DNA from: a virus | Lineage: Duplodnaviria; Heunggongvirae; Uroviricota; Caudoviricetes | Length of the DNA stretch: 23,166 nt | Reading direction: 5' to 3' (one strand) | IMG/VR virus record: IMGVR_UViG_2565956631_000014 | Location: 1-23,166 of that record | Part shown: piece after piece, positions 1 through 23,166 of the stretch | Position numbering within the stretch: the first letter of the stretch is position 1 | How the letters are laid out: the number at the start of each line of letters is the position of its first letter | Notes under the pieces: generated by a model | Told to the model about the DNA's origin: nothing | The model's input: only the letters and a program-made list of their open reading frames with translations | The model's database searches: none | Made by a program: the position numbers and the translations under genes

Positions 1-531
1 ATGAAGTACCCAACAGTTATTGTCAATGGTGTGTCCGTTCGTGTTGATGAGGATGGACGCTACAACTTAAACGATCTCCATGCAGCAGCAGTTGCAAATG
101 GAGAGGCTACAGAGCAACAGCGCCCAAGCCAGTTTTTGCGTAGCGCGCAGATAAAACGCTTCATAAAAGCACTGGAGGCCAAAGTGCAAAAAAGCACTTT
201 GGAACAAATTCAACCACTTAAAATAATCAAAGGTGGTGCAGAACCAGGTGTGTGGGGTGTTGAACTTCTGGCAATCAGATATGCAGCATGGATTAAGCCG
301 GAATTTGAAATCGAAGTTTATGAAGTTTTCAAAACGGTTGTCCGTCTCGGCGTTGGCGCAATGTCCCGTCTGAATAGAATCGATCACATCATCAATACTG
401 AAACCAAAGCGATAAGCCAGTGCGCAAGCCAAATGGCTAAGTGGGGCGTTGGTGGGCGAAAAAGATTGCTTCATGTTGCACGTGAGAGAGTGGCAAATGA
501 AGTGCAAATGTATTTGCCCGGAATGGTGTGA
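1..531 (+). CDS. KilA-N domain protein (putative DNA-binding/regulatory protein)
   Basis: 176-aa ORF starting at window base 1, so the true start cannot be confirmed. Motifs typical of the KilA-N/APSES fold: YNLNDLH, RPSQFLRS, GVWGVELLAIRYAAWIKPEF. Lies upstream of the terminase genes. Confidence 0.7.
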   Translation: MKYPTVIVNGVSVRVDEDGRYNLNDLHAAAVANGEATEQQRPSQFLRSAQIKRFIKALEAKVQKSTLEQIQPLKIIKGGAEPGVWGVELLAIRYAAWIKPEFEIEVYEVFKTVVRLGVGAMSRLNRIDHIINTETKAISQCASQMAKWGVGGRKRLLHVARERVANEVQMYLPGMV

Positions 532-893
532 TTTCGCAGGTTAATCCAGTTTTTGCATTACGGCAGTACAGCGAAACAACCCAAGCCAGTAAGTGGGGAA
601 ATAACACTGGCAGCCACTGAAAGATGAACCTCCTGCCTTATGGCAAAAAAGATTCTTTGTGGTGGCGGACTGATGGAAAGACATCCTAATTTCAGCCAAA
701 CATTGAAGGAGTTGTTATGTCAGCAGAAGGTTTCAATAACCCATCAAAATTCCGGGATGAGTGGGATAGCAGCGTAAAGAGTAAGTGATGCCATCACAAA
801 AGCCATTCCCTACAGAGTGGCTTTGATAATGGCTTATACCCTACACGGGATAACTTAACTGATATCCCTTTTAACGGATAAACGGAGCCAACA

Positions 894-1136
894 ATGGCAG
901 AGATTATTCCCATGACTGAAGAACAGAAATTCAAGTTAGAGATTTACAAACTGGTCATGAACCAGAACGCAGCCGCAGAAGAAGCATTTCAATTCATTGG
1001 CACTGACGAACTGAAGCTTGAGCTATTCAAAATTCACTTCCAGTCAGGCGGCGCTAATTCGGATATCACGATCCGCACACTTGAAGCGGTGCGTAAATCG
1101 AAGGAAGCGTTAGACCTGTTCACCACCGGAGTGTAA
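894..1136 (+). CDS. hypothetical small phage protein (80 aa)
   Basis: ORF with GGAG Shine-Dalgarno about 8 nt upstream of ATG 894; same strand and tight spacing with neighbouring phage genes. No recognisable motif. Confidence 0.45.
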   Translation: MAEIIPMTEEQKFKLEIYKLVMNQNAAAEEAFQFIGTDELKLELFKIHFQSGGANSDITIRTLEAVRKSKEALDLFTTGV

Positions 1137-1139
1137 GAG

Positions 1140-1427
1140 ATGACTGAACAAGAAATGCCGAGATACCAGTGCCACAAAAAAGTTCGCGCCCTGAAGATTG
1201 GCTCTATAGAACATAAGCCAAACCCAGATCAGTCTGGTAAGACTGGCTCTTCTAGTTATGGGGCAATTATTCATCCGGATGATAAGAAATACGCAGCATT
1301 TGATGTTAGCGCGGAATATATCTGTAAGCACCTACCAATGCCTGGAGGCTATTACGTTGTCTATGAGGATGGATATGAATCATATTCTCCTGCTGAGGTA
1401 TTTGAGTCTGGATGTTCAAAATTATAG
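1140..1427 (+). CDS. hypothetical phage protein (95 aa)
   Basis: ORF starting 4 nt after the previous stop (translationally coupled); codon usage like neighbours. No recognisable domain. Confidence 0.5.
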   Translation: MTEQEMPRYQCHKKVRALKIGSIEHKPNPDQSGKTGSSSYGAIIHPDDKKYAAFDVSAEYICKHLPMPGGYYVVYEDGYESYSPAEVFESGCSKL

Positions 1428-1436
1428 GAATCCTCT

Positions 1437-1616
1437 ATGACAAGCGTCGTTGATCTTGGTAAGGAGAAGAAATTCCCAATTACTCAAGAGCTATACGAGA
1501 GGCTGGAAAGCGTCATTCATGATTACGATGGTGAAATCAGTTTATGCGAGGCGATTGGCACACTTGAATTGCTGAAGCAGTCACTGATTGAAAGCGCGAA
1601 AGAGTCCTTAACCTGA
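1437..1616 (+). CDS. hypothetical small protein (59 aa)
   Basis: Not in the ORF track (under 60 aa). Read by hand: ATG 1437 preceded by AGGAA, open to TGA 1614..1616, fills the gap before the small terminase gene. Confidence 0.3.
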   Translation: MTSVVDLGKEKKFPITQELYERLESVIHDYDGEISLCEAIGTLELLKQSLIESAKESLT

Positions 1617-1639
1617 AATAACAACTAAGTGAGATGAAT

Positions 1640-2062
1640 ATGGCGACTGAACCAAAAGCTGGTCGCCCCTCTGATTATATGCCGGAGGTGGCTGACGATA
1701 TCTGCTCGTTGCTTTCTTCTGGCGAAAGTTTGCTGAAAGTATGTAAGCGTCCTGGTATGCCGGATAAGTCCACTGTTTTCCGCTGGTTGGCAAAGCATGA
1801 GGATTTTCGCGACAAGTACGCGAAGGCAACTGAGGCACGAGCTGATTCTATTTTCGAAGAGATATTCGAAATTGCTGACAATGCGATTCCAGATGCTGCT
1901 GAGGTGGCAAAGGCAAGACTTCGCGTTGATACCCGCAAATGGGCGCTGGCCCGAATGAATCCCCGTAAGTATGGCGACAAGGTAACTAACGAGCTTGTCG
2001 GTAAGGACGGCGGCGCAATCCAGATTGAAACATCACCGATGAGCACTCTATTCGGAAAATGA
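1640..2062 (+). CDS. terminase small subunit (Sf6 gp1-type)
   Basis: 140 aa from ATG 1640 (track ORF begins two codons earlier at 1634). Stop overlaps the large-terminase start as ATGA. Sequence (GRPSDYMPEVADDI, KARLRVDTRKWALARMNPRKYGDK) matches my recollection of the Sf6 small terminase; sits immediately 5' of TerL. Confidence 0.75.
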   Translation: MATEPKAGRPSDYMPEVADDICSLLSSGESLLKVCKRPGMPDKSTVFRWLAKHEDFRDKYAKATEARADSIFEEIFEIADNAIPDAAEVAKARLRVDTRKWALARMNPRKYGDKVTNELVGKDGGAIQIETSPMSTLFGK

Positions 2063-3471
2063 CCTCGATTAATCCTATCTTTGAACCGTTCATTGAGGCG
2101 CATCGCTACAAAGTCGCCAAAGGCGGTCGAGGTAGCGGTAAGTCATGGGCAATTGCGAGGCTGCTTGTTGAAGCGGCGCGTCGGCAGCCTGTGCGTATTC
2201 TCTGCGCTCGTGAACTGCAAAACAGTATCAGCGATTCGGTAATCCGGTTGCTTGAAGATACCATCGAGCGTGAAGGGTATTCGGCTGAGTTTGAAATTCA
2301 GCGTTCAATGATTCGTCATCTCGGATCGAATGCTGAGTTCATGTTCTACGGCATCAAAAACAACCCGACGAAGATTAAATCGCTCGAAGGCATTGATATC
2401 TGCTGGGTGGAAGAAGCGGAAGCGGTAACGAAGGAATCATGGGATATCCTGATACCAACCATCCGTAAGCCGTTCTCTGAAATATGGGTGAGCTTTAACC
2501 CGAAAAACATCCTCGACGATACCTATCAGCGATTCGTCGTAAACCCTCCTGATGATATTTGTCTGCTGACGGTGAACTACACCGACAACCCGCACTTTCC
2601 TGAAGTTCTCCGTCTGGAGATGGAAGAGTGTAAACGCAGAAATCCGACCCTGTATCGTCACATCTGGCTTGGTGAGCCAGTGAGCGCAAGTGATATGGCA
2701 ATCATCAAACGTGAATGGCTTGAAGCTGCTACCGATGCGCACAAGAAACTCGGATGGAAAGCGAAAGGCGCGGTTGTTTCTGCGCATGACCCATCAGACA
2801 CAGGGCCAGATGCTAAAGGTTACGCATCGCGTCACGGTTCGGTAGTTAAGCGCATTGCCGAAGGCCTGCTGATGGACATCAACGAGGGCGCTGACTGGGC
2901 TACTTCTCTGGCGATTGAAGACGGCGCTGACCACTACTTGTGGGATGGTGATGGTGTTGGTGCAGGTCTACGCAGACAGACAACGGAAGCGTTCTCCGGT
3001 AAGAAAATCACCGCCACGATGTTCAAGGGCAGCGAATCGCCATTCGATGAGGATGCGCCTTATCAGGCCGGAGCATGGGCTGATGAAGTCGTGCAGGGCG
3101 ACAACGTTCGCACTATTGGCGATGTATTCCGCAATAAGCGAGCGCAATTCTATTACGCGCTGGCTGACAGGCTGTATCTGACATATCGGGCGGTTGTTCA
3201 CGGTGAGTATGCAGACCCCGACGACATGCTGAGTTTCGACAAAGAAGCGATAGGCGAGAAGATGCTGGAGAAGCTGTTTGCAGAACTGACGCAGATTCAG
3301 CGCAAATTCAATAACAACGGGAAGCTTGAGCTAATGACTAAGGTCGAAATGAAGCAGAAGCTCGGTATTCCATCTCCTAACCTGGCTGATGCGTTGATGA
3401 TGTGTATGCATTGCCCGGCATTGGCCCGCGAAGAAACAGAAATATACGTTCCCTCATCCTCCGGTTGGTAA
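2059..3471 (+). CDS. terminase large subunit (ATPase/nuclease)
   Basis: 470 aa; N-terminal Walker A-like KGGRGSGKS; located between small terminase and portal; length equals Sf6 gp2 as I recall it. Confidence 0.9.
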   Translation: MTSINPIFEPFIEAHRYKVAKGGRGSGKSWAIARLLVEAARRQPVRILCARELQNSISDSVIRLLEDTIEREGYSAEFEIQRSMIRHLGSNAEFMFYGIKNNPTKIKSLEGIDICWVEEAEAVTKESWDILIPTIRKPFSEIWVSFNPKNILDDTYQRFVVNPPDDICLLTVNYTDNPHFPEVLRLEMEECKRRNPTLYRHIWLGEPVSASDMAIIKREWLEAATDAHKKLGWKAKGAVVSAHDPSDTGPDAKGYASRHGSVVKRIAEGLLMDINEGADWATSLAIEDGADHYLWDGDGVGAGLRRQTTEAFSGKKITATMFKGSESPFDEDAPYQAGAWADEVVQGDNVRTIGDVFRNKRAQFYYALADRLYLTYRAVVHGEYADPDDMLSFDKEAIGEKMLEKLFAELTQIQRKFNNNGKLELMTKVEMKQKLGIPSPNLADALMMCMHCPALAREETEIYVPSSSGW

Positions 3472-3473
3472 AC

Positions 3474-5600
3474 ATGGCAGAGACATTAGAGAAAAAACAT
3501 GAGCGGATCATGCTCAGGTTTGACCGCGCCTATTCTCCACAGCAGGAAGTGCGCGAAAAGTGCATTGAAGCTACGAGGTTTGCTCGTGTCCCCGGAGGTC
3601 AATGGGAAGGAGCAACGGCGGCTGGAACTAAGCTTGATGAGCAGTTCGAGAAGTATCCTAAGTTTGAAATCAATAAGGTAGCAACTGAACTTAACCGCAT
3701 CATTGCAGAATACCGCAATAACAGAATCACCGTTAAGTTTCGTCCTGGTGACAGAGAGGCAAGCGAAGAGTTAGCCAATAAATTAAATGGTCTGTTCCGT
3801 GCTGACTACGAAGAAACTGATGGCGGTGAGGCTTGCGATAATGCATTTGACGACGCTGCTACTGGTGGTTTCGGTTGCTTCCGTTTGACGTCGATGCTGG
3901 TCAATGAATACGACCCCATGGACGATCGTCAGCGTATTGCTATTGAACCGATATACGACCCGTCGCGCTCTGTGTGGTTTGACCCTGACGCTAAGAAATA
4001 CGACAAATCTGACGCGTTGTGGGCGTTCTGCATGTATTCGTTGTCACCTGAAAAATATGAGGCTGAATACGGAAAGAAACCTCCTGCTTCTCTGGACGTA
4101 ACGTCTATGACCAGTTGGGAATATGACTGGTTTGATGCAGATGTTATTTACATAGCGAAGTATTACGAAGTTCGTAAAGAGTCTGTTGATGTTATCAGTT
4201 ATCGACATCCAATCACTGGAGAGATTGCAACATACGACAGTGATCAGGTCGAAGATATTGAAGATGAACTGGCAATAGCTGGATTTCAGGAAGTTGCAAG
4301 GCGCTCAGTGAAGCGCCGTCGTGTGTATGTATCAGTAGTGGATGGTGATGGTTTCCTTGAGAAACCTCGACGTATTCCTGGTGAGCATATCCCCCTCATC
4401 CCGGTTTATGGAAAACGCTGGTTCATTGATGACATTGAGCGTGTCGAAGGGCACATTGCAAAAGCAATGGATCCACAGCGTTTGTACAACCTTCAGGTTT
4501 CAATGCTGGCTGATACTGCAGCACAAGACCCCGGTCAGATCCCTATAGTTGGCATGGAGCAAATTCGTGGACTTGAGAAGCACTGGGAGGCTCGCAACAA
4601 GAAACGCCCAGCGTTCTTGCCGTTGCGCGAAGTGAGAGATAAATCTGGCAACATTATCGCTGGAGCTACCCCGGCAGGATATACACAGCCTGCGGTTATG
4701 AATCAGGCATTGGCTGCATTACTACAGCAAACCAGTGCTGATATTCAGGAGGTTACAGGCGGCAGTCAGGCCATGCAGCAGATGCCAAGTAATATTGCTC
4801 AGGAAACGGTTAACAACTTGATGAACAGAGCAGATATGGCTTCGTTTATCTATCTGGACAATATGGCGAAAAGTCTTAAACGCGCTGGTGAAGTATGGCT
4901 GTCAATGGCGCGTGAAGTGTACGGTTCAGAACGTGAAGTGCGCATCGTTAACGAAGATGGAAGTGATGATATCGCTGTCCTGAGCGCACAGGTTGTTGAC
5001 AGGCAAACAGGGGCTGTTGTTGCGTTAAATGACCTTTCTGTCGGTCGATACGATGTGACGGTTGATGTTGGACCAAGCTACACAGCACGACGTGATGCAA
5101 CGGTTTCTGTACTGACAAATGTCCTTAGCTCTATGCTTCCAACAGACCCAATGCGCCCGGCAATTCAGGGTATTATTCTGGACAATATCGATGGCGAAGG
5201 CCTTGATGACTTCAAAGAGTACAACCGAAACCAACTGCTGATATCTGGTATTGCAAAACCACGCAATGAGAAAGAGCAGCAGATTGTTCAACAGGCGCAA
5301 ATGGCAGCACAAAGCCAGCCAAATCCTGAAATGGTTCTCGCTCAGGCGCAAATGGTAGCAGCGCAGGCAGAAGCGCAAAAAGCAACTAACGAAACTGCTC
5401 AAACTCAAATCAAAGCATTTACTGCCCAGCAGGATGCGATGGAGAGTCAGGCAAACACTGTCTATAAACTGGCTCAAGCCAGAAACATCGATGACAAAGC
5501 AGTGATGGAGGCAATACGCCTTCTGAAAGATGTCGCCGAGTCACAACAACAGCAATTCCAGTCACCACCACAGTCACCGGCAGACTTAATGCCGAGTTAA
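3474..5600 (+). CDS. portal protein (P22 gp1 family)
   Basis: 708 aa from ATG 3474, directly after the TerL stop; the track ORF extends to 3402 only as an in-frame read-through overlapping TerL. Core similarity to P22 gp1 (KRRRVYVSVV, IPGEHIPLIPVYG) and a long Q/A-rich C-terminal helical barrel. Confidence 0.9.
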   Translation: MAETLEKKHERIMLRFDRAYSPQQEVREKCIEATRFARVPGGQWEGATAAGTKLDEQFEKYPKFEINKVATELNRIIAEYRNNRITVKFRPGDREASEELANKLNGLFRADYEETDGGEACDNAFDDAATGGFGCFRLTSMLVNEYDPMDDRQRIAIEPIYDPSRSVWFDPDAKKYDKSDALWAFCMYSLSPEKYEAEYGKKPPASLDVTSMTSWEYDWFDADVIYIAKYYEVRKESVDVISYRHPITGEIATYDSDQVEDIEDELAIAGFQEVARRSVKRRRVYVSVVDGDGFLEKPRRIPGEHIPLIPVYGKRWFIDDIERVEGHIAKAMDPQRLYNLQVSMLADTAAQDPGQIPIVGMEQIRGLEKHWEARNKKRPAFLPLREVRDKSGNIIAGATPAGYTQPAVMNQALAALLQQTSADIQEVTGGSQAMQQMPSNIAQETVNNLMNRADMASFIYLDNMAKSLKRAGEVWLSMAREVYGSEREVRIVNEDGSDDIAVLSAQVVDRQTGAVVALNDLSVGRYDVTVDVGPSYTARRDATVSVLTNVLSSMLPTDPMRPAIQGIILDNIDGEGLDDFKEYNRNQLLISGIAKPRNEKEQQIVQQAQMAAQSQPNPEMVLAQAQMVAAQAEAQKATNETAQTQIKAFTAQQDAMESQANTVYKLAQARNIDDKAVMEAIRLLKDVAESQQQQFQSPPQSPADLMPS

Positions 5601-5613
5601 CCAGGAGTAATCA

Positions 5614-6498
5614 ATGGAAAACGAACTGATCATCGACGGTCAGGTTATTGACCTGTCTGAAACACAGGAAAATGCAGAAGAAACCATCATCCAAACAGAG
5701 TCACAGCCTGAGAATGAAAGCCAGGATGACAACGGTAAAGAGGTGGAAACTGAGCCTGAAAAAACCGAAGAGACACCAGAAGATTACGCCTTGCGTATTG
5801 GTGATGAAGAAATTCAGCTTAACGCTGACGATGATGATCACATTGACGGGCAACCTGCACCGCAATGGGTGAAAGATCTTCGCAAAGGCTTCAAAGAAAC
5901 ACAGAAAGAAAACCGTGAGTTGCGCCGCCAGCTTGAGGAAGCATTAGCCAAGCCAGCGGAACGTCAGCAACCACAACCAGACGCTATTCCACCAAAACCG
6001 ACTCTTGAGTCGTGTGATTATGACGAACAGGCGTTTGAACAGGCATTGACTGATTGGCATGAGAAAAAAGGCCGTGTCGAACAGCAGCAGCAACAAAAAC
6101 TACGTCAGCAACAGGAATACCAACAGCGTTTCCAGCAAAGGGTAGAAGCGCATAAACAACGGGCAGCCAAACTTCCTGTGAAAGATTATCAGGAAATGGA
6201 AGCCATTGTTCTTAGTGAGCTACCACCAATTCAGCAGGAAATCATCATTCACTGTGCAGACGAAGGCTCTGAACTACTCGCCTATGGCTTAGGTAAGAGC
6301 CAGCAATTACGCCAGCGTGTAGCCGCTGAGACAGATCCAATTCGCGCAGCATTCCTCTTGGGGCAGATTAGCAAACAGGTAAGCCTTGCTCCAAAACCAA
6401 AGAAAGCCATCAAGCCAGAGCCGGAAGTACGTGGTGGCGGTGCTGATGCGAAACAAGACGAATTCAACAAATTATGCCCCGGCGCAAAAATCGAATAA
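5614..6498 (+). CDS. scaffolding protein
   Basis: 294 aa, highly acidic N-terminus, Q/R-rich helical middle; position between portal and coat as in P22 (gp8) and Sf6 (gp4); GGAG SD upstream. Confidence 0.8.
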   Translation: MENELIIDGQVIDLSETQENAEETIIQTESQPENESQDDNGKEVETEPEKTEETPEDYALRIGDEEIQLNADDDDHIDGQPAPQWVKDLRKGFKETQKENRELRRQLEEALAKPAERQQPQPDAIPPKPTLESCDYDEQAFEQALTDWHEKKGRVEQQQQQKLRQQQEYQQRFQQRVEAHKQRAAKLPVKDYQEMEAIVLSELPPIQQEIIIHCADEGSELLAYGLGKSQQLRQRVAAETDPIRAAFLLGQISKQVSLAPKPKKAIKPEPEVRGGGADAKQDEFNKLCPGAKIE

Positions 6499-6509
6499 GG
6501 AAAAGATAA

Positions 6510-7781
6510 ATGGCTAACAATCTCGACAGTAACGTCAGTCAAATCGTTCTGAAAAAATTCCTTCCGGGTTTTATGTCAGATTTAGTTCTGGCGAAAACCG
6601 TAGACCGTCAGTTGCTGGCAGGTGAAATCAACTCCAGCACTGGCGATAGCGTTAGCTTTAAACGTCCGCATCAATTCTCATCCCTCCGTACTCCCACTGG
6701 TGATATTTCAGGGCAAAATAAAAACAACCTGATCTCAGGTAAAGCTACGGGGCGTGTAGGTAACTACATCACTGTTGCTGTTGAATATCAGCAACTGGAG
6801 GAAGCGATCAAGCTTAACCAGCTGGAAGAAATTCTCGCGCCGGTTCGCCAGCGAATCGTTACCGACCTTGAAACAGAGCTTGCTCACTTCATGATGAATA
6901 ACGGTGCGTTGTCACTTGGTAGCCCCAATACTCCAATCACCAAATGGTCTGATGTTGCGCAGACGGCATCTTTCCTGAAAGACCTCGGCGTTAATGAAGG
7001 TGAAAACTATGCTGTAATGGATCCATGGTCTGCACAGCGACTTGCTGATGCGCAGACTGGTTTGCATGCTTCAGATCAATTGGTTCGTACTGCATGGGAG
7101 AACGCACAGATCCCAACCAATTTTGGCGGCATTCGCGCACTGATGTCTAATGGGCTTGCCTCTCGTACGCAGGGGGCATTTGGCGGAACACTGACAGTCA
7201 AAACACAGCCAACTGTTACCTATAACGCAGTTAAAGACTCATACCAGTTCACTGTAACATTGACCGGAGCGACAGCCAGCGTTACAGGTTTTCTGAAAGC
7301 TGGTGATCAGGTCAAATTCACCAATACCTACTGGCTGCAACAGCAGACCAAACAGGCGTTGTATAACGGAGCCACACCAATTAGCTTCACTGCAACGGTT
7401 ACTGCTGATGCTAATTCAGACAGCAGTGGCGATGTGACGGTTACGCTTTCTGGTGTTCCGATTTATGACACTACAAACCCGCAGTACAACTCTGTAAGTC
7501 GTCAGGTAGAGGCAGGCGATGCCGTATCTGTAGTAGGCACTGCTAGCCAGACAATGAAGCCAAACCTGTTCTATAACAAGTTCTTCTGTGGACTTGGCTC
7601 TATCCCACTGCCGAAACTGCACAGTATTGATTCTGCTGTTGCAACATATGAAGGTTTCTCCATCCGCGTACATAAATACGCAGATGGCGATGCCAACGTG
7701 CAAAAAATGCGCTTCGACTTACTGCCTGCATATGTGTGCTTTAACCCTCACATGGGCGGTCAGTTCTTCGGTAATCCGTAA
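6510..7781 (+). CDS. major capsid (coat) protein, P22/Sf6 type
   Basis: 423 aa, position after scaffold, followed by a stem-loop terminator; length matches the Sf6 coat protein as I recall it. Confidence 0.85.
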   Translation: MANNLDSNVSQIVLKKFLPGFMSDLVLAKTVDRQLLAGEINSSTGDSVSFKRPHQFSSLRTPTGDISGQNKNNLISGKATGRVGNYITVAVEYQQLEEAIKLNQLEEILAPVRQRIVTDLETELAHFMMNNGALSLGSPNTPITKWSDVAQTASFLKDLGVNEGENYAVMDPWSAQRLADAQTGLHASDQLVRTAWENAQIPTNFGGIRALMSNGLASRTQGAFGGTLTVKTQPTVTYNAVKDSYQFTVTLTGATASVTGFLKAGDQVKFTNTYWLQQQTKQALYNGATPISFTATVTADANSDSSGDVTVTLSGVPIYDTTNPQYNSVSRQVEAGDAVSVVGTASQTMKPNLFYNKFFCGLGSIPLPKLHSIDSAVATYEGFSIRVHKYADGDANVQKMRFDLLPAYVCFNPHMGGQFFGNP

Positions 7782-7785
7782 TAAC

Positions 7786-7812
7786 AAGGGGCTTACGCCC
7801 CTTTTATGTTTT
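7786..7812 (+). terminator. Rho-independent terminator (probably partial) downstream of coat gene
   Basis: Seen directly: AAGGGGC-ttac-GCCCCTT hairpin followed by TTATGTTTT, 5 nt after the coat stop codon. Confidence 0.6.
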
Positions 7813-7823
7813 AAGGAAATAAT

Positions 7824-8009
7824 ATGGATCGGATGAGTGTATTCCTTGCCGCAGATAACGAATCCGGGCATGTACAGGCCGTTATCGCAGAAAAAGACTT
7901 CCAGTTTTTCGAAAGGTTGGGCTTTGTTGCCTCAGTTGATGAATTGAAACCGACCAGTAAGCGAGGTCGTAAGGCGGCGGACAATGGCAACAGTACTGAC
8001 AAAGGGTGA
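7824..8009 (+). CDS. hypothetical small protein (61 aa) between coat and head-completion genes
   Basis: AAGGAAA SD 6 nt upstream of ATG 7824; overlaps the next gene by 26 nt in another frame. Confidence 0.45.
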   Translation: MDRMSVFLAADNESGHVQAVIAEKDFQFFERLGFVASVDELKPTSKRGRKAADNGNSTDKG

Positions 8010-8466
8010 GATCGTCCTTTTTGCGCTTCGTAAGTTTGCTATTGCTTCTAATGCATCGCTTACTGATGTTGAGCCGCAATCAATTGAAGATGGTGTAAAT
8101 GATCTGGAAGATATGATGTCCGAGTGGATGATTAACCCCGGCGACATTGGTTACGCTTTCGCAACTGGAGATGAGCAGCCATTACCAGATGATGAGTCAG
8201 GTCTTCCAAGAAAATACAAACACGCAGTAGGCTATCAGTTATTGCTGAGAATGCTATCTGATTACAGCCTTGAACCAACTCCGCAAGTTCTCAGTAACGC
8301 CCAACGCTCATATGATGCCTTGATGACCGACACTCTGGTTGTTCCTGCAATGCGACGACGTGGAGATTTTCCTGTAGGGCAGGGTAATAAATATGACGTG
8401 TTCACATCTGACCGATATTATCCAGGCGATCTCCCTCTGATTGATGGCGATATCCCAAACGCATAG
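7984..8466 (+). CDS. head completion / portal-binding tail adaptor protein (P22 gp4-like)
   Basis: 160 aa; gene order (coat, small ORF, then this) and size match P22 gp4; no catalytic motif needed for the call. Confidence 0.65.
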   Translation: MATVLTKGEIVLFALRKFAIASNASLTDVEPQSIEDGVNDLEDMMSEWMINPGDIGYAFATGDEQPLPDDESGLPRKYKHAVGYQLLLRMLSDYSLEPTPQVLSNAQRSYDALMTDTLVVPAMRRRGDFPVGQGNKYDVFTSDRYYPGDLPLIDGDIPNA

Positions 8467-8474
8467 GTGAATAA

Positions 8475-9893
8475 ATGCCTATTCAGCAACTTCCGCTTAT
8501 GAAAGGTGTCGGAAAAGACTTCCGAAACGCCGACTATATCGACTATCTGCCAGTGAATATGTTGGCTACACCCAAAGAAATCCTCAACAGCAGCGGATAT
8601 CTTCGCTCATTCCCGGGCATTGCCAAACGTTCTGATGTGAACGGTATATCGCGCGGCGTCGAGTACAACATGGCGCAGAGTGCTGTATATCGCGTGTGTG
8701 GGGGCAAGCTGTATAAGGGCGAAAGCGAAGTCGGTGACGTCGCCGGAAGTGGCCGCGTATCAATGGCGCATGGTCGAACATCTCAGGCTGTAGGCGTTAA
8801 TGGTCAACTGGTCGAGTATCGCTATGATGGCACGGTTAAAACCGTATCAAACTGGCCTACAGACAGCGGTTTTACGCAGTATGAGTTAGGTTCGGTTCGT
8901 GACATTACGCGCTTACGTGGGCGTTATGCGTGGTCAAAAGACGGCACGGATTCATGGTTTATCACTGACCTTGAAGACGAATCGCATCCTGACCGATACA
9001 GCGCACAATATCGCGCAGAATCGCAGCCGGACGGCATCATCGGTATCGGGACATGGCGAGACTTCATCGTCTGCTTTGGTTCATCGACGATTGAATATTT
9101 TTCCCTGACAGGTGCAACCACCGTTGGTGCCGCTTTGTATGTCGCACAGCCATCGCTGATGGTGCAGAAAGGTATTGCCGGAACCTACTGCAAAACGCCG
9201 TTTGCTGATTCGTATGCGTTCATCAGCAATCCGGCAACAGGTGCGCCGTCTGTGTACATCATCGGATCCGGTCAGGTATCACCAATCGCCAGCGCGAGCA
9301 TTGAGAAAATCCTTCGTTCCTACACTGCTGATGAACTGGCTGATGGCGTGATGGAATCTCTGAGATTTGATGCTCATGAGTTGCTGATTATCCACCTTCC
9401 GCGTCACGTCCTCGTGTACGACGCATCTTCAAGCGCCAATGGTCCGCAATGGTGTGTGCTGAAAACAGGCCTGTATGACGATGTGTACCGCGCTATCGAC
9501 TTCATTTACGAAGGCAATCAGATAACGTGCGGCGATAAGCTGGAATCCGTGACCGGGAAATTGCAGTTCGATATCAGCAGCCAGTACGACAAGCAACAGG
9601 AACACCTGCTGTTTACTCCACTCTTCAAAGCGGATAACGCCAGAGTTTTCGACCTTGAAGTTGAATCGTCAACTGGCGTTGCGCAGTACGCCGACCGCCT
9701 GTTCCTCTCTGCAACCACTGACGGCATAAATTATGGTCGTGAACAGATGATTGAGCAGAATGAACCGTTCGTTTACGACAAACGCGTTTTGTGGAAGCGA
9801 GTCGGGCGCATCAGGAAAAATGTCGGCTTCAAATTGCGCGTTATCACTAAGTCACCTGTCACTCTGTCTGGCTGCCAGATAAGGATTGAGTAA
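8475..9893 (+). CDS. tail hub protein (P22 gp10-like)
   Basis: 472 aa, the same length as P22 gp10 as I recall it; conserved position before the tail needle gene. Confidence 0.7.
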
Positions 9894-10846
9894 TGGCTGA
9901 TTCGAATCTCAATGAGCCGGTAATCATTCAGGCTACACGACTCGACACATCAGTCCTTCCACGCAATATCTTCTCGCAGTCATATCTGCTGTACGTTATT
10001 GCACAGGGTACTGATGTTGGTAATGTGGCTAACAAGGCCAACGAAGCAGGGAAGGGGGCTTATGATGCACAGGTGAAGAATGATGAGCAGGATGTCACCC
10101 TTGCAGACCATGAATCCAGAATTGCTGCTGCTGAAGCAACTCTCGTCAATCATGAGCATAGAATCGCAGCAGCGGAAAGCACTCTTGCAGATCATGAAAC
10201 ACGGATTACGGCTGCCGAAACAGAGCTGGCTGATCACGAGACGCGAATTGCTGCCAATGAATCTGAGTTAGCAAACCATGATGCGCGAATAACTCAGAAT
10301 ACAACCGATATCGACGCACTTGATACCAGGCTCACAGCGGCAGAGGGAAGTATTTCGACGCTACAAAGCACAGTTGGTGATCACTCAACAAGAATATCTG
10401 CGCTTGAGTATGCCACCACGCGCAAGAAATCAGAGGTTGTTTACTCAGGAGTATCTGTAACCATCCCGACAGCGCCGACCAACCTTGTTAGCCTGCTGAA
10501 AACGCTCACGCCGTCATCCGGCACATTGGCGCCATTCTTCGACACCGTTAACAACAAGATGGTTGTGTTCAACGAGAACAAAACCTTGTTCTTCAAGCTG
10601 TCGATTGTCGGGACGTGGCCCAGCGGAACCGCCAACAGGTCAATGCAGCTAACCTTTTCCGGCTCTGTTCCTGACACGTTGGTCAGCAGTCGTAATGCGG
10701 CGACAACAACCGACAACATCCTGTTAGCTACGTTCTTCAGCGTGGATAAAGACGGATTTCTTGCCACAAATGGCAGCACGTTAACCATTCAGTCAAATGG
10801 TGCGGCGTTTACTGCCACAACCATCAAGATAATCGCGGAGCAGTGA
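9893..10846 (+). CDS. tail needle protein (P22 gp26 family) with C-terminal knob domain
   Basis: 317 aa; start overlaps previous stop (TAATG). Central trimeric coiled-coil made of five 14-aa repeats (L-A-D/N-H-E-x-R-I-A/T-A-A-E) and an extra ~140-aa C-terminal domain like Sf6/HK620-type needles. Confidence 0.8.
10100..10309 (+). repeat. five tandem imperfect 42-nt repeats encoding the tail-needle coiled-coil
   Basis: Seen directly: units [14 protein letters not shown] / [14 protein letters not shown] / [14 protein letters not shown] / [14 protein letters not shown] / [14 protein letters not shown] in frame within the tail needle gene. Confidence 0.8.
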
Positions 10847-11301
10847 TGATTCAGTTCAAACCAACGCGAAACATCGACCTGATCGAAGCAGTCGGAAATC
10901 ACCCCGACATTATCGCCGGGAGCAACAACGGTGATGGATACGACTACAAGCCTGAATGCCGTTACTTTGAGGTGAACGTGCACGGGCAGTTCGGCGGAAT
11001 TGTTTACTATCAGGAGATTCAGCCGCTGACATTCGATTGCCACGCCATGTACCTGCCAGAGGTTCGCGGATTCAGCAAGGAAATCGGGCTGGCGTTCTGG
11101 CGATACATTCTGACTAACACCACTGTTCAGTGTGTCACATCGTTCGCTGCGCGCAAATTCCGCCACGGGCAGATGTACTGCGCAATGATTGGCCTTAATC
11201 GTGTAGGAACCATCAAGAAATACTTCAAAGGCGTGGATGACGTGACATTTTACAGTGCTACACGCGAAGAACTAATCGAATTCCTGAATCACGGGAGATA
11301 G
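10846..11301 (+). CDS. gp14-like virion/ejection-associated protein
   Basis: 151 aa from ATG 10846 (alternative GTG 10843), overlapping the needle stop; assignment by position only (the gene after the needle in P22-like phages). Confidence 0.45.
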   Translation: MIQFKPTRNIDLIEAVGNHPDIIAGSNNGDGYDYKPECRYFEVNVHGQFGGIVYYQEIQPLTFDCHAMYLPEVRGFSKEIGLAFWRYILTNTTVQCVTSFAARKFRHGQMYCAMIGLNRVGTIKKYFKGVDDVTFYSATREELIEFLNHGR

Positions 11302-11303
11302 CC

Positions 11304-11999
11304 ATGTTATATGCATTTAAGCTGGGCAGAAAACTGCGCGGCGAGGAACCTTATTGCCCTGAAAAAGGCGGGAAAGGTGGCAGCTCTGATAAAAGCGCAA
11401 AGTATGCAGCAGAAGCTCAGAAGTATGCCGCAGACCTGCAAAATCAGCAGTTCAACACCATCATGAACAACCTGAAGCCGTTTACTCCTCTGGCTGAGAA
11501 GTATGTCGGCAGCCTCGAGAACTTATCGTCTCTGGAGGGGCAAGGTCAGGCACTTAACCAGTATTACAATTCTCAGCAGTATAAAGACCTTGCAGGTCAG
11601 GCTCGCTATCAGAGTCTGGCGGCAGCGGAAGCAACAGGTGGATTGGGTTCCACCGCAACCAGTAATCAGTTAGCAACAATCGCACCAACGCTTGGTCAGC
11701 AATGGCTATCTGGACAAATGAACAATTACAATAACCTGGCAAATATTGGTCTTAGCGCTCTTCAGGGACAGGCAAACGCCGGGCAAACATATGCCAACAA
11801 CATGAGCCAGATTTCACAGCAAAGCGCGGCACTGGCGGCGGCAAACGCTAATAGACCTTCCGGCCTTCAATCTGCAATAGGCGGGGCTGCCTCTGGAGCA
11901 ATTGCTGGAGCACAACTTGGCAGCATTGTTCCTGGTATTGGTACTGGTATTGGTGCCGCTGTTGGTGGCGGTCTTGGTCTGCTTGGCTCGTTGTTTTAA
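11304..11999 (+). CDS. ejection (internal virion) protein, P22 gp7-like
   Basis: 231 aa; GGGAGA SD; first of three consecutive large genes in the conserved gp7-gp20-gp16 position; Gly/Ala-rich hydrophobic C-terminus. Confidence 0.65.
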   Translation: MLYAFKLGRKLRGEEPYCPEKGGKGGSSDKSAKYAAEAQKYAADLQNQQFNTIMNNLKPFTPLAEKYVGSLENLSSLEGQGQALNQYYNSQQYKDLAGQARYQSLAAAEATGGLGSTATSNQLATIAPTLGQQWLSGQMNNYNNLANIGLSALQGQANAGQTYANNMSQISQQSAALAAANANRPSGLQSAIGGAASGAIAGAQLGSIVPGIGTGIGAAVGGGLGLLGSLF

Positions 12000-12008
12000 G
12001 GGGTAATC

Positions 12009-13394
12009 ATGGCTACGTGGCAACAGGGTATTAATTCTGGTGGTTTTCTGGCTGGCATCGGTACGCAAAATGAGAATGCGCCAAAGGCAAGCGACATTAA
12101 CGCAACGCTTGGTCTGATCCGCGAAAACAATGAACTGGCTCGCTCAGGTGCAAATAACGTTGGTCTGACCGCGTTACGTGGTCTGGCTGGAGTTGCTGAT
12201 ATTTACAATCAGGAACAGCAACAGAAAGCGATTAGTGCGTTCAATAAGGTTCACGCTGATGCATGGGCTTCTGGTGATCCATCGGGACTATTTAAGTTTG
12301 CCCAGGAAAATCCAGCGTTTGTTGCACAGGCACAACAGGCGTTTTCCGGTCTTAATGAGCAGCAACGCAACGATATGGGCGATTTAGCCATGAGGGCTAA
12401 CGTCGCTCTTTCTCAGGGACCGGAAGCCTACAGTAAATTCATTACTGACAACAAGGACAGGTTAAATCGCGTTGGCGCTAATGCTGACTGGATGATTCAG
12501 ACAGGTATTCAGAATCCAGAGCAGCTATCACACATGCTGACTACTATGTCTCTCGGTGCGCTTGGACCAGAAAAGGCGTTTGCTGTTCAGGATAAGATGG
12601 TTGGTCGCCAGCAGGAGCAGCAAAGAATTAACGAAACCATTCGCAATAATGACATGACGAATGCGAGGGCTATTAGGGGGCAAAACCTTTCCTATCAGTC
12701 TGCAATGACCGGACACGGACTTGCAGCAGAAAGACTGGCACTTGATAAGCAGAAATTCGGTTTTGAAGTACAACAGGCACAAAAAAAGGCCGAGGAACTT
12801 ATTAATGCAGCGCCAAAATTATCAGTGAACATGGAAAAGGCTATAGAAAAATCAGCAGGTGATGCGGCAGCTAGTCGTAATGCTGCCGATTCAATGACAA
12901 CGCTCGCTGACACGCTGGAGAAGGAGAAGCCAACTCCTGGTTTGTTCGGTAACGCTGAAAATATGTTCTCTAAGCTTACGGGGCAAGATAACTACCTCCG
13001 AGATATGCGGATTAGATTCAACCAACTAGCCAATGCGCAGGCAACCAAGCTTCTCCCTCCCGGCCCTGCATCAGATAAGGATATTGAGTTTGCAAGGAAA
13101 GGCATTCCAAGCGAAACGGATAATCCAATGGTCATGGCTCGATGGTTAAGGGGTATGGCAAAAATGGAAAGTAATAACGCGAAGTTCAACGAGTTTAAGT
13201 CAGAGTGGATGAGTGCAAATGGCAGCCCAGGACAATCTGATCGCAACCGAAACATCATGGGGATGGATGTTAAGAAGGGTGAGTCATTGAACTCTGCGGC
13301 AAAACGTTTTCTTTCCTCAAGTTATGGCGATAGCCAACCTCAACAGCAATTGTCCGATGACGAATTAATTAGCAAATATCTCGGAGAGCAGTAA
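12009..13394 (+). CDS. ejection protein, P22 gp20-like
   Basis: 461 aa, second gene of the ejection-protein triplet; size close to P22 gp20. Confidence 0.65.
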
Positions 13395-15208
13395 TGGCCT
13401 ATAGTCGTGAACAGTTGATGACGGCGTTAAGGAATGCTGATGCTGCCGGCGATACTGAGGGAGCACGTCGCATTGCTCAGATGCTGTCTTCTGGTGATCA
13501 ATCCACTCAAAACCAATCGCAGCCAGAAGAACAATCTCTGGTGGGAAAAGCTACTGACTGGCTCACTGGTGGTCAAAGTGCAGGGCAAATTGCAGAACAG
13601 GCTGGTCGTGGTCTGGTAAACATACCATTTGACGTATTGCAGGGCGGCGCAAGTCTGATTAATGCAATCAGTCAGGGGCTTGGTGGACCCAAGGTTTTGG
13701 ATGATGTTTATCGTCCAGTAGACAGACCGACAGACCCATACGCACAAGCCGGTGAAACAATTGGTGGGTATTTAGTTCCAGGAGTTGGAACGGCAGGAAG
13801 CATGGCTATTGGATCACTGGCAGAGGCCGCAAATCAGAAAGGCGATTTCGCACAAAATGCAGCTAAAAATGCCGGAGTTAACCTTGCCGCTCAAGGTGTT
13901 CTTTCCGCAGCAGCAAAGGGAATAGGGCGTGGAATAACGGCTATAAAAGGTGATATTGCGCCAGAAGTGGCGAAGAAAATTGCCACATCAGAATCGATGG
14001 GCGTGACACCAATGACATCTGATGTTATCCCGCCGAAAAATGCTTTCACTCGCGGCCTTACTCAGGATGCCGAGGGGGCTTTGCTCGGGACAGGATCAAA
14101 GCGAGCCGAGCAGTATGCAAAAAGAAGTCAGCTAGTTAAAAAACAGCTTGAGAAATATGGCGAATATAGCCCATCAGTTGTTGTTGACGATCTGTATGGT
14201 TCTCTGAAGTCAAGGAAGGATTCAGCCGGAAGCGTTATTGAAGACATTACAACCAAAATGGGAGACGCACCTGTTGACACATCAAAATCAATTAAGGTTA
14301 TCGACAACGTACTTACCAGAGCTAACAGGCTTGGGAAAGTGGCAAATAAGGATTTGATTCGCGGGTTATCCGATTTGCGAGAAGAACTTGCTAAACCAGA
14401 TATAGATTTTGGTCTATTGAGAGAGTTACGGTCAGCCTTGAGGGAAAGTATTCAGGGAGATGCCATGGTTTTTCCCAATAGCGCGAAAGCTGCAACTGAT
14501 GCCGTGGAGAGGGCAATGGGTGCAGATTTGAGGAATAACGCAGCACGGTATTTGGGGGCTGGAGAGGCCGCCAGATACGTTAAAGCAAACTCTGACTACT
14601 CCAGCGTCTTCAATAAGGTTCTCAATAAAAGGATTGCGAATAATCTCAACAAAGCTAAAAAAGAGTTTACTCCAGAGCTAATAAACAGCGTTGTATTCAG
14701 CAGAAAACCATCAGATATTAAGAGGATATGGCCTGCTCTTAGTGAAGATGGAAAGAACGCTATGCGTGCTGCTTATATCAGCAAGATTGCAGAAAAAGCA
14801 GGAGACTCGCCAACAAAATTTCTTACCGAGTTAAATAAGTTGAAGTCGCAATCTGACGGTCAGATCTATAACACGATATTCAGTGGGAGACACATGAAAG
14901 AGCTTGATGCTCTTCATGAAGTTCTACAGCAAACAGCAAGGTCGGACACCGCAAATGTGGTAACACAGACGGGGCAATCACAAGCCAACAGGATAAGGAC
15001 GATTGGCGCAACTGCGACTCTTGGGGCAACACTGGCGCTTGAATCTGGTTTCGGTGCAATGATGCGCCTGTATGAGTCCAAAGCAACGAGGAATGCGCTC
15101 TTACGTCTGGCAAATACTAAAGCTGGAACGCCAGCCTATGAAAGAGCGCTGAATAACGCCGCAAATGCCATCAGACCAATACTTGCCAATGATGCAACTG
15201 ATCGCTAA
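13394..15208 (+). CDS. ejection protein, P22 gp16-like
   Basis: 604 aa, start overlaps previous stop (TAATG); size close to P22 gp16. Confidence 0.65.
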
Positions 15209-15229
15209 TGGTTGATGTCATGGATGTTG

Positions 15230-15868
15230 TTAATTGCGAATGGAATCGCGGAACTCTTTACTTGATAGAAAAGGATCTGTTCTCCTTAACTCATCATAGT
15301 TTTTATTAAACTTTCTTGCTTCACCAGGGTATCTGTTGAACAAAACATTGCAGAAAAAAGAGAGCAATAACTCACATATAAATGCTAATATCCTGAAAAA
15401 TAAAGGTATAAAAAGAAGGAAAGGTTCATTGAAGTCTCTATTCCAAACAAAATAGACAATCATCCCGACATACCAAATTGATATCCCTATACTGATGATT
15501 GTTCCAACAGAGGTAACTACGATCCCGATTAAGTCGGACAGTCTGTTTGCCAGTAACTCATTTGAGTATCTTGCAATCATATACCGCCAACATTTTGCAA
15601 TATCATCCTGATCTGTAGAGTCTTCTGGAATGGCTAGGCTTCTACATATTGAAGCAGCTCTTTTTTTCTCAACTCTTTTTGAGAGCCATCCATTAAAGAG
15701 ATACATCAACACCTGCGTTGCTATTCCTGCACCAAGTGATATCAAAGACATCCCCAAAAATCGCCATCCTGGAGATAGTGACTGGTACTGCCAAACAAAA
15801 AAAATTAAAAAACCCAATGAGCCTATGACATAGGCTGATGTATCGCTATATATATCTATTTTTTTCAT
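15230..15868 (-). CDS. multi-pass inner-membrane protein at the sieA position (candidate superinfection-exclusion protein)
   Basis: 212 aa from the internal ATG at 15868, which has AAGGAG 9 nt upstream (track ORF starts 11 codons earlier). Four to five hydrophobic helices (e.g. YVIGSLGFLIFFVWQY, LIGIVVTSVGTIISIGISIWYVGMIVYFVW) with charged loops. Visibly AT-rich relative to flanking structural genes. Convergent with the gp16-like gene. Confidence 0.6.
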   Translation of the reverse strand: MKKIDIYSDTSAYVIGSLGFLIFFVWQYQSLSPGWRFLGMSLISLGAGIATQVLMYLFNGWLSKRVEKKRAASICRSLAIPEDSTDQDDIAKCWRYMIARYSNELLANRLSDLIGIVVTSVGTIISIGISIWYVGMIVYFVWNRDFNEPFLLFIPLFFRILAFICELLLSFFCNVLFNRYPGEARKFNKNYDELRRTDPFLSSKEFRDSIRN

Positions 15869-15918
15869 TGAGTAGCCACTCCTTAGTTTTGAGCAGAACA
15901 CCGGATGATAATGTTTTG

Positions 15919-16170
15919 TTATGTGTCTTTTGGGATTCTATCCAGTAACTCGTTGGAAATTTTATCAAGTAAAGATTTTATTTGTTTAAGATCTAATGAT
16001 TTGTCTACTGATGAGACGTCAGATGATAACGCATCCTCAAGAATTTGAACTATCTCTGAGTTCATAGATCGACCGTTTCGTTTAGCCCTTTCCGCAATAG
16101 CACTACGCATGCCGTCAGGCATTCTAACCGTAAATCTTTCTATGAAATTTGATTCGTCTTTTTCTGACAT
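15919..16170 (-). CDS. mnt: Mnt-like ribbon-helix-helix repressor
   Basis: 83 aa from ATG 16170 (track ORF has a 16-codon upstream extension). N-terminal RHH motif FTVRMPDGMRSAIAERAKRNGRSMNSEIVQILEDAL resembles P22 Mnt (FNFRMPMEVREKLKFRAEANGRSMNSELLQIVQDAL); C-terminal helical tail. Divergent from the arc-like gene. Confidence 0.7.
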   Translation of the reverse strand: MSEKDESNFIERFTVRMPDGMRSAIAERAKRNGRSMNSEIVQILEDALSSDVSSVDKSLDLKQIKSLLDKISNELLDRIPKDT

Positions 16171-16219
16171 TTTCTTATTCGCAAGGCATATGAGCAATAA
16201 AAAACACAGTAGCATCATA

Positions 16220-16274
16220 TTGACATTATGAGCAATGGCATCATAATGGTGTCATGACATCATGGTGATGTCAT
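16220..16274 (+). promoter_or_regulatory. sigma-70-like promoter plus 21-bp palindromic operator in the mnt/arc divergent region
   Basis: Seen directly: TTGACA at 16220..16225, 16-nt spacer, CATAAT at 16242..16247, oriented toward arc. Palindrome ATGACATCA-tgg-TGATGTCAT at 16254..16274 lies between the -10 and the arc start. TGACATTATGA-like motifs repeat at 16221 and 16269. Confidence 0.55.
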
Positions 16275-16290
16275 TATGACGGAGATATTG

Positions 16291-16467
16291 ATGATGAGCG
16301 ATGTTCTTTACAGTGGTCGTAAAAGTCAGAGTTTCCAGCTTCGTTTGCCAGCGCGAATGAAGGAGGAGATCAGACGCGTAGCTGAAATGGATGGAATTTC
16401 TATCAACTCTGCGATTGTGCAGCGACTGGCTAAAAGCCTGAGAGAGGAAAGAGCTAATGCCCAGTAA
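16291..16467 (+). CDS. arc: Arc-like ribbon-helix-helix repressor
   Basis: 58 aa from ATG 16291 (GGAG 6 nt upstream; alternative ATG 16276). RHH signature FQLRLPARMKEEIRRVAEMDGISINSAIVQRL is comparable to P22 Arc (FNLRWPREVLDLVRKVAEENGRSVNSEIYQRV). Confidence 0.7.
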   Translation: MMSDVLYSGRKSQSFQLRLPARMKEEIRRVAEMDGISINSAIVQRLAKSLREERANAQ

Positions 16468-16540
16468 AAATAGTGAAGCCCGGAAGTGCGCGAACACAAA
16501 CCGGGCCTCTATGTCAGTAACCGTACTCAAGGAAACTAAC

Positions 16541-17179
16541 ATGAATATTGTAGCAAAATCAGATTATAACTTCCAAGGATTCACTTTTAACCCTGTAACA
16601 GAGGGCGGGTCTATCTGGTTTACCTCCACCGAACTAGCTAAGGCTCTCGGCTATAAAAAAACTGATGCCATCAGCCAAATTTATGCCCGTAATGCTGACG
16701 AATTTTCCGACTCAATGTCATTGACCCTCAATATGAAGGTCAACGGAATAAACAATAGCTTACGTAACAAATCGGTCAGAGTTTACTCACTCCGAGGCGC
16801 TCACTTGGTGGCGATGTTTGCTTCTACGCCCAAGGCCAAAGAGTTCCGCCGCTGGGTGCTGGATATTTTGGATCGGCAGGCAGAATGCTCACCGATTGCA
16901 AAACAGTTTACTGACGAAGAACTGGTTAATCTCTGCTACTTACAATTGTGGATGGAGAAGAGTCAACAAATGTGCAAACACATCTACCCTGGAATGAAGC
17001 AAATTGGTTCTGAGCTTTCAGGAAAGATTTACGATATTGCATATGAGACTCGCTACATGTCAGAAGAAACCAAGAAATCGCTTCTTCGTGAAATGAAGAA
17101 TCTTGATCCCAACAATTTTGTCGTAAAGAACGCTCAGCCAATGCTGGCAAAACTTCGCGGCGAGGAATGGATTCATTGA
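16541..17179 (+). CDS. antirepressor-like protein with Bro-N-type N-terminal domain
   Basis: 212 aa from ATG 16541 (AAGGAA SD; track ORF starts 28 codons earlier). Bro-N-like motifs: GSIWFTSTELAKALGY, VRVYSLRGAHLVAMFASTPKAKEFRRWV. Sits where ant lies in P22 immI. Confidence 0.6.
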   Translation: MNIVAKSDYNFQGFTFNPVTEGGSIWFTSTELAKALGYKKTDAISQIYARNADEFSDSMSLTLNMKVNGINNSLRNKSVRVYSLRGAHLVAMFASTPKAKEFRRWVLDILDRQAECSPIAKQFTDEELVNLCYLQLWMEKSQQMCKHIYPGMKQIGSELSGKIYDIAYETRYMSEETKKSLLREMKNLDPNNFVVKNAQPMLAKLRGEEWIH

Positions 17180-17266
17180 TTGGCGCACAGGACGGCGCAA
17201 AAGAAAACCGCCAGTGTGCTGCTGGCGGCCTATGTCACACCCTTACTACCACATAAGGAATGCCTA

Positions 17267-17995
17267 ATGACTTTTAAGAATGTAGCAAACATCGGATCCG
17301 TTGTCACGGATAAAACCATTGATAGCCAGTACCTGTTAGAGATGGTCAATCATGCTCGTAGACAGTGCGGGGAAAAAGAAGTCCGAAATAACGACTTTAT
17401 TGCACGCATTAAGGATGAACTTGAAGGTGAGCACTACGAAATTTTCGTAGTTCAAAAATCAAACAAGACAACTTCTGAAAAAGTTGTTATGTCAATTAAG
17501 CAAGCCCTTCGAGTGGCTGCTCGTGAATCTAAAGCTGTTCGCCGCTCACTTGTAGACCAACTTGAAAGTATGCAAGAAGCGCACATTAAAAGCGGTAAAT
17601 CGTCGAGTGGACTTGTTGAGTATCGCCAGGCGCGAACATTGAAAATGACGGTTGAAGCTGTTACCAATCTGTTCGATTTGATGCCAAATCTTGCGCCGGA
17701 AGCAAAGCAGACTGCGGCAGCAAGCATAATCAACCCGCTCGTTGGTTTTAATGCAATACCTCTTCCGGCAATAGAAGAGCATTACTACTCAGCAGGGGAG
17801 GTTGCAGAGCAGCTTGGAGTAACGGCCAACAAGATTGGTCGCATTGCTAACGCAAACAACCTCAAAACTGAGCAGTACGGGAAGTTCTTCTTGGATAAAT
17901 CTGCGCATTCAAGCAAACAGGTGGAAGCATTCCGCTACAATGCGGAGGGTGTTAAAGCACTACAACACCTGATTCATGGGAGCAATGTTGCATAA
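17267..17995 (+). CDS. antirepressor-like protein with KilAC/ANT-type C-terminal domain
   Basis: 242 aa from ATG 17267 (AAGGAA SD; track ORF starts at 17180). C-terminal YYSAGEVAEQLGVTANKIGRIANANNL fits the KilAC/ANT pattern found in the C-terminal half of P22 Ant; N-terminus is Rha-like. Confidence 0.5.
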   Translation: MTFKNVANIGSVVTDKTIDSQYLLEMVNHARRQCGEKEVRNNDFIARIKDELEGEHYEIFVVQKSNKTTSEKVVMSIKQALRVAARESKAVRRSLVDQLESMQEAHIKSGKSSSGLVEYRQARTLKMTVEAVTNLFDLMPNLAPEAKQTAAASIINPLVGFNAIPLPAIEEHYYSAGEVAEQLGVTANKIGRIANANNLKTEQYGKFFLDKSAHSSKQVEAFRYNAEGVKALQHLIHGSNVA

Positions 17996-18216
17996 TGGCA
18001 AAGAAAAGATATGGCATTATGCCGCCAAGAATCAAAGGAAGAGCCAGGGTAAAAGGAGATGCTGGAAGGTATCACATTCTTGGAGTTCTGTGGCATGAGA
18101 GAGCTTTAATTTTAAGTAGACCTCATGGGTACATTGAAAAGGTATCTATAGATAGAGTAGAGATTCTTCCCCTTACACCTGAAGAAGAAGAAACTTACGG
18201 ACTTTTTGATAACTAA
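17995..18216 (+). CDS. hypothetical small basic protein (73 aa)
   Basis: Start overlaps the previous stop (TAATG); followed 8 nt later by a strong terminator. No recognisable motif. Confidence 0.45.
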   Translation: MAKKRYGIMPPRIKGRARVKGDAGRYHILGVLWHERALILSRPHGYIEKVSIDRVEILPLTPEEEETYGLFDN

Positions 18217-18223
18217 CCAATTA

Positions 18224-18252
18224 AACCCGCTTAATCGCGGGTTTTTTCTTTT
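18224..18252. terminator. Rho-independent terminator (strong for + strand, possibly bidirectional)
   Basis: Seen directly: AACCCGC-ttaatc-GCGGGTT hairpin followed by TTTTTTCTTTTC on the + strand. The hairpin also contains the stop codon of the minus-strand Mnt-like gene. Confidence 0.75.
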
Positions 18253-18488
18253 CTAAGAATATCAGCCGCAACTTCTTTTACTCGTTCCGAGATTAATGAG
18301 GCAAGCCTCTCTTCTTCATCACGATACCCGCTTACAGGTGATGGTTTGGAGAGCGATTCTTCCATCGTAGCCACAATTTCGGAATTGATAGACCTGTTAT
18401 TCATTTTTGCACGTTGCTTAATCTTGGCGTGCAACTCGTGCGTAAGCCTCAAGTGGAACTGCGCCTCATCGTATTTGCTGTACATCAT
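18231..18488 (-). CDS. mnt: Mnt-like ribbon-helix-helix repressor (second paralogue)
   Basis: 85 aa from the ATG ATG at 18488/18485 (GAGG 7 nt upstream); the 217-aa track ORF is an upstream read-through. Strong resemblance to P22 Mnt: FHLRLTHELHAKIKQRAKMNNRSINSEIVATMEESLSKPSPVSGYRDEEERLA versus FNFRMPMEVREKLKFRAEANGRSMNSELLQIVQDALSKPSPVTGYRNDAERLA. Confidence 0.7.
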   Translation of the reverse strand: MMYSKYDEAQFHLRLTHELHAKIKQRAKMNNRSINSEIVATMEESLSKPSPVSGYRDEEERLASLISERVKEVAADILRKEKTRD

Positions 18489-18620
18489 CAATGCCTCACC
18501 AAATGGGTGGAATGGCATCGTAAAACCTACTGTACAAATCAACAATCGTACCGTTTCGGTATGCAACAAATACCAACCGTAGCCATGCTGCGGCCATTCC
18601 TTGTATCTGGAGCAAATTAA

Positions 18621-21308
18621 ATGACAGACATTACAGCCAATGTTGTAGTGAGCATGCCTTCGCAACTCTTCACTATGGCGCGTTCTTTTAAAGCGGTTGC
18701 CAATGGCAAAATTTATATCGGTAAAATTGACACTGACCCGGTAAATCCTGAAAACCAGATTCAGGTTTATGTTGAGAATGAAGACGGTTCTCACGTTCCT
18801 GTTTCGCAACCAATCATCATTAACGCTGCTGGTTACCCGGTATATAACGGACAGATTGCCAAGTTCGTAACTGTGCAAGGCCACTCTATGGCTGTTTATG
18901 ATGCGTATGGTGCGCAGCAGTTCTATTTTCCTAATGTGCTGAAGTATGACCCTGATCAGTCATTGAAATATGTAGAAGGGGCATTGCTTGTTACTGACTT
19001 AGGTAATGGGACGTTTAAGAATAGTAGAAAAGACGTTGCCATTGGGGATAATCTAACAGGAACCAATTTTATTAGAATAAACGGCGGCGTCTATAAATGC
19101 ACTCCAGTTGCAACTGGAATTGTTACTGAGATCAAACATAGATACATTATCGCAGGCGGGGTTAAAAGCTACCTGTCTCATATTTCTAGGCATGTCAGTG
19201 GTACGCGTAGGCCGCTGAACTGGAAATTAGAATTCAGCATCATAGACGATGAGATTACCGCAGATCTTAAAGATCAGTATGGTTACACGACCATGGGATT
19301 TCAGGGGATTTACATAGACAGCAATGATGGAATGGTATACATCGGCTGGCAGACGCTAGACCCCGCATCGGTATGGGTTACGGTGCATGACTGGGTAACA
19401 GGAGCATTGGTAACACGTCTTCATTTTCCGAATAACGTTGGTGCACCAGAAGGCATCCACGTTTACCGAGTGGCAGGACAGCGTTACATCCTGCTGCCGT
19501 ACAGCCCATCTCGCACTATCAGAATTTACCCTATCGAAGATCCGCGTACGCTGGTTGATAAAACGCAGATTACAAACTTCACTGAATCAACACGCCTTGG
19601 AGTGCGATATCAGTTTAGTGGCTTTGGTAATACCCTGATATACGAAAATGCGGATATGGGTTGGCCGAAAATTTTTGATGTTGAGACAGGTGTATCCAAT
19701 ATCTTTAACACACTGGATATTAACAGCCTTATAGAAGGATCTTACAGTCCAATGGGGACTATTACGGTTGATGCAAATGTTGGAGGTCGCGGAGCCGGTA
19801 AACCAAAACGGCAGGGTGTCGCTCTTGGTTCTCAACGGATATTTGCTGGTATTGGTGCATCTACCACGGCGGGATCTGGAAATACTTTCGCAGGGTTGCA
19901 GGGTTATATTGAGTACAGCCTTAATGGTTCAGAATTAGGTCAGTACCTGCTGTCACCTGCAGATTTCAAAACATACTGGGATAGTTATTCAGGGAAGAGT
20001 GTTTACTCCACTGAAAATGAGGGGGTGCAGTCTTGTGATATTTCTGGCTCTGAGGAATTGTATCTTCTACAGTCTATTCGCTATGACAATGGGGGCGGAT
20101 CAAATTATAGGACTTTAAACATCATTCGCGCTAACTGTCCATCTAATGAACCTGGAACAGTAGACATGACTCCGCTATCCAATGCCTCATCACAGTTATT
20201 TAACCCTCGCGGAAGGGTGATTAACGCTGGCCGTCACCCTGTAAACCCGGCTGATGGTATTGCGCTATTTACATCGGCACAGGCTATTTGTGACTATTTG
20301 CGGAATACAGATGCAGGTAGATATGTGACATATCTTGAACAGGATATGCCACTGTTTGAAGGTGGGCCATCTGCGCCAGGACAGATGACGCTGCCAGCAT
20401 TCTGCCTATTGCAGATCGACTTCATCAACGGCGATACCTGGGAAATTACAGTTAATGGAACTAACAGGGCTAATAATTATACAGGAAGGATTTCCAAAAA
20501 CGGCGGGTACAACTCTTTTACTAAGGTGTCCTCCCGCAGCATGTCGATTCTCGGATCCCCTGGTCTGGTTGATGTATCAATTCGCTCACCTAACTCACTA
20601 AATCTTCCAGAATTTGCTGGAGACTGGTCTACTGGTGTAAGTATAGGAGCTGCAGGTGGGGTGACAAACTGGCAGCCAGAAGGAACAGGTAACGGAGCAT
20701 TATGGGAGTCAGGATATGCAAAAAACCGTGTGTTGCAGATATTCATGTCCACAACATCAAAACTGTTCTTCCGCTACGCAGACGATGCTATTCGCGCAGG
20801 TAACACAGGCTGGGCTGAGGCATGGTCGTCGCTGAACACGACCGTCGATTCAAGTGGTTTCATCAAAAAAGCCTCTCCGGTTGTGAAGATTTTCTCAGAC
20901 GGTAGTAGTGAAACAAATCGCGAATCAGATGGGGTAACCGTCACACGGCTGGCATTGGGTGAATATCTGATTGAGGGTTGCGTAGGTCTGAATGCAGATG
21001 CTTCATGGGGGGGGATTGATGGTGGATTTGAAATACCGCAGGACCGAAACAAGCAGCCGCTCATCTGGCTGGATTATGTTGTTAACCAAGATGGATCTGT
21101 GTTGGTGAAAACGTTTCACCGCACTCATGATAACTCGCCCGTTTTTGCACGTAACGACATCCCTGGTGTTTCGAACGGTGACCCGATCGACATTCCTGCT
21201 AATCAATTCGTTTCTGTGCGAGTACAGATGCCTGAGGATTCTGCATGGAATAAGCTTAAGGAACAACTAAATAAGGCTGAATTGATAGAAGATGATGTTG
21301 TGGAATAG
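18621..21308 (+). CDS. tailspike protein: P22 gp9-type head-binding N-terminus, uncharacterised receptor-binding C-terminal region
   Basis: 895 aa; GGAG SD. First ~115 aa ([43 protein letters not shown]...VLKYDPDQ) are near-identical to the P22-family tailspike head-binding domain. The remaining ~780 aa show no motif I recognise. Confidence 0.85.
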
Positions 21309-21999
21309 GTCTGTGATATTGGCATAGGTATAAGTGTCCGCTATTTGGGTGGCATTACGCCACCTTTTCATCAATCCAGTCCGACCACCACTGCATCATT
21401 TCTCTGCGCTTAATGTAGCGGATGCCTCACTATCACATAGTGATGGTTCATTACTGGTTTGCATAATGGATAGAGAACTGAGGATAAAAGATATCCCAAA
21501 ACTCCAAAATCTCATCTTTAGGATTTGCAGAAAGGGAGGCGTGAACAAATACCTGCGCATGAAAACGGAACTAGTCCAGATGTGATGTTTGTGGTGATCA
21601 CATACATCATCAACGATGCTCGTTATGGTGAGTTTTATGACTGCCAAGTAATGTGAAAATTGCGATGCGTACCAAATTGTGTACCAAATTAAAATCACAA
21701 ATCATGAAACCCTTGTTCATGGCGGTTCTCAGGGGTATTGCGCGTAATCGTGAAACAAAAAGGTAGATTGTTGCTTACCGTCATTCATCATTAGGTTAAA
21801 TCCGTTGTTTCTGCTGTCTGCCAGAGTATCAAATATCACCGTGCTAATCAGCTTTAGCGCAACAATTTGACAGCGAGTGGCAACAGATCATGTCAGATAA
21901 AAATGCGAGGGTAGTCACATTTTCTTGCACTTTATTCCAGCCAGTTCATAAGTATTTCCGTAAAAAGAACAGCTATTTGAAACTCCTGAGGGTTTGCTG

Positions 22000-23166
22000 T
22001 TGAAACGCCGTCTTATTATTGCTGCTTCTTTGTTCGTTTTTAACTTATCGTCTGGTTTTGCGGCGGAAAACATTCCTTTTTCACCTCAGCCTCCAGAGAT
22101 TCATGCCGGCTCCTGGGTATTGATGGATTACACCACCGGTCAGATCCTCACCGCGGGTAATGAGCATCAACAGCGCAATCCCGCCAGCCTGACAAAGCTG
22201 ATGACGGGCTATGTCGTGGATCGCGCTATCGATAGTCATCGCATTACGCCAGACGATATTGTCACCGTGGGGCGCGATGCGTGGGCGAAAGATAATCCAG
22301 TGTTTGTCGGTTCTTCACTGATGTTTTTGAAAGAGGGCGATCGCGTATCGGTACGTGATTTAAGCCGTGGTTTAATTGTGGATTCCGGAAATGATGCTTG
22401 TGTTGCTCTGGCTGACTATATTGCCGGTGGGCAACGGCAGTTTGTTGAAATGATGAACAACTATGCCGAGAAGCTGCATCTCAAGGATACGCATTTTGAA
22501 ACAGTGCATGGTCTGGATGCACCAGGCCAGCATAGCTCGGCTTATGATTTAGCTGTGCTTTCTCGCGCTATCATCCACGGCGAGCCCGAGTTTTATCATA
22601 TGTACAGTGAGAAAAGTCTCACCTGGAACGGTATCACCCAGCAAAACCGTAACGGGTTATTGTGGGATAAAACCATGAATGTTGACGGCCTGAAAACGGG
22701 TCATACTTCTGGTGCCGGGTTTAATCTCATTGCTTCGGCTGTAGATGGGCAGCGTCGTCTCATTGCAGTGGTAATGGGGGCTGACAGTGCAAAAGGTCGT
22801 GAGGAAGAGGCAAGAAAATTACTGCGTTGGGGGCAACAAAACTTTACTACGGTGCAAATTTTGCATCGTGGGAAAAAGGTCGGTACGGAACGCATCTGGT
22901 ATGGCGATAAAGAAAATATCGCCCTGGGAACGGAACAAGAGTTCTGGATGGTGCTACCGAAAGCCGAAATTCCACATATCAAAGCCAAATATACCCTTGA
23001 TGGTAAAGAGCTCACTGCGCCAATTAGCGCCCATCAGCGGGTAGGGGAAATTGAACTTTACGACCGTGATAAACAGGTGGCGCACTGGCCGCTGGTTACC
23101 CTGGAATCTGTCGGGGAAGGCAGCATGTTTTCCCGCCTGAGTGATTATTTCCACCATAAGGCTTGA
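22000..23166 (+). CDS. dacD: D-alanyl-D-alanine carboxypeptidase DacD (PBP6b), host chromosomal gene
   Basis: 388 aa from TTG 22000 (GAGGG 7 nt upstream; track ORF begins at TTG 21994). Signal peptide, SXXK (ASLTK), SXN (SGN) and KTG (KTGHT) motifs of class C penicillin-binding proteins; paralogous to but distinct from DacA. Matches my recollection of E. coli DacD. Stop is the last base of the window. Confidence 0.85.
   Translation: MKRRLIIAASLFVFNLSSGFAAENIPFSPQPPEIHAGSWVLMDYTTGQILTAGNEHQQRNPASLTKLMTGYVVDRAIDSHRITPDDIVTVGRDAWAKDNPVFVGSSLMFLKEGDRVSVRDLSRGLIVDSGNDACVALADYIAGGQRQFVEMMNNYAEKLHLKDTHFETVHGLDAPGQHSSAYDLAVLSRAIIHGEPEFYHMYSEKSLTWNGITQQNRNGLLWDKTMNVDGLKTGHTSGAGFNLIASAVDGQRRLIAVVMGADSAKGREEEARKLLRWGQQNFTTVQILHRGKKVGTERIWYGDKENIALGTEQEFWMVLPKAEIPHIKAKYTLDGKELTAPISAHQRVGEIELYDRDKQVAHWPLVTLESVGEGSMFSRLSDYFHHKA

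Follow-up and report, generated by a model that had tools for sequence, protein, structure and literature searches.

T4 Imm and HK97 gp15 are small membrane proteins of phage or prophage origin that stop the entry of DNA after adsorption, and both act on phage types other than those addressed by SieA; neither is known to be related in sequence or fold to the SieA protein described here. For SieA itself, Leavitt et al. (mBio 2024, PMC10883804) described three sequence types with the common motif FxRYPxEAxxFNK. P22 SieA was shown to reside in the inner membrane, and escape mutations alter gp16 and gp20 in their C-terminal regions; the gp16 family is the published target, and contact of SieA with gp16/gp20 is the published model (PMC10883804). 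Type B SieA occurs in prophages of E. coli and Salmonella and carries an N-terminal extension of ≈ 30 aa with an extra transmembrane helix; EcHS_A0321, from prophage HS1 of E. coli HS, is listed as one of its representatives (PMC10883804). HS1 sieA, placed together with 106 bp of upstream DNA at the galK locus of Salmonella, conferred full exclusion of P22, L, MG40, MG178 and LP7, and a hybrid phage with HK620 ejection proteins partially escaped the HS1 type B protein (PMC10883804). Villafane et al. (2008, PMC2629481) had described the 'ant moron' of P22-like phages as a non-structural region, variable and rich in AT, which lies between genes 16 and 9 and is in rapid flux, the prophage HS-1 of E. 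coli being one of the cases included.

The window analysed here, a stretch of 23,166 nt, comes from a P22-like E. coli prophage and represents its late region, with the terminase through the ejection-protein genes on the plus strand. The features referred to below are as follows.

13394-15208, plus strand: gene-16 homologue (ejection/DNA-transfer protein; phrog_770 DNA transfer protein, E 4e-244)
15120-15137, minus strand: terminator-like hairpin, the sole one downstream of sieA (consensus scan, weak), inside the 3' end of gene 16
15230-15868, minus strand: gene of the membrane protein, 212 aa from ATG or 223 aa from an upstream GTG, assigned below to type B sieA
15879-15914, minus strand: conserved leader/junction ACATTATCATCCGGTGTTCTGCTCAAAACTAAGGAG with the RBS and a possible -10 element TATCAT (15910-15905); cassette exchange at its 3' end
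15919-16170, minus strand: gene of an Mnt-like RHH repressor, 83 aa, or 99 aa if read from the ATG at 16218 further upstream
16171-16290, no strand assigned: divergent control region with promoter-like sites and palindromes (consensus scan, repeat finder)
16220-16247, plus strand: Pant-like site TTGACA-16-CATAAT (consensus match)
16241-16214, minus strand: Pmnt-like site ATGCCA-16-TATGAT (consensus match), overlapping the Pant-like site
16254-16274, no strand assigned: perfect 9-3-9 inverted repeat (repeat finder), at the position of Omnt in P22
16294-16467 (alternative start 16291), plus strand: gene of an Arc-like repressor (Pfam Arc, E 1.1e-11)
16541-17179, plus strand: gene of an Ant-type antirepressor with Bro-N and P22AR_C domains
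17267-17995, plus strand: second antirepressor-type gene (phrog_1726 'anti-repressor')
18231-18488, minus strand: gene of a second Mnt-like RHH protein, 85 aa, with 47% identity to P22 Mnt over 73 aa
18621-21308, plus strand: tailspike ORF

The original prediction had placed two co-directional minus-strand genes, one for an Mnt-like protein and one for a membrane protein, between the ejection-protein genes and arc/ant, and both were confirmed at the positions given above. They had further been described as richer in AT than their flanks, in agreement with a GC content of 0.363 for sieA and 0.361 for the Mnt-like gene, where genes 16 and 20 have 0.471 and the whole window has 0.468 (≈ 36% versus ≈ 47%). 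Because conserved homologues exist for both, the two ORFs are considered real genes and not chance reading frames. The membrane-protein gene and the gene-16 homologue are convergent, with a gap of 21 bp, and the former lies between the homologues of gene 16 and gene 9 (tailspike) on the opposite strand, which is the location expected of a type B sieA; P22 sieA has an equal position and orientation, such that the assignment of this site as the sieA position holds.

Whether the 212-aa protein was a SieA relative or an unrelated membrane protein had been left undecided, and profile searches had been proposed. These returned PHROG 7745, 'superinfection exclusion SieA-like' (E 1.7e-20, residues 45-191); BLASTP against P22 SieA gave 28% identity over 148 residues (E 2e-24), and tblastn against 50,697 phage records matched 38 of them at 27% identity, exclusively in sieA genes, namely those of P22 and its relatives. 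The common motif is present as FNRYPGEARKFNK (residues 177-189), and among 14 type B sequences its residues N178, R179, P181, E183, F187, N188 and K189 are invariant, with F177 and A184 conserved to at least 90%. Sixteen type B clusters at 90% identity carry invariant residues, which is consistent with purifying selection. The alignment starts at residue 44 of the window protein and at residue 14 of P22 SieA, corresponding to an N-terminal extension of ≈ 30 aa. Homology, motif, N-terminal extension with an extra predicted transmembrane segment, and location are all in place; as every type B feature that can be examined in the sequence was found, the gene at 15230-15868(-) is identified as a type B sieA. 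By PHROG 7745, BLASTP and motif the protein is a true homologue, and it very probably serves a P22-like E. coli prophage as its type B SieA, acting by the exclusion mechanism set out below. A PF26849.1 assignment for the 212-aa protein is precomputed in a large protein database.

HS1 provides the closest comparison. The protein from the E. coli HS prophage is identical to the window protein at 208 of 212 residues, the four substitutions in HS1 being L62I, A72T, F150S and I160V; EcHS_A0321 is equated here with RefSeq ECHS_RS01600 on account of position, length and identity. Both proteins have 212 aa, and both genes converge on gene 16 and follow the same leader; the differences reside in the upstream neighbour, a 213-aa HTH gene in HS1 and the 83-aa Mnt-like RHH gene in the window, and in the -35 region of the candidate sieA promoter. 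Since the window protein is a near-identical allele of an experimentally characterized type B SieA, its function can be regarded as already known, and the finding amounts to the re-identification of a type B SieA, with exclusion activity published in 2024, within the known 'ant moron'. Among complete E. coli genomes, megablast located the window gene in 21 of 5426 at ≥ 98.6% identity, E. coli HS included. In the phage collection, the interval 15100-16300 gave only a 99-bp megablast match, at the end of gene 16, so that the window allele appears to be carried by no sequenced phage. In a wider context, a profile search of 1.84 billion representatives (E ≤ 1e-3) assembled 177 SieA-like clusters at 50% identity, most of them of 160-180 aa, and the SieA superfamily thus extends beyond the three published types; some of its members, of 277-617 aa, have further sequence fused to the SieA-like region.

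An AF2 model of the window protein, based on the 14-sequence type B alignment (mean pLDDT 80, pTM 0.62), has helices at residues 6-26, 33-77, 87-100, 106-143, 149-177, 183-197 and 204-211. Hydropathy and model agree on four transmembrane helices (≈ 6-26, 37-58, 113-142, 150-177); of the four to five that had been claimed, four are retained, and a fifth was not seen by either approach. Ten Lys/Arg residues are found in the loop 60-112 and nine in the C-terminal tail, with one in each short loop, a positive-inside pattern by which the N-terminus, the large loop and the C-terminus are predicted to be cytoplasmic, leaving two very short turns on the periplasmic side. Strong conservation within type B is observed in the stretches AKCWRYMIARYS..LLANRLSD plus the motif region, assigned to the cytoplasm, and in the short turns W26..Y28..L31..W35-R36-F37 and W142..P149. 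P22 SieA (type A, 160-164 aa) has the common motif, the three C-terminal transmembrane helices, the genomic slot and a 5' leader, GGTATCCTGCNCAAAACTAAGGAG, in common with the window protein, which differs by its fourth transmembrane helix, located in the N-terminal extension, and by a C-terminus longer by ≈ 20 aa.

In the mechanism proposed here, the prophage would express sieA at a low level, and the protein would insert into the inner membrane by four helices, with the N-terminus, the 59-112 loop and, at the C-terminal end, the FxRYPxEAxxFNK region on the cytoplasmic side. SieA would then prevent superinfecting P22-like phages from delivering their DNA, most likely because it disturbs how the trans-envelope conduit of gp20 and gp16 assembles or functions. 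We infer that the window copy is expressed and active, and that it makes molecular contact with gp16/gp20. A lysogen-expressed block to incoming phage DNA, as put forward in the original prediction, would accordingly have been the right function to suggest, the 98%-identical protein fitting the experimentally shown excluder.

Two other readings of the membrane protein deserve consideration. It might be a holin-like lysis factor, a toxin or abortive-infection effector, or a surface-modifying conversion function, its similarity to SieA being only structural; searches of Pfam (a set without PF26849.1), NCBIfam and PADLOC did not assign the 212-aa protein to any family, Foldseek of the AF2 model against PDB and BFVD returned nothing below E = 1, and all 189 members of its 90% cluster are named 'hypothetical protein', as are the copies in the RefSeq genomes examined. 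Such a role is nevertheless extremely improbable, given that the sequence homology to SieA is both specific and significant, that the near-identical HS1 protein produced the exclusion phenotype of P22 SieA (PMC10883804), and that the gene is placed outside the lysis cassette, on the strand opposite to the late operon. Alternatively, sieA could be an inactive remnant in a decaying prophage, as pseudogenes and an IS3 element occur in this region of some related prophages and shorter versions of 158 and 173 aa belong to the same cluster. The window gene, on the other hand, is a full-length ORF with only four substitutions relative to the apparent HS1 allele, its exact protein sequence is present on 211 contigs, the leader and the RBS (TAAGGAG preceding the ATG) are intact, and the structural genes around it are intact long ORFs; decay is for these reasons very unlikely, and a functional type B SieA remains the preferred assignment.

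A gap of 50 bp separates the gene from the Mnt-like gene. From the stop codon of the latter to the start of sieA, neither a terminator nor a stable hairpin was detected (consensus scan; folding z-score 0.51), and read-through or co-transcription from the mnt-like promoter is therefore possible. Consensus scans covered the window, prophages whose upstream genes are divergent, and P22 itself, and in none of these did they yield a convincing sigma-70 promoter ahead of sieA. Only HS1 has a site matching at 9 of 12 positions before sieA, TTGATA-17-CATTAT, with its -10 element correctly spaced in the conserved block; the -35 of the candidate promoter in the window is poor. In P22, a strong terminator follows mnt-orf59a and a putative promoter of its own precedes sieA, so that orf59a, the terminator and ≈ 380 bp separate mnt from sieA where the window has 50 bp without a terminator. 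Judged from these signals, transcription of the window sieA probably results from read-through from the mnt-like promoter, from a weak promoter with its -10 in the leader, or from both. An RNA structure in the leader sequestering the Shine-Dalgarno sequence was considered and rejected, as only a 4-bp UCCU/AGGA pairing was found and the folding of 15850-15990 was no better than that of shuffled sequences. Downstream, the weak hairpin at 15120-15137 lies ≈ 93 nt beyond the sieA stop codon; as it is located within gene 16, the sieA transcript may run antisense across the 3' end of that gene. In BTP1, a lysogen-expressed antisense RNA at the corresponding position, STnc6030, confers immunity (PMC7067206).

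The original prediction had combined the Mnt-like gene and the membrane-protein gene into one horizontally acquired cargo unit, and this part did not survive comparison with other genomes, in which the two genes reassort independently. In favour of a single acquired, co-regulated operon, with the membrane gene dependent on the Mnt-controlled promoter, one may cite the co-directional arrangement with a 50-bp gap and no intervening terminator-like hairpin, the low GC of 0.36 common to both genes, the Pmnt-like site upstream of the Mnt-like gene, and 13 complete E. coli genomes that carry both genes together at ≈ 99% identity. Type B sieA, however, is found in at least five upstream contexts, the window included: behind the 213-aa HTH gene in HS1, behind a LexA-family gene in H22, and next to divergent neighbours, with no co-directional gene upstream, in Z1322HEC0003, EC31 and OZ039848. 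These contexts become similar to one another only at 30-46 bp before the ATG, the leader being the sole upstream part that is conserved. Conversely, the Mnt-like module has at least five different downstream genes; in its identical form, operator included, it is present in 24 genomes, 11 of which lack type B sieA, and in the four of these 11 that were examined it is joined to a gene of 129, 109, 106 or 62 aa, with an identical leader and the junction exactly after AAGGAG. The terminator behind P22 mnt, the putative promoter of P22 sieA itself, and the activity of ectopic HS1 sieA with only 106 bp of upstream DNA (PMC10883804) likewise speak against dependence on an Mnt-controlled promoter, and the operon is rather unlikely as an explanation. 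From their independent contexts, the two genes are separate modules, and on comparative sequence grounds sieA is a separately exchangeable cassette located 50 bp downstream of the Mnt-like gene.

The leader itself extends over ≈ 30 bp, (TCAT[C])TGGTATCCTGCNCAAAACTAAGGAG, and is often conserved through a GTG start codon; the window version reads GGTGTTCTGCTCAAAACTAAGGAG. As GGTATCCTGC[A/G/T]CAAAACTAAGGAG it also precedes P22 sieA (3432-3456 of the P22 locus sequence), although the SieA proteins are less than 30% identical. Of 5426 complete E. coli genomes, 218 (≈ 4%) contain it, and a scan of viral contigs for CCTGCNCAAAACTAAGGAG gave at least 120 contigs. Among 123 listed occurrences, 15 upstream-context types and 15 downstream types were distinguished, the latter corresponding to ≈ 14 distinct gene families by protein clustering of the matches listed; within the same matches, one upstream type occurs with 10 different cassettes. 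Downstream of the leader, again among the matches listed, are SieA-A, SieA-B and ≈ 12 further unrelated types of small ORFs, and 13 of 14 downstream types carry a signal peptide, a lipobox or transmembrane segments at the N-terminus. Among the occupants are a secreted protein of 129 aa, a lipoprotein of 161 aa and single-pass proteins with a coiled coil (phrog_5962, phrog_8100). Ten downstream types were compared with PHROG and Pfam: nine belong to PHROG families without known function and one matches no PHROG, and the Pfam search gave no significant match for any of the ten. Nearly all cassettes converge on the 3' end of a gene-16 homologue of 600-770 aa, from which 0-24 bp separate them. Just 3' of the stop codons of different cassettes, a short CCATCCATGG-like motif is seen again and again (ACATCCATGACATC in the window, 15209-15229), which may represent a 3' junction or the vestige of a bidirectional terminator. 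The gene st313-td of BTP1 was discarded as a slot occupant, as the literature places it, as bstA, adjoining cI.

It is tempting to regard the site convergent on gene 16 as a dedicated single-gene exchange slot, in which the leader would serve both as portable expression signal and as recombination anchor, and several occupants could perhaps exert superinfection-exclusion or envelope-modifying functions at the same injection step; this proposal is put forward tentatively, as a serious possibility that falls somewhat short of being probable. The slot coincides with the region of the 'ant moron', and the excerpted passages of that paper describe neither the conserved leader nor a single-gene slot by gene 16 (PMC2629481); a literature search for the leader sequence gave only a match inside a recombineering primer. 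The leader-marked slot provides a short, testable list of candidates for new prophage functions in blocking injection or modifying the envelope. Within the present analysis, further work might be repaid only by this leader-defined slot for cassettes, which could matter more than sieA itself.

For the remainder, the practical value lies in annotation, with SieA still entered as 'hypothetical' and the intact Mnt-like gene flagged as a pseudogene. The 83-aa Mnt-like protein matches Pfam Arc (PF03869, E 1.4e-17) and is 55% identical to P22 Mnt over 38 aa, within the RHH domain only (P22 residues 7-44). BLASTP similarity of the 83-aa protein to P22 Mnt ends at residue 49, and in its C-terminal third no similarity to the tetramerization domain of P22 Mnt was detected by this method; the C-terminus is conserved within the protein's own family of 81-83 aa. 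In several genomes, PGAP/RefSeq treat the gene as a pseudogene, 'incomplete, missing C-terminus', comprising no more than the first 51 codons. Homologues of full length (81-83 aa, 60-79% identity) exist in Salmonella, Citrobacter, Hafnia and Cronobacter, and the pseudogene label therefore looks like an annotation artefact.

By consensus and position, the layout of the control region upstream of the Mnt-like gene parallels the annotated Pant/Pmnt/Oarc/Omnt of P22. P22 Mnt has the same length as the 83-aa protein. In both cases the gene diverges from arc-ant, face-to-face promoter-like sites overlap, and a palindrome lies immediately 3' of the Pant-like -10; the operator sequences differ. Judged by its position, the Mnt-like gene would be the maintenance-repressor analogue of the adjoining arc-ant (immI) module. 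The 174-nt Arc-like gene is called identically by RefSeq in strain 980-2. The antirepressor-type genes form a tandem pair, as compared to the single ant of P22. An Rfam scan of the window gave nothing, and no sar-family match. Two promoter-like sites are present at 16547-16590(-), inside the 5' end of ant, one of which (TTAAAA-16-TATAAT) scores 10 of 12; they point back over the arc-ant gap, where P22 has the promoter of the sar antisense RNA.

A 73-aa ORF (17995-18216, plus strand), flanked by the second antirepressor-type gene and the second Mnt-like gene, matched no NCBIfam family; RefSeq carries it as a conserved hypothetical in related prophages. With its 47% identity extending over 73 aa, the product of the second Mnt-like gene is a closer full-length relative of P22 Mnt than the 83-aa protein. 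This gene is divergent from the tailspike gene, at a distance of 132 bp, and the arrangement recurs in other E. coli prophages, in one of them with an internal stop codon.

Follow-up and report, generated by a model that had tools for sequence, protein, structure and literature searches.

The stretch of DNA analysed here (the window, 23,166 bp in full length) is the late region of an E. coli prophage of the P22-like (HK620/Sf6-like) kind, with approximately 95-97% identity over about half its length to records of P22-like phages (Lederbergvirus), HK620 and Sf6 among them. An immI-type module lies between the DNA-transfer gene, which ends at 15208, and the tailspike ATG at 18622, and comprises, in order, a SieA-like gene, a divergent RHH gene (RHH-A), an Arc-like gene, ant, a second antirepressor-type gene, a small ORF and, on the minus strand, a third RHH gene, RHH-C (Table 1). 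All three RHH proteins match PF03869 (Pfam Arc), and the PDB sequence matches among them are AmrZ, Mnt and pArc. The ant product contains both the P22_AR_C (Pfam, E = 7e-14) and the Bro-N (1.4e-10) domains and is assigned to PHROG 245, 'anti-repressor Ant' (6.3e-50).

Table 1. Features of the immI-type module, in coordinates of the window
Feature	Position	Strand	Basis or remark
SieA-like membrane protein gene	15230-15868	-	PHROG 7745 'superinfection exclusion SieA-like', E = 1.7e-20
RHH-A, mnt-position RHH repressor gene	15919-16170	-	Pfam Arc E = 1.4e-17
O3, degenerate unit AGCATCA-tat-TGACATT	16211-16227		single GCATCA half-site; part of direct repeat
Candidate leftward RHH-A promoter (Pmnt analogue) ATGCCA-16-TATGAT	16214-16241	-	consensus scan 9/12
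Pant-like promoter TTGACA-16-CATAAT	16220-16247	+	11/12 consensus positions
O1, imperfect palindrome ATGGCATCA-taa-TGGTGTCAT	16235-16255		7/9 arm positions; centred on -10 hexamer
O2, perfect 21-bp palindrome ATGACATCA-tgg-TGATGTCAT	16254-16274		proposed primary RHH-A operator
Arc-like RHH gene	16294-16467	+	Pfam Arc E = 1.1e-11; PGAP CDS
sar-like antisense RNA (predicted)	16467-16540	-	colinearity with P22 sar
Antirepressor gene ant	16541-17179	+	Bro-N + P22AR C-terminal domain
Psar-like promoter	16547-16576	-	consensus scan 9/12, TG ahead of -10
Second antirepressor-type gene (ORF)	17267-17992		PHROG 1726 'anti-repressor', E = 1.4e-100
RHH-C, third RHH gene	18231-18485	-	PHROG 795, E = 2.3e-32; Pfam Arc 3.7e-15

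The genes at the two ends of the module have features of their own. The SieA-like protein (212 aa, without a Pfam match) is encoded at the same position as sieA in P22, and its gene is a PGAP CDS in an identical prophage copy of O111. Within the PHROG 1726 ORF, the sequence at 17433-17451, ACTACGAAATTTTCGTAGT, is a perfect 9+1+9 palindrome, a size that only two perfect palindromes reach in the 23 kb; its counterpart in two Erwinia loci (L008, L015) is CCTACAAAATTTTTGTAGG, and the maintenance of palindromy through symmetric changes suggests a functional site or hairpin within the coding sequence. Further downstream, a GC-rich hairpin with flanking A-runs and T-runs (18223-18244), likely a bidirectional terminator, is located between a convergent ORF ending at 18216 and RHH-C, which ends at 18231. 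The RHH-C gene and the tailspike gene diverge, and RHH-C has the same sequence in prophages whose immI cassettes differ. Upstream of it is TACCGTTTCGGTA, a 5+3+5 palindrome (18549-18561); no sigma-70 consensus site was found in this upstream region.

RHH-A is a protein of 83 aa whose β-strand, ERFTVRMP, carries the DNA-facing residues R-T-R. An earlier note on this DNA had described it as Mnt-like, which holds for the RHH domain, where identity to P22 Mnt is 54% and limited to the 37-aa core, but the closer Mnt homologue is RHH-C, with 47% identity over 73 aa that include the C-terminal domain; RHH-C belongs to the same PHROG as Mnt (795), whereas the best PHROG for RHH-A is 1287. A single-sequence AF2 model of RHH-A (pLDDT 73) has helices at residues 19-32, 36-52 and 61-78, the last of which is amphipathic, follows the RHH domain and has hydrophobic residues spaced 3-4 apart. 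Since the model is that of a monomer, with the strand drawn as a helix as expected for the monomer of an obligate dimer, it is uninformative on DNA contacts and oligomer state and confirms only the helices. PGAP labels the gene a pseudogene 'missing C-terminus', yet short-tail versions of 82 aa exist among the relatives, and the label is probably wrong. The homologues range in length from 82 to 138 aa, and the C-terminal tails of these Mnt-role repressors (15919-16018 in the window; homologues in loci L004-L097) are shuffled independently of the DNA-binding heads, so that the same tail types are found on heads of types A and B as defined in Table 2. The Arc-like protein is 57 aa long, has the strand SFQLRLP with the DNA-facing residues S-Q-R, and is 42% identical to P22 Arc over 43 aa.

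The earlier note had placed a 120-bp region with a near-consensus promoter facing arc between the two divergent genes. The RHH-A gene starts at 16170 on the minus strand and the Arc-like gene at 16294, which is the PGAP start and agrees with the homologues; the region is therefore intergenic as claimed but 123 bp long. The promoter is there as described, with TTGACA at 16220-16225, a spacer of 16 nt and CATAAT at 16242-16247. It is the best promoter-like site that a consensus scan detects in 15850-16700, is colinear with the annotated Pant of P22, has -35 and -10 hexamers that are invariant among the relatives and, by its position, would drive the Arc-like gene and ant from a predicted start near A16254. 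A candidate leftward promoter faces it, with a -10 that abuts the Pant-like -35 and is located inside an invariant block; conservation ends where the predicted leader starts, and we infer that this is the promoter of RHH-A. A search by eye for LexA-, Fur- and CRP-type boxes yielded no match kept in the relatives. The region also contains an exact 10-nt direct repeat, TATGAGCAAT, with one copy in the RHH-A leader (16189-16198) and the other, 38 bp apart, in the Pant-like spacer (16227-16236); it is limited to the lineage of the window, the relatives having a leader shorter by 5 nt and a different spacer.

The 9+3+9 palindrome that had been reported between the -10 and the arc start consists of ATGACATCA (16254-16262), tgg and TGATGTCAT (16266-16274), with arms that are 100% complementary, and spans approximately +1 to +21 of the Pant-like promoter as counted from the predicted start. 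The 23,166-bp window contains only two perfect inverted repeats that combine arms of 9 or more with a loop no longer than 5, and when the intergenic region, which is rich in ATGA/TCAT, is subjected to dinucleotide shuffling, only 1.4% of the shuffles yield such a repeat. The core CATCA-N3-TGATG occurs once in the window and once in the 40.6 kb of the identical prophage copy. A stronger argument for a real site than these chance statistics is the conservation of the core: in 21 distinct relatives from several enterobacterial genera, CATCA is present in all 21 and TGATG in 20, with TGGTG in the sole exception (L052). In most relatives that share the window's cassette (type A), O2 has the form 7+3+7, i.e. 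17 bp, the same size as Omnt of P22, and the lineage of the window differs from these by one extra base and longer arms. Repeated motifs had been noted as well; TGACATTATGA (16221-16231) and TGTCATTATGA (16269-16279) are indeed 91% alike, but the second copy is not conserved beyond the part that belongs to the palindrome.

Two 19-bp units that are 79% alike stand in tandem (16235-16253 and 16254-16272), and O2 corresponds to the second of them. The core of the imperfect palindrome O1 is perfect (CATCA-taa-TGATG) in loci L073, L086, L097, L111 and L115 and in further IMG/VR loci, and O2 would be the better half of a putative tandem operator pair, O2/O1. The degenerate unit O3 overlaps both the rightward -35 and the candidate leftward -10 and is contained in a 17-mer, TAGCATCATATTGACAT, that is invariant in 22 distinct relatives. 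Across 21-22 distinct type A regions, from Klebsiella, Yersinia, Hafnia, Lonsdalea and IMG/VR contigs, TAGCATCATATTGACAT, CAATGRCATCATAATGRTG and CATCA are invariant and both leaders are variable. The hexamer RCATCA is also found at 16212-16217 and 16238-16243, beyond the palindrome and beyond the transcript, a recurrence that fits a motif recognized by a protein.

At the junction of the Arc-like gene and ant, the minus strand reads GUUNGUUU...UUACUGACA, followed by a GC-rich hairpin and a U-run, and is colinear with P22 sar. The predicted sar-like RNA abuts the ant ATG with its 5' end, and its terminator hairpin (16509->16475), in which five pairs show compensatory changes among 16 sequences, precedes a U-run beside the arc stop codon. 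The Psar-like promoter, TTGGAA-18-TGcTACAAT, falls within the 5' portion of ant, with the offset from the ATG that the annotated Psar has in P22. The Rfam sar model (RF00262) gave no match here at E <= 1, with a control score of 97.8 bits on P22, and an Rfam search of 15800-18700 at the same threshold matched no family. As the model misses a colinear, predicted sar-like RNA with compensatory changes, the curated family would be narrower than the real distribution of these RNAs.

Among 5,426 complete E. coli genomes, 24 contain an identical 661-bp segment, and a further 46 share only the segment from approximately 16271 rightwards; the antirepressor-module specificity of the window thus appears rare in this species. 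Comparison of the 123-bp intergenic region with 50,697 phage records by blastn produced no match, and a search of phage records with the RHH-A protein found none covering at least 80% of its length; the type A cassette is absent from the isolated phage records of the collection searched. In one locus with a cassette identical to that of the window (L003, E. coli O111:H- 110512, 4128-5341), IS1203 splits the antirepressor gene and a second IS1203 copy adjoins a shortened DNA-transfer gene.

Related loci were retrieved with the Arc-like protein (14 genome and 80 IMG/VR loci), with RHH-A (80 loci) and, in addition, with a 15-mer of the promoter. In these loci a conserved block of arc, the sar-like element and ant is joined to at least six different cassettes, each consisting of an RHH-A gene and the adjoining intergenic region, and the set anchored on RHH-A adds three more cassette types (Table 2). 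The repeated motif differs from cassette to cassette, but in every one it falls at the same three positions, one immediately ahead of the -35, one covering the -10 and one past the -10.

Table 2. Strands of the divergent RHH repressor and repeated intergenic motifs, by cassette type
Cassette	Strand (DNA-facing residues)	Motif
A (window)	ERFTVRMP (R-T-R)	CATCA-N3-TGATG
B (E. coli 55989)	DRFN[IV]RLP (R-N-R)	TTGGTTCTAGAACCAA
C	APFGLRMP (P-G-R)	CACGGTG...CACCGTG
D	DKFMLRFP (K-M-R)	GTGACAT-C-ATGTCAC
E	PVFNLRMP (V-N-R, near Mnt)	CCCCAC-G-GTGGGG (near Omnt)
F	QDKFNLRFP (K-N-R)	direct ATGGTGKTAA repeats
G	EKFVVRFP (K-V-R)	GGCATAATGCC
H	QDKFTVRFP (K-T-R)	AAGGCAATTTGCCTT
I	YDKFNLRFP (K-N-R)	TGGTGCCA-type

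The earlier note had proposed that co-variation of the operator with the strand residues of the RHH proteins should be looked for. When the 100 bp upstream of arc were clustered (58 distinct sequences, six clusters), the clusters coincided with the DNA-facing triple of RHH-A (AMI 1.00) and agreed poorly with that of the Arc-like protein (AMI 0.37), so that the answer is positive for the divergent RHH protein and poor for Arc. The motif counts follow the central strand residue of RHH-A: regions with R-T-R average 4.8 TGATG, those with R-N-R 2.1 TGGTG and 1.7 TGGTT, and those with K-N-R 2.7 TGGTG. The E. coli 55989 prophage illustrates the exchange, as its block from arc to the tailspike gene is 93% identical to that of the window, with an identical Arc strand, and it has a different RHH-A head and, at the same place, the palindrome TTGGTTCTAGAACCAA. 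Identity between the two is at least 90% from arc onwards, 75% in the RHH-A helices and 50-65% from RHH-A codon ~19 through the operators, the difference being centred on RHH-A residues 1-19 and the intergenic region. The C-terminal tails of RHH-A are common to type A and type B heads, with up to 77% identity, and the type A head and operators are also paired with an unrelated Arc family (L185, L190). A scan of IMG/VR with the 15-mer gave 102 matches, of which 65, lacking the type A context and presumably due to chance, were filtered out; in each of the 37 contigs that have the type A promoter context, ERFT[VI]R[MFL]P is encoded upstream. Because RHH-A adjoins the operators, the association is partly one of linkage, but linkage alone is an insufficient explanation, given the breakpoints on both sides of the head/operator unit.

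For the Arc-like protein no such partner was identified in the intergenic region. Unrelated promoter/operator cassettes, at least four in number (A, B, D and F), are accompanied by its S-Q-R triple, the same Arc strands are found with unrelated -35/-10 spacers, and among loci with the same cassette and different Arc strand types no intergenic element tracks the Arc type. For this comparison the -35/-10 spacers, the leaders and the arc-ant junctions were compared within cassettes at loci with differing Arc proteins (L086 for A; L008, L084 and L016 for B; L014 and L015 for D; L092 for F), and no difference consistent with the Arc type emerged. TAGA-type boxes, or any Arc-type-specific element, were not found between the -35 and the -10; the inverted repeat CATTATGA-N9-TCATAATG that occupies this interval in the window has a left arm that is unconserved in the relatives. 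A k-mer screen for words common to every region with an S-Q-R Arc yielded no more than the -35 and TGACATC, and the latter was rejected as an Arc operator since its position shifts between cassettes and it is lacking in some. Either the Arc-like protein reads a feature common to all cassettes or its site is elsewhere.

We consider it likely that the palindrome O2 is the high-affinity operator of RHH-A, which would play the part that Mnt has in P22 immI. Sequence comparison supports the elements themselves, how they are conserved and placed with respect to the promoter, and the co-variation between them and RHH-A; the binding of RHH-A, its stoichiometry, the start sites and the regulatory logic are modelled on P22. 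In the proposed scheme, two RHH-A dimers, probably joined via their C-terminal helices as in Mnt, would bind the two RCATCA half-sites of O2 at +1 to +21 of Pant, and the second, weaker unit O1 would cover the -10. Occupancy of O2/O1 would block RNA polymerase at Pant, keeping the arc-ant operon silent in the lysogen, and would free the overlapping leftward promoter; in P22, Mnt is said to silence Pant and to free the overlapping leftward promoter in the same manner. O3 may serve in autoregulation, limiting RHH-A synthesis at high concentration, and the sar-like RNA would damp translation of ant.

The same palindrome could be assigned to other readers. In P22, Arc autoregulates Pant, and with this precedent, with arc as the first gene downstream and with a palindrome of 21 bp, the length of the P22 Oarc, O2 might be the operator through which the Arc-like protein closes its own promoter after infection. 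This is nonetheless very unlikely, as S-Q-R Arc proteins occur with the unrelated operator sets A, B, D and F, type A operators are unchanged when combined with a G-M-R Arc (L086) or with the other Arc family (L185, L190), and the P22 Oarc is located between the -35 and the -10, not past the -10. The palindrome would appear to belong to the Mnt-role protein and not to Arc. The third RHH protein, or another factor, is an extremely improbable reader. RHH-C resembles P22 Mnt, over the C-terminal domain as well, but the window and 55989/MB06231 have unrelated palindromes and an identical RHH-C, which thus cannot set the difference between the operators; it was rejected on this ground, and it has the strand residues Q-H-R and its own candidate palindrome upstream of its own gene.

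A further possibility is that the palindrome works at the RNA level and not as a DNA site, forming a hairpin at the 5' terminus of the arc-ant mRNA that influences how stable the message is or how it is translated. The position at the predicted +1 to +21 is suitable, the 9-bp stem has a folding energy of about -8 to -9.6 kcal/mol (-7 to -11 kcal/mol in the relatives), one pair shows GC<->AU changes in six sequences, and G-U pairs occur where the DNA arms are asymmetric. On the other hand, of the five inner pairs, four never vary in sequence and the remaining one is altered in a single sequence, on one side only, without co-variation; the covariation score does not exceed that of shuffled alignments (reached by 56 of 500), and the fold of the window sequence is no better than that of its shuffles (z = -0.27). 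Moreover, the hexamer recurs upstream of the start site, where RNA is not made, and the type F cassette has direct repeats at this position. A role as an RNA element in place of an operator is therefore highly doubtful; the hairpin might be no more than a by-product of the palindrome, and it could exist alongside an operator role.

If O2 is the operator of RHH-A, the specificity CATCA-N3-TGATG, read by R-T-R, would define a heteroimmune immI type, as it is unlike both that of P22 Mnt and that of the 55989 type. A distinct specificity had been suggested previously from the operator sequences, and the DNA-facing residues differ as well, being R-T-R in RHH-A and H-N-R in Mnt, and S-Q-R in the Arc-like protein and Q-N-R in Arc. 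Tentatively, the observations can be joined in a broader reading, which we regard as possible but on the whole unlikely to hold in all its parts. Immunity specificity would reside wholly in an exchangeable unit of ~180 bp, made up of the first ~19 codons of the Mnt-role repressor and a multi-site operator/promoter, that recombines freely against a constant arc-sar-ant block and shuffled tails; the Arc-like protein would have no operator of its own in Pant and would act elsewhere or by another route; and a single Thr<->Asn change in the strand would correspond to a single base change in the operator (TGATG<->TGGTG), a natural read-out of an RHH recognition rule.

Antirepressor modules decide whether a related incoming phage induces the resident prophage or whether the prophage is immune. 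With a distinct operator/repressor pair, the prophage would not cross-regulate antirepressor promoters of the P22 or 55989 type, which bears on prophage cross-talk in polylysogens. At least nine natural pairings of repressor head and operator, from R-T-R/TGATG and R-N-R/TGGTG-TGGTT to V-N-R/CCCCAC-G-GTGGGG, constitute a data set on how two or three RHH strand residues select DNA; there is nothing conceptually new in this, but simple swaps could test it.

Among solved structures, the best sequence match to RHH-A is the Arc-family RHH protein AmrZ of Pseudomonas aeruginosa (PDB 3QOQ; E = 7e-08, residues 7-51), which differs in being a chromosomal regulator of alginate and motility and in its strand, KFVVRLP. 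Among phages, the slot occupied by the module corresponds to the 'ant moron' described as highly variable, with ten types in sixteen P22-like genomes (Villafane et al. 2008, PMC2629481), of which, according to that report and PMC8022706, only the P22 version has been studied; the window contains another variant of this slot. The former work compared gene content, and the available portion of it does not describe a pairing of operator types with repressor N-termini. Our literature search found no paper describing these operator types.

Like P22 Mnt, RHH-A belongs to the RHH proteins, has a length of 82-83 aa and carries a helix at its C-terminus, and in both cases the palindrome overlaps the start of Pant, as predicted for the window. 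The half-sites differ, GGTCCAC in P22 (17-bp operator GGTCCAC-G-GTGGACC) against RCATCA in the window, and the C-terminal tail of RHH-A lacks detectable homology to that of Mnt and is shuffled among the relatives. The Arc-like protein, as P22 Arc, is a small RHH protein encoded by the first gene of the ant operon.

The match to the layout of immI that the earlier note had perceived is borne out by the annotated P22 record: the same slot between the DNA-transfer and tailspike genes and beside a SieA-like gene, an RHH gene in divergent orientation, a near-consensus rightward promoter with its palindrome, an Arc-like first gene, a predicted antisense element reaching from the ant ATG to the arc stop, and an antirepressor with the P22AR C-terminal domain. 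In that record Pant is TTGACA-17-TATATT, Oarc is placed between the hexamers, and Omnt (AGGTCCACGGTGGACCT) begins 7 nt past the -10; the palindrome of the window also begins 7 nt past the -10 (the -10, 6 nt, then the palindrome) and accordingly occupies the position of Omnt. The operators themselves are unlike those of P22, as had been claimed, since neither AGGTCCACGGTGGACCT nor ATGATAGAAGCACTCTACTAT is present in the window even when three mismatches are allowed. The two loci also differ in that the window has two tandem palindromic units and a half unit where P22 has one Omnt, has no identifiable equivalent of Oarc, carries downstream both an additional gene closer to Mnt and another antirepressor-type gene, and is not scored by the Rfam sar model, which scores P22. 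As far as these sequence comparisons reach, the region is most likely a new DNA-recognition variant of the P22 immI switch, with a specificity of its own, and not a new kind of system.

Follow-up and report, generated by a model that had tools for sequence, protein, structure and literature searches.

A P22-like immI cassette with two separate antirepressor-class genes and a predicted sar-like antisense RNA at the second

Introduction

The antirepressor Ant of phage P22 is active without a partner of the kind encoded by the second gene described here, as established by P22 genetics, and ant has long been known to have an antisense RNA, sar. The antisense RNA c4 of phages P1 and P7 is unrelated to sar and works by a different mechanism.

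The region that carries ant, the 'ant moron', is in rapid flux, with ten types found in sixteen genomes (PMC2629481). The P22_AR_C-type Ant of phage Phi24B does no more than accelerate induction, leaving immunity intact (PMC3064807). In Stx phages, 'downstream of Ant is ... Roi' (PMC3430580), and in line with this the Phi24B record holds an Ant composed of ORF6N and P22_AR_C, followed by a Roi composed of pRha and KilAC. Module shuffling with separable activities has been documented for Listeria AriS (PMC9043618), and in a passage of the same paper that quotes Iyer et al. (2002) the class of Rha-like N modules is described as proposed to be DNA-binding.

Here, we analyzed a 23,166-nt stretch of viral DNA (IMG/VR record IMGVR_UViG_2565956631_000014), hereafter the window. 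An original prediction made from its sequence had proposed that an antirepressor function is split over two tandem genes, ORF1 and ORF2. We compared these genes and their surroundings with the systems above.

Results

Organization of the locus

The two tandem, co-oriented genes of the original prediction were borne out in position and length: ORF1 occupies 16541-17179 on the plus strand (212 aa) and ORF2 17267-17995 on the plus strand (242 aa). They are separated by a gap of 87 nt and lie in the same reading frame, with one TGA and 29 sense codons between them. The locus is the immI region, or 'ant moron', of a P22-like (Lederbergvirus-type) prophage of E. coli. A P22 gp16-type gene flanks the cassette on one side and a tailspike gene on the other. 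The region is 98.9% identical to prophages of E. coli UTAK-1 and others, and phage JEP4 (Lederbergvirus) shares 94% identity with it over the stretch from ORF1 to mnt (window 16461-18633). The immC region of the prophage lies outside the 23-kb window.

The operon would run in the order Pant, arc, ORF1, ORF2, orf73 and terminator, with genes for Mnt-type ribbon-helix-helix repressors at both sides. The left border of the ant moron is a sieA-like superinfection-exclusion gene (15230..15901, minus strand; phrog_7745 SieA-like, E = 1.9e-20), located at the position of P22 sieA, with an extended -10 promoter-like site just upstream of it on the minus strand (15988-15959). An Arc/Mnt-family ribbon-helix-helix repressor gene (15919..16218, minus strand; Pfam Arc PF03869, E = 2.1e-17) lies at the P22 mnt position and diverges from the arc-ant operon; its likely start gives an 83-aa product, and the UTAK-1 copy was marked partial by PGAP. 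The top-scoring promoter site of the region is a Pant-like promoter (16220..16247, plus strand; TTGACA-16-CATAAT, 11 of 12 consensus matches), which aligns with the annotated P22 Pant/Pmnt region and is overlapped by a divergent promoter-like site. The first gene of the operon is an arc-like repressor gene (16276..16467, plus strand; Pfam Arc, E = 1.1e-11), annotated in UTAK-1 as an Arc-family DNA-binding protein.

Downstream of ORF2, the small gene orf73 (17995..18216, plus strand; phrog_4977, 1e-53) has a start that overlaps the ORF2 stop (TAATG). It had no Pfam match, and it accompanies ORF2 in both JEP4 and UTAK-1. A bidirectional terminator-like hairpin (18223..18244; AAACCCGC-loop-GCGGGTTT, followed by a T-run and with an A-run upstream) closes both the operon and the convergent mnt ortholog (18231..18518, minus strand; Pfam Arc, 4.8e-14). 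The mnt ortholog adjoins the tailspike gene, is annotated in JEP4 as 'regulatory protein mnt', and was assigned to phrog_795 (4e-36), the PHROG whose label P22 mnt carries.

ORF1 is a complete Ant-type protein

The Bro-N domain proposed for ORF1 was confirmed by Pfam (PF02498; aa 19-109, nt 16595-16867, E = 1.3e-10, 42.2 bits against a cutoff of 25.6). The C-terminal half, which had been called unrecognised, is Pfam P22_AR_C (PF10548; aa 121-188, nt 16901-17104, E = 5.4e-14, 52.5 bits against a cutoff of 22.4), and it aligned in BLASTP with residues 206-274 of P22 Ant (30% identity, E = 1e-9). ORF1 ends within about 5 residues of the end of P22 Ant and was assigned to phrog_245, 'anti-repressor Ant' (6e-50). 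A sequence search of the PDB with ORF1 returned designed helical repeats only. P22 Ant, which the original prediction had described as Bro-N plus KilAC, scored instead as P22_AR_N plus P22_AR_C, with neither Bro-N nor ANT/KilAC in its Pfam scan. ORF1 lacked P22_AR_N (PF10547) in the Pfam scan and has Bro-N in that place; hhalign of Bro-N against P22_AR_N gave 73%, over 35 columns only. ORF1 has 1,927 homologs; the 120 listed were 173-249 aa long, with both Pfam domains in 118 and P22_AR_C only in two.

Judged from its sequence, ORF1 is a positional ortholog of P22 ant that has the C-terminal domain in common with it, P22_AR_N appearing to have been exchanged for Bro-N. Its context is that of immI: it lies downstream of arc and under Pant, together with mnt and a predicted sar unit, between gene 16 and gene 9. 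By analogy with P22 genetics, ORF1 would be made when Mnt repression fails or upon infection, and would bind the C2/CI-type prophage repressor non-covalently, lifting repression. Its synthesis would be limited by Arc and by a sar-type antisense RNA, of which the promoter and terminator are conserved here. Since the Phi24B Ant leaves immunity unbroken, the term 'antirepressor' may overstate the role of ORF1.

The proposal of one antirepressor function split over ORF1 and ORF2 was not upheld, as ORF1 alone has the complete two-module Ant-type architecture. A related explanation is that a nonsense or frameshift mutation disrupted a single ancestral ant, so that ORF1 and ORF2 are its halves and constitute either a pair of pseudogenes or a protein made by stop-codon read-through. 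The shared frame, with a single TGA and only sense codons between the two genes, agrees with such an origin, but 29 stop-free codons are expected by chance about 25% of the time, and across related cassettes the gap measures 69-89 nt in all three phases, so that frame is not conserved. The gap also carries a conserved hairpin and an RBS, ORF1 already includes the whole of P22_AR_C and has its end at about the same point as P22 Ant, to which ORF2 shows no similarity, and each gene is found alone elsewhere. Fused versions, which the original prediction had suggested looking for, would reach about 480 aa; none occurred among the 120 listed ORF1 homologs or among the top 120 of the 2,097 ORF2 homologs, all of the latter being 220-255 aa long. 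The longest representative match, P0214 (467 aa), is an ORF6N-bearing, P1 Ant1-like protein and not an ORF1 fusion. With ORF1 complete, no fusion listed and the frame of the gap not conserved, the frameshifted pseudogene pair is therefore refuted as well, and we consider a broken ant extremely improbable. Two independent antirepressors or a domain shuffle, the fallback readings of the original prediction, fit the data better than a split.

Antisense RNAs predicted at the starts of ORF1 and ORF2

A sar-homologous antisense RNA was predicted on the minus strand at 16468..16556, covering the RBS and start codon of ORF1, with its promoter in the first ORF1 codons and its terminator in the gap between arc and ORF1. 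This gap aligns with the arc-ant gap of P22, and the alignment takes in both the sar terminator (GAAGCCC...GGGCTTC) and the ATGAAT start. Two minus-strand promoter-like sites were found (16576-16547, which is TG-extended, and 16590-16563), and the predicted RNA folds with -32.8 kcal/mol (z = -5.2). Rfam recognized no family at 15000-19000, sar included (E <= 1).

The gap between ORF1 and ORF2 contains a minus-strand intrinsic terminator (17205..17231), a GC-rich hairpin with a 10-pair stem, including 6 GC pairs, followed by TTTTCTTTT; the T-run is present on the minus strand only. The terminator was found in all cassettes examined, where the T-run is invariant, the loops vary freely and the changes in the stem are compensatory (CCGCCAG/CTGGCGG, CCGACAG/CTGTCGG and CCAACAG/CTGTTGG). 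RNAalifold, run on a MAFFT alignment of the predicted antisense RNA, undercounts this covariation because two sequences are one column off, and covariation was therefore read from the per-sequence folds and directly.

Inside codons 5-14 of ORF2, the minus strand carries an extended -10 promoter-like site (17279..17307; GTGACA-17 nt-TGcTACATT). Over 9 cassettes that are 61-86% identical, and whose second gene is ORF2-like, pRha-type or ORF6N-type, the GACA, the TG and -10 positions 1, 2 and 6 are invariant, where conservation of the -35 element could partly reflect two adjacent codons, for Val and Thr, that are conserved where the Rha-like domain begins. In the same cassettes, variation is seen in the spacer and in the encoded peptide (NVA, NLA, TLS or KIA). 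Only 3 sites of this kind, this one included, occur in the window, with a background of 0.11 per kb per strand, and the promoter scan used here also recovers the annotated P22 Psar.

Together, the conserved minus-strand promoter (17307-17279) and terminator (17231-17205) predict a second sar-like antisense RNA of about 70 nt (17200..17272, minus strand), complementary to the start codon (17267) and RBS (AAGGA, 17254-17258) of ORF2, with a fold of -25.1 kcal/mol (z = -2.6). Because the gap contains no plus-strand terminator, ORF2 would be co-transcribed with ant. It would be translated from its own RBS, and on these sequence features it may be gated as ant is, by the predicted RNA over that RBS.

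Modules of ORF2

In ORF2, a helical linker connects a Rha-like N module (nt ~17306-17584) to a winged-helix C module (nt ~17768-17977); the protein was assigned to phrog_1726, 'anti-repressor' (1.4e-100). Neither the whole protein nor its halves gave any Pfam match, even at E <= 10 and including PF09669 and PF03374. NCBIfam returned nothing for ORF2, and a PDB sequence search with its profile gave spurious coiled-coil-like nsp8 matches only. The AF2 models had pLDDT values of 72 (full-length, moderate quality) and 84.

A Rha-like N-terminus had been proposed, and this stood in the profile-profile comparison and not in the Pfam HMM search. By hhalign, the match of the N module to Phage_pRha varies with profile depth: a profile of 21 sequences gave 98.1% (E = 8.6e-14, 88 columns), and a strict one of 8 sequences, HK022 and Phi24B Roi among them, gave 58% (E = 1e-4, 87 columns). 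All other N-module classes, as negative controls, stayed below 2%. Residues 14-106 of ORF2 are 64% identical to residues 112-207 of P7 Ant1 (96 aa, E = 2e-37), which form the N-terminal region of P1/P7 Ant2. The match to P7 Ant1 is confined to this segment, and the KilAC domain of Ant1 lies at 235-337. The N module is paired with ANT/KilAC C-termini in 9 of 24 other proteins.

The KilAC-like domain that had been assigned to ORF2 was not confirmed: besides the empty Pfam result, profile-profile comparison of the C domain with KilAC gave 2-5% probability (2.3-4.6%), and Foldseek similarity of its model to KilAC-annotated viral proteins was marginal (E 0.02-0.04, TM 0.47-0.52), with MerR, Xis and HTH proteins ranking about equally. 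The positive controls for PF03374, P7 Ant1, P7 KilA and Phi24B Roi, scored 4e-31 to 7e-33. In Foldseek, the C module resembles the winged helices of RacA, BldC, MerR and Xis, as well as C-terminal parts of viral 'antirepressor' proteins; its fold matches are weak (PDB E ~0.08), and the similarity to MerR/excisionase-type winged helices is of the same order as that to KilAC or clearer. The C module is not Pfam KilAC and is probably a winged helix of the MerR/excisionase type.

Elsewhere, this C module is joined to Bro-N (16 proteins), pRha (13), KilA-N (10), ORF6N (8), AntA (5) and P22_AR_N (3). A database search with the C domain alone returned short fragments only. A similarity of the C module to Bro-N (hhalign 90%) fell to 23% once two chimeric or truncated sequences were removed from the Bro-N set, and is unsupported. 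Nor does ORF2 qualify as a Roi homolog, although a 62%-identical Stx-phage protein is annotated Roi: genuine HK022 and Phi24B Roi combine pRha with KilAC and gave no significant BLASTP match to ORF2 (E of 0.19 at best; hhalign 0.2%). Some records name ORF2 relatives 'Roi' or 'KilA', labels that have been transferred loosely. ORF1 and ORF2 are both products of a known combinatorial shuffling of Bro-N, Rha, KilA-N, ORF6N and AntA N modules with several C modules.

ORF2 might be a sequence-specific DNA-binding regulator that rides in the ant operon, with Rha/Roi-like modulation (of lytic growth or the host response) or AriS-like inhibition of SOS, which we regard as possible but rather unlikely. 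The winged-helix fold of the C module (MerR, excisionase and RacA type) points in this direction, as do the DNA-binding role proposed for the class of Rha-like N modules in the passage quoted above (PMC9043618, quoting Iyer et al., 2002) and the description of Rha-class HK022 Roi as DNA-binding and affecting lytic growth (PMC4587872, PMC3430580). However, the fold matches are weak, and since HK022 and Phi24B Roi, with their KilAC domain, are not significantly similar to ORF2, the properties of Roi are not transferable. Its position within the ant operon, together with the predicted sar-type gate, points rather to a product as dangerous to lysogeny as Ant itself.

The second gene across related cassettes

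In each of about 12 cassettes examined, which come from the late regions of sipho-, myo- and podoviruses, an ant-type gene is followed by a Rha/ORF6N-class gene of 228-263 aa. Alongside this second gene, each context contains genes for a repressor, a small Arc-like protein and a Bro-N ant-type protein. In most contexts P22_AR_C is recognized in the ant-type gene, the copies from Morganella scoring as Bro-N only, and the modules of the second gene are mosaic in themselves. ORF2 fills this 'second slot', which in this cassette family is always taken by a two-module Rha/ORF6N-class protein of ~230-260 aa. The ORF1-ORF2 pair is a common arrangement that has already been sequenced and annotated, in JEP4 and dozens of E. 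coli genomes; Stx phages have an analogous pair in ant-roi.

Such regularity would also be expected if ORF1 and ORF2 formed an obligate functional pair, either a heteromeric antirepressor like P1 Ant1/Ant2 acting on C1, or a pair in which ORF2 targets or activates ORF1. Among complete E. coli genomes, the junction of the ORF1 3' end with the ORF2 5' end occurs in 69, against 76 with full-length ORF2; the N module of ORF2 is that of P1/P7 Ant2, which the P7 record places in an Ant1/Ant2/C1 complex; and the nin region of Phi24B likewise has a P22_AR_C Ant followed by a Rha-class protein. Against this, the second-slot protein is swapped freely beside near-identical ant genes, which is hard to square with a specific partnership: in SPN3UB, an ant with 95% identity precedes an ORF6N protein without similarity to ORF2. 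Early-left regions of Salmonella, Klebsiella phage phiKp_30 and Stx phages all have relatives of ORF2 that are not accompanied by an ant. P22 Ant functions without such a partner, and neither P22 nor epsilon34 has a second-slot gene next to its ant, so Ant function does not generally depend on the second gene. We therefore hold an obligate pair to be improbable.

Discussion

In this study, we concluded that the locus is very probably a P22-like immI cassette with two separate, complete effectors, in which ORF1 is the ant ortholog and ORF2 a second-slot regulator, with predicted antisense gating. Most simply, ORF1 and ORF2 are two independent members of the antirepressor class, co-expressed from one operon. 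From its shared modules and its fold, ORF2 is most likely a second, independently acting antirepressor-class regulator with a different target, which could be a repressor encoded by another resident prophage, or a site on DNA.

A broader model may be put forward tentatively. A mobile Bro-N/P22_AR_C 'ant' cassette, spread across sipho-, myo- and podovirus late regions, would always carry two effectors, each with its own predicted sar-type RNA as a duplicated antisense switch, and the second-slot protein would be a second antirepressor-class effector of exchangeable specificity. With the second-slot protein as a second effector, one operon controlled by Mnt and Arc could so release two different targets.

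The split reading carries little weight, being built on a wrong assignment of the P22 Ant domains and concerning a gene pair that is common. ORF1 and ORF2 are an ordinary gene pair, and their regulatory novelty is modest. It is nevertheless useful that the misleading 'Rha', 'KilA' and 'Roi' labels on these proteins can be corrected, and that a Rha/ORF6N-class second gene was found after the ant-type gene in every cassette examined. The new lead is the sar-like antisense RNA predicted for the second gene. If it is real, the P22 immI paradigm grows from one antisense-gated effector to two, and the second-slot proteins become candidates for new repressor-targeting or prophage cross-talk factors.

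The closest described system is P22 immI itself. Both loci lie between gene 16/sieA and the tailspike gene, both have a divergent Mnt-type repressor and the order Pant-arc-ant, and the arc-ant gap, the sar terminator, the start-codon context and the P22_AR_C domain of the ant product are shared. The differences lie in the N module, which is Bro-N here and P22_AR_N in P22 Ant, and downstream of ant, where this cassette has ORF2 and orf73 and P22 has a terminator. Moreover, there are three ribbon-helix-helix repressor genes here and two in P22, and a second antisense unit is predicted here.

The ant-roi pair in the nin region of Phi24B has a similar plan, with a P22_AR_C-type Ant (225 aa), a gap of 68 nt and a Rha-class two-module protein of 242 aa. 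In contrast to ORF1 and ORF2, its Ant has ORF6N as the N module and its Roi combines pRha with Pfam ANT/KilAC. The Phi24B gap contains a plus-strand terminator and lacks the minus-strand promoter and terminator pair, and the pair is placed in the early-right nin region, whereas the present one is a late-operon moron.

With P1/P7 Ant1/Ant2, ORF2 shares the N-terminal module of Ant2 (64% identity), and both systems have antisense RNA control, by c4 in P1/P7 and by a predicted sar-type RNA here. The KilAC C domain of P1 Ant (Ant1 235-337) is absent from ORF2, whose C module is another winged helix. HK022 Roi, of the Phage_pRha class, resembles ORF2 in its length of about 240 aa, in its succession of a Rha-type N module, a helical linker and a DNA-binding-like C module, and in the register of the last N-module helix; the two proteins differ in that there is no significant pairwise similarity between them, the Phage_pRha HMM misses ORF2, and the C module of Roi is KilAC. 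The AriS-type proteins of Listeria (AntA, Bro-N or pRha with KilAC) have another C module than ORF2 and belong to a Gram-positive comK prophage context, but they follow the same logic, in that a C module with its own activity is combined with an exchangeable N module (PMC9043618).

Results

Two open reading frames in the same orientation, ORF1 (16541-17179, + strand, 212 aa) and ORF2 (17267-17995, + strand, 242 aa), were recovered at exactly the positions of the original prediction, which had read them as one antirepressor function split over a Bro-N gene and a KilAC/ANT gene. They are preceded by a gp16-type DNA-transfer gene (13394-15208), a sieA-like gene (15230-15901, - strand), a divergent Arc/Mnt-family gene (15919-16218, - strand) and an arc-like gene (16276-16467, + strand); downstream follow orf73, a 73-codon gene (17995-18216, + strand; phrog_4977, no Pfam match), a second Mnt-type gene (18231-18518, - strand) and, beyond it, the gene for an 895-aa tailspike. 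The 3.5-kb region was 98.9% identical to prophages in Escherichia coli UTAK-1, OkiPb01711 and O111:H- 110512, and the part from ORF1 to mnt (query 1262-3434; window 16461-18633) was 94% identical to Escherichia phage JEP4 (Lederbergvirus). Based on these neighbours and identities, the locus is the immunity-I region (immI) of a P22-like prophage, a region termed the "ant moron" by Villafane et al., with rapid flux and ten types in sixteen genomes (PMC2629481).

Three Arc-family ribbon-helix-helix genes (the two upstream of ORF1 and the one at 18231-18518) were present in this immI, compared with two in P22. The closer relative of Mnt is the right-hand gene (SKPSPV.GYR motif, phrog_795), which is convergent with the operon and adjoins the tailspike gene; its divergent counterpart on the left is more distantly Arc/Mnt-like, is called partial by PGAP in UTAK-1, and is replaced by an S24 CI-type repressor gene in JEP4 and some related cassettes. 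The start of orf73 overlaps the stop of ORF2 (TAATG), which makes translational coupling of the two probable, and orf73 accompanies ORF2 in JEP4 and UTAK-1.

ORF1 was described as a Bro-N domain followed by an unrecognised half; the first part stood, with Bro-N at aa 19-109 (E = 1.3e-10), and the second did not, as Pfam placed P22_AR_C at aa 121-188 (E = 5.4e-14), both above the curated cutoffs. P22 Ant, taken originally as a Bro-N plus KilAC/ANT protein, gave P22_AR_N and P22_AR_C in the identical scan and neither Bro-N nor KilAC, and that premise was thus wrong. The C-terminal half of ORF1 aligned with P22 Ant 206-274 (30% identity, E = 1e-9), and the distance from P22_AR_C to the protein end is about equal in both. 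From the stop of arc into the opening codons of ORF1, the DNA could be aligned with the P22 arc-ant gap, including the GAAGCCC...GGGCTTC hairpin, annotated in P22 as the terminator of sar (the antisense RNA over the ant start), and the ATGAAT start, which argues for the 212-aa version of ORF1 over the 240-aa version of many records. Among 120 listed of the 1,927 homologs in the database, lengths were 173-249 aa, Bro-N plus P22_AR_C occurred in 118 and P22_AR_C alone in 2, and none was longer or fused to an ORF2-like part. Judged from its domains, the P22 Ant alignment, the gap match and the homolog set, ORF1 is the ant ortholog by position and C-terminal domain, with its N module exchanged.

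About 50 complete E. coli genomes matched just the 3' 63% of ORF1 (window 16779-17179, ORF1 nt 239-639) at 93-95% identity, which indicates that they share the P22_AR_C part but join it to another 5' part, at a putative recombination joint within the Bro-N coding region. In E. coli O111:H- 110512 (NZ_AP019761.1 2505323-2510136), the IS3-family element IS1203 is inserted in the same region, and "BRO-N domain-containing" and "P22AR C-terminal domain-containing" proteins are annotated as separate entries; this would be an ORF1 homolog physically split by an IS element.

ORF1 and ORF2 lie in one frame and are separated by a single TGA plus 29 sense codons (window 17177-17269); 29 stop-free codons are expected by chance in about 1 of 4 cases. 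The shared frame was judged a coincidence, because the corresponding gaps of related cassettes are 69-89 nt long and fall in all three phases. A conserved hairpin lies in the gap, as does a good ORF2 RBS, no fused protein was found among the homologs listed, and each gene occurs without the other: Salmonella phage SPN3UB has a 95%-identical ORF1 followed by an unrelated ORF6N protein, Klebsiella phage phiKp_30 has ORF2 in its early region, preceded by no more of ORF1 than its final ~23 nt, and Salmonella early-left regions have ORF2 with no ant nearby. A frameshifted pseudogene pair is refuted by the varying gap phases, the conserved hairpin and RBS and the separate occurrence of the genes. 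The split antirepressor falls as well, since ORF1 is complete, ORF2 had no similarity to P22 Ant, no fusion was listed and the genes occur apart.

In phiKp_30 (L007 ~2390-2500), the ORF1 tail, its stop codon and the gap hairpin are retained 5' of ORF2, which points to capture of this ORF2 from an ant-ORF2 cassette; its neighbours are abc2-like, ssb and exonuclease genes.

ORF2 gave no Pfam match, even at E <= 10 or scanned as halves, and matched phrog_1726 ("anti-repressor") over its full length; the best 120 of its 2,097 homologs were all 220-255 aa. Residues 14-106 were 64% identical to residues 112-207 of P7 Ant1, a segment that forms the N-terminal region of Ant2, its in-frame product, and the Pfam ANT/KilAC domain of Ant1 (235-337) lies outside this match. 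In an exhaustive representative search, the N and C parts of ORF2 separately matched different proteins: the 57 with the C part only had Bro-N (16), Phage_pRha (13), KilA-N (10), ORF6N (8), AntA (5) or P22_AR_N (3) at the N-terminus, and ANT/KilAC C-termini were found in 9 of the 24 with the N part only. These varied partners indicate that ORF2 is complete in itself, a two-module member of the same broad class and another combination in a known module-shuffling network of phage regulators. AriS-type proteins are one documented example of that network (PMC9043618, which cites Iyer et al. 2002).

By profile-profile comparison, the N module of ORF2 matched Phage_pRha domains at 98.1% with a 21-sequence profile (E = 8.6e-14, 88 columns), at 58% with a strict 8-sequence profile including HK022 and Phi24B Roi (E = 1e-4, 87 columns), and all other N-module classes at below 2%. 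The predicted Rha-like N-terminus is thus reasonable on profiles, and lies below detection by Pfam. The KilAC assignment of the C module gained no clear support: Pfam gave nothing, profile-profile comparison only 2-5%, and KilAC-annotated BFVD entries reached only E = 0.02-0.04 in Foldseek. The AlphaFold models (pLDDT 72 for full-length ORF2, 84 for the C domain alone) give the C module a topology of strand, helix-turn-helix, beta-hairpin and helix, related in the PDB to the winged helices of RacA, BldC, MerR and Tn916 Xis (E ~0.08-0.6, TM to target ~0.6) and in BFVD to C-terminal parts of viral "antirepressor" proteins (best E = 5e-6, TM 0.63). Given the profile and Foldseek relations, the C module is modelled as a winged helix at the usual position of KilAC rather than a KilAC member, to which it may be very remotely related.

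Because a Stx-phage protein 62% identical to it carries the annotation Roi, ORF2 was considered as a Roi homolog; this was rejected, as the genuine Roi of HK022 and Phi24B, which are pRha plus KilAC proteins, had no significant similarity. Public records attach the labels "Roi", "KilA" and "Rha" to ORF2-type genes by loose transfer. A stretch of 38-53 nt from ORF2 (window 17421-17461) recurred with 95-100% identity at an unannotated site in ~280 E. coli chromosomes; in E. coli 83972 (L014 2491-2600) this is a decayed, frame-broken remnant of an ORF2-like N module (aa 49-88), flanked on one side by a TOPRIM/DUF927 primase gene and on the other by DUF2824 / DNA-ejection genes, surroundings that resemble a satellite or a degraded prophage.

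When the surroundings of varied ORF1 and ORF2 homologs were compared, a single gene order was seen in every cassette examined. A repressor gene of the Arc/Mnt or S24 CI type comes first, then an Arc-like gene of 55-57 aa, then a Bro-N ant-type gene; the second slot behind it is filled by a 228-263 aa gene that is ORF2-like, pRha-type or ORF6N-type and often has a small ORF after it. The ant-type gene also scores as P22_AR_C in most cassettes, the Morganella copies scoring as Bro-N only, and the second-slot proteins are themselves mosaic. The cassettes are inserted in siphovirus tail, myovirus baseplate and P22-like late regions, and appear to be a mobile unit crossing phage morphotypes; siphovirus examples adjoin DUF6246 and tape-measure genes. 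Of the complete E. coli genomes, 38 carry full-length ORF1, 76 carry ORF2 and 69 carry the ORF1-3'/ORF2-5' junction. Adjacency of an ant-type and a second gene is a real, recurrent feature, and its recurrence across cassettes would suit an obligate functional pair; such a pair is nevertheless improbable, as very different second-slot proteins are swapped beside near-identical ant genes, ORF2 copies without ant exist, and P22 and epsilon34 have no second gene. For these reasons, co-regulated but independent effectors are the better reading, and an architecture of two complete, independent genes in a conserved cassette is held with high confidence.

The best promoter-like site of the region, TTGACA-16-CATAAT (16220-16247, + strand), lies 5' of arc, and a bidirectional terminator (18223-18244) stands at the operon end. 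In the gap between ORF1 and ORF2, a 10-pair GC-rich hairpin (17231-17205, - strand) is followed by a T-run on the minus strand only, and for this reason should let the ant transcript pass and stop antisense transcription. The hairpin was found in every cassette, with freely variable loops, an invariant T-run and compensatory stem changes (CCGCCAG/CTGGCGG, CCGACAG/CTGTCGG, CCAACAG/CTGTTGG), a covariation that automatic alignment undercounts for the predicted antisense RNA. Just inside ORF2 is an extended -10 promoter-like site, GTGACA-17-TGcTACATT (17307-17279, - strand). Across nine cassettes only 61-86% identical, its -35 GACA, 17-nt spacing, TG and -10 positions 1, 2 and 6 are invariant, though a Val-Thr pair conserved where the Rha-like domain begins could account for part of the -35 conservation; the spacer and encoded peptide differ (NVA, NLA, TLS, KIA), and the site is kept whether the second gene is ORF2-like, pRha-type or ORF6N-type.

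The same scan recovered the annotated P22 Psar (the sar promoter) and an equivalent site in the first ORF1 codons. At a score >= 9 with TG (extended -10), the whole 23-kb window holds three sites, all on the minus strand of immI, with -35 starts at 15988 (upstream of sieA), 16576 (the Psar equivalent in ORF1) and 17307 (the ORF2 5' end), against a background of 0.11 per kb per strand over all sequence examined; none was found upstream of Phi24B roi or of an ant-less Salmonella ORF2 homolog. Combined, the minus-strand promoter and terminator predict a ~70-nt antisense RNA (about 17272 to 17200) over the ORF2 start codon and RBS, a second sar-like unit whose reality we regard as evenly balanced. 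Its predicted fold is -25.1 kcal/mol (z -2.6), that of the sar homolog over the ORF1 start -32.8 kcal/mol (z -5.2), and Rfam gave no match in the antisense region.

The second-slot genes of SPN3UB (ORF6N) and of the cassette loci L015 (pRha), L016 and L018 (both ORF6N) have the N-terminal peptide MQQSSST.VNVA (first ~13 codons) in common. Although the domains differ, this shared 5' end falls on the predicted antisense promoter, which suggests a constraint at the DNA level rather than on the protein.

Discussion

The order of the genes, the domains they encode, their homology to elements of the P22 immI and the repeated occurrence of the cassette were seen directly. From P22 genetics, Mnt-type repressors would hold Pant, the arc-ant promoter, off in the lysogen; firing of Pant would yield Arc, ORF1 (Ant), ORF2 and orf73 from one transcript, Ant would bind the C2/CI-type repressor and lift repression, and Arc and sar would then switch synthesis off. 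Module sharing and the predicted antisense gate suggest that ORF2 may act as a further effector of the antirepressor/regulator class on a target of its own, which could be either another prophage's repressor or a DNA site to which the winged helix binds. A second antirepressor-type activity is tentatively proposed, at slightly below even confidence; that ORF2 is a plain DNA-binding regulator seems rather unlikely.

The ORF1-ORF2 gene pair is ordinary, being already present in annotated phage and bacterial records. An analogous pair stands in the nin region of Stx phage Phi24B, with an ORF6N plus P22_AR_C Ant, a 68-nt gap and a pRha plus KilAC Roi, and this Ant-Roi adjacency was already remarked by Smith et al. 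(PMC3430580). The sole new lead is the predicted antisense control of ORF2; with the cassette-level regularity, such duplicated antisense control would vary the P22 immI paradigm in a new way. P22 Ant and ORF1 have the C domain P22_AR_C in common and differ in the N module, P22_AR_N in P22 and Bro-N in ORF1, and the P22 immI differs from the present locus in having no second-slot gene after ant.

Follow-up and report, generated by a model that had tools for sequence, protein, structure and literature searches.

An intact Mnt orthologue beside the tailspike gene of a P22-like prophage that probably does not control the adjoining antirepressor genes

Results and Discussion

The window, which is the whole stretch of 23,166 nucleotides analysed here, represents the late genes and neighbouring variable region of a prophage of the P22-like (Lederbergvirus) type and encodes two Mnt-like proteins. 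Comparison with related loci makes it probable that the second of them, Mnt2, belongs to an orphan, functional unit that was left over from an immI region and does not control the separate, mobile ant cassette behind it. Read in this way, the locus is annotated as one orphan Mnt and one independent ant cassette, not as two redundant repressors, and the resident antirepressor switch is to be studied via Mnt1 and Arc, not via the most Mnt-like protein.

Organization of the locus

The terminase, portal, coat and ejection genes lie on the + strand as far as 15208. The variable region that follows the late genes has been called the 'ant moron' in the epsilon34 paper (PMC2629481). The genes from this point up to and including the tailspike gene are as follows.

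15233-15868, minus strand: SieA-like gene (phrog_7745)
15922-16170, minus strand: Mnt1, a ribbon-helix-helix (RHH) protein (Pfam Arc; phrog_1287)
16291/16294-16467, plus strand: arc (Pfam Arc)
16541-17179, plus strand: ant1 (Bro-N + P22_AR_C)
17267-17995, plus strand: ant2 (phrog_1726 anti-repressor)
17995-18216, plus strand: orf73 (PHROG search)
18231-18488, minus strand: mnt2 (Pfam Arc, P22 Mnt, PDB 1MNT, phrog_795)
18621-21308, plus strand: tailspike gene (P22-type head-binding N-terminus)

The mnt2 frame begins at an ATG at 18488 or 18485, giving a protein of 85 or 84 aa, respectively, and ends with the TAA at 18233..18231; the ATG at 18485 is the start chosen in most orthologues. Mnt2 matched Pfam Arc (PF03869; E=4e-15, residues 8-53), P22 Mnt by BLASTP (47% identity over 73 aa, E=5e-24, residues 7-79), PDB 1MNT (E=3e-16 over residues 7-79) and, over its full length, phrog_795 (6.5e-33). 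The Pfam, P22 Mnt and 1MNT matches confirm that the second Mnt ORF, originally predicted antisense to and just upstream of the tailspike gene, is real. Like P22 Mnt (X01916; 1MNT), the protein combines an RHH N-terminal domain with the conserved Mnt-type C-terminal region (SKPSPVxGYR..AERLA..), the part that separates Mnt from Arc. Judged by these matches, Mnt2 is a true and intact orthologue of P22 Mnt.

Mnt1 is a different protein. Its match to P22 Mnt was confined to the 38-aa ribbon-helix-helix part, so the earlier statement that the second protein is closer to P22 Mnt holds, the match of Mnt2 covering 73 aa and including the C-terminal region. In its C-terminal half, Mnt1 could not be matched in sequence to Mnt at all. 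Among solved structures its best relative is AmrZ, and no phage record matched it over 80% of its length. The description of the two proteins as paralogues is apt for the common DNA-binding domain, in which they share 43% over 37 aa, and for nothing beyond it, since the rest differs and the best PHROG is phrog_1287 for Mnt1 and phrog_795 for Mnt2. The N-terminal DNA-reading residues (the reading head) also differ as predicted, being ..RFTVRMP in Mnt1 and ..AQFHLRLT in Mnt2.

A terminator hairpin shared by mnt2 and the ant operon

The mnt2 gene ends inside a hairpin (18223..18253 including the T-run, which is on the + strand) at which the arc-ant1-ant2-orf73 operon ends as well. Its arms, AAACCCGC (18223-18230) and GCGGGTTT (18237-18244), enclose the loop TTAATC (18231-18236); the loop contains the stop codon of mnt2, and the three sense codons that precede it, ACC CGC GAT, make up the 3′ arm. 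On the + strand the 8-bp stem is followed by UUUUCUUUU, the whole tail after the hairpin reading TTTTCTTTTCT, and this T-run supplies, on the opposite strand, the Lys codons at the Mnt2 C-terminus. Folding gave −12.8 kcal/mol and z = −3.8 (both strands). Past the stem on the minus strand, the tail AAUUGGUUAG is a poor U-tract, and the terminator scan gave no call there. By these features the hairpin has the textbook form of a terminator on the + strand alone and is probably a weaker one for mnt2; the original prediction was right to place the mnt2 stop inside the hairpin, but its bidirectional terminator is well supported on one strand and doubtful on the other. A stop codon within a hairpin and an opposite-strand T-run encoding C-terminal lysines are found in P22 too, where the stem is imperfect, while the stop-in-hairpin layout is clean in ST160 and Gally. 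From this comparison we conclude that the ant operon has borrowed mnt's own terminator.

Predicted promoter, operator and boundary sequence in the spacer

The divergent mnt2 and tailspike genes are separated by 132 bp (18489..18620), close to the 130 bp given earlier, and the spacer contains a predicted mnt2 promoter together with upstream signals of the tailspike gene, as had been expected of it. We aligned it to the annotated P22 immI record X01916 and to Sf101, IME10, Gally, ST160, ST64T, Brookers, VSe13 and JEP4, and its blocks fell in register with the Pmnt/Omnt region of P22. The following elements were assigned.

18494..18500, minus strand: mnt2 Shine-Dalgarno sequence GGTGAGG (sequence reading; conserved across the class)
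18517..18522, minus strand: predicted Pmnt2 −10, TACGAT (aligns with the P22 Pmnt −10, TATCAT)
18540..18545, minus strand: predicted Pmnt2 −35, TTGTTG (17-nt spacer; aligns with the P22 Pmnt −35, TTGAGA)
18547..18563, no strand: Omnt2, predicted 17-bp dyad operator CGTACCGTTTCGGTATG (P22 register, covariation)
18577..18594, plus strand: boundary sequence CCGTAGCCATGCTGCGGC, the probable recombination joint between mnt module and tailspike leader
18609-18612, plus strand: tailspike ribosome-binding site GGAG

A consensus promoter scan of 15800-18800 called no promoter in the 132-bp spacer, the Pmnt2 −35 being under threshold, and Pmnt2 is thus a putative promoter with a weak −35, assigned by homology only. 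Omnt2, for which alignment and covariation provide the assignment, would lie 1 nt upstream of the Pmnt2 −35, in register with the P22 operator AGGTCCACGGTGGACCT and at a distance of 58 nt from the start of the tailspike gene. The P22 arrangement would accordingly be kept in three respects, namely the divergent promoter, the register of its −10 and −35, and a dyad operator of 17 bp that is set off from the −35 by a single nucleotide on the upstream side. The two systems differ in the reading head (RDDPHFNFRM in P22, KYDEAQFHLRL in Mnt2) and in the operator core, which is GTACCGTTTCGGTA in the window and GGTCCACGGTGGACC in P22. When the window was searched for the Mnt2-class operator, one site was found at 18548-18561; no second Omnt2-like site was present in the window, Pant1 (the promoter of the resident ant cassette) included, at up to 2 mismatches.

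In the P22 immI region the operator of Mnt overlaps the promoter from which the neighbouring arc-ant operon is read. In the window there is no arc-ant operon past Omnt2, and its place is taken by the boundary sequence and then the tailspike gene. The position of the P22 Pant −10, TATATT, reads CAAATC, and the −35 equivalent is ATGGCA at a wrong spacing; the rightward Pant equivalent has therefore apparently decayed, and for this reason Mnt2 would not switch the resident ant genes. A rightward promoter toward the tailspike gene, ATGGCA-15-TACAAA, was considered and rejected, though not rigorously, for its poor spacer and the lack of T6. The conserved boundary motif CCGTAGCCAYGCTGCGGC had an exact match at 18577-18594. 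P22 has it twice in the spacer that separates ant from gene 9, and the CUS-3 record carries a feature 'bsq1; boundary sequence' under the match to the window; no usable literature was found on the Sf101 mnt or on 'boundary sequence'.

The resident ant cassette has its own predicted switch

The control region of the ant cassette (16214..16274, delimited by promoter scan and repeat search) lies between Mnt1 and arc. Pant1, TTGACA-16-CATAAT at 16220-16247, scored 11/12, and a divergent promoter, ATGCCA-16-TATGAT (16241-16214), is aimed at Mnt1. An 8-bp inverted repeat, CATTATGA/TCATAATG at 16224-16248, extends across Pant1 from −35 to −10, where Arc binds in P22, and is a candidate Arc site. Just past the −10, where Mnt binds in P22, there is a perfect 9+9 palindrome, ATGACATCAtggTGATGTCAT at 16254-16274, which is a candidate Mnt1 operator and has a single occurrence. 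Cassettes with another left-hand regulator have a different palindrome, TTGGTTCTAGAACCAA, in the same place. The first cassette (15922-17179) thus corresponds to the immI trio of P22, with repressor, Arc, antirepressor and divergent overlapping promoters. Taken together, these sequence features mark the repressor-arc-ant cassette of Mnt1 as separate and self-contained, with its own promoter and candidate operators, and they suggest that the resident ant genes are switched independently of Mnt2, by Mnt1 and Arc, which would act at 16220-16274. The idea that both Mnt-like proteins bind one operator did not hold up, as distinct sites, each of them unique, are predicted. No Rfam family matched in 15000-19000 at E<=1, and so neither a sar-like RNA nor another known RNA family was detected there, although a diverged small RNA, or sar itself if Rfam has no model for it, would escape such a search.

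Distribution of the Mnt2 class among related prophages

Relatives of Mnt were gathered from GenBank phages, IMG/VR and GTDB genomes, and the neighbours of the mnt copies were mapped by tblastn; the survey is biased to close relatives, as the IMG/VR part consists of the best 80 of 438 matches. Such a survey of related prophages had been proposed with the original prediction, and in it the mnt2 class was always at the tailspike gene, with or without the ant cassette. Wherever both genes were detected, the Mnt2-class mnt was divergent from and adjacent to the tailspike head-binding domain. About 85 loci in which mnt abuts the tailspike gene, ant cassette present or absent, came from Escherichia, Salmonella, Shigella, Citrobacter, Proteus and Providencia. 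Among complete E. coli genomes, 64 of 5426 carry the mnt2 gene and spacer over at least 80% of the length, and 25 of 5426 carry at least 80% of the query 15800-18700 in one place.

All copies at least 98% identical to Mnt2 (loci L022-L062) have the ant1/ant2 cassette behind them, and their left-hand regulators vary: some have Mnt1, others a variant of it at 71% or 52%, and in some no regulator was detected; in JEP4, where the mnt copy is annotated 'regulatory protein mnt', the left-hand regulator is a C2-like repressor. Most copies of 65-84% identity are directly between gene 16 and the tailspike gene without ant (Sf101, IME10, L091-L101), and the unit of mnt2, operator and tailspike stands alone in Sf101, IME10, VSe13, ST64T, ST160, Gally and Brookers. 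The reverse case is SPN3UB, which is not a Lederbergvirus and has a cassette of repressor, arc, ant, regulator and small ORF without mnt2, its ant showing about 95% nucleotide identity. This cassette of Arc-like repressor, Arc and Ant has the gene order of window positions 15922-18216, and differs in its longer left-hand regulator (108 aa) and in having no Mnt-type gene or tailspike gene after it. The suggestion that two immI-type regions recombined here is therefore well supported, with the mnt2 unit alone in Sf101 and others and the ant cassette alone in SPN3UB.

Mnt-only regions beside the tailspike gene have been described for ST64T, ST104 and Para1 (PMC2629481), and phage L has a comparable region, of which the authors ask whether mnt 'acquired another function or is a remnant' (PMC8022706). 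The window resembles these Mnt-only 'ant morons' (ST64T, ST104, phage L, ST160/SE1, Sf101, IME10, Gally) in that mnt directly precedes the tailspike gene in antisense orientation and is accompanied by the conserved operator and the boundary sequence. The window, JEP4 and no fewer than 25 of the complete E. coli genomes differ from them in the complete heterologous repressor-arc-ant-ant2 cassette behind mnt and in the terminator common to both. Since Mnt-only regions beside the tailspike gene were already in the literature (ST64T, L), the novelty of the locus is modest. To the literature found, the analysis adds the recognition of a separate specificity class, whose operator is assigned from covariation, a quantification of the selection on an orphan mnt, and the regular coexistence of this class with an ant cassette that is independent of it and makes use of its terminator. 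Although Mnt is a textbook repressor, most natural mnt genes in the survey are not beside an antirepressor gene; they are solitary neighbours of the tailspike gene, conserved and divided into classes of operator and reading head.

Covariation of the operator with the Mnt reading head

Four classes of reading head could be paired with an operator found by alignment: HFNFRM with AGGTCCACGGTGGACC, QFNLRL with AAGACCACnGTGGTCT, QFNFRM with ATATCACGGTGATAT, and KYDEAQFHLRL with GTACC(R)TTT(M)GGTA. The operator thus co-varies with the N-terminal strand of Mnt in four classes. This is the pattern to be predicted, because the N-terminal residues of Mnt and Arc are reported to set operator specificity, and it provides a natural table of reading-head/operator pairs for ribbon-helix-helix recognition. 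The motif of the Mnt2-class operator was found exactly once per locus in 87 of 87 loci with a Mnt2-class gene. In each of them it was no more than 120 nt away from mnt2, and in no case did it lie at an ant promoter; the 16 loci of other classes did not contain it. The complete genome of Sf101 contains a single such operator, 48 nt before the tailspike start.

These counts bear on the earlier proposal of a dual-immunity arrangement, under which both Mnt-like repressors would silence the resident ant operon, Mnt2 acting at Pant1 or via convergent transcription from Pmnt2. The convergence of mnt2 and the ant operon on one common hairpin would suit such a scheme, as would the ant cassette behind every copy at least 98% identical to Mnt2, and, given the poor minus-strand U-tract, transcription of mnt2 could continue past the hairpin and produce RNA antisense to orf73 and ant2. 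Against it, no Omnt2-like site is present at Pant1 or elsewhere in the window at up to 2 mismatches, and none is near any ant promoter in the 87 loci; furthermore, the mnt class is kept in regions without ant (Sf101, IME10, L091-L101), and unrelated left-hand regulators, such as the C2-like one of JEP4, are all beside the same mnt2. We consider control of the resident ant in cis highly improbable, and Mnt2 probably does not control the adjoining antirepressor genes.

Purifying selection on mnt2 and conservation of its predicted operator

Among 100 mnt2-class copies, 98 were in frame to 82-89 aa, and the two exceptions have a stop at codon 5 and a split by an IS element. The median pairwise dN/dS within the class was 0.135 (483 pairs, dS 0.1-2). 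mnt2 is under purifying selection, and the possibility raised earlier that it is a pseudogene was not supported (dN/dS 0.14, 98/100 copies in frame). In 63 distinct spacer sequences, the mnt-proximal part (leader, −10, spacer, −35 and operator) was 89-97% conserved per column, compared to 67-78% in the distal half. The conservation was 97% at the Pmnt2 −10 and at least 95% in the outer operator half-sites, GTACC/GGTA, and A2 and T6 of the Pmnt −10 are retained in the compared representatives of each class. The spacer between the Pmnt2 −10 and −35 is itself 92% conserved, and an additional site, or a weak promoter directed rightward, might be concealed in it.

A reading of mnt2 as a functionless leftover of a degraded immI region, which has been raised for the mnt-like gene of phage L (PMC8022706), would fit the missing arc and ant, the CAAATC at the position of the P22 Pant −10, and the two damaged copies. 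We regard it as very improbable in view of the low dN/dS and the 98 intact copies, of operator half-sites that are at least 95% conserved and change together with the reading head from class to class, and of the retained A2 and T6 in the Pmnt −10.

The diversity of classes is also relevant to the possibility that Mnt2 acts in trans, silencing the ant promoter of superinfecting relatives with the same operator and so preventing Ant-mediated induction, while Mnt1 adds a second specificity class. P22 Ant acts on heterologous repressors. This activity, the presence of at least four operator/reading-head classes, as in an arms race, and the many prophages that keep Mnt without ant are all points in favour of such a role. 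However, arc-ant was beside the Mnt2-class operator in 0 of about 75 IMG/VR loci of the class, and a scan of IMG/VR for TTGACA-N20-40-GTACCRTTTMGGTA detected no ant promoter of the Mnt2 operator class, returning 11 environmental contigs only. These were taken as chance matches, because they had no similarity to the ribbon-helix-helix or antirepressor proteins of the window. Since neither the survey nor the scan found one, no target phage is known for the Mnt2 class, and immunity in trans seems improbable to us. No physiological target of Mnt2 was found besides its own promoter region.

Proposed origin and mode of action of the mnt2 unit

Under the preferred reading of an orphan Mnt2 unit, what travels would be the terminator hairpin, mnt, Pmnt, the 17-bp operator and the boundary sequence, which in P22-like phages are next to the tailspike gene. 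VSe13 is homologous to the window in nucleotide sequence from the hairpin (18220) to 20 nt inside the tailspike gene, and these limits mark the likely edges of the mnt module. The unit is probably the remnant of a P22-type immI region after loss of arc and ant at the boundary-sequence joint. An intermediate was found in locus L081, where mnt, operator and boundary sequence come first, then 330 nt from the C-terminal part of an ant gene of the P22 type, and lastly a terminator ahead of the tailspike gene; the order mnt-arc(-ant) is kept only in distant ..FNFRM copies from Pluralibacter, Pectobacterium and Phlomobacter. A second, horizontally mobile cassette (Mnt1, Arc, Ant1, Ant2 and orf73) lies between the SieA-like gene and the mnt unit and would terminate at the mnt hairpin.

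By homology with P22, Mnt2 tetramers would bind the single operator at 18547-18563. Because this operator is just upstream of the Pmnt2 −35, binding is expected to support mnt2 transcription, not to block it; P22 Mnt is said to stimulate Pmnt. By the same analogy, bound Mnt2 may sustain mnt2 transcription in the lysogen and occupy the DNA ahead of the tailspike gene. It would have no influence on ant1 and ant2, which Mnt1 and Arc would govern at 16220-16274, and the tailspike gene would presumably be reached by late-operon read-through across hairpin and operator, as described for P22.

The position of the operator invites a further role at the tailspike junction. We can conceive of the Mnt-operator pair as a conserved, prophage-expressed device of the late-operon/tailspike junction, and not a regulator of antirepressor, whether through a roadblock, antisense immunity, or sites outside the phage. 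This proposal is speculative and, on balance, rather doubtful; if true, it would explain purifying selection with or without ant genes. In a narrower form, which we think unlikely, bound Mnt2 would block stray rightward transcription in the lysogen, and/or the mnt2 transcript would pair with late mRNA. Such a gate would be in keeping with the adjacency of mnt and the tailspike gene in all loci with both genes detected, although shared ancestry alone can account for it, and with the sole operator of the Sf101 genome 48 nt before the tailspike start. Mnt/Arc may affect late transcription entering the tailspike gene, according to the epsilon34 paper, which also notes that Sf6 is without the region altogether and that HK620 and Sf6 types may lack such a role of Mnt/Arc (PMC2629481). 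In the comparison, HK620, CUS-3 and epsilon34 share the tailspike leader but have no nucleotide match to the mnt2 gene or operator, and no evident rightward promoter is available for Mnt2 to repress.

A precedent for an antisense transcript is given by the BTP1 asRNA STnc6030, which occupies the same genomic slot and confers superinfection immunity (PMC7067206). It is expressed from the prophage, is complementary to late-operon RNA where gene 16 meets the tailspike gene, as the mnt2 transcript would be, and is proposed to pair with late mRNA, but it is non-coding, starts inside the tailspike gene and has proven immunity, whereas the antisense transcript of the window would be a repressor mRNA. 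The locus sharpens the question raised for phage L, namely the purpose of Mnt without Ant, and offers a clean test bed for it.

The identical Mnt2 protein is present on more than 1000 public contigs and the identical Mnt1 on 570. For most of these exact copies the recorded name is either 'Arc family DNA-binding protein' or 'regulatory protein mnt'.

Junctions around mnt2 and the tailspike gene

In phage JEP4, which carries the ant cassette behind mnt, the sequence agrees with the window through the first 13 nt of the tailspike ORF, beyond which the two diverge (5026-5348 of the JEP4 locus, L001; window 18621-18633). The annotated tail spike of JEP4 begins 323 nt past mnt, and the P22-type head-binding N-terminus is absent from its usual position. 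A different arrangement was found at locus L081, in IMG/VR UViG_2713897197_000002:

211-859, mnt2, operator, boundary sequence, ant fragment, P22-type terminator and tailspike gene, in that order

The ant remnant in L081 comprises 330 nt and encodes a C-terminal part of Ant, of the P22 type (93% aa). This intermediate architecture suggests that recombination at boundary sequences removed arc-ant. Another joint was found inside mnt2 itself. Klebsiella phage phiKp_30 (LC768498.2, 5163-6225) matches the ant2-orf73 stretch (corresponding to window 17158-18425), and its match to Mnt2 is limited to residues 21-85. Since both the DNA-reading N-terminal residues and the operator are missing from phiKp_30, the sequence comparison places a recombination joint within mnt2.

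Only 2 of 100 mnt copies were disrupted, one in Citrobacter (L015) and one in E. coli A30 (L013):

3501-3752 of L015, mnt copy with TAG at codon 5
1383-4125 of L013, mnt copy interrupted by an ISEc22 insertion

Start codon and leader of mnt2

PGAP places the start of Mnt2 at the ATG at 18518, ten codons upstream (window 18489-18518), giving a protein of 95 aa. The start giving 84/85 aa is more likely, because the ATG chosen by PGAP falls within the -10 hexamer predicted from P22 homology. A conserved inverted repeat, AATGCCTCACC ... GGTGGAATGGCAT, flanks the Shine-Dalgarno sequence of mnt2 on both sides (window 18490-18518), and its counterpart in the ST64T class is TGATGCC...GGCATCA. This repeat could fold as RNA when present in the late transcript, or it could be another protein site.

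Control region and distal genes of the ant cassette

The control region of the ant cassette (window 16214-16279) is dense in TCATA/TATGA-type repeats. A perfect 9+9 palindrome lies past the -10, and the -35 to -10 spacer is spanned by an inverted repeat of 8 bp. In cassettes with other left-hand regulators, TTGGTTCTAGAACCAA replaces the palindrome, and the control regions are a second natural series of RHH repressor/operator pairs. The distal end of the operon (window 17267-18216) consists of orf73 and a second antirepressor-like gene, ant2 (phrog_1726; named KilA in JEP4), for which no Pfam domain was found. orf73 belongs to a family of unknown function (phrog_4977), and its presence varies between otherwise near-identical cassettes.

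Three environmental IMG/VR contigs (L105, L111, L113), in which similarity to the window's proteins was not detectable, carry a consensus promoter (TTGACA-17-TATACT) immediately followed by the palindrome GGTACCATTTAGGTACC. This combination may be due to chance, or may belong to an unrelated repressor system whose operator is similar.

Annotation of mnt genes

For phrog_795, the Mnt family to which Mnt2 (window 18231-18488) belongs, the label given is 'partition protein ATPase'. The mnt genes in RefSeq phage records (ST64T, SE1, epsilon34, Sf101) carry this name too, and some copies are named 'Toxin-antitoxin HicB antitoxin'. These names look like propagated misannotations of an RHH repressor of 83-85 aa. 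Mnt1, the left-hand regulator, is flagged by PGAP as a C-terminally truncated pseudogene in E. coli UTAK-1.

Follow-up and report, generated by a model that had tools for sequence, protein, structure and literature searches.

The locus described here raises the question of what a P22-like prophage has placed behind the head-binding domain of its tailspike and how such a protein would act at the host surface. The window, the whole 23,166-nucleotide stretch of viral DNA that was analyzed, contains an open reading frame at 18621..21308 (+ strand) that encodes 895 residues and ends in a TAG stop codon. A preliminary description, made from the sequence alone, had assigned the N-terminal ∼115 residues to the P22-family head-binding module and the rest (18966-21308, or aa 116-895) to a receptor-binding region longer than the P22 and Sf6 tailspikes and rich in Gly, Ser, Thr, and Asn. 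These observations were borne out. The tailspikes of P22 and Sf6 are shorter, at 667 and 623 aa, respectively, and G+S+T+N make up 33.6% of aa 116-895 as compared to 23.5% of aa 1-115. The two motifs that had been singled out, YIGWQTLDP and a 15-residue stretch, were found at aa 240-248 (nt 19338-19364) and aa 282-296 (nt 19464-19508), respectively. The features discussed below are collected in Table 1.

Table 1. Features of the tailspike gene and of the adjoining prophage end, in window coordinates.
Feature	Residues	Position	Strand	Remark
P22-type head-binding (virion-anchoring) domain	1-113	18621..18959	+	Pfam Head_binding PF09008
Linker and small beta "neck"	114-200	18960..19220	+	Two recombination junctions inside
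Predicted five-bladed beta-propeller ("platform"), probable receptor-binding core	201-515	19221..20165	+	
F227-Q228-G229, blade 1 inner-strand motif	227-229	19299..19307	+	Q nearly invariant in A3
A275-P-E277-G278, start of blade 2	275-278	19443..19454	+	Conserved E-G
K396-R397-Q398-G399, start of blade 4	396-399	19806..19817	+	K396 and Q398 invariant in A2/A3
E465-N466-E467-G468, first strand of blade 5	465-468	20013..20024	+	E-N-E invariant in A2/A3
First post-propeller alpha/beta domain	516-624	20166..20492	+	Conserved alongside the propeller across the superfamily
Second post-propeller beta region	625-738	20493..20834	+	Varies between subfamilies
PF25670 (Phage_tail_C_2) fiber C-terminal domain	739-872	20835..21236	+	Pfam
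Short acidic C-terminal tail, then stop codon	873-895	21237..21308	+	Variable in family (A1)
Prophage right end, approximate		21412	.	Chromosomal DNA beyond, dacD from 21994

The gene occupies the tailspike position of an Escherichia coli P22-like prophage. It lies 3' of the immI region, with genes for Arc and a Bro-N/P22_AR_C antirepressor upstream, and a matching prophage is annotated with P22-type portal, coat, gp4, gp10, and ejection genes. In other genomes, matches that cover the prophage alone end at the position given in Table 1, ∼100 bp 3' of the gene, whereas the matches in ET151 and XJW9B263 run on to 23166; the product of dacD matches Peptidase_S11 and PBP5_C, and no tRNA gene is present. 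The gene was found only in prophages and never in an isolated phage genome, as would be expected of a decaying chimera that has no current function in a defective prophage. We consider decay very improbable, however, because the 895-codon reading frame is intact, its 90%-identity cluster holds 182 member sequences, and it is present in 11 complete E. coli genomes at several attachment sites with at least 98.6% nucleotide identity. In KE40 the prophage was located at a different site. In addition, the whole phage appears as a 39.9-kb circular molecule in two records, the circular form being that of B1.H1.18, and strong purifying conservation is seen across the close tailspike family.

The anchoring part of the protein is conventional. 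Residues 1-113 cover all 113 positions of the PF09008 profile (E 2.5e-67), are 93% identical to the N-termini of the Sf6 and HK620 tailspikes and 94% identical to that of CUS-3, and match the PDB chains of Sf6 gp14 (7sg7) and P22 (2xc1/1lkt). In approximately 1,100 E. coli genomes the match is confined to nt 1-340, which places a recombination junction at aa ∼113-114, and conservation within the family starts at about aa 120 (alignment A1). A second junction, seen in XJ55-type prophages, falls within aa 175-182 (gene nt 523-544), and on a different prophage backbone the protein is 99.5% identical from aa ∼175 on. Between these points lies part of the neck, for which the model gives beta strands at aa 144-187 (pLDDT about 65-79); aa 118-183 also stand alone in two other proteins, P0012 and P0013 (55-57% identity). 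The block from aa ∼120 to 895 recurs, at 65-75% identity, with the N-terminal adaptor exchanged for at least four others (PF18668, PF26208, PF12571, or none). The close tailspike family is rare and swaps N-terminal adaptors among phage types.

Behind the anchor, aa ∼116-895 form a mosaic in which the neck and the predicted propeller are followed by a post-propeller domain that is conserved, a beta region that varies, and PF25670. The region had been described as being of unrecognized type. This holds in that no characterized tailspike is matched, no close identity to one was found, and no phage genome covers at least 80% of the protein; it does not hold for aa 739-872, which match PF25670 from profile position 1 to 133 of 133 (E 2.1e-59), nor for the region as one piece, which is a composite of modules. 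The C-terminus is 58-69% identical to the "tail fiber" C-termini of the lambdoid phages HK446, mEp234, and Flotzy and of Salmonella SW-37, and a further match of the domain is to the C-terminal end of SU10 gp12 (7z47_D). Compared with the lambdoid side tail fibers (HK446, mEp234, HK544) and SU10 gp12, PF25670 is what is held in common (47-69% identity over aa ∼700-890) and everything upstream differs.

This distribution could indicate that PF25670 is the true distal receptor-binding tip and that the propeller is an accessory or primary-reversible platform, or mainly structural. The domain is always found at the extreme C-terminus of tail fiber proteins in many phage types (PHROG matches, lambdoid fibers), and its 58-69% identity to the lambdoid fibers argues that it was acquired as a unit. 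Nevertheless, we regard a PF25670 tip as improbable. The relatives P0009 and P0010 stop right after the post-propeller region and lack a C-terminal domain, and other relatives carry a Peptidase_S74 intramolecular chaperone at the same position; the C-terminal slot therefore looks like one for folding or capping, and the propeller module appears to work without PF25670. Moreover, in SU10 the domain ends the proximal long tail fiber protein gp12, of which only residues 1-90 were built, and not the distal protein (PMC9509320). No structure or function is on record for PF25670, and a literature search for WP_023145944 and PF25670 found no mention of either.

Of the two modules between the propeller and PF25670, the first is modeled as one helix and four strands (pLDDT about 70-80), and the distant relatives P0014 and P0016 match the protein up to ∼aa 615. 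The second is common to P0009, P0010, and the fiber of phage vB_Eco_ZCEC02 and is replaced in P0014, P0016, P0017, and P0018; its model has a pLDDT of 25-80, which leaves the fold uncertain. The two halves of the post-propeller region do not match each other in hhalign, so that no internal repeat was found there.

The preliminary description had asked whether the fold is a beta-helix or something else. The answer from structure modeling and two fold searches is the latter, with aa ∼200-515 modeled as a beta-propeller that has five blades and is of the type known from phi11 Gp45. The top structural matches of the model are all propellers, and the top fold neighbors are five-bladed. The model is of a monomer covering aa 116-738 and was built from only 13 sequences, reaching a mean pLDDT of 71.6 after six distant relatives were added; a full-length AlphaFold model with seven close homologs had a mean pLDDT of 39.8 and was unusable. 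A beta-helix depolymerase was ruled out by the structure model and both fold searches, and the tailspike protein had no Pfam match to a beta-helix or pectate-lyase family.

P22, Sf6, and HK620 tailspikes are beta-helix endoglycosidases. They share with the present protein the gene position in a P22-like genome and the head-binding domain, but they have a parallel beta-helix where a propeller is predicted here, and no sequence similarity extends past aa ∼114-120. In CUS-3 and K1F, the endosialidase combines a GH58 sialidase propeller of six blades with a nested barrel and an S74 chaperone (cf. 10.1101/2023.11.22.567924). The CUS-3/K1F tailspikes are a precedent for the fusion of a P22-type head-binding domain to a propeller-containing receptor domain. 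Here, however, the predicted propeller has five blades and not six, and Pfam finds neither a sialidase family nor Peptidase_S74 in the protein.

Sequence relatives of the propeller were found at a distance. Residues 116-738 match P0014 (E 9.8e-9, phmmer against 1.84 billion proteins), which in turn matches Staphylococcus phage HHU-22 at E 1e-18 and also several phages of E. coli, Salmonella, and Erwinia. With hhalign, the family profile aligns to HHU-22 over 395 columns (E 3.9e-35, probability 99.9%) and to the ZCEC02 fiber over 495 columns (E 5.2e-28), values to be read with the composition of profile A3 in mind, since P0014, P0016, P0017, and P0018, which it includes, are nearer to these two targets. 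Both alignments extend through aa 516-624. Based on these profile comparisons, the propeller and the next domain (to aa ∼624) belong to one superfamily with a Staphylococcus phage baseplate protein and the tail fibers of T7-like E. coli phages. Its members are found in HHU-22 and, among isolated phages of Gram-negative hosts, in the T7-like vB_Eco_ZCEC02, vB_EcoP-U8, and Kayfunavirus LI10P1 and also in EK8/PBM-2, HC6/6947, and Erwinia UCB24. These receptor-binding proteins resemble the window protein in the E-G, K-R-Q, and E-x-E-G motifs and in having the propeller with the first post-propeller domain; they differ in that identity is only ∼22% and BLAST does not link them directly to the window protein. 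They carry different adaptors (a T7 tail N-terminus with Tail_spike_N) and have the Peptidase_S74 chaperone instead of PF25670. The propeller region gave zero tblastn matches among 50,697 phage records, and a word-indexed homolog search with profile A2 added no new members.

The family has neither a Pfam model nor a characterized member, and a literature search found no receptor data for the related isolates. A domain model over aa ∼200-625 would correct many annotations, among them those of several relatives named "endo-N-acetylneuraminidase". An endosialidase kinship, as these GenBank annotations of distant relatives would have it, was rejected; ZCEC02, the one that was scanned with Pfam, has no sialidase domain.

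The invariant polar residues of the family are placed by the model at the inner-strand start of each blade, namely Q228, E277, R329/Q331, K396-R397-Q398, and E465-x-E467. E277 and G278 are invariant in the 13 sequences, down to ∼20% identity, and the hhalign alignments give GEG in HHU-22 and SEG in ZCEC02 at this blade 2 motif. The KRQ of blade 4 is kept in both, and the blade 5 motif reads ESEG in HHU-22 and ENEG in ZCEC02.

Among solved structures, the propeller is most closely related to the platform of Gp45 from Staphylococcus phage phi11 (PDB 5EFV, Pfam PF21311). Gp45 is itself related to the P68 and NF5 Gp17 fibers. Like Gp45, the window protein is a phage receptor-binding protein with a predicted five-bladed platform followed by beta-rich distal domains, glutaminyl cyclases are the second-tier fold neighbors of both, and the inner-strand motifs correspond (Q-x, Y-R, R-x-Q, Q-G, E-x-E-G). 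At the point equivalent to the blade 4 motif, Q330-G331 is invariant across the Gp45 family, as are E385, E387, and G388 at that of blade 5. By motif position, E277 would fall on Gp45 T211. The differences are a sequence identity of ∼11%, a Gram-negative host, the extra PF25670 domain, and the anchor, which in Gp45 is a coiled-coil stem that docks on a siphovirus baseplate. The C-terminal part of Gp45 is a tower of two similar all-beta domains. The domain after the propeller is here modeled as helix plus sheet; the post-propeller region did not align significantly to the tower in hhalign (E 0.12), nor did PF25670.

At the sequence level the Gp45 link appears to be only moderate. Against the Gp45 family, hhalign gave E 1.3e-4 and a probability of 54% with full profiles and E 2e-5 and 77% with the propellers only, yet both alignments are out of register (blades 1-2 against 4-5), and the in-register alignment has E 0.09. 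This nonsignificant alignment sets F227/Q228 and R397/Q398 on Gp45 M164/Q165 and M329/Q330; F227/Q228 meets M164-Q165 in two alignments, neither of which is significant alone. The profile against the single Gp45 sequence reached a probability of 0.08% (hhalign), and pairwise alignment was not significant (z 2.7 local, z 0.43 semi-global). PF21311 is carried by all Gp45 relatives and was found neither in the tailspike (E ≤ 1) nor in the 13 family members (E ≤ 10).

Gp45 binds wall teichoic acid GlcNAc, and its proposed site is on the face of the propeller that superposes on the active site of glutaminyl cyclases, with M164-Q165 among the pocket residues (PMC4901313). The Gp45 pocket also takes in T211 and M329/Q330. 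Our working interpretation, which we favor slightly, is that a beta-helix endoglycosidase has been swapped for a propeller module and that the tailspike works mainly by glycan binding and not by O-antigen cleavage of the beta-helix type. In this scheme, recombination just past the head-binding domain would have replaced the usual right-handed beta-helix, and the head-binding domain would anchor homotrimers to the tail of a P22-like temperate podovirus. Three propellers would surround the trimer axis, giving 18 per virion, and each may bind a host surface saccharide in a pocket on its central face. The proposed GlcNAc site of Gp45 and the invariant polar residues of the family would both map to this face. 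Adsorption would then rely mainly on multivalent glycan binding.

The same residues can be read differently, with the propeller as an enzyme (a glycan depolymerase, an esterase/deacetylase, or a phosphodiesterase) whose active site would consist of E277, K396/R397/Q398, and E465/E467 at the central funnel. Three carboxylates and a lysine are invariant in phages of Staphylococcus as in those of E. coli, with chemically different receptors, a pattern more in keeping with catalysis or metal binding than with specificity. The charged residues are invariant down to ∼20% identity and kept in HHU-22 and the ZCEC02 fiber. Apart from Gp45, the fold neighbors are almost all enzymes, including glutaminyl cyclases, GH43/GH159/GH32/GH62/GH117 glycosidases, and a GalNAc deacetylase. 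To our knowledge, the characterized P22-like tailspikes (P22, Sf6, HK620, CUS-3) are all enzymes. A short-tailed phage must also pass the O-antigen layer somehow, which counts against binding only.

Even so, we consider an enzymatic propeller possible but rather unlikely. Sequence comparison with Pfam, NCBIfam, and PDB connects the protein to no enzyme family, and Gp45 has no reported enzymatic activity. The resemblance to bacterial glutaminyl cyclases, the YjiK C-domain, and GH43/GH159/GH32 glycosidases is at the fold level only, with no sequence relationship. Neither the family signatures of GH43, GH32, GH62, and GH159 nor the catalytic Asp/Glu of the GH type on blades 1, 3, and 4 were found; Q, R/Y/Q, and K/R/Q stand there instead. 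One allele in hosts of five O-types would also be unusual for a linkage-specific depolymerase. The bolder proposal that E277, K396-R397-Q398, and E465-x-E467 could be the catalytic center of an unrecognized family of phage surface-polymer-processing enzymes seems unlikely to us. If true, phi11-type platform proteins would generally be enzymes rather than adhesins alone, and the envelope glycan cut by this P22-like phage would be a conserved one that is not specific to a serotype.

The O-types of lysogens offer indirect evidence on receptor range. Those with the full-length allele have the O-antigen clusters OgN12 (three strains, with MS14384 as an OgN12 strain), O16 (TO6), O25, and O7, and the host of the copy on the other phage backbone is O88. 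Because hosts with the same allele span at least five O-serogroups, a single O-antigen target is unlikely, and under the binding interpretation the target would not be one serotype-specific O-antigen repeat. The preliminary description had proposed a modular swap that changes host polysaccharide specificity; the exchange itself is supported by the block recurring behind other adaptors, but a changed polysaccharide specificity finds no support among hosts of the same allele, which have at least five different O-antigen clusters. The OgN12 cluster is rare (18/5,426 genomes) and is carried by 3/11 lysogens; specificity for it was rejected given O16, O25, O7, and O88 in the others. L-rhamnose as a common epitope was likewise set aside. 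Although the four O-types found with the full-length allele all have rfbBDAC, the hint is weak, with rfbD in 42% of all genomes and a different reductase in O88.

The exchange described here would extend tailspike module swapping beyond the usual beta-helix-for-beta-helix replacements. A receptor-binding architecture known first from the baseplates of siphoviruses of Gram-positive hosts would be used by a Gram-negative podovirus through a P22 head-binding adaptor, and the same module is found with other adaptors in T7-like phages and in phages of other genome sizes and adaptor types. We see this as an incremental advance and not as a new principle. The receptor is apparently not tied to one O-type and, if this is confirmed, the tailspike would be a candidate module for broad-range adsorption in phage engineering or diagnostics. 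Among the carriers of the tailspike allele are clinical urine and blood isolates of E. coli whose O-antigen clusters are O25, O16, O7, and OgN12.

The tailspike ORF is a genuine, conserved gene: its cluster at 90% identity contains 182 sequences, and it is present at no less than 98.6% nucleotide identity in 11 complete Escherichia coli genomes, where it is annotated solely as a "phage head-binding domain-containing protein". PHROG 20129 ("unknown function") covers the protein end to end. Residues 1-113 span the whole Pfam Head_binding model (PF09008; E 2.5e-67) and share 93-94% identity with the N-terminal parts of the Sf6, HK620, and CUS-3 tailspikes, which confirms the P22-family head-binding module named in the preliminary description. 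As also stated there, the protein, at 895 aa, exceeds the tailspikes of P22 (667 aa) and Sf6 (623 aa; PDB chain lengths), and the remainder is rich in Gly, Ser, Thr, and Asn (33.6% of aa 116-895), with the quoted motifs at aa 240-248 (YIGWQTLDP) and aa 282-296.

This remainder, ∼780 aa, had been considered of unrecognised type. No characterised relative was indeed found, but the region is composite and one part of it is a known domain, PF25670. Residues 116-738 have no sequence match in Pfam, NCBIfam, or the PDB, they gave just 12 matches when 1.84 billion representatives were scanned exhaustively with phmmer, and a tblastn search of 50,697 phage genomes with the propeller region (described below) returned none. 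The close family is rare: of 185,579 species reference genomes, one contains it, that of Kluyvera intermedia, and in IMG/VR it occurs on five contigs, all with the same allele. The distant matches (20-30% identity), whose named members are from Providencia, are tail proteins whose N-terminus is of the Tail_spike_N or P2-fibre type and which have a Peptidase_S74 chaperone or nothing at the C-terminus. Invariant across these relatives are W252, E277-G278, K396, Q398, G412, P446, E465-N466-E467, and D515.

An AlphaFold prediction of the full-length protein from seven sequences failed (pLDDT 39.8). With 13 sequences, aa 116-738 gave a mean pLDDT of 71.6, with aa ∼205-345 at 86-94, and the predicted strand pattern suggests five four-stranded blades from aa ∼200 to ∼515. 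The best Foldseek matches in the PDB were Gp45, the receptor-binding protein (RBP) of Staphylococcus phage phi11 (5efv, E 1.5e-12), and the P68 tail fibre (E 4e-12); those in BFVD were the tail fibre of Staphylococcus phage vB_SscM-1 (E 9e-23), the Bacillus GA-1 appendage, and one E. coli podophage fibre. The preliminary description had set a beta-helix against other folds for this region; the five-bladed model and the Foldseek matches rule out the beta-helix at the level of prediction and point to a Gp45-type propeller. Gp45 consists of a stem, a platform (a five-bladed propeller, residues 142-439), and a tower, and its fold neighbour is glutaminyl cyclase (PMC4901313), the same neighbour as that of the window propeller.

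Sequence comparison indicates that the relationship is one of homology, beyond fold resemblance. The family profile (13 sequences) did not match the Gp45 sequence alone significantly, nor did pairwise alignment of the window protein with Gp45 (z 2.7). Against a Gp45-family profile of 20 sequences, all with PF21311, hhalign gave E 1.3e-4 and, for the propellers only, E 2e-5 (probability 77%), with the alignment out of register such that window blades 1-2 fall on Gp45 blades 4-5. In register, the alignment is weaker (E 0.09); it puts Q228 on Q165, Q398 on Q330, and E465/E467 on E385/E387, and the Gp45 family has its own invariant residues in the same five inner-strand motifs. The decisive bridge is a Providencia relative, P0014, which the window protein matches at E 9.8e-9 and which in turn matches Staphylococcus phages HHU-22 (E 1e-18) and vB_SscM-1 (E 2e-8). 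P0014 also matches tail proteins of the isolated Gram-negative phages Kayfunavirus LI10P1, vB_Eco_ZCEC02, vB_EcoP-U8, EK8, PBM-2/3, HC6, 6947, ST1UNAM, and Erwinia UCB24. The family profile matches the HHU-22 baseplate-region protein (probability 99.9%, E 3.9e-35, 395 columns) and the ZCEC02 tail fibre (99.8%, E 5.2e-28, 495 columns) over a stretch that takes in the propeller and the domain after it, as far as aa ∼624; both proteins share the E-G, K-R-Q, and E-x-E-G motifs of the window family. This profile contains P0014, P0016, P0017, and P0018 (all distant relatives), which makes the argument transitive; every single step in it is significant.

The ZCEC02 protein (ZCEC02 record 1736-4591) carries T7-tail, Tail_spike_N, and Peptidase_S74 domains in addition to the propeller and is annotated as an "endo-N-acetylneuraminidase"; a domain scan found no sialidase domain in it. 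Several isolated E. coli and Salmonella phages have tail fibre genes with the same label, which probably goes back to the S74 domain, known as "chaperone of endosialidase".

Beyond the domain architecture, fold, superfamily membership, and module exchange demonstrated here, we propose that the tailspike would form a homotrimer, anchored through the head-binding domain, that displays three propellers. Each could bind a surface saccharide at a putative central-face pocket lined with the invariant residues found where each blade's inner strand begins, and adsorption would then be by multivalent binding, as proposed for Gp45. The putative GlcNAc pocket of Gp45 is lined by M164/Q165, T211, and M329/Q330 and lies on that face of the propeller which superposes on the active site of the cyclase; no enzymatic activity was reported (PMC4901313). 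In the main alternative, which we regard as less likely, the invariant carboxylate/lysine cluster might instead be catalytic, because it is kept across phages whose receptors differ chemically.

The preliminary description had also proposed a modular swap behind the head-binding domain, and the genomic distribution supports this. In ∼1,100 E. coli genomes (1,130 with any match), only nt 1-340 of the gene are matched, therefore placing one junction at aa ∼113-114. Close homologues, from E. coli and Kluyvera, are 65-75% identical from aa ∼120 to the end and carry other N-terminal adaptors (Tail_spike_N PF18668, PF26208, P2-type PF12571) or none. Three E. coli genomes (XJ55-type) carry, on a different prophage backbone, a copy that is 99.5% identical beyond aa ∼175-182; they use a second recombination junction within the neck, at aa 175-182. 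The neck segment itself (aa 118-183, window 18966-19170) stands alone in two unrelated proteins, P0012 and P0013 (55-57% identity), which suggests that it can be exchanged as a module of its own. Module exchange among phage RBPs and propeller RBPs are already known; in the literature searched, no description was found of this enterobacterial propeller branch, of its being fused to a P22 anchor, or of its apparent lack of ties to any single O-type.

The O-antigen loci of lysogens served as a proxy for the receptor. The cluster is OgN12 in MS14384, ECamp083, and SCU-109 (a serotype stated in PMC10024524 and rare, at 18 of 5,426 genomes), O16 in TO6, O25-type in WP7-S17-ESBL-01, O7 in HCM-26C-1, and O88 in XJ55, where the module sits on the other backbone. 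Because one allele spans five O-types, these data argue against a serotype-specific O-antigen receptor. As common epitopes, galactofuranose fails, with glf in O16 and OgN12 only, and rhamnose is a weak link, with rfbD in 42% of genomes. Two of these O-antigen clusters look damaged: in MS14384 (18783-19758) a wzy-like gene of the EpsG family is broken up into two ORFs beside IS remnants, and in the O25 cluster of WP7-S17-ESBL-01 (10068-11130) one ORF is frameshifted; these could be real defects or assembly errors.

The C-terminal PF25670 domain shares 47-69% identity with the terminal part of lambdoid "tail fiber" proteins (HK446, mEp234, HK544, Flotzy). Tailspike aa 727-872 also match the end of the SU10 proximal long-fibre protein gp12 (7z47 chain D), the sole PDB sequence with PF25670. 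Only residues 1-90 of gp12 were built (PMC9509320), leaving that portion unmodelled and PF25670 therefore without a solved structure. In SU10 the domain closes the proximal fibre segment, at the elbow, and this placement hints that it docks or caps and does not bind the receptor. Profiles revealed no relation of PF25670 and the post-propeller regions to the Gp45 tower. Since relatives have an S74 chaperone or nothing in the same slot, a role of PF25670 in folding, capping, or secondary contacts is more likely than one as the core binder.

Features of the tailspike and the region upstream of it
Feature	Position	Strand	Length	Remarks
Tailspike ORF	window 18621..21308	+	895 aa	
PF25670 domain	tailspike aa 739-872			full-length Pfam match, E 2e-59
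ORF	window 15230-15901	-	223 aa	immI/moron region; no Pfam match
ORF	window 17180-17995	+	271 aa	immI/moron region; no Pfam match
ORF	window 17995-18216	+	73 aa	immI/moron region; no Pfam match
Intrinsic-terminator-like hairpin, strong	window 18223-18244	+		8 pairs, T-run; directly after 73-aa ORF

The window corresponds to the right-hand portion of a P22-like prophage; in strain TO6, the annotation of the matching prophage lists P22-type terminase, portal, scaffold, coat, gp4, gp10, and ejection proteins. Upstream of the tailspike are immI genes for an Arc repressor and a Bro-N/P22_AR_C antirepressor, together with three ORFs at positions that in P22-like phages are often occupied by superinfection-exclusion or defence genes. 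The hairpin lies ∼375 bp upstream of the tailspike start, and no good sigma-70-like promoter was found between the two. Prophage homology ends near window 21412 and chromosomal dacD follows; the junction (window 21412-21994) lies between sbcB and dacD, and no tRNA gene was found in the window. In other strains the same allele occurs in prophages at argW (beside intS) or at the sbcB/dacD site, and the module therefore moves between prophages with different integration sites. In two wastewater E. coli assemblies (NZ_CP146561.1 and NZ_CP146567.1), the tailspike phage is a separate 39.9-kb circular molecule, which suggests that the phage genome there is excised or circular, and possibly active, rather than integrated as a prophage.

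Follow-up and report, generated by a model that had tools for sequence, protein, structure and literature searches.

A 2851-type prophage attachment junction within sbcB, next to dacD, at the end of a P22-like prophage

The interval between the tailspike gene of a P22-like prophage and the host gene dacD, at positions 21309-21999 of the 23,166-nucleotide stretch of DNA analysed here (the window), very probably holds the attR of that prophage. The integrase responsible would be a tyrosine recombinase of the type found in phages 2851, mEp234 and Sf101, and the attachment core lies within sbcB. The junction is of an ordinary kind: its integration module is known and the site has already been described. 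What is established here is where the junction lies, which sequence forms the core, that sbcB is interrupted, and how many copies of a direct repeat beside the core there are and how far they are conserved. An initial annotation, made from the sequence alone, had placed the prophage-chromosome junction somewhere in this interval, between a tailspike ending at 21308 and dacD beginning at 22000, and both boundaries and the placement agree with our results. It had also considered the attachment site to be unidentifiable from one end and the 690 bp to be non-coding. Neither view is retained, as comparison with other sequences reveals the core, CGTAATCGTGAAA, and the interval, while lacking an intact gene, includes a remnant of humD (~21406..21656) and 16 codons of sbcB (21791..21744, minus strand). 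The features of this region are as follows:

18621..21308, plus strand: P22-type tailspike gene, the last intact prophage gene (895-aa open reading frame, Pfam)
21347..21369, plus strand: hairpin with a GGGTGGC-ATTAC-GCCACCC-like stem followed by TTTT, a weak candidate for a terminator
21362..21742, plus strand: P arm of a 2851-type att module, forming the phage-derived half of attR (megablast)
21406..21656, plus strand: decayed remnant of a humD/S24-peptidase (UmuD'-like) gene, with its stop codon at 21654-21656 (HCM-26C-1 annotation, ET151 alignment)
21666..21690, plus strand: two tandem copies of TG[C/T]GTACCAAAT at 12-bp spacing, in the P arm, 53-77 bp from the core
21703..21721, no strand: inverted repeat CATGAA-N7-TTCATG between the arm repeats and the core (read from the sequence)
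21729..21791, minus strand: severed 5′ end of sbcB, with native codons 1-16, MMNDGKQQSTFLFHDY (21791..21744), then four phage-derived codons, AQYP, and a stop
21743..21755, no strand: 13-bp att core CGTAATCGTGAAA, the putative crossover region of attR (five-way alignment, annotated and published cores)
21756..21772, no strand: host-type (B') sequence, matching the P' arm of mEp234 at 13 of 17 bases (imperfect homology)
21792..21999, no strand: native divergent sbcB-dacD intergenic region, 208 bp, undisturbed and equal in length in strain EC11
22000..23166, plus strand: dacD (penicillin-binding protein 6b), a host gene (open reading frame, annotation of homologues)

The junction was located with a megablast search, in which positions 21200-22300 served as the query against 5,426 complete E. 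coli genomes and 5,420 of these were matched. In prophage-free genomes, the large majority of those matched, the alignment runs from 21743 (query position 544) rightwards at 98-99.5% identity, and the annotated genes it covers are sbcB and dacD. Phages match the left part of the same query, from window positions 21348-21362 (query 149-163) to 21742-21772 (query 543-573), and include Stx phages 1717 and 2851, other Stx1a/2c/2a phages, the siphovirus mEp234 and the P22-like phage Sf101. From 21362 to the core, the P arm is 90-97% identical to the attP flanks of 2851, mEp234 and Sf101. This segment, 21362-21742, is present beside the attP core in free phage genomes and has no match in any prophage-free chromosome. 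The alignment to prophage-free E. coli that the initial annotation had proposed therefore finds the breakpoint, with collinearity only from 21743; the interval is neither wholly collinear with prophage-free chromosomes nor phage DNA that continues past dacD.

We compared five sequences at this position: the window, the empty site of EC11, the attP of mEp234, and the attR sequences of phage 1717 and HCM-26C-1. The sole block identical across the alignment is CGTAATCGTGAAA (21743-21755), with phage-type sequence to its left and host-type sequence to its right. The junction can be placed to the base. The sequence occurs once in the window, and is annotated as a “prophage attachment site (type 2851)” in mEp234 and as a “duplication due to insertion” in phage 1717. 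Integration at a tRNA or tmRNA gene was rejected, as ARAGORN finds no such gene in the whole window and a search of 21000-22200 against Rfam (E ≤ 1) gives no match. No integrase gene lies in or adjoining 21309..21999, which bears out the early observation that neither a tRNA-like sequence nor an integrase is visible here.

On the host side, sbcB had been considered only as a neighbor of dacD, yet it is the gene into which the prophage inserted: the opening 16 codons remain at 21744..21791 on the minus strand. The translated stub was compared with the intact SbcB of the empty-site strain EC11, which starts MMNDGKQQSTFLFHDYETF / MMNDGKQQSTFLFHDYETFG. Within the gene, the core spans codons F13-H14-D15-Y16 and the first base of E17. 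D15 and E17 of ExoI are part of the DEDD exonuclease motif, and this would explain the conservation of the 13 bp and make the core a dependable target. At the empty site of EC11 (locus L002), sbcB starts at 2549 and dacD at 2758. The start codon of dacD in the window is the TTG at 22000, as placed by mapping the HCM-26C-1 annotation onto the window and by the sequence itself, and the gene runs to the window end. To the right of the core, all DNA is from the host: an orphaned sbcB promoter together with 16 codons of the gene, the unaltered intergenic region, and dacD.

On the phage side, the tailspike carries a Head_binding domain (residues 1-113, E = 2.5e-67) and a Phage_tail_C_2 domain (residues 739-872). 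It had been described as the last gene before attR, which is correct for intact genes, but ∼430 bp of phage DNA follows, including the hairpin, the humD remnant and the P arm. The full distance from the tailspike stop to the core is 434 bp and also houses the direct and inverted repeats. The stem of the hairpin (21347-21353/21359-21365) is stable and present in both the MFE and centroid folds, and the fold z-score of the 86-nt stretch that contains it is −0.71, indistinguishable from shuffles. Our promoter and terminator scans covered the 21309-21999 interval and the attL region of ET151 without yielding an informative match, and the hairpin was not called as a terminator because its T run is only four T; a role as a possible terminator of the tailspike transcript end is as far as we take it.

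The hairpin also sits at a mosaic seam, around 21348-21412. P22-like phages of the Sf6, CUS-3 and Gally types match the window up to 21412, and the 2851-type att module common to mEp234, 1717 and Sf101 begins at 21348-21362. The overlap of ∼50 bp, which includes the post-tailspike hairpin, may serve as a recombination linker between modules. The att module itself is a separate mosaic block, common to lambda-like and Stx phages.

Beyond the seam lies the humD remnant. The homologous stretch in HCM-26C-1 is annotated by PGAP as a HumD family pseudogene (frameshifted, with an internal stop and a missing N-terminus), and prophage ET151 retains a complete version of the S24 gene (129 aa), from which the remnant differs by indels and substitutions and whose protein matches PF00717 (Peptidase_S24). 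No Pfam match was obtained for the open reading frames at 21334-21585 (plus strand), 21525-21656 (plus strand) and 21396-21698 (minus strand), and none of them is an intact S24 gene. The last of these, a minus-strand frame of 100 aa, is antisense to the humD remnant and was treated as spurious. The ET151 prophage carries an acyltransferase gene, probably for O-antigen modification, together with the intact S24/HumD gene between its tailspike and attR (L005 43488-45919). The window is without the acyltransferase, and its humD is decayed as in mEp234, whose P arm is also matched by 2851. Between the arm repeats and the core, both arms of the inverted repeat, CATGAA and TTCATG, are invariant in the four phage-bearing sequences of the five-way alignment. 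We offer the speculation that 21703-21721 is a candidate site for Xis or for a host bending protein.

Junctions of this kind are common. The attR-type junction, with at least 80% of the query covered, is found in 469 of the 5,426 complete E. coli genomes, and the attL-type junction, which is commoner, in 582; the junction type is carried by ∼9-11% of complete genomes. The excess of attL-type junctions suggests that many strains keep only an int-side remnant after decay, and hence a phage-type sbcB 5′ end. The site was first described for the Stx2c phage 2851 (Strauch et al., 2008, as cited in PMC4159516), and passages of the same paper report that the P22-like Shigella phage Sf101 enters sbcB at its 5′ end through a 13-bp core identical to that of 2851 (PMC4159516). 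According to the sections of other reports that deal with the locus, sbcB is one of four standard loci for Stx prophages in O157:H7, occupied in 26.9% of 346 strains (PMC8309913), and is routinely used in phage typing of O145:H28 (bioRxiv 10.1101/2024.03.06.583675). The integration target had been suspected to be unusual, with the remark that it is not a classic tRNA site; the remark holds, but the target is the published sbcB site, as described in these passages (PMC4159516, PMC8309913).

These frequencies bear on whether the prophage is still whole. It could be a defective remnant, in which case the junction is a fossil, the other end has been lost or rearranged, and attR is non-functional. 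The decay of humD in the P arm fits this idea, as does the outnumbering of attR-type junctions (469) by attL-type junctions (582), which implies that partial remnants exist at the locus; degraded non-Stx phages at sbcB have also been reported, in the portion of the work that treats this site (bioRxiv 10.1101/2024.03.06.583675). Nevertheless, the same decayed humD is found in mEp234, a viable phage, and 2851 also matches that P arm. The core and both arm repeats are intact, and the 21.7 kb upstream of the core is an uninterrupted P22-like late region. We therefore regard a fossil junction as unlikely and favor the attR of a P22-like prophage integrated through a 2851-type module.

The direct repeat was noted in the initial annotation at 21669..21690, and its coordinates are exact: GTACCAAATT-gt-GTACCAAATT, at 21669..21678 and 21681..21690. 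Within the window alone the 10-mer is not remarkable, with four matches (at most one mismatch) against 2.5 expected. At the attP of mEp234, GYGTACCARA occurs in five copies on one strand within 300 bp, compared to 0.03 expected in the 6.4-kb locus. The P arm holds two of them (L003 3307 and 3319, with 12-bp spacing) and the P' arm the other three (3558, 3569 and 3592), and the ATG of int follows at 3610, just after the P' trio (3558-3601). The P-arm pair is kept in mEp234, 1717, HCM-26C-1, ET151 and the window (as GYGTACCAAA in the window), and the P' trio is kept in ET151, mEp234, Sf101 and 2851, just upstream of the int ATG.

The integrase of ET151 (WP_326390071.1), a relative, has an N-terminal Arm-DNA-bind_3 domain (PF13356, E = 8.2e-18) and a tyrosine-recombinase catalytic domain, with PDB matches to structures of CP4-like integrase N-terminal domains and to lambda Int. 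The arm-type sites of lambda are P1 and P2 on one arm and P'1-P'3 on the other, and a distribution of two plus three over both arms is the classic pattern. Because a non-core motif sits two plus three on both arms and the integrase has an arm-binding domain, the five GYGTACCARA copies are probably arm-type integrase sites, and we treat them as candidates for this role. No match to the IHF consensus, WATCAANNNNTTR, was found in the attP locus of mEp234.

A different protein could use the same repeats. They may be sites for the excisionase (AlpA/HTH_17-type, adjoining int) or for a regulator of int transcription, rather than Int arm sites, which would suit two observations: the tandem P-arm direct repeats of lambda include the Xis sites X1 and X2, and the P' trio lies directly upstream of the int start codon, where a regulator of int would bind. 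We think this improbable, though worth keeping in mind, as the same motif is found on both arms in the two-plus-three pattern classic of arm-type Int sites, excisionase sites are normally restricted to one arm, and the integrase carries PF13356. There is still less to recommend a chance or neutral local duplication of GTACCAAATT with no role in recombination. The window by itself would allow it, since it holds only two copies and its 10-mer family is not enriched (four against 2.5 expected, at most one mismatch), but the five same-strand copies in mEp234 attP against 0.03 expected, the presence of repeats on both arms at positions kept in phages of three different morphotypes, and the arm-binding domain of the integrase all argue otherwise, making a chance origin very unlikely. 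A junction directly after the tailspike stop, which would make 21309-21742 host or other island DNA, has in its favor only the general expectation that no prophage gene follows the tailspike and can be dismissed as exceedingly improbable, with 21362-21742 adjoining the attP core in free phage genomes and absent from the sbcB-dacD region of prophage-free genomes.

Returning to attR and to the candidate arm sites within it, strand exchange very probably occurred inside the 13-bp core, CGTAATCGTGAAA, at 21743-21755, and the N-terminal domain of Int would bind the two P-arm repeats during excision. The int gene is expected at the other prophage end, beyond the window, and the source genome would contain it together with a matching attL. 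The lysogen ET151 provides a view of what that end may look like. There, CGTAATCGTGAAA occurs exactly twice (L005 6569 and 46006), 39.4 kb apart, flanking a P22-like prophage, and int (L005 6796-7974) and an AlpA-like excisionase gene are on the sbcB side of the prophage. The sbcB gene of ET151 is annotated as intact (474 aa), with the N-terminus MTGTDKQPTFLFHDYETF. Its first 11 codons, MTGTDKQPTFL, derive from the phage P' arm and are joined to FHDYETF, where the native protein has MMNDGKQQSTFL-FHDYETF. The rebuilt SbcB is thus one residue shorter than the native protein and differs at several N-terminal positions. An in-frame ATG and the following N-terminal codons are kept in the P' arms of mEp234, Sf101 and 2851, and the 2851-type module accordingly rebuilds the sbcB open reading frame with a surrogate 5′ end. 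By analogy with ET151, the body of sbcB at the attL of our prophage would join a phage ATG in frame, leaving the ExoI open reading frame intact, and the rebuilt gene may be expressed. Because the other end rebuilds the reading frame, sbcB should not be scored as disrupted by default in such lysogens.

Two consequences can be imagined. With a start codon, 11 codons and expression signals supplied by the phage, ExoI would be a phage-host chimera, expressed under control supplied by the phage, in about one tenth of E. coli genomes, and the orphaned promoter at attR would read through the core and the candidate arm sites into the prophage end and could influence excision. We consider this a tentative proposal, more doubtful than not, and even if it is true, neither effect may matter functionally. 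A scan of the P' arm found no sigma-70-like promoter, but the same scan also gave no candidate for the native sbcB promoter, and its negative outcome carries no weight. The literature passages that treat the site make no mention of the arm repeats or of the replacement of the sbcB N-terminus, a statement that extends to those passages and does not cover the original description of 2851. The term “arm-type” is absent from the Sf101 paper (PMC4159516). As sequence strings, the motif and the core returned only unrelated primers among the literature matches listed.

Comparison with known systems places the junction in context. Phage 2851 and Stx2 phage 1717 have the identical 13-bp core, a P arm 92-97% identical from 21362, and the same location in sbcB beside dacD. 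Only the att module is shared, however, as the window phage is a P22-like podovirus with a tailspike and the window contains no stx genes. Sf101 is closer in kind, being P22-like (Lederbergvirus) with the same core, the same layout from tailspike to attP and a P arm ∼90% identical, but it carries oacB (an O-acetyltransferase gene) between its tailspike and attP, where the window has none, and the receptor-binding domain of its tailspike differs from that of the window.

The overall organization resembles the attP of lambda, with a short core, long arms, two P and three P' repeats, int beside the P' arm, and an integrase with a separate arm-binding domain. It differs from lambda in the repeat, the core and the target, in an Int arm domain of the P4/CP4-57 type (PF13356), and in the lack of an IHF consensus match in the mEp234 attP locus; the arm sites here are also predictions from sequence. 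A further parallel is found in phage 21, which integrates in icd, and in phages that integrate in tRNA genes, where the phage arm carries a diverged duplicate of the displaced part of the target and the reading frame or gene is rebuilt. Here it is the 5′ end that is replaced, including the start codon and necessarily the expression signals, a mirror image of the 3′ end replaced in those systems.

Apart from the junction and dacD, the window carries a P22-like prophage's late half, encoding a KilA-N protein, terminase, portal, coat, injection proteins, Arc/Mnt-like repressors, a Bro-N/P22AR antirepressor and the tailspike. The shared parts are 96-97% identical to HK620, Sf6 and several E. coli prophages. 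The closest relatives, NZ_CP146561.1 and NZ_CP146567.1 (96.9% identity, 74% cover, window 557-21412), are stand-alone circular records of 39.9 kb from hospital-wastewater E. coli, and resemble a P22-like phage genome that was assembled as a separate replicon. The match to them ends at 21412, which makes a different att module probable. Several close relatives, including HK620, stop matching at ∼18960, and the receptor-binding part of the tailspike differs from theirs. A minus-strand open reading frame of 217 aa (18231-18884) overlaps the start of the tailspike gene, and only its C-terminal 89 codons (18231-18500) look real; on the minus strand, these encode an Arc/Mnt-like ribbon-helix-helix protein (Pfam Arc, E = 5e-15). 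Another Arc-like gene lies at 15919-16218 (minus strand) and the Bro-N/P22AR antirepressor at 16457-17179. The two Arc-like genes and the antirepressor form an immI-like region.

The value of this analysis is a junction annotated to the base and the division of a “non-coding” stretch into a humD remnant, a P arm, an sbcB stub and an intergenic region. Only the five computed candidate arm-type sites and the explicit surrogate 5′ end of sbcB are mildly new. Beyond correct annotation the finding is of little importance, and the locus is already used to type Stx prophages of O157:H7. The candidate arm sites and the surrogate 5′ end do provide testable hypotheses for an integrase that is spreading among P22-like, lambda-like and Stx phages.
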